Source of the DNA: Raillietiella orientalis
Taxonomy: Eukaryota
Direction of reading: 5' to 3'
Length of the DNA stretch: 64,000 bases
Assembly (NCBI GenBank): GCA_036172245.1
Contig: JAYWIR010000025.1
Coordinates: 496,001 to 560,000 of the forward strand
This document shows positions 1 to 64,000 of the stretch, piece by piece (positions within the stretch are counted from its first letter, which is position 1; every line of letters starts with the position of its first letter). The translations under genes and the position numbers were made by a program. Below the pieces are notes generated by a model, which saw only the letters and a program-made list of their open reading frames with translations, had not been told where the DNA came from and did no database searches.

Positions 1-1759
1 TTCTGGCAGAGATTCCACGTGTTTCCTTCCTCGTGGCTGTTGTTTTGTTTCCCGCCCACTTGGTGATGCTGCCTCACATCCGTCCGGCGCTGCCCCCTGG
101 AAAACACGAGGAGGAAGCCATCTCTGCAGCAGGTCCTGCCTTCTGCAATCCCTGTGGTTCGGAGGAGGGAGATGCGACCCGCCTTTAGGCAGGCGAAGAG
201 TTTCGTCCCTCACCATTTCGTTTCATGCACGAGTCGCTCGCCTCGGGTGCTGTCCGCTCCGCACAGTTCGTCCAAAAATCCCGAAAGAAGAAAAAACATC
301 TGCACGAACTGAACACAGAGAGTTCTCCGGAAAGCAAACACGGTGGTGCTGCACTCTGACACTTCGGGGTACTGCAAACCTGTGAGAAGAACAGGTAGCC
401 CTGAAGCTTACCTTTCGTGCGCCGTGCAACCCTTTGGAAAGTCAGCCAGGGTGGTCAAGAGAGCCGCAGAGTCCGTGCGACGAGATGCGATCCGCCCAGC
501 TCCTCTGGGACGCGCAGCCGACGAATTTCCGGGTAGGAGTACGTGGCACCCCGAAAGAAGGTGAAAAGAGCCAGGAACATCGATGGAGCAACAGCCAGCG
601 ACAAAAAAAAACCTCGTGCCAGGGTTTCAGTGGCGCGGGAGCAGCACCGATGCGTCCTGTGAGGACAGCTTTGTCTCCCAGTCCTCCCTCCAGTTGCCCT
701 TCGAGTAGTGTCTGAAGACATGGAACGGAAGTTTCGAAGAGGAAAATCATTTCTCTGATAAGAAAAGGAGGCGGGAGCACGCAGCTCCTTTTTCCGTACA
801 AGGGGGGAAGGAACGAGGTGTGTCTGCAGCTTGCAACTTTCAAAGACAAATCCCTTCTCCAAGGAATTTACTTCCGAAAAGTCACAGGAAGGGCATCTAA
901 AATGTTGAACGGAGCTCTAAACATGGTGCTGAAGACTGTACTAGAAGAGATGACTTGGTTTTTTTTTTTTTTTTTCTCTGGATTTCAGTTCCCTGCACCA
1001 TTACAGAAATGACCTAGATAAACGCATGCCGCTAATGGAACAGCAACCCACCCAGGTGGCACAGTGACTAATAGAAAACGAACGTCGAAGTCATAGCCGA
1101 TCAGGAAAAGGGCAGTTACGGGCACGCTCGTGCCCAGCCCATTCAGAAATTCGGCCTTTGGTAGGGAGAAGTGGCTTCCTTCAGCCAGCCGCTTCTTACG
1201 CAGCTCATGGCAGAAACGAAGGACTCTCCCTGAAATCTCCACGGACTGCCCGGTTCACTCGGCGGCCCATCAGACTTCCGAACGGCCGCAAAAGAATTCA
1301 TCAGTAGCTCGTGAACCTCTAGAAGCTACCCATAGCCTCAGAAATGCGCTGCAGCCCCCGACTGGCAAGGTTCTTTTGAGGTTTAATCTGTATCTGGATG
1401 GAGCAGACTGATATCCCTGATTGGCGCTAACTGCGGCACCAACTGCGCGTGTTGCCGGAATTCACGGCAACCCTGTGGATGAGAAGCCATGCAGAAGACC
1501 AAAGTCAACACTTGTTCAAGACGCTTTCTGTAGGGGCACCCCTCAGCAGAGCACTTTCCATCCCTCCTCGTCCTCCTTCCACGAGACCTGATGAAATAAA
1601 TTTGTGCTCTTGGGCGCGTACTGACAGGAGATCTCGTCGGGTCTCTCTCTTTCCTCCTTCCCTGAAGCCAATTTTGTCCAGATGCTTTTAAGAACGTTTT
1701 TTTCCAGAGTCGCTCACGGATCGTTTCCCGGAGGGTTTCAAACAAAGAGGCAGTTTTCT

Positions 1760-2300
1760 TCCCGGATACTGCTGGCCACCTCTGCAAGGCGGGCTCTACG
1801 AGCACTCGCCCATTCAACCAAACTTAATGGGACTGCCGGAAAACTTCTTGGTCCACACGTGAAGAGGCGATGAGGAATTCCTCCGGGGAGCAGTTGTTTT
1901 TCCATGCAGGCCGGTACAAGAACCGGAGAGATTAAGGACGGCGATTAAGGAAGAAAGTTCCGAGCGCGCTTCGTGACAATCCTTTGATTTTGTTTTCCGA
2001 CCAGAAATTATATCACACGCGTTACGAAACCGACTGCTTGGAGGCGAGAAGATTACATGAGCTGAGAGACAGGTACGACGCCGAGGTGACCGGAAAGCAT
2101 GCTTCGGGAGAGCACGGCGGATTGTGGTCCTGGGAAGCGTTCTCTTCGGGTCCGGAGCACGTGAAAGATCATCGTGAGCTTTCAGCCGAGCTTCCTCGCC
2201 GCTGTCTCACAAGAACGAATCCCGCACGCCCTCTGTGGCTTTCCCGGAGAACGCGGGAAAGCACTGGAGAGAGGAAGAAAAAGGAGGAAAGAAATGCTCC
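1760..2300 (+). mobile_element. Degenerate Tc1/mariner transposase remnant
   Basis: ILFSDQK at ~1987-2007 resembles the first catalytic-Asp motif ILFSDEK. It is followed by GGLWSWEAFSSG (cf. GGSVMVWGAF) and, in another frame, FPENAGKH (cf. FQQDNAxxH). Frameshifted; no TIRs identified. Confidence 0.45.
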
Positions 2301-3130
2301 ACGCTCACTTCCTGGAACCGAGAAGTCGCGTGAGTGAACGGAATGTTGCCCACACATCCGAGAGACCTTCATGTTCAGGGGGGAGTTCCCTCGTCTGTGA
2401 GCGAAGCTGGGAGGTAAGATGACCCTGCGGCTGTGGCTCCAGCTATTTCACTACCTGAGGATCGTTTTTTTTCATGAGGCTTCCTGGAGCACCCCGACCT
2501 ACTCCACTTGACCACACCGCTTTCCTCCTCAGCTGGGTGACGCGAACGTGCTGAGCTCTAAGAAAGAAGGAAAGAAAGAAAGAAAAAAAACTGTAGCGCT
2601 GAGCCTGCGACTTTTCGAGGGAGTGGTCGGCGGTGCTTCCTCGAGGCTGCGGCTTCGGTCTAGCGTTCCGAAGGCGGGGGGCTGTTCAGCATCGACGCCC
2701 ACTCGATCTCACCGTATCTTGGTCTCACAAAGAGAGGGTCCGGGAGGAGGAGGATTACGAGTGGAACTCAGCGAGTCCGGAGCGCTGCCTCCATCGCCGG
2801 CTTACCGCATCGATTTTTATTCAGGCGCGTGAGCGAAGAGCGGGACGCCGGAGGATCTTCCTAAGAAGGCAGGCTGAGGACGTCGGCTTCTTCTGCCACT
2901 GATCCCTTGAGCTGCTCGGATGGAAGGACTGCATCCCTCCCTGGAGACCCTGCCGATCCGAAGGTGGGAGCAGATCCGATCCGGATCACTGGCCTCGTTT
3001 CTCTGGATCTTGATCTGCAACTTTTTTTTCCTTCTCTTCCTTTGCTTCCAGCGTAGCATAGCAACAACAGCTCTCTTCCTCGCACACTGTTTTAAGGTGT
3101 TTTCGGGCAGTGCAAGCGCGCGGCTGGTCG

Positions 3131-3285
3131 GAGAGGGTGCTGGGGTTTCTGCACCCTTCGTCTTCGCGGACACGGGCCATTGTGGATCGGCACTCGAGTT
3201 GCTCATGGTAACCCGAATGTGCGCTTCGGTGCTTCCTTTGAGGACAGCTGGGAGCAGCTGGCCACGGGGGTGCTGCTGCTCGTAA
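3131..3285. repeat. Dispersed direct repeat, copy 1 (~155 bp)
   Basis: ggagagggtgctggggtttctgcacccttcgtcttcgcggacacgg...gaatgtgcgcttcggtgcttcctttgaggacagctg...tgctgctc aligns by eye with 4452-4622. Confidence 0.85.
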
Positions 3286-4451
3286 GCTCACGTGGGCGAG
3301 GGACCTGAGGGAATCCGAGGTCTGGGTTTCCCAGAAAGCGTCAACCACTTTCGCACACCCTTCGACACCACCAATGTCGTAGTTGCGCCACCATCTGGTC
3401 CGCTCGTCGCTCGATTTGGCAGAGCGGGGGGCGGTTTGGCCGATATCATTCAGGAGGAACCCCCCTCTCCCCCGGGAGAGAAGAGAAAGCGAGTGTGTTC
3501 GCGGTGACTCCGATGACTCCGTTTCTCGGGAAACCGCCCTGTGTCTGGAGGGAATCTCCTCAGGAGCTGCCGCCTCCAAGAAGGGTCCGGAATCGCCAGA
3601 AGGACGGAAAGGGAGCGCACACGGAGGTCTCCTGGACGTTTCCTCCCGAGCGTTTACCCTTGGCTACGTTGCCGCAGCCCCGATGGCCACACTGACTGGA
3701 CAGCGCACTTAGACTGCCCTCCTATTTCATTTGCAATCAATAAAAATCATCGAAGCTTCCGAGAGCAGCCTTCCGGCTTCACGCACCATCAGTGGCACGC
3801 GGAGCGGATCACGAATTTTGGCCGTCGAGCCCGTGGGGTGCGCGCGCAGGCGGATCAGCAGGTCGCTGCAAAATCGCGCGCCCGTCCATCTGGTAGCGGG
3901 GTGAGAACGCGAACGAACGCAGTCTCGGGAATCCGCTCTGGGGACTCCTGCCCGACCTGATGGCGCTTCGTAGGGACGATGGACCCTCTCCCCCCCCATT
4001 TCCCAGTGATGGCGTCCGACGTGGCACGACGAAGGAAGAAAGAGGGCGAATGCGGATAACCTCCGTTCCTCTGCAGAAGCAGAGAGATGTCGGTCCGGGA
4101 CCCGGCTCCTGGCTTCCCGGGATCGCGGGGCCCGCGGGAGATCAAGGCGATCTCGCATGCGTGCGAGGGACCCCAACGCCGGCACATGCGAAACCGCCTG
4201 GACCTCCGTTCCCTGAGAGGTCAGCCGAATGAAACGAGGGAACAAAACCGAGGCAAGAAGTCGGCCCTGCACGAGGATGATATGACAGAGCAGGTTCTTC
4301 TGGAGAGCGCACTACTTGTCCTGATTGCAGCCTCGGTCGCAGCATCCTGATCGCCATCCCGGGAGCTCTTGCCACCCGCTTCTAATTCGCCGAATGCGAC
4401 TTCTGTTTGCGGCTCCCTCTACGTCGACAGTGCATCCCTACGCGGCTGGTA

Positions 4452-4622
4452 GGAGAGGGTGTTGGGGTTTCTGCACCGTTCGTCTTCGCGGACACGGCTC
4501 ATCGTAAATCGACACTCGCTTTGCTCATGATAACCTGAATGTGCGCTTCAGTGCTTCCTTTGTGGACAGCTGAGGTCAGCTGAGGATGCGGGAGCAGCTG
4601 TCCACAGGTGTTGCTGCTCATC
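4452..4622. repeat. Dispersed direct repeat, copy 2
   Basis: Same orientation as 3131-3285, with scattered substitutions and a short internal insertion/duplication (agctgaggtcagctgaggatgc). Confidence 0.85.
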
Positions 4623-4919
4623 TACTCGAGCTTGTTGCGTGGAGCAGGCGGGGATCTCCATTTTCGCCACGCGCTCGGTGCCCACCCCCCCTCCAGTCTT
4701 CCCTGCTCTTTCGGAGTAGATCCGAGCAGGTTCGGGCGATGTGTCTCCTTGCACGTTGCTCTTCGTGTTCCCCGGGAGCTATCGGGTAAACCCCGACAAC
4801 GAAAGAAGAGGAGGACATGAGGCGGCTGCCCATTCATCCATCTCACCCTCCTGCTCGGGCGGACGCCTCGGTGAATTCCTGTGCTCTGCTGATCTGCAGC
4901 CCGCGTTGACCGGGGTCGT

Positions 4920-6170
4920 GCGGCCGCGCATGGCACCACCAAGCGTTGCGGGTTCGAATCCCTCCCGGAGGGGAAGTTCGGGTGCGGAGGCACTAGTTGA
5001 CACCTGGTCACGCGGGGCATTTAATTATAAAAAATAAACATGCACGTCTGTGGAACAGTTACTTATAACCACGAGGAGGAACCTGCTGAGAACTGGTACG
5101 CGGACCAGTAGGTTTCGCTTCGGCAGCACAGGGGAAGGAGAGACAAACAAAAAGAAAAAATATACAAAAAATTTATATATAAAAAATTGAAGGGGGGATT
5201 CGGGGAGGGATTTCTGTGTGCTGGAGGGTATGCTCTGCATCCTTGTAAGGATGACGGAAAGTTCCTGTTTCACCATTCCCAGATGGGACCATCTTGACTC
5301 TGTCCTCAGGAAGAGGACTGAAAGATACATGACCTCCCTGTCGTTCTGCTCTCCTCTGGCGTTGCTCCATGCAGTCATGATCCTGCCGCGTAGGCAGCAA
5401 AGTGCTGCTAGGGATGCGATCGGCGTAAGGGTGTCGCACAGAAAGAGGCGCTTTTACAACGTCTCTGGCGTTGCCGCCCTGGGATCCAAGGGCGCGACAC
5501 TGGTGAAAGCCAGAAACCTCCGGATGCTCCACTTGACTGGCCTCTGGGATTGGAAGTCGACCCTCCGGGGTCCTTCCAGGAAACAAGGATCCTGGTTCTT
5601 CCGGGATCCCCTCCGGTTGTTAAGATGAAGTCATTACTGTGGAGCTGGTTGATATTCCCCTAAGCGGTTCTCTCCAGGGTGTCAGAAGTGCGCTGCTTCC
5701 TTTGGGGAGCACCCTGAAGAAAAACTGGAAAGCGTCCCTTCGAGGTTCTCTTTAGAGAGAAGGGAACAGGGAGCGGTTCTCTTGAGGATGCGCTCCGAAA
5801 AGAAATGAGGAGTGTCCCTTCTACGGGTGTCCCTCCCGAGAGAATAAGAAACAAGTTCCCTGCGGGGTTCTCTTCGGAGACAACCGGCTCTGCTTCGAGG
5901 TTCAGTGTCCCATACCAAACGTAGGAGGAGTGGACTTCCTTCCTCCGGACCCTCCTGGGATGCACAAGGAGGTCCCTACGGGGTTGTTTCCTAACTGGAA
6001 GATTCACGCGCACGAATTCACGCGCATTCCTCGAATGGCGTGGGCGGTGTCAAAGAGCTCTGCGAGCCCCCCCAGTCTGAGGAGGCGTTCTTCAGCAATT
6101 GGCAAACCAAAAAAGAAAAGAGCCGGAAGGAGAGCAGCAAAAGAGAGGTAAACATGAGGATTTCCGTCAT
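4920..6170 (+). mobile_element. tRNA-headed SINE-like element, copy A (probable ~450-bp unrelated insert at ~5020-5480)
   Basis: B-box GGTTCGAATCCC at 4951-4962. Body ~5490-6170 is the reverse complement of ~23553-24260, seen also as the shared spurious peptide RRVRRKEVHSSYVWYGTLNLEAEPVVSEENPAGN in the ORF track. Confidence 0.6.
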
Positions 6171-6254
6171 CCGAGCTGCTGAGCTGCCAGTTTGTTTGTT
6201 TGTTTGTCCATTCTTCAGGATCCCTGGACACGTCTTGGTGGAGGAAGCAGCTGC

Positions 6255-6570
6255 CACTCGCTCCTGGCCGCCGGCTGCCCGCATGATCGCACCGGAGGAC
6301 CAAATTCCCGCCGGAGGTGTGAAGTCGGGCACGTCCACAGGCACCTGGGATCCGTTCGCCCCTGCTCGGGTAGAGACTACCTTTCGGTCTCCGGTGCTGA
6401 GTGGACCGCGTGGACAGCGCTTCTGGGACCGTCCGTTGTGTGGCGGATCGGGTAGCTTCCCGGGGGTGCTGCGCAGTCGCACGCCTGAGCGAACCGTCTG
6501 GGCTGCGCCCGTTTTAGGTCGCCGCTGCCACGCAACGGGTCGATTCCACGCTACACCTGCGCACCGAAAG
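6255..6570 (-). pseudogene. Possible decayed Ser/Thr protein kinase (TSSK-like) fragment
   Basis: Motifs in kinase order across frameshifts on the minus strand: AGVAW, GDLKRA (cf. HRDLKxxN), DGSLR then tgcgactgcgcagc (cf. LCDFGS), QVPVDVPDFTPPAGIWSSGAIM (cf. EVLxGxPYxPxxxDIWSxGVI). Spacing is imperfect. Confidence 0.3.
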
Positions 6571-8329
6571 GGTCGGTTCGTCAGCTGATCACGCGGGAGG
6601 AAGGTCCTCCGTGGGAATTCACCCCGCAGCGCCGTCTCCAACGCGCAGGAAGCGGACCCTTCTGGGACGATGGAAGGCGGAGGAGGTATTCCCACTGGCC
6701 ATCACGCGCTCATCCGCGTGGGGGTGCACCCCCAGTGGGCAGCGAAGAGGGAAAGGGAAAAGCCGGGGCACCAAAGAGCGGGCTTGTCTCTGGCATTGTT
6801 GCCAGCACCTCTGCCCTACCTCGAGAGGTTGGGTAGGGATCCCCACGATTCACCCTGAAGCCACCTCGGGTAGCCAAACGGAGCTGCTGAAGAACTCCAG
6901 TGCTGCCTTCTCTCACCCTTGGGCGTGCCGACGTCTCTGAACTCCCGGAGGCGCGGTTCCTCCGACACTGTACAGATAAGGAAGCTGGATAGAGCTTCCT
7001 CTCTTCTGGAGTTTCTTATCATCTCGCCAGCAGCATATTCTGAGGTGAGTCTCTCCGGCCACAGGGCAGTTTTCTAGAACAGCAAGCCGTGGGATCACTG
7101 TGATCACCCTTGCTGCTGCTCTTCCGGGGAAGAGGCGCTTCCGCGCAAGAAAAGAGTCCGCGTTGTTCTCGTGGTCTTGGCGCCCACTTGGTCCACTTCG
7201 CCACGATCGCCAACTTTTAGTCCAGAGACGGAGGTGATTGTCTAGCGAGAGGCGCCCCCGACCGCTGAACCGCCAAACAGCGTGGCTCCCTGCAGGCGAT
7301 CTTTCGACCACTTTTGCTCTGCTCTGCTCTCCCTACGGTGCTCTGGTCTTCCCAGCCGGCGAGCCTCACAATCCCCCACCAATGCCTCGGAGGAGGTCGC
7401 TGCTGCTCCACGGAGGTCCTTCTGGAGCAGGCGGGCCCAGGAGAGGAACGCAGCGAAGAATTCCCCGGTGTTCATGGGGAGGGTCACAGGGTGCGAGGGC
7501 ACGGCTCGACCTCCCATTCTTCTCGCGAGCCCCAGAGTTCGCCCTCTCCTTCTCATAGGGTCAAAGGGCGCGCGCGCCGATTCCGACCAGCTCAGCAACC
7601 TTCACCTGCCCCCGAGCGGAAAATTCGGGTCCCGCGCGCGCTCTCCCTTCGCTCCGGGGACGCGGAGCATCCGCCCGCCCTCCGCCCGCCTCACCGAGAG
7701 ATTGCCGTCTCCTGGCGATGCCGCGCTCCTGCGAGCGAAATTTTCCTTATTTGCCCTCATTGCCACATCTCCCTGTCTGCAGCTGCCGCCACACACCCTC
7801 GTCTCCGCGTTCCTCAACGTCGGTGACGCAACCGCTTTCGTTGTCTTCTGCCGCGCTTTCCAGAGGCGACGCGGTCTCTGGTGGGAGGAAGTGCGGAATT
7901 CCCACCCCCCTTCTTCTTCTTCTTCTTCTTCTTCTTGCCTTTTCTCCGGCGCCATTAAAAAGATTCTGCGCCCGCGGAATCCGTGCGCCCTTGGCACGCG
8001 CCGCCCGCGCCGTGCCTCTCGTCCGGGCCTGCAGAGAACCTCTGGCATTTCGTGGAGATCTCTCAGTGTTTGGGGTTTCGTAGGTGGGAGGGGCCTCAGA
8101 GGGAGGGCCTGCCCGTAGCTTTCGAAACAGCGCTCCGGGACAGGGGAGAGCCAGCCGCGTGCGGAGGAGGGCGGGGCGCGGGAGTCGAACCGAAGAAACT
8201 TCTGGGAGCGCGCGGGTAAGGCGTCCGGTGGCTTCCGGTTGGCCATCGAAGCGTGCAACAACCGCGCACGCCCCTCCGGGCACCCTTCCAGAATGTGGAG
8301 GCCTCCGCGGTCAAAAGATACCCCACCCT

Positions 8330-8470
8330 CTCCTTTTTTTCCCCTGCAGCCTTCTTCCTCTTCTTCTTCTTCTTCTCCTCCTCCTCCTCCTTTCTCCTGG
8401 CCTTTCTCCTCCTTTCCTCCTCTTTTCCTCTTCCTCCTCCTCACTCTTCCCTTCCTCCTCTTCTATTCCC
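8330..8470. repeat. (CTT/CCT)n polypyrimidine low-complexity tract
   Basis: Near-pure C/T run cttcttcctcttcttcttcttcttctcctcctcc...; similar tracts at 7911-7935, 18810-18910, 27990-28095 and 29880-29955. Confidence 0.85.
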
Positions 8471-10132
8471 TGTCGCAGTTTCGTTTTGGCCACCCACTGC
8501 TGCCCCGGAACCTGCTGTTCCCTCCCTCCCAAGGGGAAAGGAAGGGAGAGGAAGAGGAGGAAAACCGGTAAGAAGTACCGGACGGAAGACAGCGCGCGTG
8601 AGGTGCTGATTCGGGAGGGCGCCCGGCACCCCGGGCGAAGTTCCGTCCAGAGCGCTGCGAAAGCGTCGAACGCTATGGAGGCGCTCCCTGAGCGCCGCTC
8701 GGCGGAGCTCCGAGAAACCTTCCTCTTCCTCCTCTCCCTCTCGACAACCTCTGCCTTCGCCGTGCCACCGGGAGAGAGAGGAGTCGGACCTCGCGCGTGC
8801 TGTGCGCAACACGCGGGGAAGCAGTGGATGTCCTTTCTCTACCCCCTCCCTCAACTGCCGTCCTTACTCCTGAACTGCGGACTGCCTCCGCCAAGTCTGA
8901 TCTTTTCCCGGCTCTTCCTCCTCGCGCCGGCTTGTCGCCTCCACGTCCCGCTGGAGGCCCACCGTCAGAGGACGGGCGGGTGGTGGAAAGTTTGCTTTTA
9001 GGGGTGCCTTTACAGGGGACGTCCACGGCGCTCCACCGGGTCCGTTGGGCGTGAGGAGCCTTCGTTTGCGAGATCAGGCCGTGGTTCTGGCGCGTGGGGC
9101 GTGAGAGACGGGGACGCAGCAGGGCGAGGCGGCGTCGAGCTCCAAAAGGGAGGAGCTCAAGGGCTCGAAAGACCGCCTTTTCGCCTCTGCCTCCGCTCCT
9201 CGAATTTATCCGGGGGGCCTCGGGAGGCTGGAGAGGCAAAGGACCCTTTTCTTTTTCTCCGTGAGGGAGAAGAGGTTCGCTGCCTGATCCTCATGTAGAA
9301 GACGAGGGCGCCCCAGCAGAGGAGCCGGCGAAGGATTGCCAAGGCCCGAGGAGCAGAAGGACAGCTGTCTTTGCTTCCTCCTCCTGCTCTGCGCGGCGGG
9401 GAAGAGACGGATCCCAGTCTCCAGGGCGACGCGGATCTGGGAGACCCCCCTAGACGGAGCGATGCCTGAGAATGCCCTGCCCTGGAGGCAGGCGGGAAGA
9501 GGGAGGGGAGAGAAGACGAAGGGGAGGTGAAGCAGCCGTTCCCGCACTCGGGCGGAAGGGAAGGGAGGCTCCTGGAGAGTCTCGGGAGAGTGAGGGAGGA
9601 GGAGACCCCACGAGGACGAGGACTTCCCTCCTCTCCCTGTATTCCTTGCCTGTGCCCCTGGCTCCCTGTCCTCGCGCCCCAGCCGGAGCCGATCGGGCCG
9701 CACTCTTCCGAAGCTCCCAGAAGGCGTCCTAGGGGATGCAGGCGGGAGGTGATCATTTCTCCTGGAGAGCCCCTCTCTTCCTGGGGGGCAGCAGCAGCAG
9801 CGGGGTGAGTCCGCTGCTGCGCTCACCCGTCCGCGCGCGAGCGTCCTCGGCGCGCGGACCTCGGAGTTTTCTTCTTCCTCCTCCCCCCGTCTTTCTCTCG
9901 CTTTCCTTTCCGCTCTCTTCCCCCCCCCCCCTCCCTCCCTCCTTCCTTGCCTTCTCTCCGCGCACGCGCGCGCGCGCGCACCTTCGCGTCGCCCCCTCCC
10001 GCCTGTGCGGGGAGAGAGGCGGGCGAACCGATCAAAAGAGGGTCAAGGATAGGAATGGAAGCGGCGTGATTTCGCGTGTCCGAAAGCCGCCCGTCGCTCC
10101 CGGGGGCGTCATAAAGTCCCGCGCTCCCGGGG

Positions 10133-10140
10133 TATAAAAG
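10133..10140 (+). promoter_or_regulatory. TATA box of the cuticle protein gene
   Basis: TATAAAAG in otherwise very GC-rich DNA, ~110 bp upstream of the ATG at 10245. Confidence 0.7.
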
Positions 10141-10244
10141 ATCGCGGTAGGAAACGCTTCCCAGATCGACCCGAACCATCCGGCCGTCCAGTGTCCACCG
10201 GTTCTCCTCTCACAGTCAGTATCGCCTGCTCGACCGGCCCCGCC

Positions 10245-11209
10245 ATGGTCTTCGATAAGGTCAGTTGGCCTCCGCTCCTGGGGAAGAGGGAAACGACGGG
10301 TGGGGCTGGACCTGAGCGCGCTTCACCCGCCTCTCCTCTTCCCTCGACCCTTCCCTCCCCCCCCCCCCCCCCCCAGCCTCCTTCGTGCCGTCCGCGGAGG
10401 CGGCGCGCTCGGTGGCAAGACGAAGTGGGGGTTGGCCGCCTTCCCCCCTCTCCTGGATGACGTCCTCCTTCCGTTCCAGCTCCTGGTGCTCTCGTTGCTC
10501 GCCTCCGCCGCCCTGGCCGCGAGGACCTACAAGGCCAAGCCCCCCTACCCGGTGTACAAGTCCGACTACGCGGCCTACAAGCCGGTACCCAAGAGCGACT
10601 ACGTGCCTGCCGAGTACAGCCCGGACTATCCGGCATACAAGCCCGCAGCAGCGTACAAGCCGGACTACCCCAAGCCGGATTACAAGGACGACTACGCCCA
10701 GAAGCCCTACAAGCCCAGCTACCCCGCCGCGAGCAAGGTCGCCTACAAGCCGGCATACAAGGACGCCTACTCCTACGAGAAGGACTACTACGTGAGCGTG
10801 GGGGAGGGAAGCAGGATGGGTGGAGTCGGGTGGAGGGGGCGGGGCGGGTCTTGGCCAGCAACCTTCTAGAGGGATGCATCGCCTCCTTCCTCCCTTGCAG
10901 GACCCGCCCAAATACGACTTCGAGTACAGCGTCAAGGACGACTACTCCTACAACAACTTCGGACACTCGGAGTCCCGTGATGGGGACTACACCGAGGGCA
11001 CCTACCACGTTGCCCTTCCCAACGGCCTCATCCAGACGGTCACCTACAAGGCCGGCGACCACGGGTACGTGGCCGACGTCCAGTATTCCGGAGAGCTGGT
11101 GTACGACAAGCCGCACAAATACGAGGCCGCATACGACAAACCCCACAATTACGAGCCTGCGTACCCCAAGACACCCTACGCCCCTTACAAAATTTACGAA
11201 GCCAAATGA
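10245..11209 (+). CDS. Cuticular protein with Rebers-Riddiford (RR-2-like) chitin-binding domain, 3 exons, ~211 aa
   Basis: Exons 10245-10259 (MVFDK|gtcagt), 10480-10791 (cag|LLVLSLLASAALA signal peptide, then YKP/PDY repeats, ...KDYY|gtgagc) and 10901-11209 (cag|DPPKYDFEYSVKDDYSYNNFGHSESRDGDYTEGTYHVALPNGLIQTVTYKAGDHGYVADVQYSG...EAK*). Both introns are GT-AG, phase 0. A tiny first exon splitting the signal peptide is typical of arthropod cuticle genes. Confidence 0.93.
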
Positions 11210-11799
11210 GCTGCTATCCGCCCCAGGGCAGAGGGGGAAGGCGGCTCGTCGTGGATGGCATCCGAGAAGGCAGCGTTTCCGCGGAAACGGAAAAATTCCG
11301 AGTGGTGTTTCCGCGGAACGTGACCAAAATGATGATAAAAATAATAAAAAAAAAAAAGATAGGTAGTTCGATGAATGGGTGGGTGGACTGGTGGATGCCC
11401 GCTCGTAAAGGAGCGATTTTCTCTGCATTCTCCCCTCGCTTCGGGCACAGGGCTGAGAGGGAGGGGCGAGGCCGAGAGGAGGGAAGGAAAAAAAAAAAAA
11501 GGCCATCTTGGAGGCGACAAATCCTTCCGGCCGTATTTCAGTCGACCTGCGGCTCGTCTCAGTCTCCAGGGGACGCGGTGTAGCGATCAGTCGCCCGGCG
11601 GACAGGGCGCCCGCTACTCTCAGAAGAGGTGACCGACCAGGACCTCGTCACGAGGGAAATGGAGGAACCGGGTTTGGAGTACCGGCGAACCCTTCCCTCC
11701 CACTCCCAGGCGGCTGCCTCAGAGAGGGAGAGATGGATTCGCCGGTGTTGTCGCGAGAAGGGAGGATGCCCGGAGGCATCCTCTCTTTTCGCGATAGCC

Positions 11800-14250
11800 A
11801 TATAAGATGCGGCAGTCCCTCCTCTACATAGAGAATCGAAGAATGCCATCCGAAAGTCGGAACACTAAAAGATCCGGCCGCAGTCGAAAGTCGTCGTGGG
11901 ATCTCTCCCTAAGAAGTTCCTGGAGGCGGGATGGCTCCCTCGTCTGTAGCTTCTTTTCAAGGTGCTTTCCAGTCCATGAGATGGAAATGCTCGGAAGCGG
12001 CAGGGAATCAAAGGGGTGGGGCAACTCTTGGCGGAATTCCCGCTCCACTCGGCGCCACTTCTGGAAGATCTGAAAGCAAGTCCTAGCTCCTCCTTCGCAT
12101 CACACTGGTCTTTGCCTGCTGGTCTCCAAGGTTCTCCACCTTCTCCTCCTCCCCTTTCTCTTCCCCTTCTTCCCTCGGTGTTCCTATCTTCAGCAGATCG
12201 AGTGGACGCCTCCCCAAACGTTTCAGCAGACCGGAAGACTCCTCCAGGAAAACGGCTACCTCTATCCCCGTCTCTCATCCCTGTTTCCCCTGTCCTCCAG
12301 TTCCTTGGCCTTCAGGCTTCTGCAGGGAACTTCGCCGCCCCGGTCGCCGGGAAACCGTGCAGCGGGTCTTCGAGAGAAGAACTCATCCCGGAGGACCTGT
12401 TTCGACAAACTGCATATCCCCGGCCCTCTTTTTCGCCCTGCTTAGTCCGTAACGCGCATGGACCACTCTGCCCCTCCCGTCCTGCCTCCAACCTTCCCGC
12501 CGCAGTGTCCTCTCCGTTGTTGCGTGCCGGGAACCTCTCGCTCTAGCAGCCGCTAAGGCCTCGACAAGCGACAGCCGGTGTCTTCTAGAGCAACAAAACG
12601 GCAACAGCGCTCTGGCCAGCGCTCTCTCCGCGAGCACCCGGCGGACTCTGACCTCCCATCAGGAATCGATTCAGGAGGCCGACCCACCCTATTCCTCCCG
12701 TCGATATCCGGCGGTCGTTCCGACGGGGAAGGCGGTAGGGCCGCCTTGGGATGAGCGCGACCGACAGCCTTTCCTGAGGCATAAGCTCCGTCCCTCAGAG
12801 CGATCGGAAAGCTGCCCCAGGATCCTGAAGAGAAGCCGGAATCGGTCTTCATTTCATTCATGAGCTCTGGAAGCTCCTTCTCGCATTGGTCCTCTCCTCG
12901 CTTCCGCCCCTTCTCTCCCCCCACAAGCTCTGGCTCCAGGGAACCAGGATCCCTCCCCCTTGAAATCAGCAGTGTCCCGCTTCTGAAGTAAGGAGAGACT
13001 CCTTACTTCAGACTCCTTCACGTCTCTCCACCGGGAGCGACGCGCTTGGAGGGCTCGGAAGACTTCGAGGGCGAGGTCTGGATGGCGGACTCTCCTTCCG
13101 GATGGAACGCCTGGCAGGAACCCCATCTCAGAAGAGGAGGGACGGCGTGTCCTTCCTGGCCTCCTCGTGCGAAGAAAACCAAAGACAGTGAGGATGCCCA
13201 GCTGCCTATTCAGACGCTGGCAGGTCTTGGCACCAACCAGATGCGGATGGGGTCTCTGGAAAATACGATCGGGTGAATCCAGTAATGTCTCAAAGGATGC
13301 AGATGACGGGTTCTTTCCACTTCGGAACTCTGCTGAGGAAGAGAGCAGAGAAGACGGCCGATCAGATCGGATGGATCTGTGATGGTGCGGCTCTCGGACT
13401 CCGTGCGGAAGCCCAAGAAACTTCAAAAGGTTTCGCGAGGAGAAATCTCCAGCGGAGGGATCATGCAGCCCGGAAATTCCAGGACAGCTGAAGACACCTT
13501 GAGAGGACAGAGGGAAGAAAGGGAGGAAGTGGGAAGGAAGATCTTAGATGCGCAGAGACTTCAGGCGGAGGACCGGGCCGGAGGTGTCGCAGTCCCTCAA
13601 TATGCAGAATTGGACTCGCTTCGAGGCGATTGCCCGGTAAGGCACGGAACCCAGCCGGCGGGCAATTCAGCGGGGGAGGAGTCTTTCGGCTAATGGCCAA
13701 TGTTGCAAGAATCGTGAGCATCTTGATCGGGGAGGGGAAGCGCACATCTCCTTCCTGGATCTCGCAAGATCGAGAGATGCGTCCGCCCGTCGTGAGGGGG
13801 AAACGAAATCCCCCCGGGGAACTTGGTGGATCCAGCAGGCGGCTGCGAGGCTTCCCACTTCACGGGGCCGAGATTCTGCCGAAAGAATGCTGACCCTGCC
13901 CCCGCGAGATCGCAATGGGAAGATGGACGAAGGACACGAGAGTTCTGGACCGCCTTTCAAATAGTTGGACAGGGAAGGAAGCGTCCTTCCGCGGCGAACA
14001 GGGGACGCGCGCTGTTTCAGAAGTGAGCGGGAGGAGGCTCGCACCTCCGTAAAGACACAGGGTTTCGTTTCCATGGCAGGAGGGATATGGCCGTCCACTT
14101 CCAGGAGGTGATGCCACCAACGGAGCATGCGAAGACAACGTATGGATGGTTCGTTCCAGGTCCCATTCAAGGAATCACCGTTGACCTTGATGTGTCGAGC
14201 TGGCATGGACGGCTGGGAAGACAGCGGGTCGCGAGACCACATTAAGTGAC
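11800..14250 (+). mobile_element. Possible heavily decayed non-LTR retrotransposon (L1/Tx1-like endonuclease-to-RT region)
   Basis: Weak motif echoes in order: NAWQEPH...PSW (cf. DAWRxxHP...TW), RCGWGLWKI (cf. GPGYWKLN), RSQWEDGRRTREFWTAF (cf. KSPGxDGLTxEFYxxF). Many frameshifts; boundaries are approximate. Confidence 0.3.
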
Positions 14251-14979
14251 CAGTGCGGGAAAGAATTTAATGGTGCTAACACCTGGCTCCGCTTGATGCC
14301 TTGTCCGGATGGCTGCTTCTCGGATGCATCCCCGTCCGCATGCGCTGGAAAAAGGGAAGTGAAGGTACCTCTTGCCGTTGCCGGGGTGGCGGGAGATGAG
14401 ATGCTGAGGAAGGATTCCAGGTGGAACGCGTCTTTATTCAAAGGAAGCTGAAGGCGGCGTGCAGGGTGCAGTGGGGTTTCCGGAAGGTCCGTCGCTCCGG
14501 TAGCCAGCAAGTACGTGCGATCTAGCCAAGTGAATCGCCCACTGGGGAAGGAGGGATCCACTCTTCAAGACAGCTGCAGGTGAAGCAGCTGCGAGCACCC
14601 GAATGTCGTCTCGCACCTTTCGGTTCTACCTCGACCGTCGTGGGGTCGACGCCAAGGGGTTTCGGACGCGGTCGTGGGTTCCCCTTTCTTTTCGCCTCGA
14701 TACGCATGCCCTGCGGTGCGGATGGCGCGCAACTGTTTCATCTGGTGGTTCTTGGATTTTCGGGACAGTCTTCAGGGAGCATCGTCGGCATCCGCCAGGA
14801 CACGCACGCGCGCACACGTGAGTACGAGGAAACGCTTGTGTGCGCCAGAAGCATCCACGGATAAGTAGGTCGCGGCTGCTGCTCTTCCGCATCGACAGAG
14901 TGGACACTTCCACGACGCCGGCAGCAATGTTTTTTTCCCCTTTTTGGGGGGGGAGGGATTCAACAAGTGTTATAAAACC

Positions 14980-15676
14980 ATCCTCCTCCTTACGGGGGGT
15001 TCACGAAGCTCTTTGACCCCGCATACGCCACCTGAGGGTGCGTGCAGTAACTCTACAAGTTAGTAAGCACCCCCTGCAAACCCAGGAAGACCCCGGAGGA
15101 AGGGGTGTGTTCCTCTTGCTCTTGGGAGGGAATTAGGAAGGAAAACGCTCGTCCTGGTTGTCTTCGAGGGGAACCTCGAAGGGATCCTCTTCCCTGTTCT
15201 GTCCGGAAGGAACCCCCGGAGAGGGCCGCTCCTCTTTTCTTCTCCGAAGGGAACCCGGAAGGAATCTGCTCCTGGAATTTCTTCTCCGGAAGGAACCCCC
15301 GCAAGAAAACCGCTCCATCTTCCCTACTCTAAAGAGAAGGTACGAAAGAACGTCTCCATATTTCTCTGAATGGCGCTCCCATAAGGGAGCAGCGCCCCCT
15401 GGAGAGGCTTTGCCTTTCCCTCCTCCTTTAGGGGAGAGGATGACTCCATTTTGACAACTGGAGGGGAACCCCGAATGGCTCCTTGATTCCTGGGAGGACC
15501 CGGAGGGTCAAATTCCAATCCTAGCCAGTCAACGGTGGGAACTCGAACCTCACGACGCACCCCTCCTTTCTCGGAGTCGATCCTTCCCCACCAGGTGGAA
15601 TTCGAACCCGCGATGCCTGGCAGCCGCGCGGACAAGCAGCAGTCTTAAGGTAGCCCCTTCGACTCTGCCATGGACG
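14980..15676 (-). mobile_element. tRNA-headed SINE-like element, copy B
   Basis: Minus-strand A-box-like TGGCAGAGTCG (15670-15660) and B-box GGTTCGAATTCC (15608-15597). Shared block ttcctgggaggacccggagggtcaaattccaatcctagccagtcaacggtgg. About six ~40-bp tandem units at ~15160-15400. Confidence 0.7.
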
Positions 15677-18600
15677 GCAGTCATGGCAAGTGGCAGCTTC
15701 CAGTTCCGCCGGTCCCCCCACCCCTACTAGGACTTCTCTTTTCGTTCGGGCAAGTCGAGAGACCCAAGGCGACCGGCCGCACTCCAGAAGGAACAGAGGG
15801 CGTGACGGGATGCCGGGGGCTGTAGAGGGAGAGCCGGAAGATATGAGGACCCTGAGGACTTTTCCGCCTTCTGTAGCTCTGTGGAGTGTGTGGAGCCTCG
15901 ATCAGGAGCAACGGGGTGTTCCCTGGCTACTCCCGTTGCTCCTGGAACCGGGAAGGGGAGCACCTTACTGTCGTGCGCTCTCCGTCGCCGCTTGTAGGAG
16001 ATAGGAGGCCCTCAGCCACGTGGGAAGGGGAGGGGAGAAGAAGCCGCCTTGGTAGGCGGTCCAACGGCCTCCCACGCCCGAAAGGTCGCCCGCGCTGCCA
16101 GGCGACCCGAATCCACAGCCGTGAATTCCTGATAAGAATGCCTGGAAGGCATGGGGGCGTGTATCCTCCTCTCTCTTCTCCCATCCTTCCTCCCTCCTTC
16201 CCCCCTTCCCGTTCTCCCTCTCCTGCTTGCCGTGCTACGGTTTCTTCCGCGCAGAACTTTCGTCCATCCCAAGGTCAGCTGTCCCCTTGGGCCGCCCAGC
16301 CGCCTCGCCCCAGCGGCTCCGACCCGCACGCGTTGGCCGCTGATGACAGAGGGTGGCTCCGCCATTACGCACGGTGCTGGGCCCAACGCCGGATACTGGA
16401 AGAGGGGCGTCTCGGGGGCGAAGGCGATTTCGTTTTGGAGTCCGGTAGGAGCGTTCTCTGAAGGTCATGCCCCCCCCCCCTTCGCCTTCCTCCTGACCCT
16501 GGTGCGCGCTACGCACCTCCGGGAAGAGTGAGGCGCCTCTGAGGAGTTCGGCGCCTCCACAGGCTCTGCACTAGCCCGCGCCGAGGACGGGGGCAGGCCG
16601 GATAGGAGGAGGAGGGGCACGCAGTGCCTCCCCTAAGGCAACTCCCCTGGCGGGTGGAGCGGGAGCGGCAGCGCCTCTTCCTCGCCGCTGACCGAAGCGC
16701 GCGAAAGCAGGCTTCAGCTCGCCGGGCAGTGGCGAGGGCGGGAGTGGTACCGTCGTTCGCGTCTCAGGAAGACACTCTTTCAGTGGTGGCAGCGGCTCCT
16801 TGATCCACCCTCTCCCTTGGTCCCGGGTCCGGGTCCCTAGAGGGACAGGAGAGGCGGCGAAGAAGGGGAGGTGGGAGAAGGACGGGGGGAGGGATACGAA
16901 CTGCTCGCCCGCCCCATCCGACGGTGCTTGCCACAGGGAGCGCACGCGTGCACTCCTGGCCCTGACCTCTTGGGAGACGGACGGGCGTCAGGCCGGAGGG
17001 AGGGAGGAAATTTGCCAGTGGGGATTTGTCGAAACAATCACAGGCTTTCGCCATTCCCGGAGGGCAGCCGTCCGAGCCACCGTCGGTCCCGCAGTGGACC
17101 CGGGTGGGTGAATTCCCGGAATTTCTTCTCGAGGGGCCCTGGGAAGCGCACGTAAAGGGGCGAGGCGTCGCGGTCGTCTTTGGCGGCGAATCCGCTAAAC
17201 GACGCCTGAGGCGCCTTGAGCGGCGCCCGGTAGCGCGTGTGCGCAAGGGAGAGGGGAGGGGAGGAGCCGACGCTGTAATTCCGCCCGTCTCCACGTGGCG
17301 CGCCCCGTGGCTCCGACTTCGCGAGACCTTGGTGCTGTTGCCGCGGACGGAGGCGACCCGACGCCAAGATGGGCGAGCGTCGCATCACCAGTCGCCGGAC
17401 CAACAGACCAGCAAAAAATGAAGAGAAAAACAGGAGACACCTGGAGCTACTCACGTCCCCAGGAGGAGATGACTCCCTTCTGCCCCCTTCCTCTTTCGCC
17501 CTCTTTGACTCGAGGGAAAGGGAGTGTAGGGATCCCAGCTCGAGAAGGTGCGGGAACCTCGTGGCGAGGAGCGTCCCGTGGGTGACGCCGATCCCGCCGC
17601 TGAGGTCGTGGAGGCGGAAAGGACAACGACTCTTCCAAAAGCAGCGGGTCGCCGCGGAAGCCTCCCCTTCTTCACAACCCCGGTAACGCGTCTTCTCCCG
17701 GCTTCCGCCCCGCCCGTTCCCAGAGAAGCCGTAACTTCACCAGACGAACGGGAAGGGTTGCCCCGCCCCTGGCCGTCCGCGAGCGATGCCTGGCGGCTTC
17801 CAAGGGGCTCCCGGCCTGTGCCTGGAAGAGATCCACAGAAAGGTTCCCGGTACTCCCCTCACATCTCCTCCTCTTCCTCCCTTCCTCCTTCTCAACGTCC
17901 CCATCGCTGTCGCCATCATCGTCATCGCTACCAGCGCCGTTTCATGGTCGTCGCCATCTTGGTTGTCGTCTCCGTTTCTGTTTCCGTTACCTCGGCCACT
18001 GTCATGGTCAGCGCTACCGCTGTCAGCGCCGTCGCTACCATCATGACCGTGGTCCCCGTCGTCCACTTCGACAGCTTCGGGCCGGAGAGAGAACCGCGTT
18101 TTCAGGGTTGGAGAGAGCACGGGCACCAGAGAGAAAAAGAAGACTTTTGAGCGTGGGGGAGTTCCTTGATGGGTGCGATCGGAGGTGAAGGCCCTTGCAG
18201 GGTCGAGGCCAGGGCACGAAAAGATCCCACTCCGGGGACTTCCTGGAGCTCTGTGACGTCAGCGAGCTTTGTCGCGTCAGGCGAACGTGCGACCTCCCCC
18301 TTCGCGCATGCAGCTGCAGACCCCGCTTCCGAGACCCCGAAGAAATTCATCATCGAGGTCGCTTGGAGGAGCTCTGCTCGCTGAGGAGGGGCAGGGAGGA
18401 GGTCCCGATCGTGCGCGCGCGGTTGCCATGGGATCGGCAGCCGAGCCTGTTTTTCCGCTGGTGCCCTTCAGCCCGTCGGGCATCCGTTACCCTCCTACGC
18501 CTGCTCACCCGATAAGGGCACACGCAAATCTCAGTTGAGCGAATGGGGAGAGGGAAGGGGAGCGAAGGGATGCTAAGAGGGGAGGTCAAGGATGGCGGCG

Positions 18601-20749
18601 GCGGCGGCATAGGAAGGACTTTCGTCGACCGAAGACCGGACAGACCGGAACAAGGGTTGGGAATCCCGGAGGGGCCGAAGGAGGGGTCACAAGCCCCCAG
18701 TCTCAGCCAACAGACCACTCAGGTCTTGAGGACTTGGGAGCTTCCGGCAAGGTAGAGGATTGCGGCTCCCAGCTGCGCCCATGCGCGCGAGAACTCCCTG
18801 GCATCCCCTTCCCCCTTCCTCCTTCTCCTCTTCTTTCTCCTCCTTCTTCTCGCCTCCTCCTCTCTTCCTCTCTCCTCTTCCTCCTTTCTGTCTCTTCCTC
18901 TTCCTCCTCCCGTTTGAGTCCTTCACAAGGAAGAGCGGAGTTCACGCGGGTCTTTCCGAAGAAACCGCGACAGCCGCGCGAGAGGGCTCTACCTCAAGAC
19001 GCACCCAAGAAGAATAGGCCTGGAGGTGACGCCTTCCAGGCCTCAAACCGCCGCGGACGGGATCCCTGTCGGGGACGACGTGTCCTTCCCTGTCCTTCCC
19101 CGAGGAAGATAGGGAGGTGGAGAGAAGGACGGGAAGGAGGGGAGGGGTCGGTCACTCTATCTCATGGAGGTTCCTTGTGCCCTCCTCGTAGGAGCTCGCG
19201 GTGCCTCGCGTACGCCGGTAGACTTTTCCGGGGCTCTCGGAGGTACTCCCTCCCTTCCAGCCCCCCTGCTCACCTCGTCGTCACCACTGCGTGCCACCCC
19301 ATTCCCGCCACCATGCGTGAGCGGAGGCCGTGCTGCTGACCTATGTGGAGCTCTTGGCGACTTGACCTCCACTGCTTCATTCTGATCTTCCCCTTTGAGA
19401 CTTTTCACTTCTTGGGCGCTACCCGCTGGTGACCTCCCGCTCGATTCCGCGTTTCTTTTTAGTCACCTCCATGCTTTGCTGGAAAGCAGAGGAAGCCGTG
19501 CCTGGCAGTCGTGGTGACCTCTGAGCTTTGCGGGCGCCACCAGAAGACATCTCTGCTTCCCCTGACTTGCACATCGCATCCTTTTCTCAGGGAGCCAGCA
19601 AGAACTGCTGCCGCCAGCCCCTCTAGAGCCCGGGAATCCGGACAATGGCAGATCCGCAGTCTTTGGAGGGCATCTCCTCTGCTCCCCTTTTTCTCGGATG
19701 TGCCTCGGGGCTGAAATGCTTGAAGATTCCTTTCGGCGGCACTGCTAGTGAGGGGTACCCCCTTCCCAGTTATTTCCCCTTCCCTCCTTTGCAAGGTATC
19801 CGTCCGAGCATCTTCCTCTCCGGGCGAGGTGGAAGCAGAACTCTGCCCTGGACCACTGCCGGGGGCACTCCGTCACTCCACAGCGGGTCTCGGGGCCGTG
19901 AGCCGCGGGGCCTCCTGACGTTGCCTAACGACGTAGGCGGGGAAAGAGAGCCCACGAGAGCCCTGCCTGGACACACGAGAAGGGAAAGGAACCGCCTCGG
20001 GGGGAGAGGGAGCCACGGTCACCTCGCATCCTCCCCGTATCTTTCCCCGCCTTCTTACTTTTCTCTCGTCGGGAAGGGGGCGGCCCTCTGTCCTTCCCCT
20101 GGGGCAGGCGAGAAATTCCATTTCCCGGGCAGAGGCGAGGCGACAAATCGGGGGACCGCGGCCAGAGTCAACCAGTCCCGAGGGGAGGAGGAGGAAGAAA
20201 AGGAGGGAGGTGACCCTCGGGCGTCCTCGGCCTTGCGCCACTCCCTGTCCTTTCCGCAGCAAGGAATCGCCTGCGGTCCAACCTACCGACAATCAGGAGC
20301 GCCGCGGAATCGGGGCGCAGCCCGCAGTCCTGGGAGACACGCACTTTTGGGGCGCTCAAGGGGAGGGGAGAGTCCACCACTCCCCATTCTATTCCTGTGC
20401 ACTTCCGCCTCTCTGCGCTGCCATCCCCGTCTCTGGTGCACGCAGGTGGCGACGTGGGGTGGAAGCACAGAACCGTGGGGTTGCACACCCGGGGACACCG
20501 CCTAATGGTCAGCCTGGAGGTCGCACCCCACCCATGGAGGCGCGAGGCCCTAGTGATGTTCTCCCTGGCCAAGGTGCACGACGCCTGAGAATGCCCTCGC
20601 ACCTTCCTTGGCCGATCGTTCAGCCGTCTCCAGGACGACAGGCCTGCTTCAAGGGGAAGGAGCGCGTCGGCCCACGGGACGGTCCGGCCCGGTGGGTGCG
20701 GCGAGGGCTGGGGCGCAGCATTCGCAGCGTGGCAGACAAGGGAGTGTCC

Positions 20750-21900
20750 TCAGCCTGGGAGTCTCCTCAGCCGATTCTCCCTCGAGAGGCTCCATTTCCC
20801 GCTCCCCTGATGACCCCTATCCCAGCTCCTCCCTGCGTCCCCGGCAAGGAAGCAACGCGGTGCTCCTCCTCCCCGGGGTCCAGCGAGGTGAGGACGCCTG
20901 TCAGGGAACTGTCCCTTTCCCCCGGCACGTTCTTCTGGTCACGCCGGAAGAGGGGCAGGAAGACGTCCTCTACCCGGAAAGGACCCACCGGCACGGCACC
21001 CGCCTTCCCCCGTCGAAGAGCAGAGGGCGCATCGAGGTGACCGCTTGAAGGAAGGAGGTCACGCCTCGAGCGGGGTGGCGATAGCGGGAGCTGCCAGCAT
21101 CTCGTCTTCCTCTTTCCCCCCTCGTCCCCCGGACTGATCATCGAGGCAGCCGCGTTTCCCTTGGTCTCTAGCTCAATAGAAACGCACGTCCGCGGGAAAG
21201 GATGCAGCGGGATCTCCGCGCCAAAGGTCCATTCCAAGCTCATCCGAAGGGTTTCCGGGTGGAGAGAGGAGCCCTGCGGAAGACGCGGAACATACTCAGT
21301 GGGAATGGAGCAGTCGGCGATGGATACGAACAGCGACCGGAGGCAGAGGCCGAACCCTGATAGCCAGAATTTCCAAGTCCGCGCTCCCTTTGAAAAGTCA
21401 ACAGAGCTCCAGAGCGCTCAACTTCAGCAGGTTGTGGAGGTGACCAAGGAGAAACAAGACATCGAGAGGGAGGTCTCTGGGTAGTCATCAACGTTAGAAG
21501 TCATCACGACTGCTAGGCACGCTGCTTAGGTAATGGGTCAATTTTGGATGGCCACTATCATCTCGCCTTGAGTCTCAGGAGTGAGCTGCACAGGCAGCTG
21601 GAGGAACAGCAGCGGTGACAGCAGCCGTGAGCTTTCCGCCCCACATTCGCACTCCAGGGAGCCGACCGACATCTTGACCCTCAGAACCCCGACCAGGATC
21701 TCCGTGGTCGCGAGGAGCAAGAAGACCAACGAGAAATCAGTCAGCGTGGCGTGGAGAGTGACTGCGAGCTGCGGGATCCACCAGGGGCAGGCCGAACGTG
21801 ACCACCGTCCAGAGACACTCTTCGGGATGCACCGACTTTTCGGTCGCCTTTCCTCCGTGCAGTTCTGAGGGCAGACGCGCCTCCTCCCGAGCTCTTAAGG
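20750..21900 (+). mobile_element. Decayed LINE reverse transcriptase fragment
   Basis: SRSPDD...VLLVTPEEGQEDVLYPERTHR (cf. APGPD...VIPIPKxGKDxxxPxNYRP) at ~20795-20990, and a frameshifted RSLG/VVIN (cf. KYLGVxID) near 21470-21495. Confidence 0.35.
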
Positions 21901-23552
21901 GTGCTTCTAAGGGTGCCGACCTCATCCAAAGGAACCAGGTGAGTCGTGGGCGCGAATACAGGTGAGTATTCTGGGAGGCTTCTGGAGTAGCTTGGGTAGG
22001 GTCGTCTTAACTTCGCCTACGCAAGATCGCCGCAAACCTCCGATCAGATCTCTGGAAACCTGGAAACGCCCTCCAGGTGGACCGCAACGGATGCGATCGT
22101 CAGATTAAATACAGCAACGAGGCAAGACGCAGCCCTTAGGCAATTGAGGTCGGCGCCGCAACGCCTCTGCAACCCTTTCATTCCTCCTCCTCGCCCTCTC
22201 TTTTGGTGAGGAGGGCAAAACGTTCGAGGCGCCTTCGCTCCTATCTCCATCTCTTTGCACGAGACCGAACTTGTCTTTGATCACGGCGTGCTGCCACCTA
22301 GTGGGGACCCAATGATTCGTCTCCCAGGCCGACGACGCTCCTTTCATTGGGAAAGAGAAGGGGGTACGAGGATCCCTGCGTTCTGTCTCTTGGAAAAGCA
22401 CGGCACGCCTGGCCGGCTGATTCCCGGCGCTGGAACTTTTCCATTCCGTGTTTCACAGGCATGCCGACGCCCATCAGCGACTGGAACCGACGGTCAGTTT
22501 GCCAGTCTTGTTGGTAATGCGCTTTCCAACGACGGCTATGCTGGACGGGAAATGACCTCCGGCCCTCGAACTTTTTCTCACCTCCTACCCCTGGTCATAA
22601 CCTTGCGACCATCCCCTCACCCTGCCTCTCTTTCCTCCATTCATCCATCGGGACCAGCCTCGTACTCTACGGCGAAACCGAGATGATGAAACTTCTTTTC
22701 GCTCCTTCCACAATCGACCTCTCTTCACCGCCGTCTTCGTCGCGTTCATCTTCTTTGCTCCTTCTATGTTAGTCTTCTTCACCGCTCAACATCTCTAATC
22801 CAAACCTGGACGAAATCCACGATCCGCATCCACAAGAAAAGGCAACCACTCTGTGAATCAAAACCTGCGGTTGACCCAGGTCCTGTTCTTCTCATCATCA
22901 ATCTACCAAGGTTCAGGCCACACGAGAACGATGGCCAAGAAGATGCCGATCGGCTCTCCGGAGCGCCAAGGTGGGGCGGATTCTCTGTCATCCGCCCATG
23001 CATCCGCATCGCACGAATGCCAAAGCAACTTTTCGCCACGTGCCACATGACGTTCTACATGAGCTGGCTAGCTCACCTCACTCCAGTAGCCCTCCCACCA
23101 TCCCTACTACCCGCTGGAACCACGAGGCTTACGATCCGACCTACGTCGCCCTGCGTCACCTCTGGCCGCGCCTTCATCGGAGAGTGCCAGCACGTCTCAC
23201 CATTCTTGGCGAGTAGATTCGAGGAAGTTTTCTCGAGAATTCCAAGAATTCAGTGATGCTGCTCTCGGAGAAGCGTCTGGAACATTCCATGGCCACCCTC
23301 CCTGCTGCTCCCAGAATTTCTGCTCTTCGAGTGCTCCGGCTGCCGTGATGAACCCCGTCGGTAAAAGCCGGTCGCAACGAGCATTCCGATCGGCGTGGCA
23401 GGTACAGAGCATCTTTGTCGGCTGAGTCAGCTAACGCTCTTCCGGGGAGAAATCGACCCCCCTCGGCCCATCCGACCCTTCGAGGGACGGATCCTAGCAC
23501 GCCGCGGCGCTCCGACGCTCCCTGGATGGGACCTAGCGACCACCCCCTTTCT

Positions 23553-24270
23553 CGTGGCGGAAATCCTTAGGGGTTGTCCCTTCTTTCGCTGCTTTCCTTC
23601 TGGCTTCTTTTTTTCGCTCCTCTCTTTTATAGTTCGCCAAGTTCCAGAGAAACGTCCACCTCCTCAGAGGGGGCTCAAGGAGCTCTTTAAGCATCGCCCA
23701 CGTCACCCGAGGGTGCGCGTGGCTCTTCCAGTTCAGGGGCAACCCTGTAGGGACCTCCTTGTGCATCTCAGGAGGGTCCGGAGGAAGGAAGTCCACTCCT
23801 CCTACGTTTGGTATGGGACACTGAACCTCGAAGCAGAGCCGGTTGTCTCCGAAGAGAACCCCGCAGGGAACTTCTTTCTTGTTCTCTCGGGAGGGACCCC
23901 CGTAGAAGGGACACTCCTCATTTCTTCTCGGAGGGCATCCTCAAGAGAACCGCTCCCTGTTCCCTTCTCTCTGCAGAGAACCCCGAAGGGGCGCTTCCCA
24001 GTTTCTCTTCAGGGTGCTCCCCAAAGGGAGCAGTGCTCTTCTCCCCACTCTGGAGAGACATCAATCCTCCAGCCCCATGGTGCGAGATGGAGGGCCTCTT
24101 CCCTGAGGGAATGGGAGCGGTTTCATCTGCACAACAGGAGAGGGAGAATCCGAAGGGCTTCTTTATGTCCTGGAAGGACCCCAAAGAGTCAACTTCCCCT
24201 TGCAGCCAGTCAACGGTGGCATCTGGGGGTTTCCAGCTCCCACCAGTGCCGTGCCCGAAGCCAACCGAAG
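23553..24270 (-). mobile_element. SINE-like element, copy C (tRNA head not seen)
   Basis: High-similarity reverse complement of ~5490-6170. About five ~40-bp units at ~23847-24045; shared agccagtcaacggtgg block at ~24205. Confidence 0.75.
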
Positions 24271-25199
24271 GTCGACCAGCGCCATCCTGCGGGTCAAGAG
24301 ATCGCGGGAGGAAGTCGTAGCTGACCCACTCAGGTGCAGAAAGGTCAAGGAGCGACCCCGTTCGGCGGCGCAGTTTCGTCCGAAATGCCGCCGCAAGAGG
24401 CAGCGGGGGTGGGCGGGCAGATTCGCTTGCACGGACCCCACCTCGCCTTTCCGGAACACTGCTCCACCCCATCGGCGGAATTCCGACCGGGAGGAAGGGG
24501 AAAAGAAACTGCCCTGAGGCCTTAGGACGGGGATGCCACCGCTGCCTTTGTGGTGGACGCTGCCACCAGGACTGACCAAGGGCTCCGGACGACCGTCTGT
24601 GAAGGGCAGACACGGCAAGGAGAAAGAAGCGCCCGTCTGAAGCGGACAAGGTCACCTGTGCACGAGCAGCCGCAGGCACCGCATGAGCTCCCGAGGGAAA
24701 CAACGCTGAGCCAAGTACCGTCCGGTGGGGAGCGACCGACCCGGACGAGCAACGGAGGGTCTCCCTGGGGTTACGCCGCCGCCAACGCCAGCGGCAGCGC
24801 CGAAACTGCAGTTTCCAGCCATCTTCGCTAGAACAGCGCCACCCACTGGGAACGAGGGACTTCCGGTCTTCGCTCAGGAGGGTTTGCTGCCCGCAGGAGA
24901 CCTGTGGCACTGCGGCCCTCTGTCGCCAGCGGCCCTCAGGTCAACAGCAACAAAAGAGAGGAAAAAAAAAAACCCTCGGGGAGGAGACTCCGCACTTCCG
25001 GTGCGCGTGCGAGACTGCGGCGGCGGCACGTGCTGGCGGCGTCCTGGTACCCGCCTCCTCTTGCCGAGAATGCCAACTTGGCACCCATGACACCGGCTCA
25101 GAAACAGCTGACCCTTCCTTGATCCACGACCGACGCTCGGGTCACCCTAGCATCCCTCCTCTCCCGCCCTACCCTCTTCCCGTGAGCTACTTTTGGTAC

Positions 25200-25975
25200 G
25201 CTATTACCTCAGGAGCTGGTCGCATACCTAGAGGCGCACGCGGCTCTTTAACACTGCTCCATGCCACCCGCGGGGGTGAGTGTTATCCTTCAAGATAGGG
25301 GGAACCCCGGAAAAGGGGTCCCGCCCTACGAATCCAGGAAGGCTCGGAGTCCGTTCCTCTCACGCTTGTGGAGGGATCCCCCCTTTAGGGGGAATCGCAT
25401 ATCCCACCCAAAGGATATCTCCTTCCTCATTCTCTCCGGATGGAGACCCCGGAAGGGGGGCGGTTTTCTCCATTTCATATTCTCCGAAGGGAACCCGCAA
25501 AGGAACCGCTCCTGTTCACTGAAGAGAACTCGAAGGGATGCTTCCGAAATTCAGAAGGGAACTTCTCGCAGGGGAATCTTTCTCGCTTGCTTCCTTGCAC
25601 TCTGTGAAGAGGCGACGACTCGGAGGGACCCCCACAACAGAGGGTGGTACGCTCCTTTAAACAATTGGAGAGGTGCCTGTGAAGGCTTCTGCTCCATCCT
25701 GAAACCGGAGGGGTCTCCCCGGCGTGGGTGGTCCGCTCTCCGTTGTACGACCGGTGGGGGAACTCCCTACACGTCGATTCCTGGAAGGTCCCGAAGGTCG
25801 ACTAAGATTGTTCTGGCCTTGATCATGGGTCTCCCGGCTTAAACGACCACCGGTGCCATGCCCGAATGTCTTGGCCAACCATGGCCATTGCAGGAGAAAC
25901 TCGGAACCCAACGACGCAGTGGCTCAGTTTCTGCCGAAGTATTCGAACCCGCGACGCATGGTGCCACGCGGGGAA
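25200..25975 (-). mobile_element. tRNA-headed SINE-like element, copy D (more diverged)
   Basis: Minus-strand GGTTCGAATAC (25949-25939) with flank gcgtggcaccatgcgtcgcg matching copy A. Contains ttcctggaaggtcccgaaggtcgac and ctccgaagggaacccgcaaaggaaccgctcc units. Confidence 0.6.
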
Positions 25976-26789
25976 GCCTTGTCCACAAAGCCTCCGACGC
26001 GGGCTTCCCGTGAGCTGTCACGGCCATGGATTGCCCCTGCTGCTTTTGGGCGAAGCCGGGACGCGAGTGGGGGTGGAGGGAAGTGCGCGACGAGGGCCGT
26101 GGAGGGTTGAGTCCGTACGACCAGCAAGCTGGGCCGCGCTAAACGGGTGGTCCTGTCCAAGCGGAAGACCTGAGGCTGAGGAGGGAGGGACATTGCGCGG
26201 CAACAGGGTCGCGACTTCAGATCGGCGCGGCATACCTTTCCTCACCCTACCACGGGGAGATGCAGTGGTGCTCTCGGCACCTCGCCGCCCCCTGCCCCCG
26301 AGGCGCTTACAGAACTGCAGACCTGTCGCCAGTTCCGACCCGTGGAGTGGAATCGGAGGAAGGGCCGTGGAGGGAAAAGCGAACGGGAAGAGGTCAAGGC
26401 CGCGACCTTCCTCCCTCCCCCCTTTCGTGGGCTGAGGCCCGGTCATCCTCGACCCGCGTATTGCGCTCGCAGAGCCTCGTGTCCGTTCCACTACGTGACC
26501 CTCCTTTCCCCAGTTCCCTTTTCCCGGAGACTCTCCGGAGACTCTGACGCGAAGAGGGGCAGATGGGCTACGCCTCTTCCCCTTGTCCCCTCTTTGTAAG
26601 CTCCGGCGAATCGACCTGCAGCGTCCTCGGAAGGGAGTAGGGGGTAATCCCGGAAAGCGCCCTCGGATGGGATGACCTCTGGAACCTCCTCCTCCCCTCC
26701 TTTACAGTCGATGGCAGCCCGGTCTCCATCCTTTATTCATCTTTCGAAGGACTCCAGAAGGAATGGGGAGAAGAAGGAATGCAGGAGCT

Positions 26790-29037
26790 TCAGTCCTTCT
26801 TCAGCATCAGCTCCAAGAATTCCTCCCTGGTCCTGGGGTCCTCCTGGAAGGTCCCGAGCATGCAGGACGTTACCGTGTTGCTGTTGACCTTCTGCACGCC
26901 CCTCATCACCATGCACATGTGGCTGGAAGGCAGGGCGTGGGAGAGGTCTCTCAAGAGGGGCGGTCGCCCCTCCCCCTCCCGGACGGCATCCCTACCTACC
27001 TAGCCTCCACGACGACGCCCACTCCCTGTGGCTGGATGGCGTTCACCACCGCCATGGCGATCTGCTTCGTCAGCCTCTCTTGAACTGCACTCAATGGAAG
27101 GTGGGAAGGGCAAGGAAGGGGGGAGGGCGGGAAGAAGGGGGATCGGAGGGGGGGGGGCGCGTCTCAGGAGCCTCGGACCTATTCCCAGAGCACTCACCTT
27201 GCAGGCGCCTGCTGAAGAGCTCCACTATTCTGGAAGAGAGGGGAAACGGCGGGGATGAGTGAGCGGGGCCGAAGGAAGGGATGTGCGGTCCCCCCTCCAA
27301 CCCACTTCCCTCTGGAGCGAGGAGAGCGCGCCCTTGCCTTCACCCCTTTCCGCAGGAGGGCAGGGAGAACCGAGGACGCTCAGGGGTGGAGCGCGTAGCA
27401 CGCGACGGGGGCTTCGAGGAGGGCGGCCCGGACGCACCCGAGGACCCTTGGTGCTCCCCCCCTTTCGTTCCTTGGCTACCCTAGGAGCGCCCAGCAACCA
27501 CTGAGCGGCCCTCCCTCCTCCTGTGGCCCCCCAGTGGAAGAAAGGTTGGAGGGACAACTCACGAGCAACCTTCCCCCTCCCTCCTTCCTTCCTTGGGATT
27601 CTCCCGCCCCACCGGAAATCGTCCCCATCCGAGTCACCTCGAAACAGAGACCCTTCCCTCCTCTCGGGAAGCTTTCCGCTTTGCGAGCAGAGCTCGTTCA
27701 AAGGAGAGATCCGGGAGATCGGCTCCAGGGACTCGCGCAGGATCCACTGAGGCATCATGAGGGGAGAAGAGAGGAGGACACTCTCGGAGAGACCACTTCC
27801 TCCCCGTCCCACCCTAACCCCTTCCCGAGCAGAAGCGCGCGCCTCCCCCGCGCTCGCGCTGCCACCGTGAAAATAGCGAGGGCTGGAAGAAAGCGAACAC
27901 GAAGGAGGAGGCATAGCTCCCGGAAGGAGTTGTGTCCCCCTTTCCGCCTCCTCCCTCCTCTCCCGTCTCATCACAAGAGAAGGGAGGAGGGGAAGAGAAT
28001 GAGAAAAGGAGGAGGAGGAAGAGGAAGAGGAAGGAGGAGACGAGGAGAAATGGAAGGGGAGGAAGAGGAGGAAAGAGGAAGGAAGGAGAAGAGGGCGAAA
28101 CACTCGAGGACGGGGACGGAGGCCGCAGCGTGCGGAGGATCAACCTGTACGGAGCACACCCCGCCGCGGAGGACCACGGGCCTCGCATGAAGGCGCCACC
28201 AACCTGGCCAGCTTGCTTATCCCGAGGATGCGTTTCCGTGGCAAATAGCCGATGGCCACCCTGCCGATGATGGGCACCAGGTGGTGCTCGCACATAGAGA
28301 ACATGTCGATGTTCTTGACGATGACCATCTCTTCGTGATCCTCTCGGAAGATGGCGTTGTTCAGGATGCCTGCAAGGCGAGCGGAGGGGAGAGGAGAAGC
28401 GATGTGCCTCTGGACAGCAGGAGGAGGAGGATGTTGGTCCGACGGGCTCCTTGTCGCGCTTGGAAACCCCTACTCATTCGAGGAGGGAGGGAGGAAGAGT
28501 GGTAGCTCACAGGGGGGGGAATCGCGAGGTGGCCCCTCTGCGCCGAGCGGTAGGGAGTAGAGGCACGCCTTCGGCAGCACCAGGATCGTATGCTCCCGGG
28601 TACCAACTTCCTTCCCCTGGGAGGAGGAGAAAGACTTCTAGCCGTGCGGCAGTTCCTCTCCTCGTTCGCCTCTGGGTGGGAAAGGAGGCTTCGTTCTTCC
28701 CCTTCCCTGGGTGAAAGGGAAGCGGCCATGCGCTTTTCCGGGACCCCGCTTAGTCGTCCGTCGGTGTCCACTCGCGAGGGTCTTCTTCCCCACTCCCCTC
28801 CCTTGCGCCCCCTCGGAGGAAAGGGGCGGGACGGCCGACTACCTTGAAGGCTCTGCTTGTAGCCTTTCATGAAGAAGAGCATCGCGTTCGCGGCCCTCTC
28901 TGGCGTCTTCAATAGTCCCTCCCTGTTGGCGTCCTCGCCGATGTGCTTCAGGATCTCCCTGTAGGTGTCGGCGAGCAGGGACATGGTCGTGGGCTCTGTG
29001 TGGCACATGCGTGCCTCTGTGGCAGTGACGGCAGCAT
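26790..29037 (-). CDS. GCH1: GTP cyclohydrolase I (Punch orthologue), five core exons
   Basis: Minus-strand exons 29037-28843 (...[55 protein letters not shown]), 28369-28204 ([56 protein letters not shown]), 27229-27198 ([10 protein letters not shown]), 27084-27000 ([28 protein letters not shown]), 26922-26790 ([44 protein letters not shown]). All introns are GT-AG with compatible phases; Zn ligands in CEHH and HMCM are intact. An in-frame ATG lies at 29008, but a strong acceptor at 29040-29038 implies an upstream exon. Confidence 0.96.
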
Positions 29038-30331
29038 CTGCAACGAGGAAGACAAAGAAAAGGAAAGCTTCAATTCCGAAATGCTTGCGACCGCTGCTGC
29101 TCCAGACTCCTCCTTCCCATCGGACGCGTCGTGGGGAAGCCAGGGAGGAAGCCGGCTAGTCCCGTGAAGGAGGGCAGCCTCCGGTTGCGCAGATACGGCC
29201 AACCGTCTCTCCCTCTTTCCGTGCGCCTCCCCCTCGGGAAGGGGCAGCAAGATCCAAGGGTGTCTCGACGACCGGGGGAACACGCCCCGGGGACGGATGA
29301 TGACCTCGAGGGGCGATAGGAGTGGACCCGAGAGGCCAATCGGAACTCCAGCCCAGGGAGAGAGGGGAGCATTGCTGGGATGCTGCGCTCCTCCCCTCAG
29401 GGCTCCCATGTCCCGCATGGTCACACGGCAGACGACAGGACGCGCCGTCACCGCTGCCGGAAATAGCCGAAAGATCGACTTCATCCGGGCACACACGCGG
29501 ACGGCAGCGTCCGAAGGGGGGAGCGGCAGTTGCCGCCAGCAGTGAGGAGAATCGTGATCGCCCCCTCTCGGCTTCCACCGCCACCACCCCGAAGCCGCAC
29601 ATCTCAAGCCAGGCAATCGCGTCCATTGAGTTTTTCCGACCTCTCGCCCGTGACAGGATTCTCGCCATGTCCGGGCCGCTCCCAAGCTGATGGAAGGCCG
29701 GCGCGCGCGCGCGGGTGGTTTGCAGGGAAGAGGTGAAGGCGGTGGGGTGGCCTCCCCCGAGCGCAAGAACATGCGAAGGGAGGTCTCCGCCACGGGAGCT
29801 GGCGAGGCCCGGAAAGATTCCAGCAGCGACAACAACGCTCACCGGTTGCCACGCGACAGACGACAACCGAGACAACGGAGGTGGAAGGAGGAGGAAGAGA
29901 AGGAGGAAGGAAGAGGAGACGAAGAGGAAGGGAAGGGGAGGAGAAAGGAGGAGGCTAGAGACCAGAATTCCTCCTCCCCTTTCCTTTCTCGTCCGTTGAT
30001 CTCTTCGACCCCTATTTTATCACTCCTGCCTTTTGACTAAGGTCAAATAGTGTGGAAGGAAAAGGCTGAGGACCGCCTGGCCAGGTCGAGGAAAGAAGTT
30101 GGCCGCCACAACAGGAGAAGCGACGAAGGAACACTTCCGGCACTCGGGGCAGAGAGCGCGCGCGGATCGAATTCCGAAACCCCGCTAAGAAGAACAGAGG
30201 GGGAGGAGCTGCAGCCACTCTTTCGCATCCGGAGGCGATACCAGGATGCGGTCAGGACCGCGTCCGTCGGCCACCAGAGCGCCTGGGAGACGCAATGCTC
30301 GCGGCCAGCATCCGTCGACCCTCCACTTTAC

Positions 30332-30449
30332 CGGCTGGTCTGCCGCTCTCCTCGGAAACCGCGCGCGCAGCTCGGAGCTGCTCTCCAGGCACGCGGAACA
30401 TCCGCGAGACCGTCGGGAGGATGTGCCTGGTGTGCATCACGATAAGCAT
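30332..30449 (-). CDS. GCH1: Candidate proximal first coding exon of GCH1
   Basis: ATG at 30449 (or 30437) reads MLIVMHTRHILPTVSRMFRVPGEQLRAARAVSEESGRPA, then G|GTAAAG. This phase-1 donor matches the phase-1 acceptor at 29037. It lies ~100 bp downstream of a CRE and CCAAT pair. No homology support. Confidence 0.35.
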
Positions 30450-30551
30450 CAGACGCGCGCGCGGGGACGGCCACACTGGACTGTTCCGCGGAACCCGCAC
30501 GCGGAAACGGCGCCGTACGAGGGCGCGCGCGCCGTTCCCAATGACACTCGG

Positions 30552-30646
30552 TGACGTCAATCGACTCGCACTGCCGGGCAGACTATCCGGCGATAAATGG
30601 CAGAGAGGGGGGAGGCATTCGAACCGGTTGATTGGCCCGCTATTGG
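30552..30646 (-). promoter_or_regulatory. Candidate GCH1 promoter module: palindromic CRE plus two CCAAT boxes
   Basis: TGACGTCA at 30552-30559; ATTGG (CCAAT on minus strand) at 30631-30635 and 30642-30646; CpG-rich context. Confidence 0.4.
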
Positions 30647-31249
30647 CGCCTACGTGGGAGCGTACAAGAGACCGATTCAGGCAAGATGGAAATGGGCACC
30701 TCGGCGAGTGGGAGAGCAGGAGAGGCAGGAGGGGGGGGGAGAGAACTCCCCATGCGAAAGGAAGCGAGGAGGAGGAGGAGGACGGGAGTTGCTCCTGCCG
30801 GATCGCTGTATTCTATCCAACCGAACCAAACGGGTATCCGCGTCGATGGGCCTTGCGGCAGCAGATATCCCTACGGGACCGGACGTGCCTCTCAGCCGCA
30901 CACTGCCATCCATCCCAACCAGATATCGATCCTCTTTGCTCGTCTCGCATCCGCTCCTCCCAACACGACGATGCTTCGGGAAGTCCACTTCCCGGAGAAG
31001 TAGTCGCGAGAAGGGACAGAGTCCGATCTGCCGCCGCCTCTTCTGCAAGCAACGAAAGAGTCGCCAACCCTGGGAACTTGCTTCCCAGGAAGTAGGAGAG
31101 CGCGAGGTCCGCAGGCTGAATCACGGATTGACCTGCCTCCCGCACGGATGACCACACTCTAGATCGTCCCCATTTAGCAAAGATAAATGGGCAGTCGCAA
31201 TCCTGCTAAGGCATGAAAAAGGTGGGGCTGACAGTGACGACGGAGGACC

Positions 31250-32450
31250 ACGAAAAGAGGGACCGTTTGGAGAGATGGACAGACACTCTTTGCAGGTCTT
31301 GTGTTAAGCATAGCGGCAGTGGAGTCGGTGGCCCTTAGGGTCAGACAAGGACTCCGGCTGGATGGAGGTAAAAAATGACCGAATCGATACGCCCTCTGAT
31401 GAAAGGGTTGCTCGCAGGTGGAGGTAACAGCAGGTCCATCCTGTTTCTTCATCCTCGGAGCAGAATGTCCCAGAGAATGCTGTTGAGGAGACGGAAGGGC
31501 ACATACGGATCCTGAGAGGACTACACATCTGGAAAGCACACCCACGCGAGGAAATTGCCTACTCCTCATGGGAGATGAGGGTCACATGAGAATGGTTCTC
31601 CTTAAGATGTCGTTGCCTGGCTGCTGACATTCTCGGAAGACCAACACCGCTCTCAACAGAAAGTTACGCCCAGTTGCATCCCTGAGTAGTTATCTACCGC
31701 CATCAAGCTTCTTCGCACCGTCCCTCAGCTTTTCTAGACTCTCACTTCCTCCTAGGTTACCCCGGCAACCTACAATTCACTTTCCCGAGGGGAAAGTGAA
31801 ATGAGATCCCAGGGTCGTGCATTCTATTTCCCAACTTCCTTCTTCCTAACATCCAGGATGTCCAGAACTGATACTCTGCTTTCTTTCTTTCGAGAAGAAA
31901 AAAAGGGATACAAGACTGGAGCGATTTGCGGGACTCGGAGGTGACCACATCCATCGGCATGAAGGCGCAAAACCATGAGGGATGAGCGTGGTTATAGGAG
32001 TTATTTTACAATGCCGAGATGACTGATGGCCTCACTTTATAATCAGAAACAGCACCGATGGGCCAATAATTTGCGAACGCTGCGGCTCTCGTGGATGATT
32101 ATTATCATTAGACACCGATTCCCCGAATACCTACAATTGTCTTATTAGCATGGTGGAGATCTACTCCACCCCTATTTTATCATTTCTCCATCCCTATCGG
32201 TCACGATCACGTTCATATACCCGACAGCGCTTAGAGACATCGCCTCTCCTGTAACAGCTCGATCGACTTCATCCATCCAACTAATCGTTGCCTGCCTATC
32301 AACTTCACACCTGGAAAGGCCTGCTTTCCCAACAGTCCCGTCCTCGTGCAGGAATAAACTGCATCAGCAGCTATCCATTGAATTCCCAGAGATGCTCACG
32401 GGATCTCTCCGTAAAGACAAACACCCGACGTCCCGTCCACACACCGTCTT
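31250..32450 (-). mobile_element. Possible decayed Penelope-like reverse transcriptase
   Basis: Minus-strand echoes in the expected order: CLYGEIP (cf. LYGLPK), MSLSAVGYMNVIV (cf. VSFDVxSLYTNVP), LDILDVRKK (cf. FLDIxIxR), ISFHF (cf. YLHF). Composition is less GC-rich than the gene-proximal flank. Confidence 0.3.
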
Positions 32451-35400
32451 TTGCGGCGATGCCTTCTCTTCGGCGCTGTTCGTCAGAACTACCCATCAGA
32501 CACGCCCTAATTAATGTAGCGTGTTTCATTGCCTCGCATCAAGAACTCTCCAGGCATCACCCATTATGGATAGGTCACTTTTCTAAAAGTGAAAAGGGGG
32601 ACGGAGAAGGAAAACTCCTTCGCGGCGTTTGAAGTGGACATGCGAGACAGGACGGGCGTGTTTCCTATCCAGAGCAGCGCAGTACGGCTTACCATCCCTT
32701 AACCTGTCTACTGCGCATAACAGACCATCGCTTCTTAGAGTAATCTGCTTTGACATCTGCCCCGCCCTTTTCACAGTGCTTTCCAAAAGCACCATCCATC
32801 CTTTCGCTTTTCCGAGAGGAATCATCTGCGTGCATCTATCTAATTGGGCATTTCAATGAATGTACGCACAGATACGATCAGATGAGCATGCCTTTCTTCG
32901 ATATTTATCGATACTAGCAATTGGATGAATTGTACACCCACTCGGCGAGGCACTCACCGGTAGACGCTGCCCTGTTCCGGTACAAGTTCTCAGTATACAA
33001 AAAAAGAAAAATTGGGGCCCCCATTTCTGCAGAGAGGGAAACACCGACGAACGATCGGCGTATACGTAGGCCGACGCCTTGGCGAGCAAAGAATCCACTT
33101 TGACCTGTCATGTGGCCTGGCTCCGAAGTACGCCGCACCAAGGGGACAATTCGCATGCTGCGTGCATCACGAGTTTGGTACTTGATGGCAAATCAAACTG
33201 CCGCGCACCGAAGGATGGAAAGCGGACGGACGGAAGAGTTGGCGTTCTCCTGTTCCAAACTTCCGTCTCCCCGCTGTCGAAAAAAAGTCCTTCGTTGTCT
33301 ATCTGAGAGGCAGGTTTCCGGCATCCTTAAGTCACACAGTGAGAGATAGCAATGTTCCGAGTATTCCGCGAAGGAAGAGCGAGTGTCTGCGGATCAAAGA
33401 GAGAACCACCGGCCGATTGCAAAACGTGCGGGAGAAAATAACTTGGATCCAGCGGGCCCCCGGAAAGTCTGCTGGGAAACCGATCCAAGCCATCGCTTAT
33501 TTTTGGCGGCGAGGCACCAGCGCGAGCTCTCCCAGTAGGGTGTTTGAGACAGCTCTCGTGAAAAATCGGACTTCCGACAGACCGAAGGTAGCGGACTGAC
33601 TTTTTTCTACTTGAAGAAAGCAAACAGGGAAGGAAGGAAGAAAGAAATTCAGGACGGCCACACAAAATCCGGAACTGGACGTCTCCTGACTCCTTGGAAT
33701 CCCAAATCGAAAACGCACTCTGTTCAAAGCCGCCTTCGAGGACACCGACTCTCTGGACGCAATCGGAAAAGCATAACATGACAGCGGGCCGAAGCGGACC
33801 TTGCTGCTGGTCCACCTGTCAACAATTTCCTACTGTATGCCTACGAAGCCACTCCGAAGAAAGGGAAAAGAGCATTTCTTCTCGGATTAGCACGATGCCT
33901 CTGACGCTTGGGACAGGGAACAGGTGTGACGTTAGAGCACTGTTAAGGCGGGGTTTTGATTTCGGCAGGAGGCACTTACAGAGCGCTCAGTCCTGAGCCA
34001 TAAATTTGTTAACACATCAGTAAGCGGGCATTTTTGTGTGTGTGCGTGTTTCTCGCATCGACCACAGGCAAACAAAGCATCAAAGACTTGCATCGGTCTC
34101 GAAACGGCGTCCGCCCACGTGCCAGCCACGTGATCATCACTCTCTGCTGAGAAAGGCTTTCAGCTCTGCGGGATGTCATTTGCTTGCATCTTTGAACAGT
34201 TCAAAAGAAGCACCCGCCCACAACTACGCGAAGTGCTGTAACTTCCCTGCTTTTCAGAACCAAGGTCCAGCGATCTCCAAGAGCTGACTCGAAAAATCAA
34301 GAAGGCGGGACAAGATATTTTTGGCTAACGCGTTGGAAGGCGATCGACTTGGGAAGTCATCGGGCCGAAGATGTGAAGGGCTACACGGCAAACGAGCTCA
34401 AGAAGGCAGAAGAAATCTGGAAATTTCGCTTTCGACGGACGAAGGCAGGAACTTCAAAGGACTCGGGCAGCCCTCCCGTAGATTATGAGACGAAGATCAT
34501 TGCATTAGAGAGACTGAAATGCTCCAGATAAAGGAAACCGGATGTGAGTTTGCAAGAGAGGTCAGGTTTCGAGAAGACGGTTCCGAACTCTCCGTGGCTT
34601 TCTAGAAGACACCACAAGCACGGCAGTTTGGGAGTGGCCCTCCTTGGAGCTGCTCGCGATGCACCTCGAGCCATTCCTTCGGCGCTGGGTTTGGCTCGTG
34701 GTGGTCCAAAACGCGAAAGCTTAGATGCTGCCGCAGCATCGACTGGATAGCAACCAAATGCTCATTTATCCTGACTTCCTGGAGGAATGACCGAGCGATT
34801 ATGAAAGTCGAAAAGCAGCTAGATTTTTATGGATCCCGCAAGCACTACATCATAATCCCAAGCGATGGTGAAACTGTGAAGAGTGAATAGCTGGAACTCG
34901 CAATGAAGAAGGTGATCGCTAATCGGCTGTTCTTCAAGACTAGTCTATGTGCAGAAGTTTCGGAAGTAATTTATTCCATGCTGATTACGGTATGACGTGA
35001 GTAAATTACGGGTATCTCTGGTCAGAGGTTCTTCTCCGTGTGGAGTAAAAAAAATGAAGCATATGATGGTCATTGCGTCCTTAGAAGCACTCAAAAGAAG
35101 CGATGACTAGGGTAGAAACGATTCTTAGAATCACAGGCTGTTTTCCAGTTCTTTTATGGAAGCCAAACGTGTGGAAGGAACTCTGACTAGAAAACGGATG
35201 GATCAATTTCCCAGTCAAATGATGTTCGGAGCAAACCATGCAGAAGTTGGCTGGCATCCGTCTATATCAATCTTCCATAGGGTAACCGCAAACCGCCAAA
35301 AGAAATGTCATATCCTCGAAATATGTAAACTGAAACTCCGCTTTGGAAATGAAGCCACACTTTCGTGCATCTGAATGGAAAGAACAGCCAGCCCGCTTGG

Positions 35401-38400
35401 CCAAACGACACGTAAACGGACGCCAGGAGTAATCCTGGCCGTCCGAAAACCAAACCATCTCTCAGTTTCTCTGAATCTGGCCTTCAGAGATGATCTTCTC
35501 GGTCTGCACCGCAGAATAAGTGGTTGTCTGTACATGAGGAGAAGTTTTGCAGCTGCTTTCTTGGAGAAATCGTCGATTCCGGTGCAAGCTCGGTGCCCGA
35601 GCCCAGTGGACTGCGTGCAGATGGCCGCAAAACGCTTAAACATGCAGCTGAAATCAACACGAGCGTGCAAAGTGGTTGACATGCGAGGACATTGTCCTTA
35701 GGATGGCGTCTCTTCACTATCACAGGTTGACAGCTGCGAAGCTTCCTACGCCGTGTAATGTACGATGCAAAACTGAGGACAGAGGTGGGCACGGTCACGG
35801 TAGTGTCCTGCAGCGTTTGCACAGTGTGGCACGTGCTACACAGCGTACGAAAATCGGTTTCCATTCTACACGAGCGCATATGTGAAGTCACATGTGCCAA
35901 TTATTATGGTTTTCAGCTAACCTACTATAAAGGTGTGCCATTCGAACTGACAAACTCGACCTGCATATAGTCCTATTCGGAACCAAGAGATCGCCTGGGA
36001 TTAATTATCCTGGAATCTTGTGCGGTTCAATGAACCCCCAAGGATATCCATTTTTTTAATACATATCATCATCATCATCATCGTGGCAAGCAAAAGAAGC
36101 TCGAAAGACGTGTTTCAACGCATTCCAGTCTCGCTCCTTGATGGACCTGCTTGCAAACTTTGCCATCAAATAGGATTCAGATGTCTCGTCCTTGCAAAAT
36201 ACAATTCCCAAGTTGTTGGAACACACACACACACAACACACACACGAATCCTTTATGGAGGAAATTATCCGCCTCCAAGCAGGGAAATGGTCTAAATGAA
36301 AAACGGAAGCATTTTATAGAGGGGTTTATTACTGGACTAACAGGAAAGCCAAAGAAAATTTAGCAATGCGAATGCGGGTGAATGCGGCAGCAGCATCCGA
36401 AGAGAAAATTGCACCACCACCGGCGGGCTACTAAGAGGAATAGCGGCTTTGCAGAGTGCAACCGCGGGGAGGTCCGAGCTTGGCGAGCCCTCGCGGGCAA
36501 AGTTCGCCAAGTCTCCTGCCTGCCTGCGCCACGGCTCGAGATGGAGCGGGGAGTCGCTGGGGCGCGATTCCTTGGCGGGAACGGCGTCACGATGACAGTT
36601 CCCATTTCTTGCGCTCTCGCCCTGATAAGGAAATCATCGAAGTGATCACTTATCAGTGATTGCACGTTGCGGGGTTTCCACTGGGCTGTGTGTTCGCGTC
36701 TTCTTTTCTTTCTCCTCCCCTCCCCCTCCTCTCTCTCTCGTTTCTCCCGCTTCCCCCTCTTCCCTTTTTTTTTTTTTTCTCCACCCCCTTTGGTAGGCAA
36801 ACCATTCACTCTCCGATTCATCAGTTAAGCGATTGTGCCAGATGCAATGGAGCCGGGCAGCACGCACGTAATTTCTGCAATCGCACTCGCTGCCCGGGAG
36901 ATATTGAAATGAGATTCATGAATGCTGAGCGCATGGATCGTGGGGGGAGGAGGAGGACGTGGCTTCTTTGGGAAAGATGGAGCAGGGTTTCCCACAGGTT
37001 GGTCCAGGGTGCCAGCCGGCAAGCGGGAGAGAATCATGGCGAGGGCCCCAGTCGAGCGGGCGAGCTGAGTTGGCGGGCGCCACAGGGCTTCCACTAGAAG
37101 AAATGGAAAACCGTAGAACTCGTGCTGCCCAGGAGTCTTCCGTTGCACGGCGCCATTTGGGCGAATGGAGGAACCGCGTGCCATGTCGTACGCAGGCAAC
37201 AATCGATGGAGGCGAAAATAAGTCATTAAAATCCGCGTTTCGAGGCTGCTGCCCGTTCACGTGGAAGGTTCGCAGATCCAGACGATGATAATGAGGGCAG
37301 AAGGGAATCGGACGAGAAGTTTGGGGTCAGCGGAGCGCTCCGGGAGGAGCGCGAACGAACGGGGTGTTCCCGTTCAGAAGACGTGGGAGAGATGCGAGGG
37401 CGTAAAGAAAATATGGCGCCGGCAGAATTTCGCCCAAGCCCCAAGAGTGAGCCACAACAGCACGGAGAGAAATTCCGTTGGCGGCGACTCCGCCTGCCAC
37501 TTGCAGTCATCGCCAAAAAAAAAAAAAAAAAAAGGCATTTAAATTCGGATTGGGCTGCCACGTAACAAAACACACGCGGAACATGACGAAAATCTTCAAG
37601 CGTTCGAATAAATCAACTTCAGGGAGTCAGCAGCGATCCAAATAAATAAAAATAAATAAAAAGGGACATCACGTTTCCTCCAAGATGGAAACAGATGCAA
37701 AAAAAAAAAAAACACGGCAGTCATCACGGAAATCGAACGGGAGAATGCAACCCCTTGAATTACTCGTAGCGTTGTGACACAGGAAGGAAGGAAGTTGATG
37801 AACACAAGTGGCTGCTATCTTGATTGCACGCTCCTGAGGAGACTCATTTCGTGGACGTGACCTTCCACACGGCGACGCACCAAGTCACGAAGCGAAAGGT
37901 GCGAGCGAGCGAGCGAACCTCCTCCCTCTGCCACCCGTCTGCTTGGCCGCTCTTTCATCAAAAAGAACCAACCCTCTTGGTGATCCCTCGCGATCAGCGA
38001 ACGTGCTGCTGCTGCCCGATGACCGCACCTTCGCGCTCCTCGACGCCGCCGTTCCTCGAAGGCGGAGGCGGAACCACATGGTCCAGAACGGATCCTCCGG
38101 AAGGGGGGGTGGGGAGTGAACGACAAGCGGAAATCGATCGAGCAAGTGAAAGTCTTGCATTCTGCACCTGAGGTGCTGCTGCTGCTAGTGGCTGGCTGCA
38201 GTAGGGCCGTTTTTTGTTTGTGTGGTCGGTCGGCTCCGCGCGCGCGCGCAAACAACGGGGACGGAGCTTCGGTGGTTCGTCGAGGACTTCCGTCGACGCG
38301 ACTACGGTCGAAAAGCGAACGAGCGAGCGACAAGCAGGGGTGGAAGGAAAGAGGAGTTGAAATTCCTCGTTTTTTTTTTTTTTTTTTGTTGTTGTTGTCC

Positions 38401-38611
38401 CCCTGGTGAGCTGGCGGGCGGGAACCTGAGCGGATCCGTCGGGTCGCGCGCGGCGCTCACTTGCGAGCGGTTCCCGCAGGACTTTCCCGTCATCCGTGAC
38501 GGGAGGGAACGGGAGGGGACCGCGCTGAGGAGAAAGGACCCGCGCGGGGGAGGGGCGCGGCGGCGGCACGCGTGCGGACGAGTCGACAGAGGAGGAGGAA
38601 ACAGAGGTTAC

Positions 38612-38951
38612 CTGCCGTGGCCGGGCCGGCCCTTTTCGCCTCCTGCGTCCACCACCCGGCGGCACCAGGATCCCGGGAGCAGCAGGCCAAGTCGGCGGTG
38701 TCCGTAGCGACGCTCACTTGCTGGCGGCCGCCGCCCTCCATCGGCGACGAGGTGTTGCCGCGAGTCGTCGTCCCGGGATACGTCAGGATCACGTCATCCG
38801 TATCCGTGGAAGCGTCCAGGAGAGCCCGGTGGCTCCCCTTCGGGGGAACGTGGTTCATTTCGGGGAGGAGGTCGCGGCATGCGGGGGACGCGTGCTGGAG
38901 CAGCATCCCTCCCGATTCGCAATTCCGGACGCTCTGCTCATGGCGCAGCAT
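38612..38951 (-). CDS. GCH1: Candidate distal alternative first coding exon of GCH1
   Basis: ATG at 38951 opens 113 codons (MLRHEQSVRNCESGG...KRAGPATA) ending at CAG|GTAACC, phase 1, compatible with the 29037 acceptor. Inference only. Confidence 0.3.
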
Positions 38952-39939
38952 CTCTCCTCTCTCGCCAGAACCTCGAATGGAGTCGGAAGCGAAGGGGAAT
39001 TCTGGTCAAGAGTTGGTGACGTTTTCCTTGCCTCGGGAAACGTGGCTCGCGATCGATTAGCAAAGGTCGGGGCAGCGGTGTGCCTTCGAGGAGACGTGAC
39101 GGAGGTCGTCGCGGCTCTCCATCACGAGTCGAGTTGACTTCCTTTTCAGAGTTGGCCTCTCTGCCGGCTAGAGGCGCTCCTATAGCACCGCTGTCTCCGC
39201 AGGGCCCGGGAGACAGCGCTACAACGCCACAAGGGTGGGCGGCGCTCCTGCAGGGGCCGCCCACCTCCCACCAGCACGAGTCCCCGGTAGGCGAAGAAAA
39301 AGTGGACTTGGCGAAGTCCGCGTTCCGGACTTGAGCGCCGAGCGGGCGGACCCGGCCGGGGACCCCGGAACGAAACGCAGGAAGGGAGGAGGGCGGGAGC
39401 CGACTACCTCTAGGACAAGCGGCAGGTGGCGCGCTCATCTGGTTCGGCACGTCAGCTTCCCCCCTCGTCCCCCCTCCTCCTTGGAGGGATGGCGGGTCCC
39501 GAGGTGGTACGTGTCCTGCCTGACACGGCGTAAAGGGGGGACCCCCCAGAGGTGGCGCGTCGAGGCAGCGCCGGCATCCCGCGTCAGAGTGACCGCCACT
39601 GCGAGGGGTCGTCGGGCAGCGTCGCGTGCAAGCGCCGCCACGTTGGCTCCCCGAGTCGCCGACGCGCTTCTCTCCTGACCGTGCCTTCCTCGAGCGCTCC
39701 GAAAGAGGCTCCATTCGAGCCATCCCGCCGGGGCACACGGGCCCTTCACCTCCGCTCTCGGGCGCTTCCGGCACGCCTCGATCGTTCGCTCCCGCCGCGA
39801 TACGCTCGGGAGCGAAGTGCGTCTCGGGTTGCCCCCACAGTTCGAAGAGTCAAAAACGGGGTCCCCGTGGCTTTTGGACTCTCCTCCCCCTGCGGTTCCT
39901 TCGGAACGAAATCCCGAAAGATCATGGAAGACAAACGCA

Positions 39940-40255
39940 CATGTGCACTACATACAATAAGACACAAATTTATTTTGATATGAGCAGCTATCCTACTTAT
40001 CAAGGTACATTTTATGAGCAACACCATTATTGGAACTGATGCATTCAGTAAGATTCAGTGACGTACATTTTATTAATAAAATTAATAAGCTGCTGATATA
40101 TTAAAGATTCTAAAAAAATAAATATGTGCGCTTATTATATTTATCTGCATATATGCAATGAATACGTCATATCATGACGAAAGCAGCGGGGAAAAAATGA
40201 AAATGCAAACAAATTAAACAAACAAAAGAGGGAAAGTGGACATGGCTGGACGTGG
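39940..40255 (-). mobile_element. AT-rich 3' non-coding part of MULE copy 1, displaced by nested LINE insertions
   Basis: Reverse complement aligns with ~47420-47495 and ~48070-48340, e.g. cacatatttattt, aataaaatgtacgtcactgaatctta vs aataaaatgtatgccgctgaatctta, and aaaataaatttgtg. Confidence 0.7.
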
Positions 40256-40299
40256 CGACCTGGTGGCGTGCGGTGGCAGGAAACCAGCTGGCCGACGTT

Positions 40300-41610
40300 C
40301 AACAAAGTAGTGGTAGCATGAAGAGGGATCGGGAATTCCGGATGGTCCTGAAGACAAAGAGAAGGCAACTCTGTTACTGGGACTGAGGCAGCAGGCAGCC
40401 AGCTTGACGAACTTAAGACCACACTGCATTTCATCCATTCCTGGCAATAGGAAGGTTTGTGGTGTTAGGGAAATGTCAGATCGAAAGACCAGTCTCAATA
40501 GCAGGGTACTCAAGAAAGGAACGAAGGGTAGTCTCATCTCTTGTAGAGCAAAATTTTCAAGAATTACCAGATCCTGCTTCAAACGTTAATTTCCGATATT
40601 GTTTCGGCATTGCTGGCGACTACCGCCTAGGTCCTTGGACTTTAGGCTCTGCTGTCCATTTGACCTGAAGACCCCGTCTGGTGTCCGGTGCTAATGCATT
40701 GAAAGAGTAGAATGTGTTCACATTTCTCGCTCCCTTAGCATCTTAGTTGGCCTGCGGTGCTGAACTCACTTTCTTCCCAACGAGAACCTCAACGTCAGCA
40801 CGCTCAAGAGCAAAGTACAAAGAGGCCACCCCTTCGCCACAGCGGTGTCCTCCGCTGTCGAGGTACATGGCACTTGCCTACCGGCGAAGTGGGAGGTTTC
40901 TTGCGAGATCTCGGCCCGCAGGAAGCCTATCGGTGGCTGGACTACGCGTCAGCTGGCTGACGCAGCAACAACAAGAACAGGCTCTAAAGGACTGGAACGT
41001 TGGGGCGAACTCTTCTCCATTCAGCCTGAAGAGTTGGAAGTGCCCCCCGTGTTTCTAGATAGGAAGCTGCTTCTCCTCAAGTGGCAGCAATTGGCGCTGC
41101 TGATACTGCACTGCGGTCTTCCGTGCAATGCGCACCGGCACTACTGTAAGAGAGGAAGCGCATCGCCGAACTGTGCCAGGTGCGCAGAGGAGACCATCCC
41201 CCACCTCATAATGCAGTGTGCCACCCTCGGGGGCTTGTGGGAACGTTTCTCTGCGTCCCTTCCTCACCCCGTGGTCGAACCCAGAAATTCTTTGAGGCCT
41301 CTCTTCGTGCGGGACGCCATGACGCCCGCGGCCGCAATCGCAGCGCTGTGCTGCGTCCGCGGTGTCGCCGCGTCGAAGTGCGACGCCGAGGGAGGCCGAA
41401 GCGAAGGGGGGGCTGTCCTGCACGCCATCCGCTTCCTGCAGATAGCATTGAGATGGCCCCACCTGCAAAGGGAGAAGGAGGAGCTCGCCGGCATCCTTCA
41501 ACGGACACAGAAGCCTCACCCATCATGAAACGTGATCCCTTTCCTTCCCCCCAACTAACTTTTGTTTTGTTTTGTTTTTGTTGCTTGTTATAGTTTGTTT
41601 CCATTTTCTA
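40300..41610 (+). mobile_element. 5'-truncated L1/Tx1-clade LINE (C-terminal ORF2 with zf-RVT finger)
   Basis: C-terminal CCHC finger CARCAEETIPHLIMQC followed by LW at ~41172-41240, preceded by LILHCGLP. Upstream VSIAG...RVVSSLV (cf. LSIAGKxxVxxSL). The ORF ends at 41528, followed by a T-rich tract. Confidence 0.7.
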
Positions 41611-42099
41611 TTTTTGTTCCATTTTCCTTCCCCTTCGTGTACTTGATGGACCTCGCCGGCTCTCCCTCTTTTTTCCTAGTGTAATAATCGGAATCGGTGA
41701 GCGTTTTGGCTCCATCAACTCCTGCAAGAGGATAAACGCCCTGGCGCACCCGGGTGTGAAAGCACAAAGAGGCGCGCGTGATTCATCACTTGGAAAATGC
41801 TCTACCACCTTATAAGGGATGCGCTGGAACCACACGTTGGCCAAGAAACCCTCAGAGCGCGTGCGTCCGGAAGGTGCTGCGTCCCCACTGATTTCTGCTG
41901 CTCAACCTGCCACTCTTGATGTACACACCGGAAATTTCCTTGTATCTATTTCGCGGATCGCGGGATGGCCTTTGCTACCGGGAGACTTCCTCGGTCACCA
42001 AATCTGGCATGCTTGAGACGAGCGGCTTACAACTTATCATTGGAAGAGGCTCCCGTAGTGGCATGGACAAAGGAAAGAGAGGAAGCTTAGACGCGTTGC

Positions 42100-45000
42100 A
42101 AGATTCTTTTGGGAGGGATGTGCAAGAGGTGGAAGATCCAGACGACAAAGAATAGGTTCCAGATTCGCCTCTGCAAGAATCTTTTTGGGATGGCTTCTTT
42201 GGAAACCTTCAAGAAACTGTTGGGGTTCCCACTGAATGGGAGCAAAAGAAGTCTTCAGTTTTCGATCAAGATAAGAATGTTCTGGAAGTGCATCCTGCTT
42301 TACCTTTGTCCTCTCCGGAAGAACTCTCTCCTCCTTCGGATGCTTCTTTGGAGCAGTGTACTTCCTCTCCCGGCTGCGGAAGAGAACGTATCTGATCCAA
42401 GTTCTCTAACGGAAGCGAAGAGATGACTCGGATGCGAGATGAAATCTTCAGATTGACAGACGGAGGATCTGATGAAGAAGGTGAGTTGATGCCTTGTTTG
42501 GTCTCTGACGAGAAAGTGGACGAAGATGGGAAAGAATTGCCAACTCCACATGAAGTGCAGTCAGCAGGTCTGAAGGGGTGTAGGAAAAGAGAAAAGGTTC
42601 AACAGGAGACGGAAATTTCACGCGGCAATTTTCGGAAGGAAAGAATCGCTCCCAGCTGTTGCTAGACGGCGATGAGAAACCGTGGTTAAGTTTCGAAACC
42701 GCGCACGACTCCTTTTTCGAGAAAAGTTCCACACTTCCCTCCAAACAGGAAGCTTTAGGAACTACTCGCAAGGAAGCTGACTGTGGACCCTCACGACAAA
42801 TCTGCAATTCAAAAATTATCCAGCATGAATCGAAGGAGGGGCAACGCGATCGATTTGAGGCCAGCAAGAGCGCAGATGCTCGATTGATCGAAAGACAATT
42901 CAGATTTTCCATCATATACTGGAGCTCACGAAAGAAACTGACGATGACTTCCCCCTAAAGATACTTCTACGAAGAGAAAACCGGATTTGCCACCTGGAAG
43001 TATGTCCCTCTACGCAAGAGGTTTCCGCTCTCATTAGAAGACATTCGCAGGTGGAGACCAATTTCCACTGGCAATATGCTTTGCGCGCAACGCCTATCGG
43101 CAAGATTGAGAGGATAGGGGTCCTGGAAAACGAGGTGGTCTGTCCACAGCACAAGGGATTTCTAACCTCCGATGGACTTGTTGACCAGAGCTTTGTTTAT
43201 GAACGCGCGACTGGATGCCTCACGTTCACAATCCAGGAGCATTGGAATGGTCTCCGTCGACTTTACGGATGCTTTTGGCACGACCTCGTGCCCCATGATG
43301 CTAAGAGCATAAGCAGAAGATGGAGTGGGACTCGCTGTCCTTCCGGTCGTTGAAGACCTGTGCAGTGCATGCATACAACCGGAATCTGCTGTGACGAGAC
43401 CTCTTTACCTGCGCAGAGGGGTGAAACGGGGTGTCCCCTGCGTTCCTTCTGTCGACCTCAGAGCTGGGACCGATTCTGAGAATGTGTGAAGAGGGAGAGT
43501 TACCGAGAGGATGTCCCTTTGGCATATGCCTATGACTCAGCCATCCTTGCGGAATCCGAAGAGGATCTAAGAAATAGATGACTCCATTTTGAGGATCAGG
43601 CAGATAAAGCTAGTTTAGCGATTAATCCTTCCAAATGCTCCTAACTTTTCCATTGTGGCAGGACCCATGCTGACAGCCAAGGCCTCGAGGTTCGAGACCT
43701 TGGCTGTCAGCCTTGGTTCTGTTCGCAACAAATTTGTCAGAAGCCAACAACAATCTAAGAAGGCCGTTTGGAATTGAGATGTTTAAGACTTCTCCTTACA
43801 GGAAGAAAATTCTTGCCAAAGATCTGCATCTTAATCGTGGTCTGTCATCTTGGCAAAAAAAACTGATGCTATGAAAGTCTCCTTTTTTTTTTTTTTCTCG
43901 CAGTCTCGTACACTGCGAGAGACTGGGAACGCATAAGAAAGAGGACCAGAAGTATCTCGATAAGGAAATAATACGGATGATCCATCTTGCTGTTTCTAGC
44001 GCCTGTTTTGATTCGTCCGCAGCCGCACCGTGCCTGGACGGTGCACAGACGGGAGTGCCTCATGCAGAGACTTGTCATGTGAGGCAGCATCTCGTCCCCA
44101 CAGGCTACAACGACGATACGAGCGATCGTCTTCCCTCCTTCTGGCGGGAAGCTTTGCAGCGTAGACGAATTTTTAGTGCGCAAATCTCAGTTGGTCCCCA
44201 TTTGTAAGGAAGTCGCTCGAAGAGCCGTGCAGTCCGGCGCAACGCATGGCTTTGCCTTGATGAAGATGCTTTTTCACCACGGATTGCCATGCTTCCGCGC
44301 GTTGTGCAGCTCTTAACGAATGAGGAAAACTTTCCTCTCATGCTGATATCAAGCCATTTTTTCACTGCTTTGAACTGCTGGCTGTTCTTGAAACTTCCAA
44401 ACTGCTCCTGATCTTCACGAAGCTTCTCTTCTATTGCTCCACAAGTTTTGTTCATCTCCACTTACTCTGGAAAACTTCTCGGATGTGCCGTCCGACGTAA
44501 ATTTGCCAAGATCGTCCTCCGTGGGTGTCAAAAAAATTTTCTTCAACACCACCTCACGGAGAGTTTCTTGGGCTCATGTTTTGGCGCGTCACCCGGCGAG
44601 GGCGATAACCTGAAGCAGCTGTCCATGAGGAAGGTATCAGCCTCATCTGACAGTTTCACGAGAGCAAGGCAGCCCTTTCCTCCCTCTCCACAGAGGTATT
44701 TATTGGCTTCTCAGGACAAAAGGCGCAGCAGTGTCTTGGAACCTGAAGTCCGCGAATCAGCGCGCCAACTTTGAATCCAGATTACCTGGTATTACAAAAG
44801 GGCAACAGGATGAAGGTGCTGGAACACAGCTTGCACCTTTAATAATGGGAAAAAGAAAAAAAGCCTGTAGCATCCAAATACCAAGGTGCTGCCATCCAGC
44901 AATCCAAGAGAAGGGTCGATGCAAAGGTATTTTCCATTATCACTGGACCCCAGAAATGAAGCAGCCCTCCGTGAACGGGGTGCCCTGCAGATGTATGCGG

Positions 45001-45220
45001 GTAAAATGAGGCAGCTCATGATTTCCTCGTGCATCTGCTACACTGGAAACACCTATTGGATGGAGACATCGGTCTGGACAATCATCGGATGGTGCCCCAA
45101 ACCTGCCACTACCTCATGAAGAGGAGCAGCTCTTGGACGGAGGGCAGGAGGTCGCCGAAATACAGCCCACAGGATGTCCCGATGGGTGAAACCTGCTGTG
45201 GCATCCCTTGTAGCACAACT
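42100..45220 (+). mobile_element. Decayed RLE-type non-LTR retrotransposon, Utopia/NeSL-like
   Basis: RT motifs in order: WRPIS (43052), QHKGFLTSDG, VDFTDAFG..VPH (43256), RGVKRG (43415), LAYAYD (43519, cf. YADD), LAINPSKC (~43615-43638). Endonuclease region NPDYLV (~44774) and DPRNEAALRERG..YAGKMRQLMISSCI (~44946-45035), like the Utopia C-terminus. Stops and frameshifts throughout; 5' boundary approximate. Confidence 0.75.
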
Positions 45221-45229
45221 TCAGTGACC

Positions 45230-46745
45230 AGGAAGAAAGGATGGAAGATGAGGGAGAGTTCCTCCTTGTTTATTTGTATTACTGTTGCTGTTAACATTGG
45301 AAATAAAACAGGGATAGATAATGGGCAGTAGTACGGTGATAGTCCAAGTCAAATGCTGACCAACTTTCACGACCATTTACTACATTTTGGAGTCTTCCTT
45401 CGCCATGAATAGCTTCTTTTTTTTTTTAGGGCAGGGCTCTCCTCGGAGAATGCGCTCGCATCCATTTCCTATGTGACGCTGTTCTTTTTGAAATCATTCT
45501 ATGATTCCGTAGAGCAATGAGCATTCCCTATTAATTTGTCCCATCTCCCGTGCCATGCTTCCACATTATGTTGGGTACGCGGAAGTCCATTCCCCACGCA
45601 CTGCTATACGGACCACAGATTTGGGGCGAACACTTGTGATCGAACAGCAGCACCTTTGCGTGTCTTTTTGCCCTCCCGTGCACGTGATTATTCCCGGACC
45701 GGTCCGAAACTTCGCTGGCTTCTTCAAGCAAATGCGGCTTTGGCTCACCAACAGCTCCCGGAACTTCATGAGCTGGCAGAAAGGACGCATTTTCAAGCGA
45801 AAGGTTTCGCTTTCTTTGCATGGCGCGGCCAACTCGCTCCATTTTCCACCACATGCATTGGGCTGAATGGAAAAAAAACAAACAAACTTTGTTGGCTGGC
45901 GCCTTGAAATTCGCTTTCCGATGCCTTGATGGCACCAAACGCCCAGATCCTCCATTGTGGCTCCGGGATGCCGTTGAAATCCATTTGCTTCTGCAAGGTC
46001 CGCCAAATCTTCGAGCAAGATGCTTCGCTTCTCCCAGTCATTAAAGCATGAACAAGGGGAACGTTTTGACATTTCTGGGTCCAACAGGAGCACAAATAGT
46101 ACAGAGTTGAGAGGACAGCAGCCGTGGGAACAGTTTTGCAAGCGCCATCCATCACCCATTTGCTGAAGCATGTGCCAAACCTTTCTGCGTTCGATTTTAT
46201 CGAGAATATTAAAAGTCTATCCATTTTCTTCGACAGTCAAATCCCTGACCAATCCTGACCAACCTGCTTCGTAACACTGCAAAAATTTCTTTTTCACCAA
46301 GCGTCTTTGGTTCGGAAAGCCCTTGAGCTTTTTGAACTCTTCTGATTCTTCCGACGTTCCTTGGACGCAAGCAGGGCGCTATGTACGTAGGCGCAGAATT
46401 CGTACACTCCCGAATCACTTGGCAGGGAGGATTCCTGGTGCTTTTTTTTTTTCTCGCCTGCGTTTCCAGTTCTCTGATCTTCGAAGCCACTGCTGCGCTT
46501 GCATTTGCAGAGTGGCTGTTTTCTACGAATCCCAAAATTGCATGCTGTCCATTTGACAGGATGGTTCTTGCTCGGCCGTGGCAATGAAAAGATTTCCTGT
46601 TTTTCGCAGCACTCGTAACACTTCGCAACAAGAAGAGCGTCACTTGCACTTTCCTCTTTCGCCATTAAGCAGCCCCGTACATCTAATTTATTGCAGCCCT
46701 TTTGTGAGGGGACAATTCTGGCAATTACCTTCTTCCACTGCGTTG
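45230..46745 (-). mobile_element. MULE (Mutator-like) transposase pseudogene with FLYWCH-like N-terminus, copy 1
   Basis: Minus strand across frameshifts: IVPSQKGCNKLDVRG...CCEK/CHGRART (FLYWCH-like), WVMDGACKTVP (first DDE Asp), PLVHALMTGRSE, CLFFFHSAQCMWWK, FLPAHEVPGA, FQKEQ...ILRGEP, LDYHRTTAHYLSL. Confidence 0.85.
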
Positions 46746-47264
46746 TGAGCACTCTCTGGGAGGGACGCACAGGAAGAGCTGGTCGGCCGCGGTACTCCGC
46801 TTCCTTCCACGATTGCTGATTTGTGTGTGCCTTCTTCAGACCCTCCTACCGACCACGCCCTGTGGACATGGAACACCAGGGTTTTTGCTCATTACGTGCC
46901 CATAGAGACATTCCTGAATTTCCCATACACATCTGGCTCCGAACCAGTTCTCATTTTGAGATGAAGATGGCTTGAAGACGGAACTTCCGAGCGAGAAAGA
47001 GTGCACAGGCACAACCAGAAGGGAATTCAACTTTCGGTACGTATGTGCGCCCCTGAATGAATGGCCCTTTGAATATATATATATTTTAATATTTCCTATA
47101 TATATATATATAGGAAAATCCTCAATGCAATAGAAAGCAAAGAATGATCTCCATAAACAACCAGAGCATCCACCAATTACCAATTCCACTTTCTATCCCA
47201 CTTAGACAGCCTTTTTTTCCCGTGAGAAACGCGGTTTTCGGGATTATGGCATTTCCTATTCGTC

Positions 47265-48380
47265 GCCAGGCCAGACTCCAAAATAGAGTTAACGATCGTG
47301 AAAGTCGGCCAACTCCTATGGACTACCACCGTGCCATTGCCCATCATCCATCCCTTTTTTATTATCAGTTAACAGACACAAACAAAGAGGAAAGCTTCTC
47401 CTCCCACCTTCCACTCTTCCTTCACGTTTCCATGTGTCACATTTCGCCTTTGTTTTTTTTTTTTGTTTTTTTTTCCCACCGTTTTCCACTGTCACAAGGA
47501 TTTCTTATTTTTTCGAAATTCCATAGTCATTAAATATGCATTTTTTATGCACATAAAGATGTCTATAAGAAGATACATGTATACGTATACACATATACTT
47601 ATCTATAGAAATATATATTTCTCTCCATTTGTATGTATGTATTCACATTTCTACATATGCATTTATACACAATTCATATCTGTGTGTACATATTTGTATG
47701 TATATTTATGTACATGCGCACATATTTATGTTTGCATATTTAGAATCCCAGATAAATATATTTATGTACATATTCACATATATATATTTATTATCTGCAA
47801 ACATTGATGTACATATTAAGCACACTTTTTTTTTCTTCTTCTTTAATATACATGTATATCAACAACAGTATAATCAACAACTCATTAATTAGAATAACGA
47901 AATGTATGCGATAATCTATAACCGTTAATAAAATGTACTTCAATAAATATGAATAACTATGTGTGGTGAAATATATTTGTACATTAATCTAGGTAGAATG
48001 AACATGTATATTTATCTTTTCTAATCTTCAGCATACATCTTAATTTATATATTAATCTATAAATAAATAGATTAATATATAATAGGCACACATATTTATT
48101 TATTGTAATCTTTGTAATGTACGTCAATTCATATATTAATCTTTGCATTTATTTTTTTGTTCTTTAACATACGTATACCAACAGCTTAATTTCATGAATA
48201 AAATGTATGCCGCTGAATCTTAATAAATACATCTATTTCAATAATATTACTCTCCACAAGATGTACGTTAATAAATGGGAATAGCTATGCATATTAAAAT
48301 AAATTTGTGCATAAATGTATGTAGAATAAGCATATGTTTTAACTTTTTATAATCTTTTCAGTCGGTATCTTTCAGCATAA
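47265..48380 (+). mobile_element. MULE copy 2: transposase C-terminal tip plus AT-rich 3' region
   Basis: RLQNRVNDRESRPTPMDYHRAIAHHPSL is an inverted homologue of ~45230-45400. It continues into AT-rich sequence with an internal ~110-bp direct repeat (~47932-48040 vs ~48260-48380). Confidence 0.75.
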
Positions 48381-50430
48381 CAAGAGACCACGATGCTCCA
48401 AACACCTTACGTCGCTGAAAGATCACCACCAGTCCTTCCTCCTTCTGCTTGACACCTTCCGTGTGCTAAGAGGATCCAGTTTGAGAAGCCGGACACCTGA
48501 CCGAGGGTCCCCGTCATAAAGAGGGGAGGCATCTGTAGCCGCCGCAGCGCGCCATCTTGGAGGATTCCCCCTGCCGATGAGCTCCTCCTGACGTCGGGAT
48601 CACCTTTCCGATGCGGGAGGGTTTTTTGCTGCTCGCATCTGCATCCTGAATGCAACTCCGCGGGCTCCCTGTTCCGCGGATGATGCGGGGCAGCGGTTTT
48701 TTATGTTTACACGCGGTCGTAATGGAAAAGCGACGGCATTCTGACGTGCCGAGCCTCGCTCGATTCTCCGGCAGGACCTGGAGACAGGCCCATTTTCGCC
48801 CCTGTGCGTCCCGCCTACCTTTTGCGGTGCACTCGTGGTCTCCACCTTTTTGTCGGGGTGCTAAGAGGTTTCGCAGCGCGCGCCGTTCGGCTAATTTGAA
48901 AATGAAAAAAAGAATCTAAAACTAGAATGATTGGAGTCTAAAACGACAGTCCAGGAGCATCTCCGAATCCTCCAGAAATACCATCTGGATCCCTTTTGGC
49001 CCGGTTAGTCTTTGCAGGTATCGGGCCGGAAAACGAGGAGGCGAGGAGGCCTGTGCGAGCGCGCCTTCAGTTCGTGCCCTCCCCTGCTGGTCCAGAGCGG
49101 AAGCTGGCCCCGAGTTCCCAGACGTGATCTTTGGAAAGCATCAAAGGCGGATCGAGCCCAGGGAAAACGAGCCCGCGCGGAACGCAGGGAGCAACCACGG
49201 AGCAGGATGATCCAGGACGGCGCGCGGCCTGTTGCCAAGCCATCATCTCTCCCTCCACCCTTACTCAACTGGCATGGAGTCCGCACGCTTCGCTGCAGTC
49301 CGTGACGACAACAGTCGCTTGAAAGTGAAAGTGTCCCCCTCCCCCACCTACTCCGCGAAGGGAGGCGGAGGCGTTTCCCTTCTCCGAGGTGCGCGCACTT
49401 GTACACCGCCGAAGCTGCCCACGTGCTCTTCGCCTCGGAGACGTGGCACCACGGGATCGACCGTTCGCTGCTTCTCTTCTCTTTTTTCCCTTTTTTAGGA
49501 AGAAAAAATCCTTCGCGAAAATCCCATACGCCGCTACGAAAAAAATCATCTTGGAGGAACTTCTGAGCTTTCTGACCGCAGGACGCATCCCACAGAAGAG
49601 CTTATCCAACTGGAGCGAAATCCAGAGTCAGCGTACTCGGAGAAAGTACCTTGAAGCGGAGCTGCTGCCACTGTTGTGTGTGTTTGTTTTTTTGTTTCAC
49701 TACGTCATCGGGATCCTTGCCGGCATAGGCGAAATATAAATAGAGAGGAAAACTTTCCCTTCAAGTTTAGAGCGGCTGCACGCTCTTTCCCAGCATGGTA
49801 CCGGATGCAGACAACGATGCAACAACACCCGCAGCTCAGAGATGACCTCGCTTGGAGGAGGCTCCGCACCGGAAAGCACGTCTGCGGGGTCTTTCTGGCG
49901 GAGAAGCCAGGCCGCGCTTCCCCTCCCCCTTCTCCCCCTCGCCCTGCACATCTCGGAGCTCGCAGCCCTCCCTGAGGCAGGGCAGGGGCGGAACCTAAGG
50001 AAACCAGCGTCCCAGCTTCTTCGGCAGCTGCATCCGAGGATCCTGCAGGAGTGGCTCCTCGCCGTGGAGACTGCCGTTGTTGCTGGAGGCTTCCGCGCGC
50101 AACGAGCACTGGCACGTGGGACGCGAGAAGCCGGGAACCCCTCCCCTTCCGACCGGAGCGTAGAGCCCTCCGCTGGAGAGCGGCCCGTCGAGACGCGCGG
50201 TCAGCGGGAGGGAATTTTCGCTCTCCAATGCTCCCAGCCGACGAGCGTTAGGGAGCGGACCCGAAGCCCCTCGGCGCAGGTCCCGAATACCATCCGGCGG
50301 CGGTGCCCGCATCCGGGTAGAGGCAGGCTCTGCACACTCTCCCTGAGGGCATCCGGGAGATGAAAACGGCTGCCCTTTATTGGCAGGTTTCCAAAGTGCC
50401 GCCGGATCCTGCCGTCGTCGTCTGGGGCCT

Positions 50431-52725
50431 TCAAGGAAGGAGAGACGCGTCCTCGACGAGCTCCTCCAAGATGGAACGGTACCGCTCTTCGACCAGCCAC
50501 CGGTTCCTTGTGCGTCCGGCCGTCATGCTGTCGATGGGAGTGGGCGTCAACCCGAGGGCTCTGGGCACTTCGTGTTCCTTGAGGAGGTGGAAGTGCATTT
50601 GGAACCACACGTCTTCCAGAACGGCCGCGGCCGCCTTCGGGCTGGCGGAGATCTCTGAGACGGTCATGTCGCGGAAGCGTTCTGCCCTCCTCAGCTCCGC
50701 GTAGTCGGGGTAGACGAGCGCCACCGGGTGCCGGCGGAGAGGGTGCGAGTGGACCAGGGCCTGGACGACGAGGGCACATTCGCTCTCCATGAGGTCTTCC
50801 ACGCGTCCCGGGAAGAACCACTCGCCCTGCGCCATCTTAAAGCTCCCGTCCTTCCTGCTCCCGGACACCTCCAAGACGCCTCCCTCCGAAACGCGCGCCG
50901 TGTCTCCCGTGCGGAGGAAGCCGTCACGGCCGACGAGCCTACGCAGAGCACACCGCCCCGGTGGGCCCCAGAGTCCCTTGGCCTTCCCCACGGGGACGAC
51001 GCAGTGGCGGGCGACGTTCGTCCCACGGACGCAGACCTCCCCGGACGTCACCTCGACGGGGTCGCCGCCAGCGGCCTCCGCCGCCACTCCCTCCTCGGAC
51101 CTTCGGGCCAGGAGCTTCACCTTGCTGCAGGGCAGGGGTGCTCCGACGTGGTCCGGGGCGTTGTCCCCGGGGAAGGTGAGGGTGCAGCAGCCGCTGGTCT
51201 CTGCCGTGCCGTAGAACCGCAGCACGAAGCAGTTCATGACTGCCCGGACGAAGGTCACCACGGAGCCGTTGACCTCCGCCCCGCCCAGGAGGATCAGTCT
51301 GACCCGGCCCCCGAAGGACAGGCGGATCTTCCTGAAGAGGAAGAAGTCCGCCGGAGTGCCTCCGCGGACCAGGCGGCACCTGCTTAGGTGGCCGATTTTG
51401 TAGGCGAAGGCGGCGGCATGCAGCCACCTCCGCACGGGGGCGCCGGCCAGCCACCTCTGCATGGCGTCGTACAGCCGGTTGAAGAGATCGGGCACCGCCA
51501 GCAGGACGGTCGGTCTGACCAACCGCACGTCTCTCAGGATCTCCTCCTCCTGCTCGTCCTCCCCCGGTCCGAGGTCGCGGCGGAACGCCACCCGGCCTCC
51601 ACCCAGCAGGACGCTCAGCTGCCACAGCAGCTCCGCGGAGTGGCCCCGGTGCAGGTAGGCGAAGTAGACGTCGTCCCCGGACAGCGGGCAATGCTGCCTC
51701 AAGCGGTCCGCCACGGAAGCGGCCGCTGCCAGCAGGTTGACGCCCGTCAGTAGAACTCCCCTCAGCCCGCCCCCGGCGTCACGCTTGAAGAGGCACGCGT
51801 GGGGGTCGTCCAGAAACCGGCGGCCGGTGTGGAGGCGGGTCGGCTTCCCATCCCTCGCCGCGTACCCTTCGCCCAGATCCTGCAGTTCCTGCATGGAGTG
51901 GACCCTCACGGAGCGCAGGCGTGCCAGCTTCAAGAGTGAGTCCTCCGGGTCGGACACAGTGACCAGGAAACGGAGGCTCTTCGGCCGGAAGTTCACCAGG
52001 AACAGGCAGGTGCGCCCGCCCTCCGCGACGAGGCACCGCATCTTCGTCAGGTCGCACACCCGGAGGGCGTCCCCGGGATTGAGGTGGTCGTGCACGGGGA
52101 CGAGCACCAGCCCCAGCATGCTGACCGCGCGCTCGGCTACCGAGAAGGCCAGCGAGTTGCGGGTGCAGACGCCCATGAAGCGGGACGAACCTCGCCGCAG
52201 TGGGCGCGTCCTCTGCACCCCACCGACCTTCAGCAGTCCGGCGGCCAGTCTCGCTGCCAGTCTCTCGAACTCGGCTAGGGAAACGCCCCGCTCGGGCCCC
52301 CCGGGACCGGCCACCTGGCTGAACGCGGGTGCCTCTTCCGACCCTCTCCGCCGGAATCTGATCACGTCCCAGAGGCTGCGCGGGGCTTCCGGCATCCCGG
52401 TCGTCACCTCCGCGACTGCGGCCGCTCCCGCGTCGGCGACGCCTCCGCCGTCCACGAGTAGCTCGCCGGGAACGTCTCCGACATGCACCGCGACCCGCGA
52501 CTCCGGGGACAAACGCACGGTGCTCCACAAAACGACCGCAAACCACAGGCTCGCGCACAGCGTGCCCAGGCAGCAGGACGCGGCCGACAGCTCCAGGTAC
52601 TCGTCCAGGATCCTCTCTGCATAGTCCATGACCACGTCCCATAGCTGGTCTACGATCACTTTGGAAACCACAGTGTCCACAGTGTCTACGACTACAGTGT
52701 CTTCTTCGTCTTCTTCGGCCTCCAT
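50431..52725 (-). CDS. Divergent long-chain fatty acyl-CoA synthetase (ACSL)-like protein, uninterrupted ORF, 764 aa; P-loop degenerate
   Basis: Intact ORF with strong GC3 bias. ACSL landmarks DDVYFAYL, VRPTVLLAVPDLFNRLYD, FRKIRLSFGGRVRLIL, FYGTAETSG, HVGAPLPCSKVKL, GEVCVRGTNV, DGFLRTGD, FKMAQGEW. Hydrophobic segment near the N-terminus. Confidence 0.9.
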   Translation of the reverse strand: MEAEEDEEDTVVVDTVDTVVSKVIVDQLWDVVMDYAERILDEYLELSAASCCLGTLCASLWFAVVLWSTVRLSPESRVAVHVGDVPGELLVDGGGVADAGAAAVAEVTTGMPEAPRSLWDVIRFRRRGSEEAPAFSQVAGPGGPERGVSLAEFERLAARLAAGLLKVGGVQRTRPLRRGSSRFMGVCTRNSLAFSVAERAVSMLGLVLVPVHDHLNPGDALRVCDLTKMRCLVAEGGRTCLFLVNFRPKSLRFLVTVSDPEDSLLKLARLRSVRVHSMQELQDLGEGYAARDGKPTRLHTGRRFLDDPHACLFKRDAGGGLRGVLLTGVNLLAAAASVADRLRQHCPLSGDDVYFAYLHRGHSAELLWQLSVLLGGGRVAFRRDLGPGEDEQEEEILRDVRLVRPTVLLAVPDLFNRLYDAMQRWLAGAPVRRWLHAAAFAYKIGHLSRCRLVRGGTPADFFLFRKIRLSFGGRVRLILLGGAEVNGSVVTFVRAVMNCFVLRFYGTAETSGCCTLTFPGDNAPDHVGAPLPCSKVKLLARRSEEGVAAEAAGGDPVEVTSGEVCVRGTNVARHCVVPVGKAKGLWGPPGRCALRRLVGRDGFLRTGDTARVSEGGVLEVSGSRKDGSFKMAQGEWFFPGRVEDLMESECALVVQALVHSHPLRRHPVALVYPDYAELRRAERFRDMTVSEISASPKAAAAVLEDVWFQMHFHLLKEHEVPRALGLTPTPIDSMTAGRTRNRWLVEERYRSILEELVEDASLLP

Positions 52726-54475
52726 TCTTCTTCTTGTTTTTTTTTTTTTTTGTCTACCACACTGCTCGAGTCAGGTGCTGAGTGGAACTACAGAACTTTC
52801 GAGAACTCTCTCGGGAGCCCCGGCACAGGCGGGCGACTCTCCAAGGCGCCCAATTCCGCGGAAGAAACTCAGACATTCAGAGTGTCCCTCGAACAGGGGT
52901 CTCCTAGCAACCTGGCTTACGATGCCGTCTGCGGCTTCGGCCAGCCACAGTAGCGGTGGGCGTTGATACTCTCCTGAGAAGGTGGCACGAGTTGCCCACG
53001 ACCACCTCCTCGGCGGAACGAGGCTGATGCTGCACCGACGTGCGCCTTGCCCGGCGGCGAACAGCGGCATCCCTCGAGCGCACGTCTTCCCAGCCGCTAG
53101 GAGGCACCGCGACGTTTCCTTTCGCGGGCAGCGAGGTAGAAGAAGGAGGTCTAGGGGACAGGGGAGTTGCTGGTCCGGGGTCCCTTTCCAGGGCGGCTAC
53201 GCGGGGGCCATGCGCGGCTGGCCTCTCTCGCGCGCGCGCGAGCAATTGGGGGGGGGGGGGGGGGGGCTAGCGGGAAAACGGGAAAGATGTAAAGACGGCC
53301 AGAAGCGAGAACAAGAAGGGAACAAGGATACCCCCGGCGCTCTCTGCGACCCGCCTTACCGGGGTGGTAGCACCAAAGACCACCAGGCTCTCCACCCAGT
53401 TCGGAGAACTCGTCCCGGAAGACGGGGCGACTCCTGAAAGAAAGAGGAAGGGGGAGGAGTGGGTCCCGGGGAATCCAGGCAGGGAATGCAGAGGGAGCGC
53501 TTTGCTCGTAGGTGGCGCCGTCTTTAGGGATGGCGCGTGGGGAGGAAGCCACGAGGGCAGAGTTCTCTGAGCCTCCATCTCACTGTCCATCCCATCTACC
53601 CTTCTCCCGGGTGGGTAGCGGTCGCATCGCCTTCCAGGTTCCCTGGTGACCAGTTGCAAGATGAAAGCACCTTCCGCTTGCGGGACGCTTCGTTGCTCAG
53701 CAGCCACTCCGAGCAGCGAGATGCGTCGAGTGTCGTACGGAGCAAGAGCAGGAGGGGGAGAGGGAAGAAGAAAAGTGAAGTTTGCTCTCATGGAGGGGTC
53801 GATCCGGAACCGAAACTGGACTCCAAACGAATGCGATGCCGTTGCCATAGAAGCATGGATTCGTATGTTCTCTTCCCTTCTGACTCAGCCTGGCTCTCTC
53901 TGGCACGGTTCCGTGCGTCCTGGTTGCGCCCGGAGCTGCTGCTCCTCGAGAGGGTCTGCTTTCGTGACGCATCGTCGTTCCCGCCACTTTCCTGATTCGA
54001 CCAACGAACCAAGCAGAAGGGTATCCCCCCCCCCTTGCAGGGGAGCCAACTGCCTCCACGCGCGCGCCGGCTGAAGCAGACCCCGCCACCTGCCACCTCG
54101 CTGCCGGTAGCGGGCGCCTCCCGTTTTGCGCGGGACCTCCTGGTTTTCCGACCTCTGGCGTTTCCGCGTCGACTAGCCTGCAAGCGAGTTGGGGTCTCGC
54201 CAGTAGCATCCAGCTCTGGGGGTGGAGATTGGGGAAGGGGGACGCGGTCCAGATTCCCCCTCCAAATCCTCCCACTTTTCCTTCCTTCTCCTCCCCCTCC
54301 GTCTTCTCATGACGTCCCGACTTCCCGTAGTGGCTCCCGCAGGAAAAAAGGCGGAGTTCTCAGCACCCTCTTTTACTTGAGGAGGAGGAGGGAACGGGGG
54401 TCCCGCCCCCTCCCTCCGTTCCTTCTTCCCGGCTGCTCGAGCTGCTGCTCCGCCTCCAGGGTCTTTTCCCAATCC

Positions 54476-56716
54476 TCAGAGGACGCCCTCCAGGCCCTTG
54501 GCGGTGCCTACCTTATGTATGAGCTCACTGAGCTCGCTCCTATAGGTGTCGATGACGGCGTTTCTGGGCCGTAGGGCGAGCAGTCCGGTGCCTATGCCGT
54601 ACAGAGGCTTGGGCACCAGCTTGATGGCCTTGGGTATCTCGTAGCTCTTCAGCGAGTAGGTCCTGGAGGCGTAGGCGATCTCCTCGAAGACTATGTCATG
54701 GGCGATGGGGTCGTTGGCGAGCTCCTCCTTGGAGATGTCGCGCAGGGACGAGCCCCCCACGGAGCGGATGACCCCGTAATCCGGGAAGATCAGAGCCACG
54801 ACCATGGACTGGTACCTTTCCGTGTACAGCAGCACCTGCGAGATGGTGCGGCAGCGCTTCTCCAGGATGCCCTCCACACGGGAGGGCACGAGCCACTCCC
54901 CCTGGGCTAGCTTGATGTTCTCGTCGGCACGGCCCACCACCTGGAGCGTCCCGTTGGCCAAGATCCTGCCCAGGTCGCCGGTGGGGAACGAGTCGCCCGA
55001 GGCGTGGCTGACGCCAAACTGGGCGCTGTAGGCCACGTTGGTGATGGTGGCACCGGATACGCTGATCTCGCCCACGGGGCTGTGGGCCTTGCCGGGCTCG
55101 ATCGCAGGTTCCATGTGGCCGTAGGCGCCCACGTCCACCAGGTTAACGAAGTTCCCCGGTACGGGGACTCCCACGCTCTCCGCCATGTGGTCGCCCGGGT
55201 AGGTCATGGTGCAGACGCCGCTGCTCGTGGACGTCCCGTAGGACACCAGCACGGGACACCCCATGTAGCACCGGGTGAAGGTCAGCACGTCGGCATTGAT
55301 GTACGCCCCGTACACCACCATAACCCGGACGCGGTTGCCGAACCGCCCCCGCAGCTTGCGGAAGAGGATGCGGTCCCAGATGGTGTCGCGGTTGATGATG
55401 CCTCGGGACAGGTAGCGTACCTTGCTGCTGATACCCAGCCTGCTGACCTGGTTCATGGTCATCTTGTCCTCGAGGATCACCTGCACCTTGTCGTAGATGC
55501 GGTTGAGGATGGCGGGCACCACGAGCACCACGGTCGGGCGCAGGACCTTCATGTCCTCCAGGAGCTCGCGGTTGTTACTCGTGCAGAAGGCCACGGCTCC
55601 TCTCTTCATCAGGATGGCCGCCTGCCAGGACAGGTCGACCGCGTGGCGCCGGGGCAGGTAGGAGAAGTACACGTCGTGGTCGGTCATCGCGTGGTTGTCT
55701 AGGTGCAGGTTGATGCTGGAGGCGGCTGACAGGACGTGCGAGTGGCGGAGGATGACTCCTTCCAGCTGACCCGGGACGCGCTCGTTGAAGAGCAGCATGG
55801 CGTGCTGCGACGACCGCAGGCGCGGGAAGCGGTTCGGGTCCAGCGTCCGCCTCTCTCCCAGGGAGAGCACCTCTTCGAAGCTGCGCAAGCGCACGAACTT
55901 GCGGCGGGCAATGCCCACCAGCGTCTGCGAGGGCTCGAAGGTGCAGATGACGCTCCGGATGGTGCGCGCGGGGTACTGCAGCAGGAAGCGCGCCTTGTGG
56001 TGGTCATCGGTCACGATGACGCGCATGCTCGTCCGCTGCAGCATCCGCCGCAGCTCCACGAACCCGAAGGCGTCGTAGACGGGCACGAAGACGAAGCCCA
56101 TGGAGTAACAGGAGTACTCGACCACGGCCAGCTCCAGCGAGGGTCGCGCGTAGCAACCCAGGTAGATATGGCGCCCCGGGCGGTATCCCATCGACGACAG
56201 CCCGGAGCAGAAGAGTAACACCATCCTCTGCACGTCCTCGTAGCTGTGCCAGTAGGGCTGGTAAGCGTTGGGGGGCGGGGGGCGGAAGCCCATGGCAGGG
56301 GAGCTCGGGGGAGCACTGGCGTTGAAGATCAGGTCCCTCAGCGTGGTCACGTTCTCATCTAGGCTCTCCGGAAGCTTCTGCGTTCGAGGGAACACAAGGG
56401 AAGACATCGAGTGGGGTATCCCGGGCACCTCCTCGCTCTGCTTGGCCAGAGACACTCCCGCAGGCAGCGTCGTGGGGAAACCCACCGACCACGCGTATGT
56501 GAACGCCCCCGTGGCGAATCCGCTCAAAAACACCAACCATACCGCCCTCCTGCTGCCCAGGTAGCCAATTAGCATGCGCCGTAGGGCGTCCATATCCACG
56601 TCGGCGACCACCGTCTGCGCATCGGAGCCTTCCGGCAGTAGTAGCAGCAGCGGCAGGGTCAACACGTAAGCCCGCAGCACGCCCCGGAAGCGTGCTGCGG
56701 CGGCGGCGGCGCCCAT
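54476..56716 (-). CDS. Divergent ACSL-like protein, uninterrupted ORF, ~746 aa; P-loop degenerate
   Basis: Likely start ATG at 56716 (MGAAAAAARF...), just after an acceptor-like ccctccag; the ORF track extends to 56848. Landmarks WHSYEDV, VPVYDAFG, DVYFSYLP, LLEDMKVLRPTVVLVVPAILNRIYDKV, IWDRILFRKLRGRFGNRVR, SVGVPVP, TGDLGR, IKLAQGEWLVPSRVE, LKSYEIPKAIKL. Confidence 0.92.
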   Translation of the reverse strand: MGAAAAAARFRGVLRAYVLTLPLLLLLPEGSDAQTVVADVDMDALRRMLIGYLGSRRAVWLVFLSGFATGAFTYAWSVGFPTTLPAGVSLAKQSEEVPGIPHSMSSLVFPRTQKLPESLDENVTTLRDLIFNASAPPSSPAMGFRPPPPNAYQPYWHSYEDVQRMVLLFCSGLSSMGYRPGRHIYLGCYARPSLELAVVEYSCYSMGFVFVPVYDAFGFVELRRMLQRTSMRVIVTDDHHKARFLLQYPARTIRSVICTFEPSQTLVGIARRKFVRLRSFEEVLSLGERRTLDPNRFPRLRSSQHAMLLFNERVPGQLEGVILRHSHVLSAASSINLHLDNHAMTDHDVYFSYLPRRHAVDLSWQAAILMKRGAVAFCTSNNRELLEDMKVLRPTVVLVVPAILNRIYDKVQVILEDKMTMNQVSRLGISSKVRYLSRGIINRDTIWDRILFRKLRGRFGNRVRVMVVYGAYINADVLTFTRCYMGCPVLVSYGTSTSSGVCTMTYPGDHMAESVGVPVPGNFVNLVDVGAYGHMEPAIEPGKAHSPVGEISVSGATITNVAYSAQFGVSHASGDSFPTGDLGRILANGTLQVVGRADENIKLAQGEWLVPSRVEGILEKRCRTISQVLLYTERYQSMVVALIFPDYGVIRSVGGSSLRDISKEELANDPIAHDIVFEEIAYASRTYSLKSYEIPKAIKLVPKPLYGIGTGLLALRPRNAVIDTYRSELSELIHKVGTAKGLEGVL

Positions 56717-59700
56717 CGGTAGGGAGGGTCTGCGGGACGCCTGGAGGGGATGGAGGTGAGGAAGGGTAGGGGTAGGGGGAAGAAGACGCCTCTCTTCTGC
56801 TCTTTCCCTCCCTCTCGCGCTCACCAGGCGAGACGAGGGTTCGTGCAAAGAAGGGGCAGCTGGCCGACCCTCTCACGAGCCAAACAACAAAGAGCCTGTC
56901 TCCCAGGTAACCGGCATAAGCGAGGGGAAGGGGGAGAAAATGGGGGAGGGGGGGAATTGAGGATAAGAGAGATGGAAGGCACGGAGAAGCGCTCGAGGGT
57001 ACACGACGCGGCTCTCCACCAGTCCCCCTCTCTCCACAGCGGCGACGGTGGGAGGCTTCTCTCCCACCCTCCCTTCCTCGTGCGCTCGGCCTCTCTCGGG
57101 TTGCCAACGACGACGACGACGGGAAGCGAACCCCCCGCCGGCAGCCGCAGGAGTTGGCGCCGCATCGGGGCGCCATCCTGGGAAGCGATGGAAAAGTTCG
57201 CGGCCGTCTGGGAGACGACGGGGAGGAGAACAAGAGGAGGAAACGAGAGAGCGCCCTGCTCCACTCGGGTATGTCTCCTTGCCGCTGCCTCTCCCCCTCC
57301 GGGCCCGCAGGAGACGAGCGGCAGCAGGAGATCGTGAACTCCTCCCCTCCTTTCCTGCCGCCTGCATCATCCTCGCTCGAAACCCCGCAGAGAGCAAGAA
57401 GGAACCTGCTCCCGGTCGAAAAGGCTCCTCCTGCAGCAACACCGGGAAAACGAGCCCGCGCAACCGGGAAGACCGGTAACCCATCTCCGCCCTGGGCGCT
57501 TCCAGGCCGGCAGTAATCCCGGCTCCACCGGAAGGAAGCAGTCTCGAGCCCCACGAACGACCCCCAGTAGGGGAAAGGGTCTCGAGGCGTGGGAGGAAGC
57601 GGCTCCAGGACCTTCACGGTGGGCCTCGCGAGCTAAGAAGGTACCGCCCCAGGCTCTTGGACGCGCGTGCGCCCCTTCTCCACTCCCGGAACGAGGGCGA
57701 AAAGATCGGAAAACGCCCTGTTTCCACGATGCGTCGCAAGGCCTCGACCGCGCCAACGTCCTCCTTTTTCCTTGAGGCAGGAGCGCGGCGTCCTCATCCC
57801 AGGAGAACTGGGAAGAGTGCAGACCCTCCTCCCTGCGAGCTGCGAGTGCGAAGGCGGCCGCCAACGCTCGCGGGGAGAGACCGTGCAAAGGAGGAATGGG
57901 AAGACTCCTGGAGGACTCAACATCCTGCGGGAAAGCCGGGATCATCCTTTTGGAGTCCTAGAGCCCCCTGGGAGTAGTGCGATGGAAAGCCGATTTCCAG
58001 GTAGAGTGGGTACCACTAGCATAGGGCCTCTCGAATCGATCGTGGCCGGAGGGCACCTCTTGGAGAGCCTTGCCACCTGTCGCAAGAGGAAGGGAACGCG
58101 CGCCCTCCAGACCGCGGCTGGCACGGGCGCGCTCTGCTTCCTCCTCCGACTCGGCTCCCGAGGCCCGCCGACGAACGGAACGGCGGTAGGCGAGAAGCTC
58201 GTCTCATTCCCGGAGGACTGCGCTTTCGGGCCATCCCAATCCGAATTAGGGTGCGGAAGTGAAGGAGCGCAGGCTGTCAACTGAACTCGCTGGTCATCTC
58301 GCTAAGGCGCCTCATTTGCTCCACAGAAAGGAGATAAATTGCGTACAGCTGCAAAGCTGCGTGCTGCAGATCCTTACAATCTTCGCGCAATAAAGTTTGA
58401 ATTGGAATAAAGAAGCACCTGTTGAATGACCCTTCAATGAAGCTTCATTCGGCTAAAGTGGATTTAATAATGTGTGGTGAATAGTTATCGTCAGCTTTTC
58501 GGTATTTCTAGGTGTTATGAAGAGACATTTTTTATTTTTATGATAAAAAAAAAATTTGAAATGTTTCACAACTTTTAAATTCGAAACGATGATTTTGGTG
58601 CATTTATTTCAGATTATTTTGACACTCTGGAATCGAGTATGAGTTTTCCTATCTATAAATCTTGCTTGTTTCTGTGCTGCTCATTGTTGAGAATGAACCA
58701 AAAATTCAAGTTTGTCTTTAAAGGCCAGATTAAGTTTAGTTTAACAACTCAAAAATCAATTAATTACTATACAGATGTTTTCTTTTAATTCAAAAAAAAT
58801 ATTGCATTCATTTTAAGTTTTTCATTTTATCATGCTGGTAGGCCTGTTGTTAGCTTTGGGCCTACAATTGCAGTGCATGTTGCGTCGTGCTAACGGTGTG
58901 TTATGCAATGGAAACGATTGTGACTTCTGGGTCTCGGTAATTGTGCTGTTTTGATTGATTTTACGAGTGATACTCATCATTTTGAAAGGCTTTACAAGAT
59001 AAACTGGTAATTATATCGAGTTATGAGTAGGCATTAGTTATAGTTTTTGGAAAGCGTGTGTTATTCGGGCCTGTCTTTTCTTCATAGAGGTTCAGAATTT
59101 CAGGATTTTCTGGTTACGTTTGCAGTTTGCGACTTATTCATTCGAAAGATATGTGTATTATTTTTACTTTAATTCGTAAACTGTGGAAGTGAAGCCATGG
59201 AATACAATCATTGTGTTGCATATGAGAAATCAAATAACACGAGAATAATGAAATTTAGAAGGAAATCATTTTTTGGTGTGAAATGAAGACAGTAAAATGA
59301 GTATTTGAATTCATATCCACATTTGAGCAATGTTGTTTTCAAGATTTCAAATTTTTTTCACAAACCATCAACGTGTTCATGATTCATTAAGGATGTGTGC
59401 ATCCAAATGCCATACATAAGGCATTCCCGTTAGCAGTTTACTGTTCTCACATAGAGCAACTTTCCAATTGTAGATTTCAGAGTATTTCCAGAAAATTAAG
59501 CCCAAATGATAAAAAGTAATACTTGAAACATAGACTGCACTTTGTCAGTTCTGTGGGAAAAATGGCGAATGTAGAGAAATCGAATTTTTTTAACATTTAG
59601 TGTGGTAGCATTGTTAATGGAGAAAAACATATAATGAGCAAATTCATGATTATTTGACCATACTGACAAAAATAATAAAATTCATCTCTTGATAAAGAAC

Positions 59701-60191
59701 AATGAATATTAGCCCCTTACCACACTTCTTGTTGAAAATAATAAATCATGATTGTTCTGAAATAATGCTACAAAATTTGTTTTTTTCAGCCATATTATTT
59801 TTATATATTTATTGAGAAAATTGAATATTGAGATTTTCAATGGATATAAATTCGAAATTTTCGTAGTCTGCATGTTAAATTATGGTTATGTTTTCCCATA
59901 GCCATAATGCATCATTGGATTAATTATTGGATGAATTAACTGGTAAGCAGTTTTTTAGAATTTTATGGATATTCTATAAAATGAAACGGTTGTGTTTTTC
60001 TAATTTGTTTTCTAGTTTGTATTATTTCCAATCAATTCATGGAATGCCTTTAATAAACAGATAACACTTAGAGGAAAAACTTTCAAAGTTAATTTTTGAA
60101 GTAAATATTGCAGACATAAAATATGCACATGGATGATCTTATTCCAAAGATTACTAATGCATTTTTGTTCCTTTCAGGAAGTGAAATAATC

Positions 60192-62053
60192 ATGAAATCA
60201 AGAGTAATTGGTTTGATTGATGTAGACTGCTTCTATGTACAAGTTGAACAAATTGAGCAACCAAACATTAAAGGAAGGCCAGCTGTTGTTGTACAATATA
60301 AAGAACGGAAAGGAGGAGGGTCAGTTTAAAATTTCAACATTGTATATGTAATAATGTGTTTTTGTAGAATTATTGCAGTAAATTATGAAGCCAGATCACA
60401 TGGAATAAAGAATGGCATGTGGGCAGATGATGCAAGGTCAAAGTGCCCAGACCTTCATGTTTTTTGTGTTCCAGAGCAAAGAGGAAAGGCAAATCTGACA
60501 AGGTGATTAGACTCACTTTTCAGAACAAAATGTGAATGTGGTCACCTTGCAGGTATCGAGATAAAGGTGCGCAGTTTATCCAGATTTTGAGCAGGTATTG
60601 CAGTTGTGTGGAAAGAGCAAGTGTAGATGAGGCTTTTCTTGATCTAAGTAATGAAGTAGATCAGATGTCTTTGGAAGTCCTAGATGAAAAAGGATTGTCT
60701 GATACTATCGTTATAGGTTATGAGGATGAAGGTAAAGATTTTGCACTTATGTTTAAGTCTCCTTTAGTATGTAGGATTCACTAATTGGCTTCAGCAGTGC
60801 TCTCCAGAAGATCAGCGATTAACTCTGGCAGCAGTATTGATGCAACAGATTCGTCTTGCTGTTGAGTGTGAGCTGGGATTACAGTGCTCTGGAGGTGTTT
60901 CCCATAATAAGGTGAAATGATGCATTGAAATGAACTTGCCGAGCTTAATGATTCTTAGATGCTAAGTAAATTGGCTTGCAGTTTAAATAAACCCAACCGG
61001 TTAACTGTATTGCCCATGATTTCTGTTCCTGCCCTCTTTGAAAGAGTTCCCATAAAGAAAGTGAGAAATCTAGGTGGGAAGCTAGGGCGGGCAATAGAGC
61101 AAGAACTATCCTGTTCAACTATGCATCAGCTAGCACATGTACCCATGTCCATTTTGTTGCAGCACTTTGAAGAAAGTACAGCGTGAGTGGCAAGCAGAAT
61201 GATCTCTATAATCCTGTATAGAAATTGGTTACTGCAGATAAGTCAGGGATATGATGATGAACCCGTGGTGCAACGATATTTGCCCAAGTCTATTGGGTGC
61301 AGCAAAAATTTTCTGAATCGAGATACCTTGCATAATACAGACCAAATTCAGTTTTGGCTTAGACAGCTCGCTTCGGAATTGTCTGAACGGTTGATTCGGG
61401 ACCAAACTCAGAACAATAGGACTGCAGGATTATTAACTTTATCTGCAGGCTTGCAAAACTGTTCTCATGTGACCCGTTCGATCGCTCTGCTTACATATTC
61501 TGCAGAAAAAATAGCTCAAGATGCATTTCAAGCAACTCAGTCACTCTGTTCTTCTAGTCGTACCATGTAAGTGTCAAAGGGAGCGTTGATGTACAAGCTG
61601 CTTTTGTATCTTGTCAGGTTTCCATGCATCACTCATCTGGGATTGTGTGCATCCAAGTTCAAGTCTATTGACGTTACCAAAGAATCCACTCTTGACTCCT
61701 ATTTCGCGCCTTCCAAAGACTCGTTTTTTCTGAGCAGGCTCAGGCAGGCAGGGGGTGTTTCTGCCGCCGAAAGTGCTGAGGTTTCGGCATTGAAGAAGTG
61801 CCACAAATGCGACAAGTCAGTGCCTGAATCTGAGTGGCAAGAGCATGAAGACTATCACTTTGCCGAAGACGTTCAGCAGCAGTGGCAGAATGAAACCAGA
61901 CAGAGTTACAGCAATCAAATGCTTGCACAGAAAAAACATTCGAAATCTTCCAAACGAAGCAGGCAGCAGTCAGTTGACAAACCCAAAGAGAAGATCAGAA
62001 AAATAACGTCCTTTTTTCCGGTTCAACCCACAGTGCTCGACAGAGTTTCATGA
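60192..62053 (+). CDS. POLH: DNA polymerase eta (Y-family), 7 exons, 527 aa
   Basis: Exons 60192-60319, 60368-60502, 60553-60731, 60775-60911, 60959-61182, 61222-61566, 61618-62053 total 1584 nt; all introns are GT-AG. Motifs IDVDCFYVQVE, GGGIIAVNYEAR, GKANLTRYR, ERASVDEAFLD, CSGGVSHNKMLSKLACSLNKPN, VRNLGGKLG, PKSIGCSKNF; UBZ finger CHKCDKSVPESEWQEHEDYH; PIP-like KITSFF. An acceptor tttcag at ~60177 implies a 5'UTR intron. Confidence 0.96.
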
Positions 62054-63389
62054 TTTTTTAGGTTTTTTTTTTTTTTTTTTTTTTCAGACGATAAACAATA
62101 ATAACTGACCAGTAATCATGGTATTCATATCCCCGCGGTGGCTTTTACCAAAGTTTGATGATGTACACTTTTGTAAATTATTTACAATAAAATATTTTAA
62201 ATATGGTGCTTTTTGTTTGTGTGTTTTTATTGATTGCAGCTATTCAGCATTGTGTGTTGTGCGGTTTATATCTGGGTTGTTTCTGATGGCTTCTAAGGCC
62301 CCTCCTCATCTAAAGAATTCAGCTAATTTGATGCTGCAATTTTATGGCCCCCAATTCCTGTTGTGCTCCCTTTCTCCAATCTGATTTCATAGCCGAATCT
62401 TCTCGTATTTTATACTCTTGGGTAGCTCGATGGATCGACGTAGCCATCCGAATCCCACGCATCATTTGCTAGTGGCGGAATAGAGATGTTTTCTAATTCA
62501 AAAGATTCGTTTGAAAACAAACATTCTCCACGACTCCGTTCGCGATCAACAGTTTGATGACGATGCGTTGCTAAGACAAGCAAAGTAATGTAATTGAGGT
62601 TGCCGATTTCGTATCACATCATTCTTCCGTGTACCTCATACTCATAATCACTCATACTCTGTGCAGCTAGCATGACAGCCATGTGCAATTACTCTGATCC
62701 AAGCTGCACACATCTTCCATAACGGGACACGTACCAACTGAGATCGGAAATGGAGGAACACACTATCTTTTGAAGTATCCCTTAAAGCATGCCGCTACTG
62801 CCCAGCTGATGGCCACTTGAATAGCCATCGCTCACCGGCGGACATGTTTTGCTTCCCACTAGTCATTTAGTCCTGCGAGCGCAGAAAAAAATGCATCTTC
62901 CGTCCTTAGTTGACTTCTTCCTGGCACCCACCCCAAATTCAACACTTATTTTTTTGTCTCCTGCATCATCTTATGATGGGACTGCATTAGCGCCACCTTC
63001 CGGACTGATCGGTGTTTACCTCCCTCATTTTCCCAAACGTGTTGTCACTTCTACGAATTCATTTTCAGCAGAAATATCTTCTTCCTAGGCTACATGTCCC
63101 GTCGAAGATCATCATTGTGAACCCTTCTCTTCCAAGTTCCCCCTATTGCACCGTTTTTTGACCAGAAAACCCAACCGTCCTTCGAGAGAGCACGCGACAA
63201 GAGTCTGGACCCCATCAGCTTCCGTTCCATGCAGTGCTTCCGTCCTATTTCCTTAGTATGGATGGAAGAAACGCCTTGAGAAAGGTCACTCGTCTGCTCC
63301 AATAGTTGGCGCTTACGCATGACCTGTGAATCACTGATTGTTATCCGATCGTTGAGGTCGTGTGGATCCTTGCCATCGTAGCCTCCAGT

Positions 63390-64000
63390 TCCTGTACGTG
63401 GTGGAACGGCCCCTCTTCCACCTGGATGACTTCGCCTGAACCCCTTCGTGGGCTACCTTTGTGTCGCTACCCCCAACTGTTGGTCGGAACTGTCGGATGA
63501 CCTGCTTCTCCTACTTCCCATGTCCATCTAGGGGGCGGCGCTAGAGAACTTCTTCGAGCTGATCTGCCGGGAAGCAGCCTGGAGCGTGAACAGGGAGAAG
63601 TCTAAGGTCGTCCTTGTGAGAGCGGCGTATGAAGAACGGTCGAACCGAATTCGGATAGGAACCCCCATGGACAGTACTTCGAGTACCTTGGCATTTCATT
63701 GGGCGACCTCTGCGTCCCAGAATCGTGGTCCGACTGCCTACAAAAAGTGGCGTCGAAGTGGCTCTTGGCCCGTTTCTCGATGTCTTGGTCTTGCCGGTGC
63801 GGACCACCATCTGGAACATCTTTGCTGCCCCCTCCTCTGACCCTTGTTTTTTGGTTGCCCACCCCCGTATTCGACAGAGATCCAGGCGCAGAGTCTCCTA
63901 AGGAAAGTCCTTTGGAGCGCTGCGAGGTTCCGGATTCGTTCGAAAGACGTGGGGATGCCGCATCAGGATGAAGGCTGGGGCATCCTGAACGCTGGAAAAA
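63390..64000 (+). mobile_element. Decayed L1/Tx1-like reverse transcriptase fragment running off the window
   Basis: In order: EPL, SDDLLLL (cf. YADD), FELICREAAWSVNREKSK, YFEYLGISL, CLGLAG (cf. LSLAG), EGWGILN (cf. GGLGIxN); frameshifted. Confidence 0.6.

Follow-up and report, generated by a model that had tools for sequence, protein, structure and literature searches.

Pseudoenzymes are a known class, and the closest precedents for the genes described here are degenerate ANL-superfamily domains, as in FLD2 of DIP2, and families of dead enzymes in sperm, as in the S-Laps of Drosophila. The parts of the DIP2 report that deal with FLD2 describe a FAAL-like domain that is fused in cis to the active domain FLD1 and is degenerate in motifs A5 and A7 (PMC9342972), whereas S-Laps are presented, in the sections of two reports drawn on here, as inactive, testis-specific structural proteins of sperm (PMC6388916, PMC3078892). 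The roles assigned below to the ANL motifs follow two preprints, one on FadD5 and one on FATP2; in the latter, the P-loop mutation T225A or the K-loop mutation K572A abolished the activity of human FATP2 and E360A nearly did so. A search of the open-licence literature returned no report of a stand-alone, full-length dead ACSL family.

The window, a 64,000-nucleotide stretch of the Raillietiella orientalis genome, carries two candidates for such a family on its minus strand. W1 (50431..52725, 764 aa) and W2 (54476..56716, 746 aa) are both stop-free, intron-free open reading frames that match the Pfam AMP-binding domain with an E value of 2.8e-36, which bears out an initial annotation made from the sequence that had described two full-length ACSL-fold frames. 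That annotation had also called the two paralogues very diverged, and their identity is indeed 31% over 755 columns. W1 has an acidic N-terminal extension and a predicted N-terminal membrane anchor at aa 48-66 (52528..52584, hydropathy 2.0). W2 has two N-terminal hydrophobic segments (56489..56689), one at aa 10-28 that looks like a signal peptide by eye and one at aa 58-76 that is a predicted membrane anchor with a hydropathy of only 1.3. An N-terminal hydrophobic segment is common to W1, W2 and the two further paralogues described below. An AATAAA polyadenylation signal (50376..50381, minus strand) lies 49 bp past the W1 stop, and the sole signal of this type for W2 is an AGTAAA variant at 54372-54377.

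The pair sits on a 3.0-Mb contig with animal genes around it, and a DNA polymerase eta-like gene is arranged head-to-head with W2. The initial annotation had spoken of decayed neighbouring transposons; among 94 frames in the flanks of the pair, the single transposon-type match was a weak one (E 0.004), to a remnant of zf-RVT at a distance of about 9 kb. The window sequence contains zero N. A frameshift or assembly artefact as the source of the two frames was considered and rejected. A recent duplication was likewise rejected, as the coding regions of W1 and W2 share only short nucleotide matches and their flanks are unalignable. Searching the PDB with W2 gave distant ANL matches and with W1 alone gave zero matches; in the ESM Atlas, W2 retrieved ACSL clusters only and W1 retrieved uninformative, unnamed clusters.

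Catalytic motifs were examined in an alignment to 252 canonical relatives, made up of 119 mostly arthropod matches, their query and 132 profile-search matches of 560-780 aa. The P-loop (A3) is degenerate in W2 (55742..55798, aa 307-325) and in W1 (51742..51795, aa 311-328), as the initial annotation had read it, and each keeps only 1 of the 8 consensus residues; in the canonical relatives, all 8 residues are present in 220, 7 in 23, 6 in 6 and 5 in 3, such that the minimum is 5 of 8. The catalytic Lys of A10 is absent from W2 (54560..54586) and from W1 (50500..50529), again in agreement with that reading, the register of A10 being set in both by sequence alignment only. In A5, W2 (55223..55240) keeps the Tyr-Gly and has lost the Thr and the Glu (Glu to Thr), and W1 (51196..51213) keeps Tyr-Gly and Glu and has lost the Thr; the initial annotation had likewise assigned the loss of Glu to W2 and implied its retention in W1. 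Other elements remain. The A7 Asp and A8 hinge are retained in W1 (50818..50910), and in W2 (54893..54982) the A7 Asp and the Arg and Gly-Glu of A8 are retained with a hinge that reads G-R-x-D instead of D-R-x-K. The gate (A4) motif of W2 (55625..55660) keeps its His and carries Arg356 and Trp364, to which Arg360 and Trp368 are equivalent in the gate motif of W1 (51622..51657). A canonical P-loop located elsewhere in the proteins, which the initial annotation had named as contrary evidence, was not seen: the loop of W1 and W2 has an unaltered length in the alignment, which gives no sign of a displaced P-loop, and that possibility was rejected. W1 and W2 are ACSL1/5/6 proteins by descent; as read from the alignment, they fall short of the active enzymes at A3, A5 and A10 and should not be annotated as ligases.

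A genome search identified two further intron-free open frames, C2 (719 aa) and C43 (753 aa), both of them without a P-loop (also 1 of 8 consensus residues), bringing the family to at least four copies over three contigs; a second genome search gave no fifth, and the total is a lower bound. In a site-mixture tree of 34 proteins with long branches, the four copies form one clade (support 100/100) that falls inside the ACSL1/5/6-type group (98/96) relative to an ACSL3/4-type outgroup, and W1 and W2 are not recovered as sisters. Long-branch attraction could account for part of this grouping. All four copies share a Phe at the Tyr position of the P-loop, and their gate motifs have in common an Arg and a Trp whose frequency is 0.00 among the 252 canonical relatives. 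These shared changes are independent of the tree and point to a single loss of catalysis that would have preceded the duplications of the family. None of the four paralogues departs from the A7 Asp, A8 Arg and Gly-Glu; three of four have a Lys after the hinge and three of four keep the gate His, and the adenine pocket and the A5 Glu, which is missing in W2 and C43, differ between the copies.

Several lines of evidence distinguish selection from decay. In columns whose conservation among the relatives is 95% or higher, 37 of 57 residues are kept by W2 and 38 of 59 by W1, compared with 14 of 82 and 7 of 72, respectively, in the least conserved columns. Four-fold sites are at or near saturation in all six pairs (0.47 for W1-W2 vs. 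0.39 expected), and second codon positions in family pairs are still 51-57% identical. When neutral substitution of W2 was simulated, 2 of 200 frames remained open at 80% protein identity and 0 of 200 at either 56% or 31%. Saturated four-fold sites, together with the preferential retention of conserved positions, indicate old, selected genes. Retention is uneven along the protein: 4 of 36 conserved residue slots (11%) are kept in the P-loop and 30% in A10, as against 39-52% in the gate, adenine pocket, A5, A8 and C-domain and 54-65% in the scaffold regions and A7. The difference between P-loop and scaffold is significant by Fisher test for W2 (p 0.01) and W1 (p 0.023), and C2 and C43, at p 0.069, are not individually significant. 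Mutual identity of the four copies is 4 of 54 (7%) in the loop vs. 991 of 3271 (30%) elsewhere. Such drift of the loop on a conserved fold is what marks a pseudoenzyme. Judged by these retention and divergence measures, the four family genes are intact frames with a scaffold under purifying selection, and W1 and W2 are very probably selected, non-adenylating proteins. Taken together, motif loss, column retention, four-fold saturation and neutral simulation support the intact, selected ACSL-fold pseudoenzymes proposed in the initial annotation; its further suggestion of a two-gene partner system was not borne out, as the family has four members on three contigs and the tree does not resolve W1 and W2 as sisters.

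With regard to origin, the genome has one intron-bearing ACSL1/5/6 gene, C31, modeled with 11 exons and 10 GT-AG introns in the part that was modeled, whereas the coding regions of the four family copies have 0 introns. This contrast between one many-intron gene and four copies that have none suggests that the family arose by retroposition and then grew through DNA duplication, and the parent lineage is likely an ACSL1/5/6 gene with at least 10 introns. Of the four copies, C43 alone is followed by an A-tract. C31 shares 7 of 32 family-diagnostic residues, compared with a maximum of 6 and a mean of 1.1 for the 252 others and a mean of 1.7 for the 121 relatives that are as divergent as C31; as a sign of parentage this residue count is suggestive, not decisive. 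A clade uniting the four copies with C31 was not rejected (p-AU 0.37), yet it is absent from the free tree. An N-lobe segment has a 25-residue form in all four copies and C31, as it does in 99 of 120 mostly arthropod matches, including the displayed insects and crustaceans, and in 18 of 132 diverse matches; it has 27 residues in the displayed spiders and centipede. C31 itself keeps 6 of 8 P-loop residues, with Phe in place of the gate His and Arg where A10 has its Lys. Six further ACSL-type loci in the genome carry P-loops, and these we take to be of the ACSL3/4-type subfamily.

Orthologues of the family were sought in several collections. A W2 query gave 10 matches, all of 21-27% identity and none an orthologue, and a profile of the four sequences searched against 1.84 billion representatives returned only canonical-type ACSLs, with no orthologue, among its best 150 matches. 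The top match of the profile search was a predicted fused double ACSL with intact P-loops, and three near-full-length matches among the best 150 without the Thr-Ser-Gly core had loops that were still nearly complete. Orthologue fragments ranking below the best 150 would have escaped the profile search. Shorter proteins, searched separately, yielded a single unrelated fragment and no orthologue, and metagenome contigs gave no orthologue.

Upstream of W2, an RFX X-box (56898..56911, minus strand) lies 195 bp from the ATG, with a second match at 57100-57114, and upstream of W1 an X-box (52899..52911, minus strand) lies 186 bp from the ATG, with a second match at 53692-53704. In C2 a very similar X-box lies at -384, and an X-box is absent from the 1.5 kb upstream of C43. 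Using patterns that were tightened after the sites had been seen, X-boxes (-186, -195 and -384) occur in 3 of 4 family genes vs. 12 of 1026 background 250-bp tiles. The published restricted consensus, which is that of Drosophila in the part of the fly report that defines it (PMC2375033), is matched by 2 of the 4 genes (W1 and W2), against a background of 26 of 528 400-bp tiles and of 29 of 856 250-bp tiles, the latter including the W1 and W2 sites. The upstream flanks of W1 and W2 do not align. Genome-wide, the window-type X-box occurs 1020 times, compared with 216 for the reversed motif, 189 and 92 for scrambled motifs and 206 for motifs with a 4-5 bp spacer. From these controls, the X-box is a real, spacing-dependent class of site, fivefold enriched, with an excess of about 800 sites. 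Most of the sampled sites are in unique DNA, and at 28 loci (30 were taken from the 1020 sites and two near-identical duplicates were dropped) only 1 of 143 surrounding frames had a Pfam match. Two RFX genes were found in the genome.

What the X-boxes signify for these genes is qualified by several observations. In the fly study, the passages on target prediction hold that a lone X-box does not predict RFX control (PMC2375033), and because W2 is head-to-head with the polymerase eta-like gene, the W2 X-box could belong to that gene. Three genes served as a positive control, B9D1-like, B9D2-like and BBS5, the last of which is a reported RFX target in Drosophila; the control failed, since none of the three had an exact X-box in the 1 kb upstream of its first match. 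That three core ciliary genes are without an exact site counts against the X-box as a cilium signal.

We propose that one mRNA retrocopy of an ACSL1/5/6 gene lost catalysis, that the new Arg and Trp then became fixed in its gate for the fatty acid, and that it was afterwards duplicated in tandem (W1 and W2) and to two other sites. The products of W1 and W2 would fold and sit on a membrane without turning over ATP, serving as a closed body that may bind lipid or acyl-CoA and is unable to adenylate, and their expression would be driven by an RFX programme, most likely in spermatids. We give an even chance to this combined reading of W1 and W2 as dead ACSL1/5/6 descendants that act as membrane-anchored, non-catalytic structural or lipid-binding proteins under RFX control, most likely in spermatids. 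Fly Rfx reportedly acts in spermatids. Mouse RFX2 controls spermiogenesis, as stated in the sections of PMC4498915 concerned with it; from these two factors, the intron-free divergent paralogues and the analogy with S-Laps we infer the assignment to sperm. The membrane-anchor-like N-termini of the family count against the analogy, S-Laps being proteins of the mitochondrial matrix. A bolder version, which we hold tentatively and rather doubt, would have this arthropod lineage turn its ACSL1/5/6 gene into four ATP-blind, membrane-anchored proteins that serve as structural or lipid-holding components of sperm and whose gate has been remodelled with Arg and Trp. An RFX programme of about 800 sites, distinct from the classic cilium genes, would control them, and C31 too is devoid of the gate His and A10 Lys.

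The expression site could instead be somatic. Divergent intron-free copies are the pattern of testis retrogenes, and four very divergent ones suit that pattern better than they suit non-catalytic binders or sensors of fatty acids or acyl-CoA in RFX-expressing sensory or other neurons, epidermis or fat body. Such a somatic role, which we regard as doubtful though it deserves attention, would account for the retained fold, gate His, A7 Asp, A8 Arg and membrane anchor and for the fact that the two new invariant residues, Arg and Trp, fall at the gate for the fatty acid. Within the portions of the sources drawn on, FATP2 can trap acyl-CoA in its tunnel (FATP2 preprint) and RFX acts in fly sensory neurons (PMC2375033), both of which are consistent with it. 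A residual half-activity through the A7/A8 hinge, independent of ATP, would be acyl transfer from acyl-adenylate or acyl-CoA, or hydrolysis; the invariance of A7 Asp, A8 Arg and Gly-Glu in the four copies, with the post-hinge Lys and gate His each in three, fits this suggestion, but retention in A7/A8 (52-65%) is not above that of purely structural regions (54-64%), and the copies differ from one another at the adenine pocket and the A5 Glu, which makes it unlikely.

The tandem, same-strand arrangement of W1 and W2 and the similar placement of their X-boxes suggest co-expression, and DIP2, in the FLD2 passages of PMC9342972, keeps a degenerate ANL domain beside an active one. Both observations would suit W1 and W2 as obligate partners of one another, or as the regulatory subunits of a catalytically active ACSL, for example the one encoded by C31. 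We nevertheless consider these partnerships improbable, because C2 and C43 stand alone on other contigs and duplication explains the tandem position. That the genes are decaying processed pseudogenes, contaminants or horizontal acquisitions would be in keeping with their very long branches and with the fact that no collection searched held an orthologue. Four frames of 719-764 codons, however, are open at saturated synonymous divergence; the pair is surrounded by animal genes on a contig of 3.0 Mb, and the coding GC of the family copies tracks local GC; and the pancrustacean-type segment length is common to the copies and the resident C31 gene, all of which renders decay or foreign origin very unlikely.

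If the proposal of dead ACSL1/5/6 descendants is true, the family would provide four independent, deeply diverged natural ACSL scaffolds without catalysis. It would show uses of the fold beyond adenylation, such as lipid binding or membrane scaffolding, and would bear on whether fatty acids can be bound or moved by acyl-CoA synthetases without being activated. With the X-box, the question of the tissue in which the family is used becomes directly testable.

Compared with described RFX/X-box regulons, W1 and W2 match the restricted fly consensus less than 200 bp from the ATG, as defined in the consulted part of PMC2375033, while three classic ciliary targets of this genome have no exact site within 1 kb; the regulon here may therefore differ from that of the fly. 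S-Laps, as portrayed in the corresponding sections of PMC6388916 and PMC3078892, are likewise expanded, lineage-restricted paralogues with intact frames, and most of the divergence at their catalytic residues predates the expansion, but they have another fold (M17) and form mitochondrial paracrystalline material. For S-Laps, those sections demonstrate expression in testis, lack of activity and a structural role, all three of which would be inferences for the present family. With animal ACSL1/5/6 proteins (PF00501), W1 and W2 share the same full-length domain order, an N-terminal hydrophobic anchor, 25-30% identity, the A7/A8 hinge, the A5 Tyr-Gly and many structural Gly, Pro and Asp residues; the family differs from them in its randomised P-loop, the missing A10 Lys, the loss of the A5 Glu (W2 and C43), the new gate Arg and Trp and the absence of introns. 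DIP2 FLD2 is likewise an ANL-superfamily domain with degenerate adenylation motifs that, in the passages of PMC9342972 on this domain, has been kept through evolution without adenylation activity. In contrast to FLD2, the family of W1 and W2 consists of stand-alone, ACSL-derived genes in which A3 and A10 are lost and A7 is kept.

Outside the window, the only intron-bearing ACSL1/5/6 gene detected in the Raillietiella orientalis assembly (G000) lies on contig C31 (2170700-2204583; stretches L038-L040 and L046), and this candidate parent of the P-loop-less family is itself partly degenerate, with two changes in the P-loop, His replaced by Phe at the gate, Lys replaced by Arg at A10 and a product approximately 41% identical to its best matches. 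The set that we take to be ACSL3/4-type is expanded to six loci, comprising a tandem pair (C60:301000-324700) and, on C1, a cluster of three plus a single locus (2514000-2542000 and 9943400-9945300). The P-loop is recognisable in all six, and these loci may carry fatty-acid activation in this species.

Two further intron-free ACSL copies without a P-loop were located on C2 (L003:1126-3285, +) and C43 (L004:1351-3612, -). The C43 copy is surrounded by AT-rich DNA with A-tracts after the gene, and a search of 1.5 kb found no X-box.

Genome-wide, X-boxes of the RFX type whose right half-site is asymmetric were in excess by about 800 sites; those sampled lay mainly in GC-rich unique DNA, most with no recognisable coding exon found within 1.5 kb. 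The exact X-box was absent within 1 kb upstream of the first match in three core ciliary genes. Two more near-palindromic X-boxes, matching on both strands, occur at window 3198 and 31756, and two near-identical inverted segmental duplications (C1:1.74-1.89 Mb; L065/L066, L067/L068) each contain one.

Elsewhere in the window are a GTP cyclohydrolase I exon (28364-29008, -), a weak zf-RVT remnant (40764-41525, +; E 0.004), probably the end of a decayed LINE, and a DNA polymerase eta-like gene with IMS_C and UBZ zinc-finger exons (61187-62050, +), oriented divergently from the predicted pseudoenzyme gene W2. A secreted-looking, repetitive Tyr/Lys/Pro/Asp-rich protein (about 10500-11400, +) had no Pfam match in the frame scanned; judged by eye, its sequence resembles a cuticle protein. 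Past the window end, an immunoglobulin-domain exon (L041:9006-9674, +) is presumably PTK7/off-track-like.
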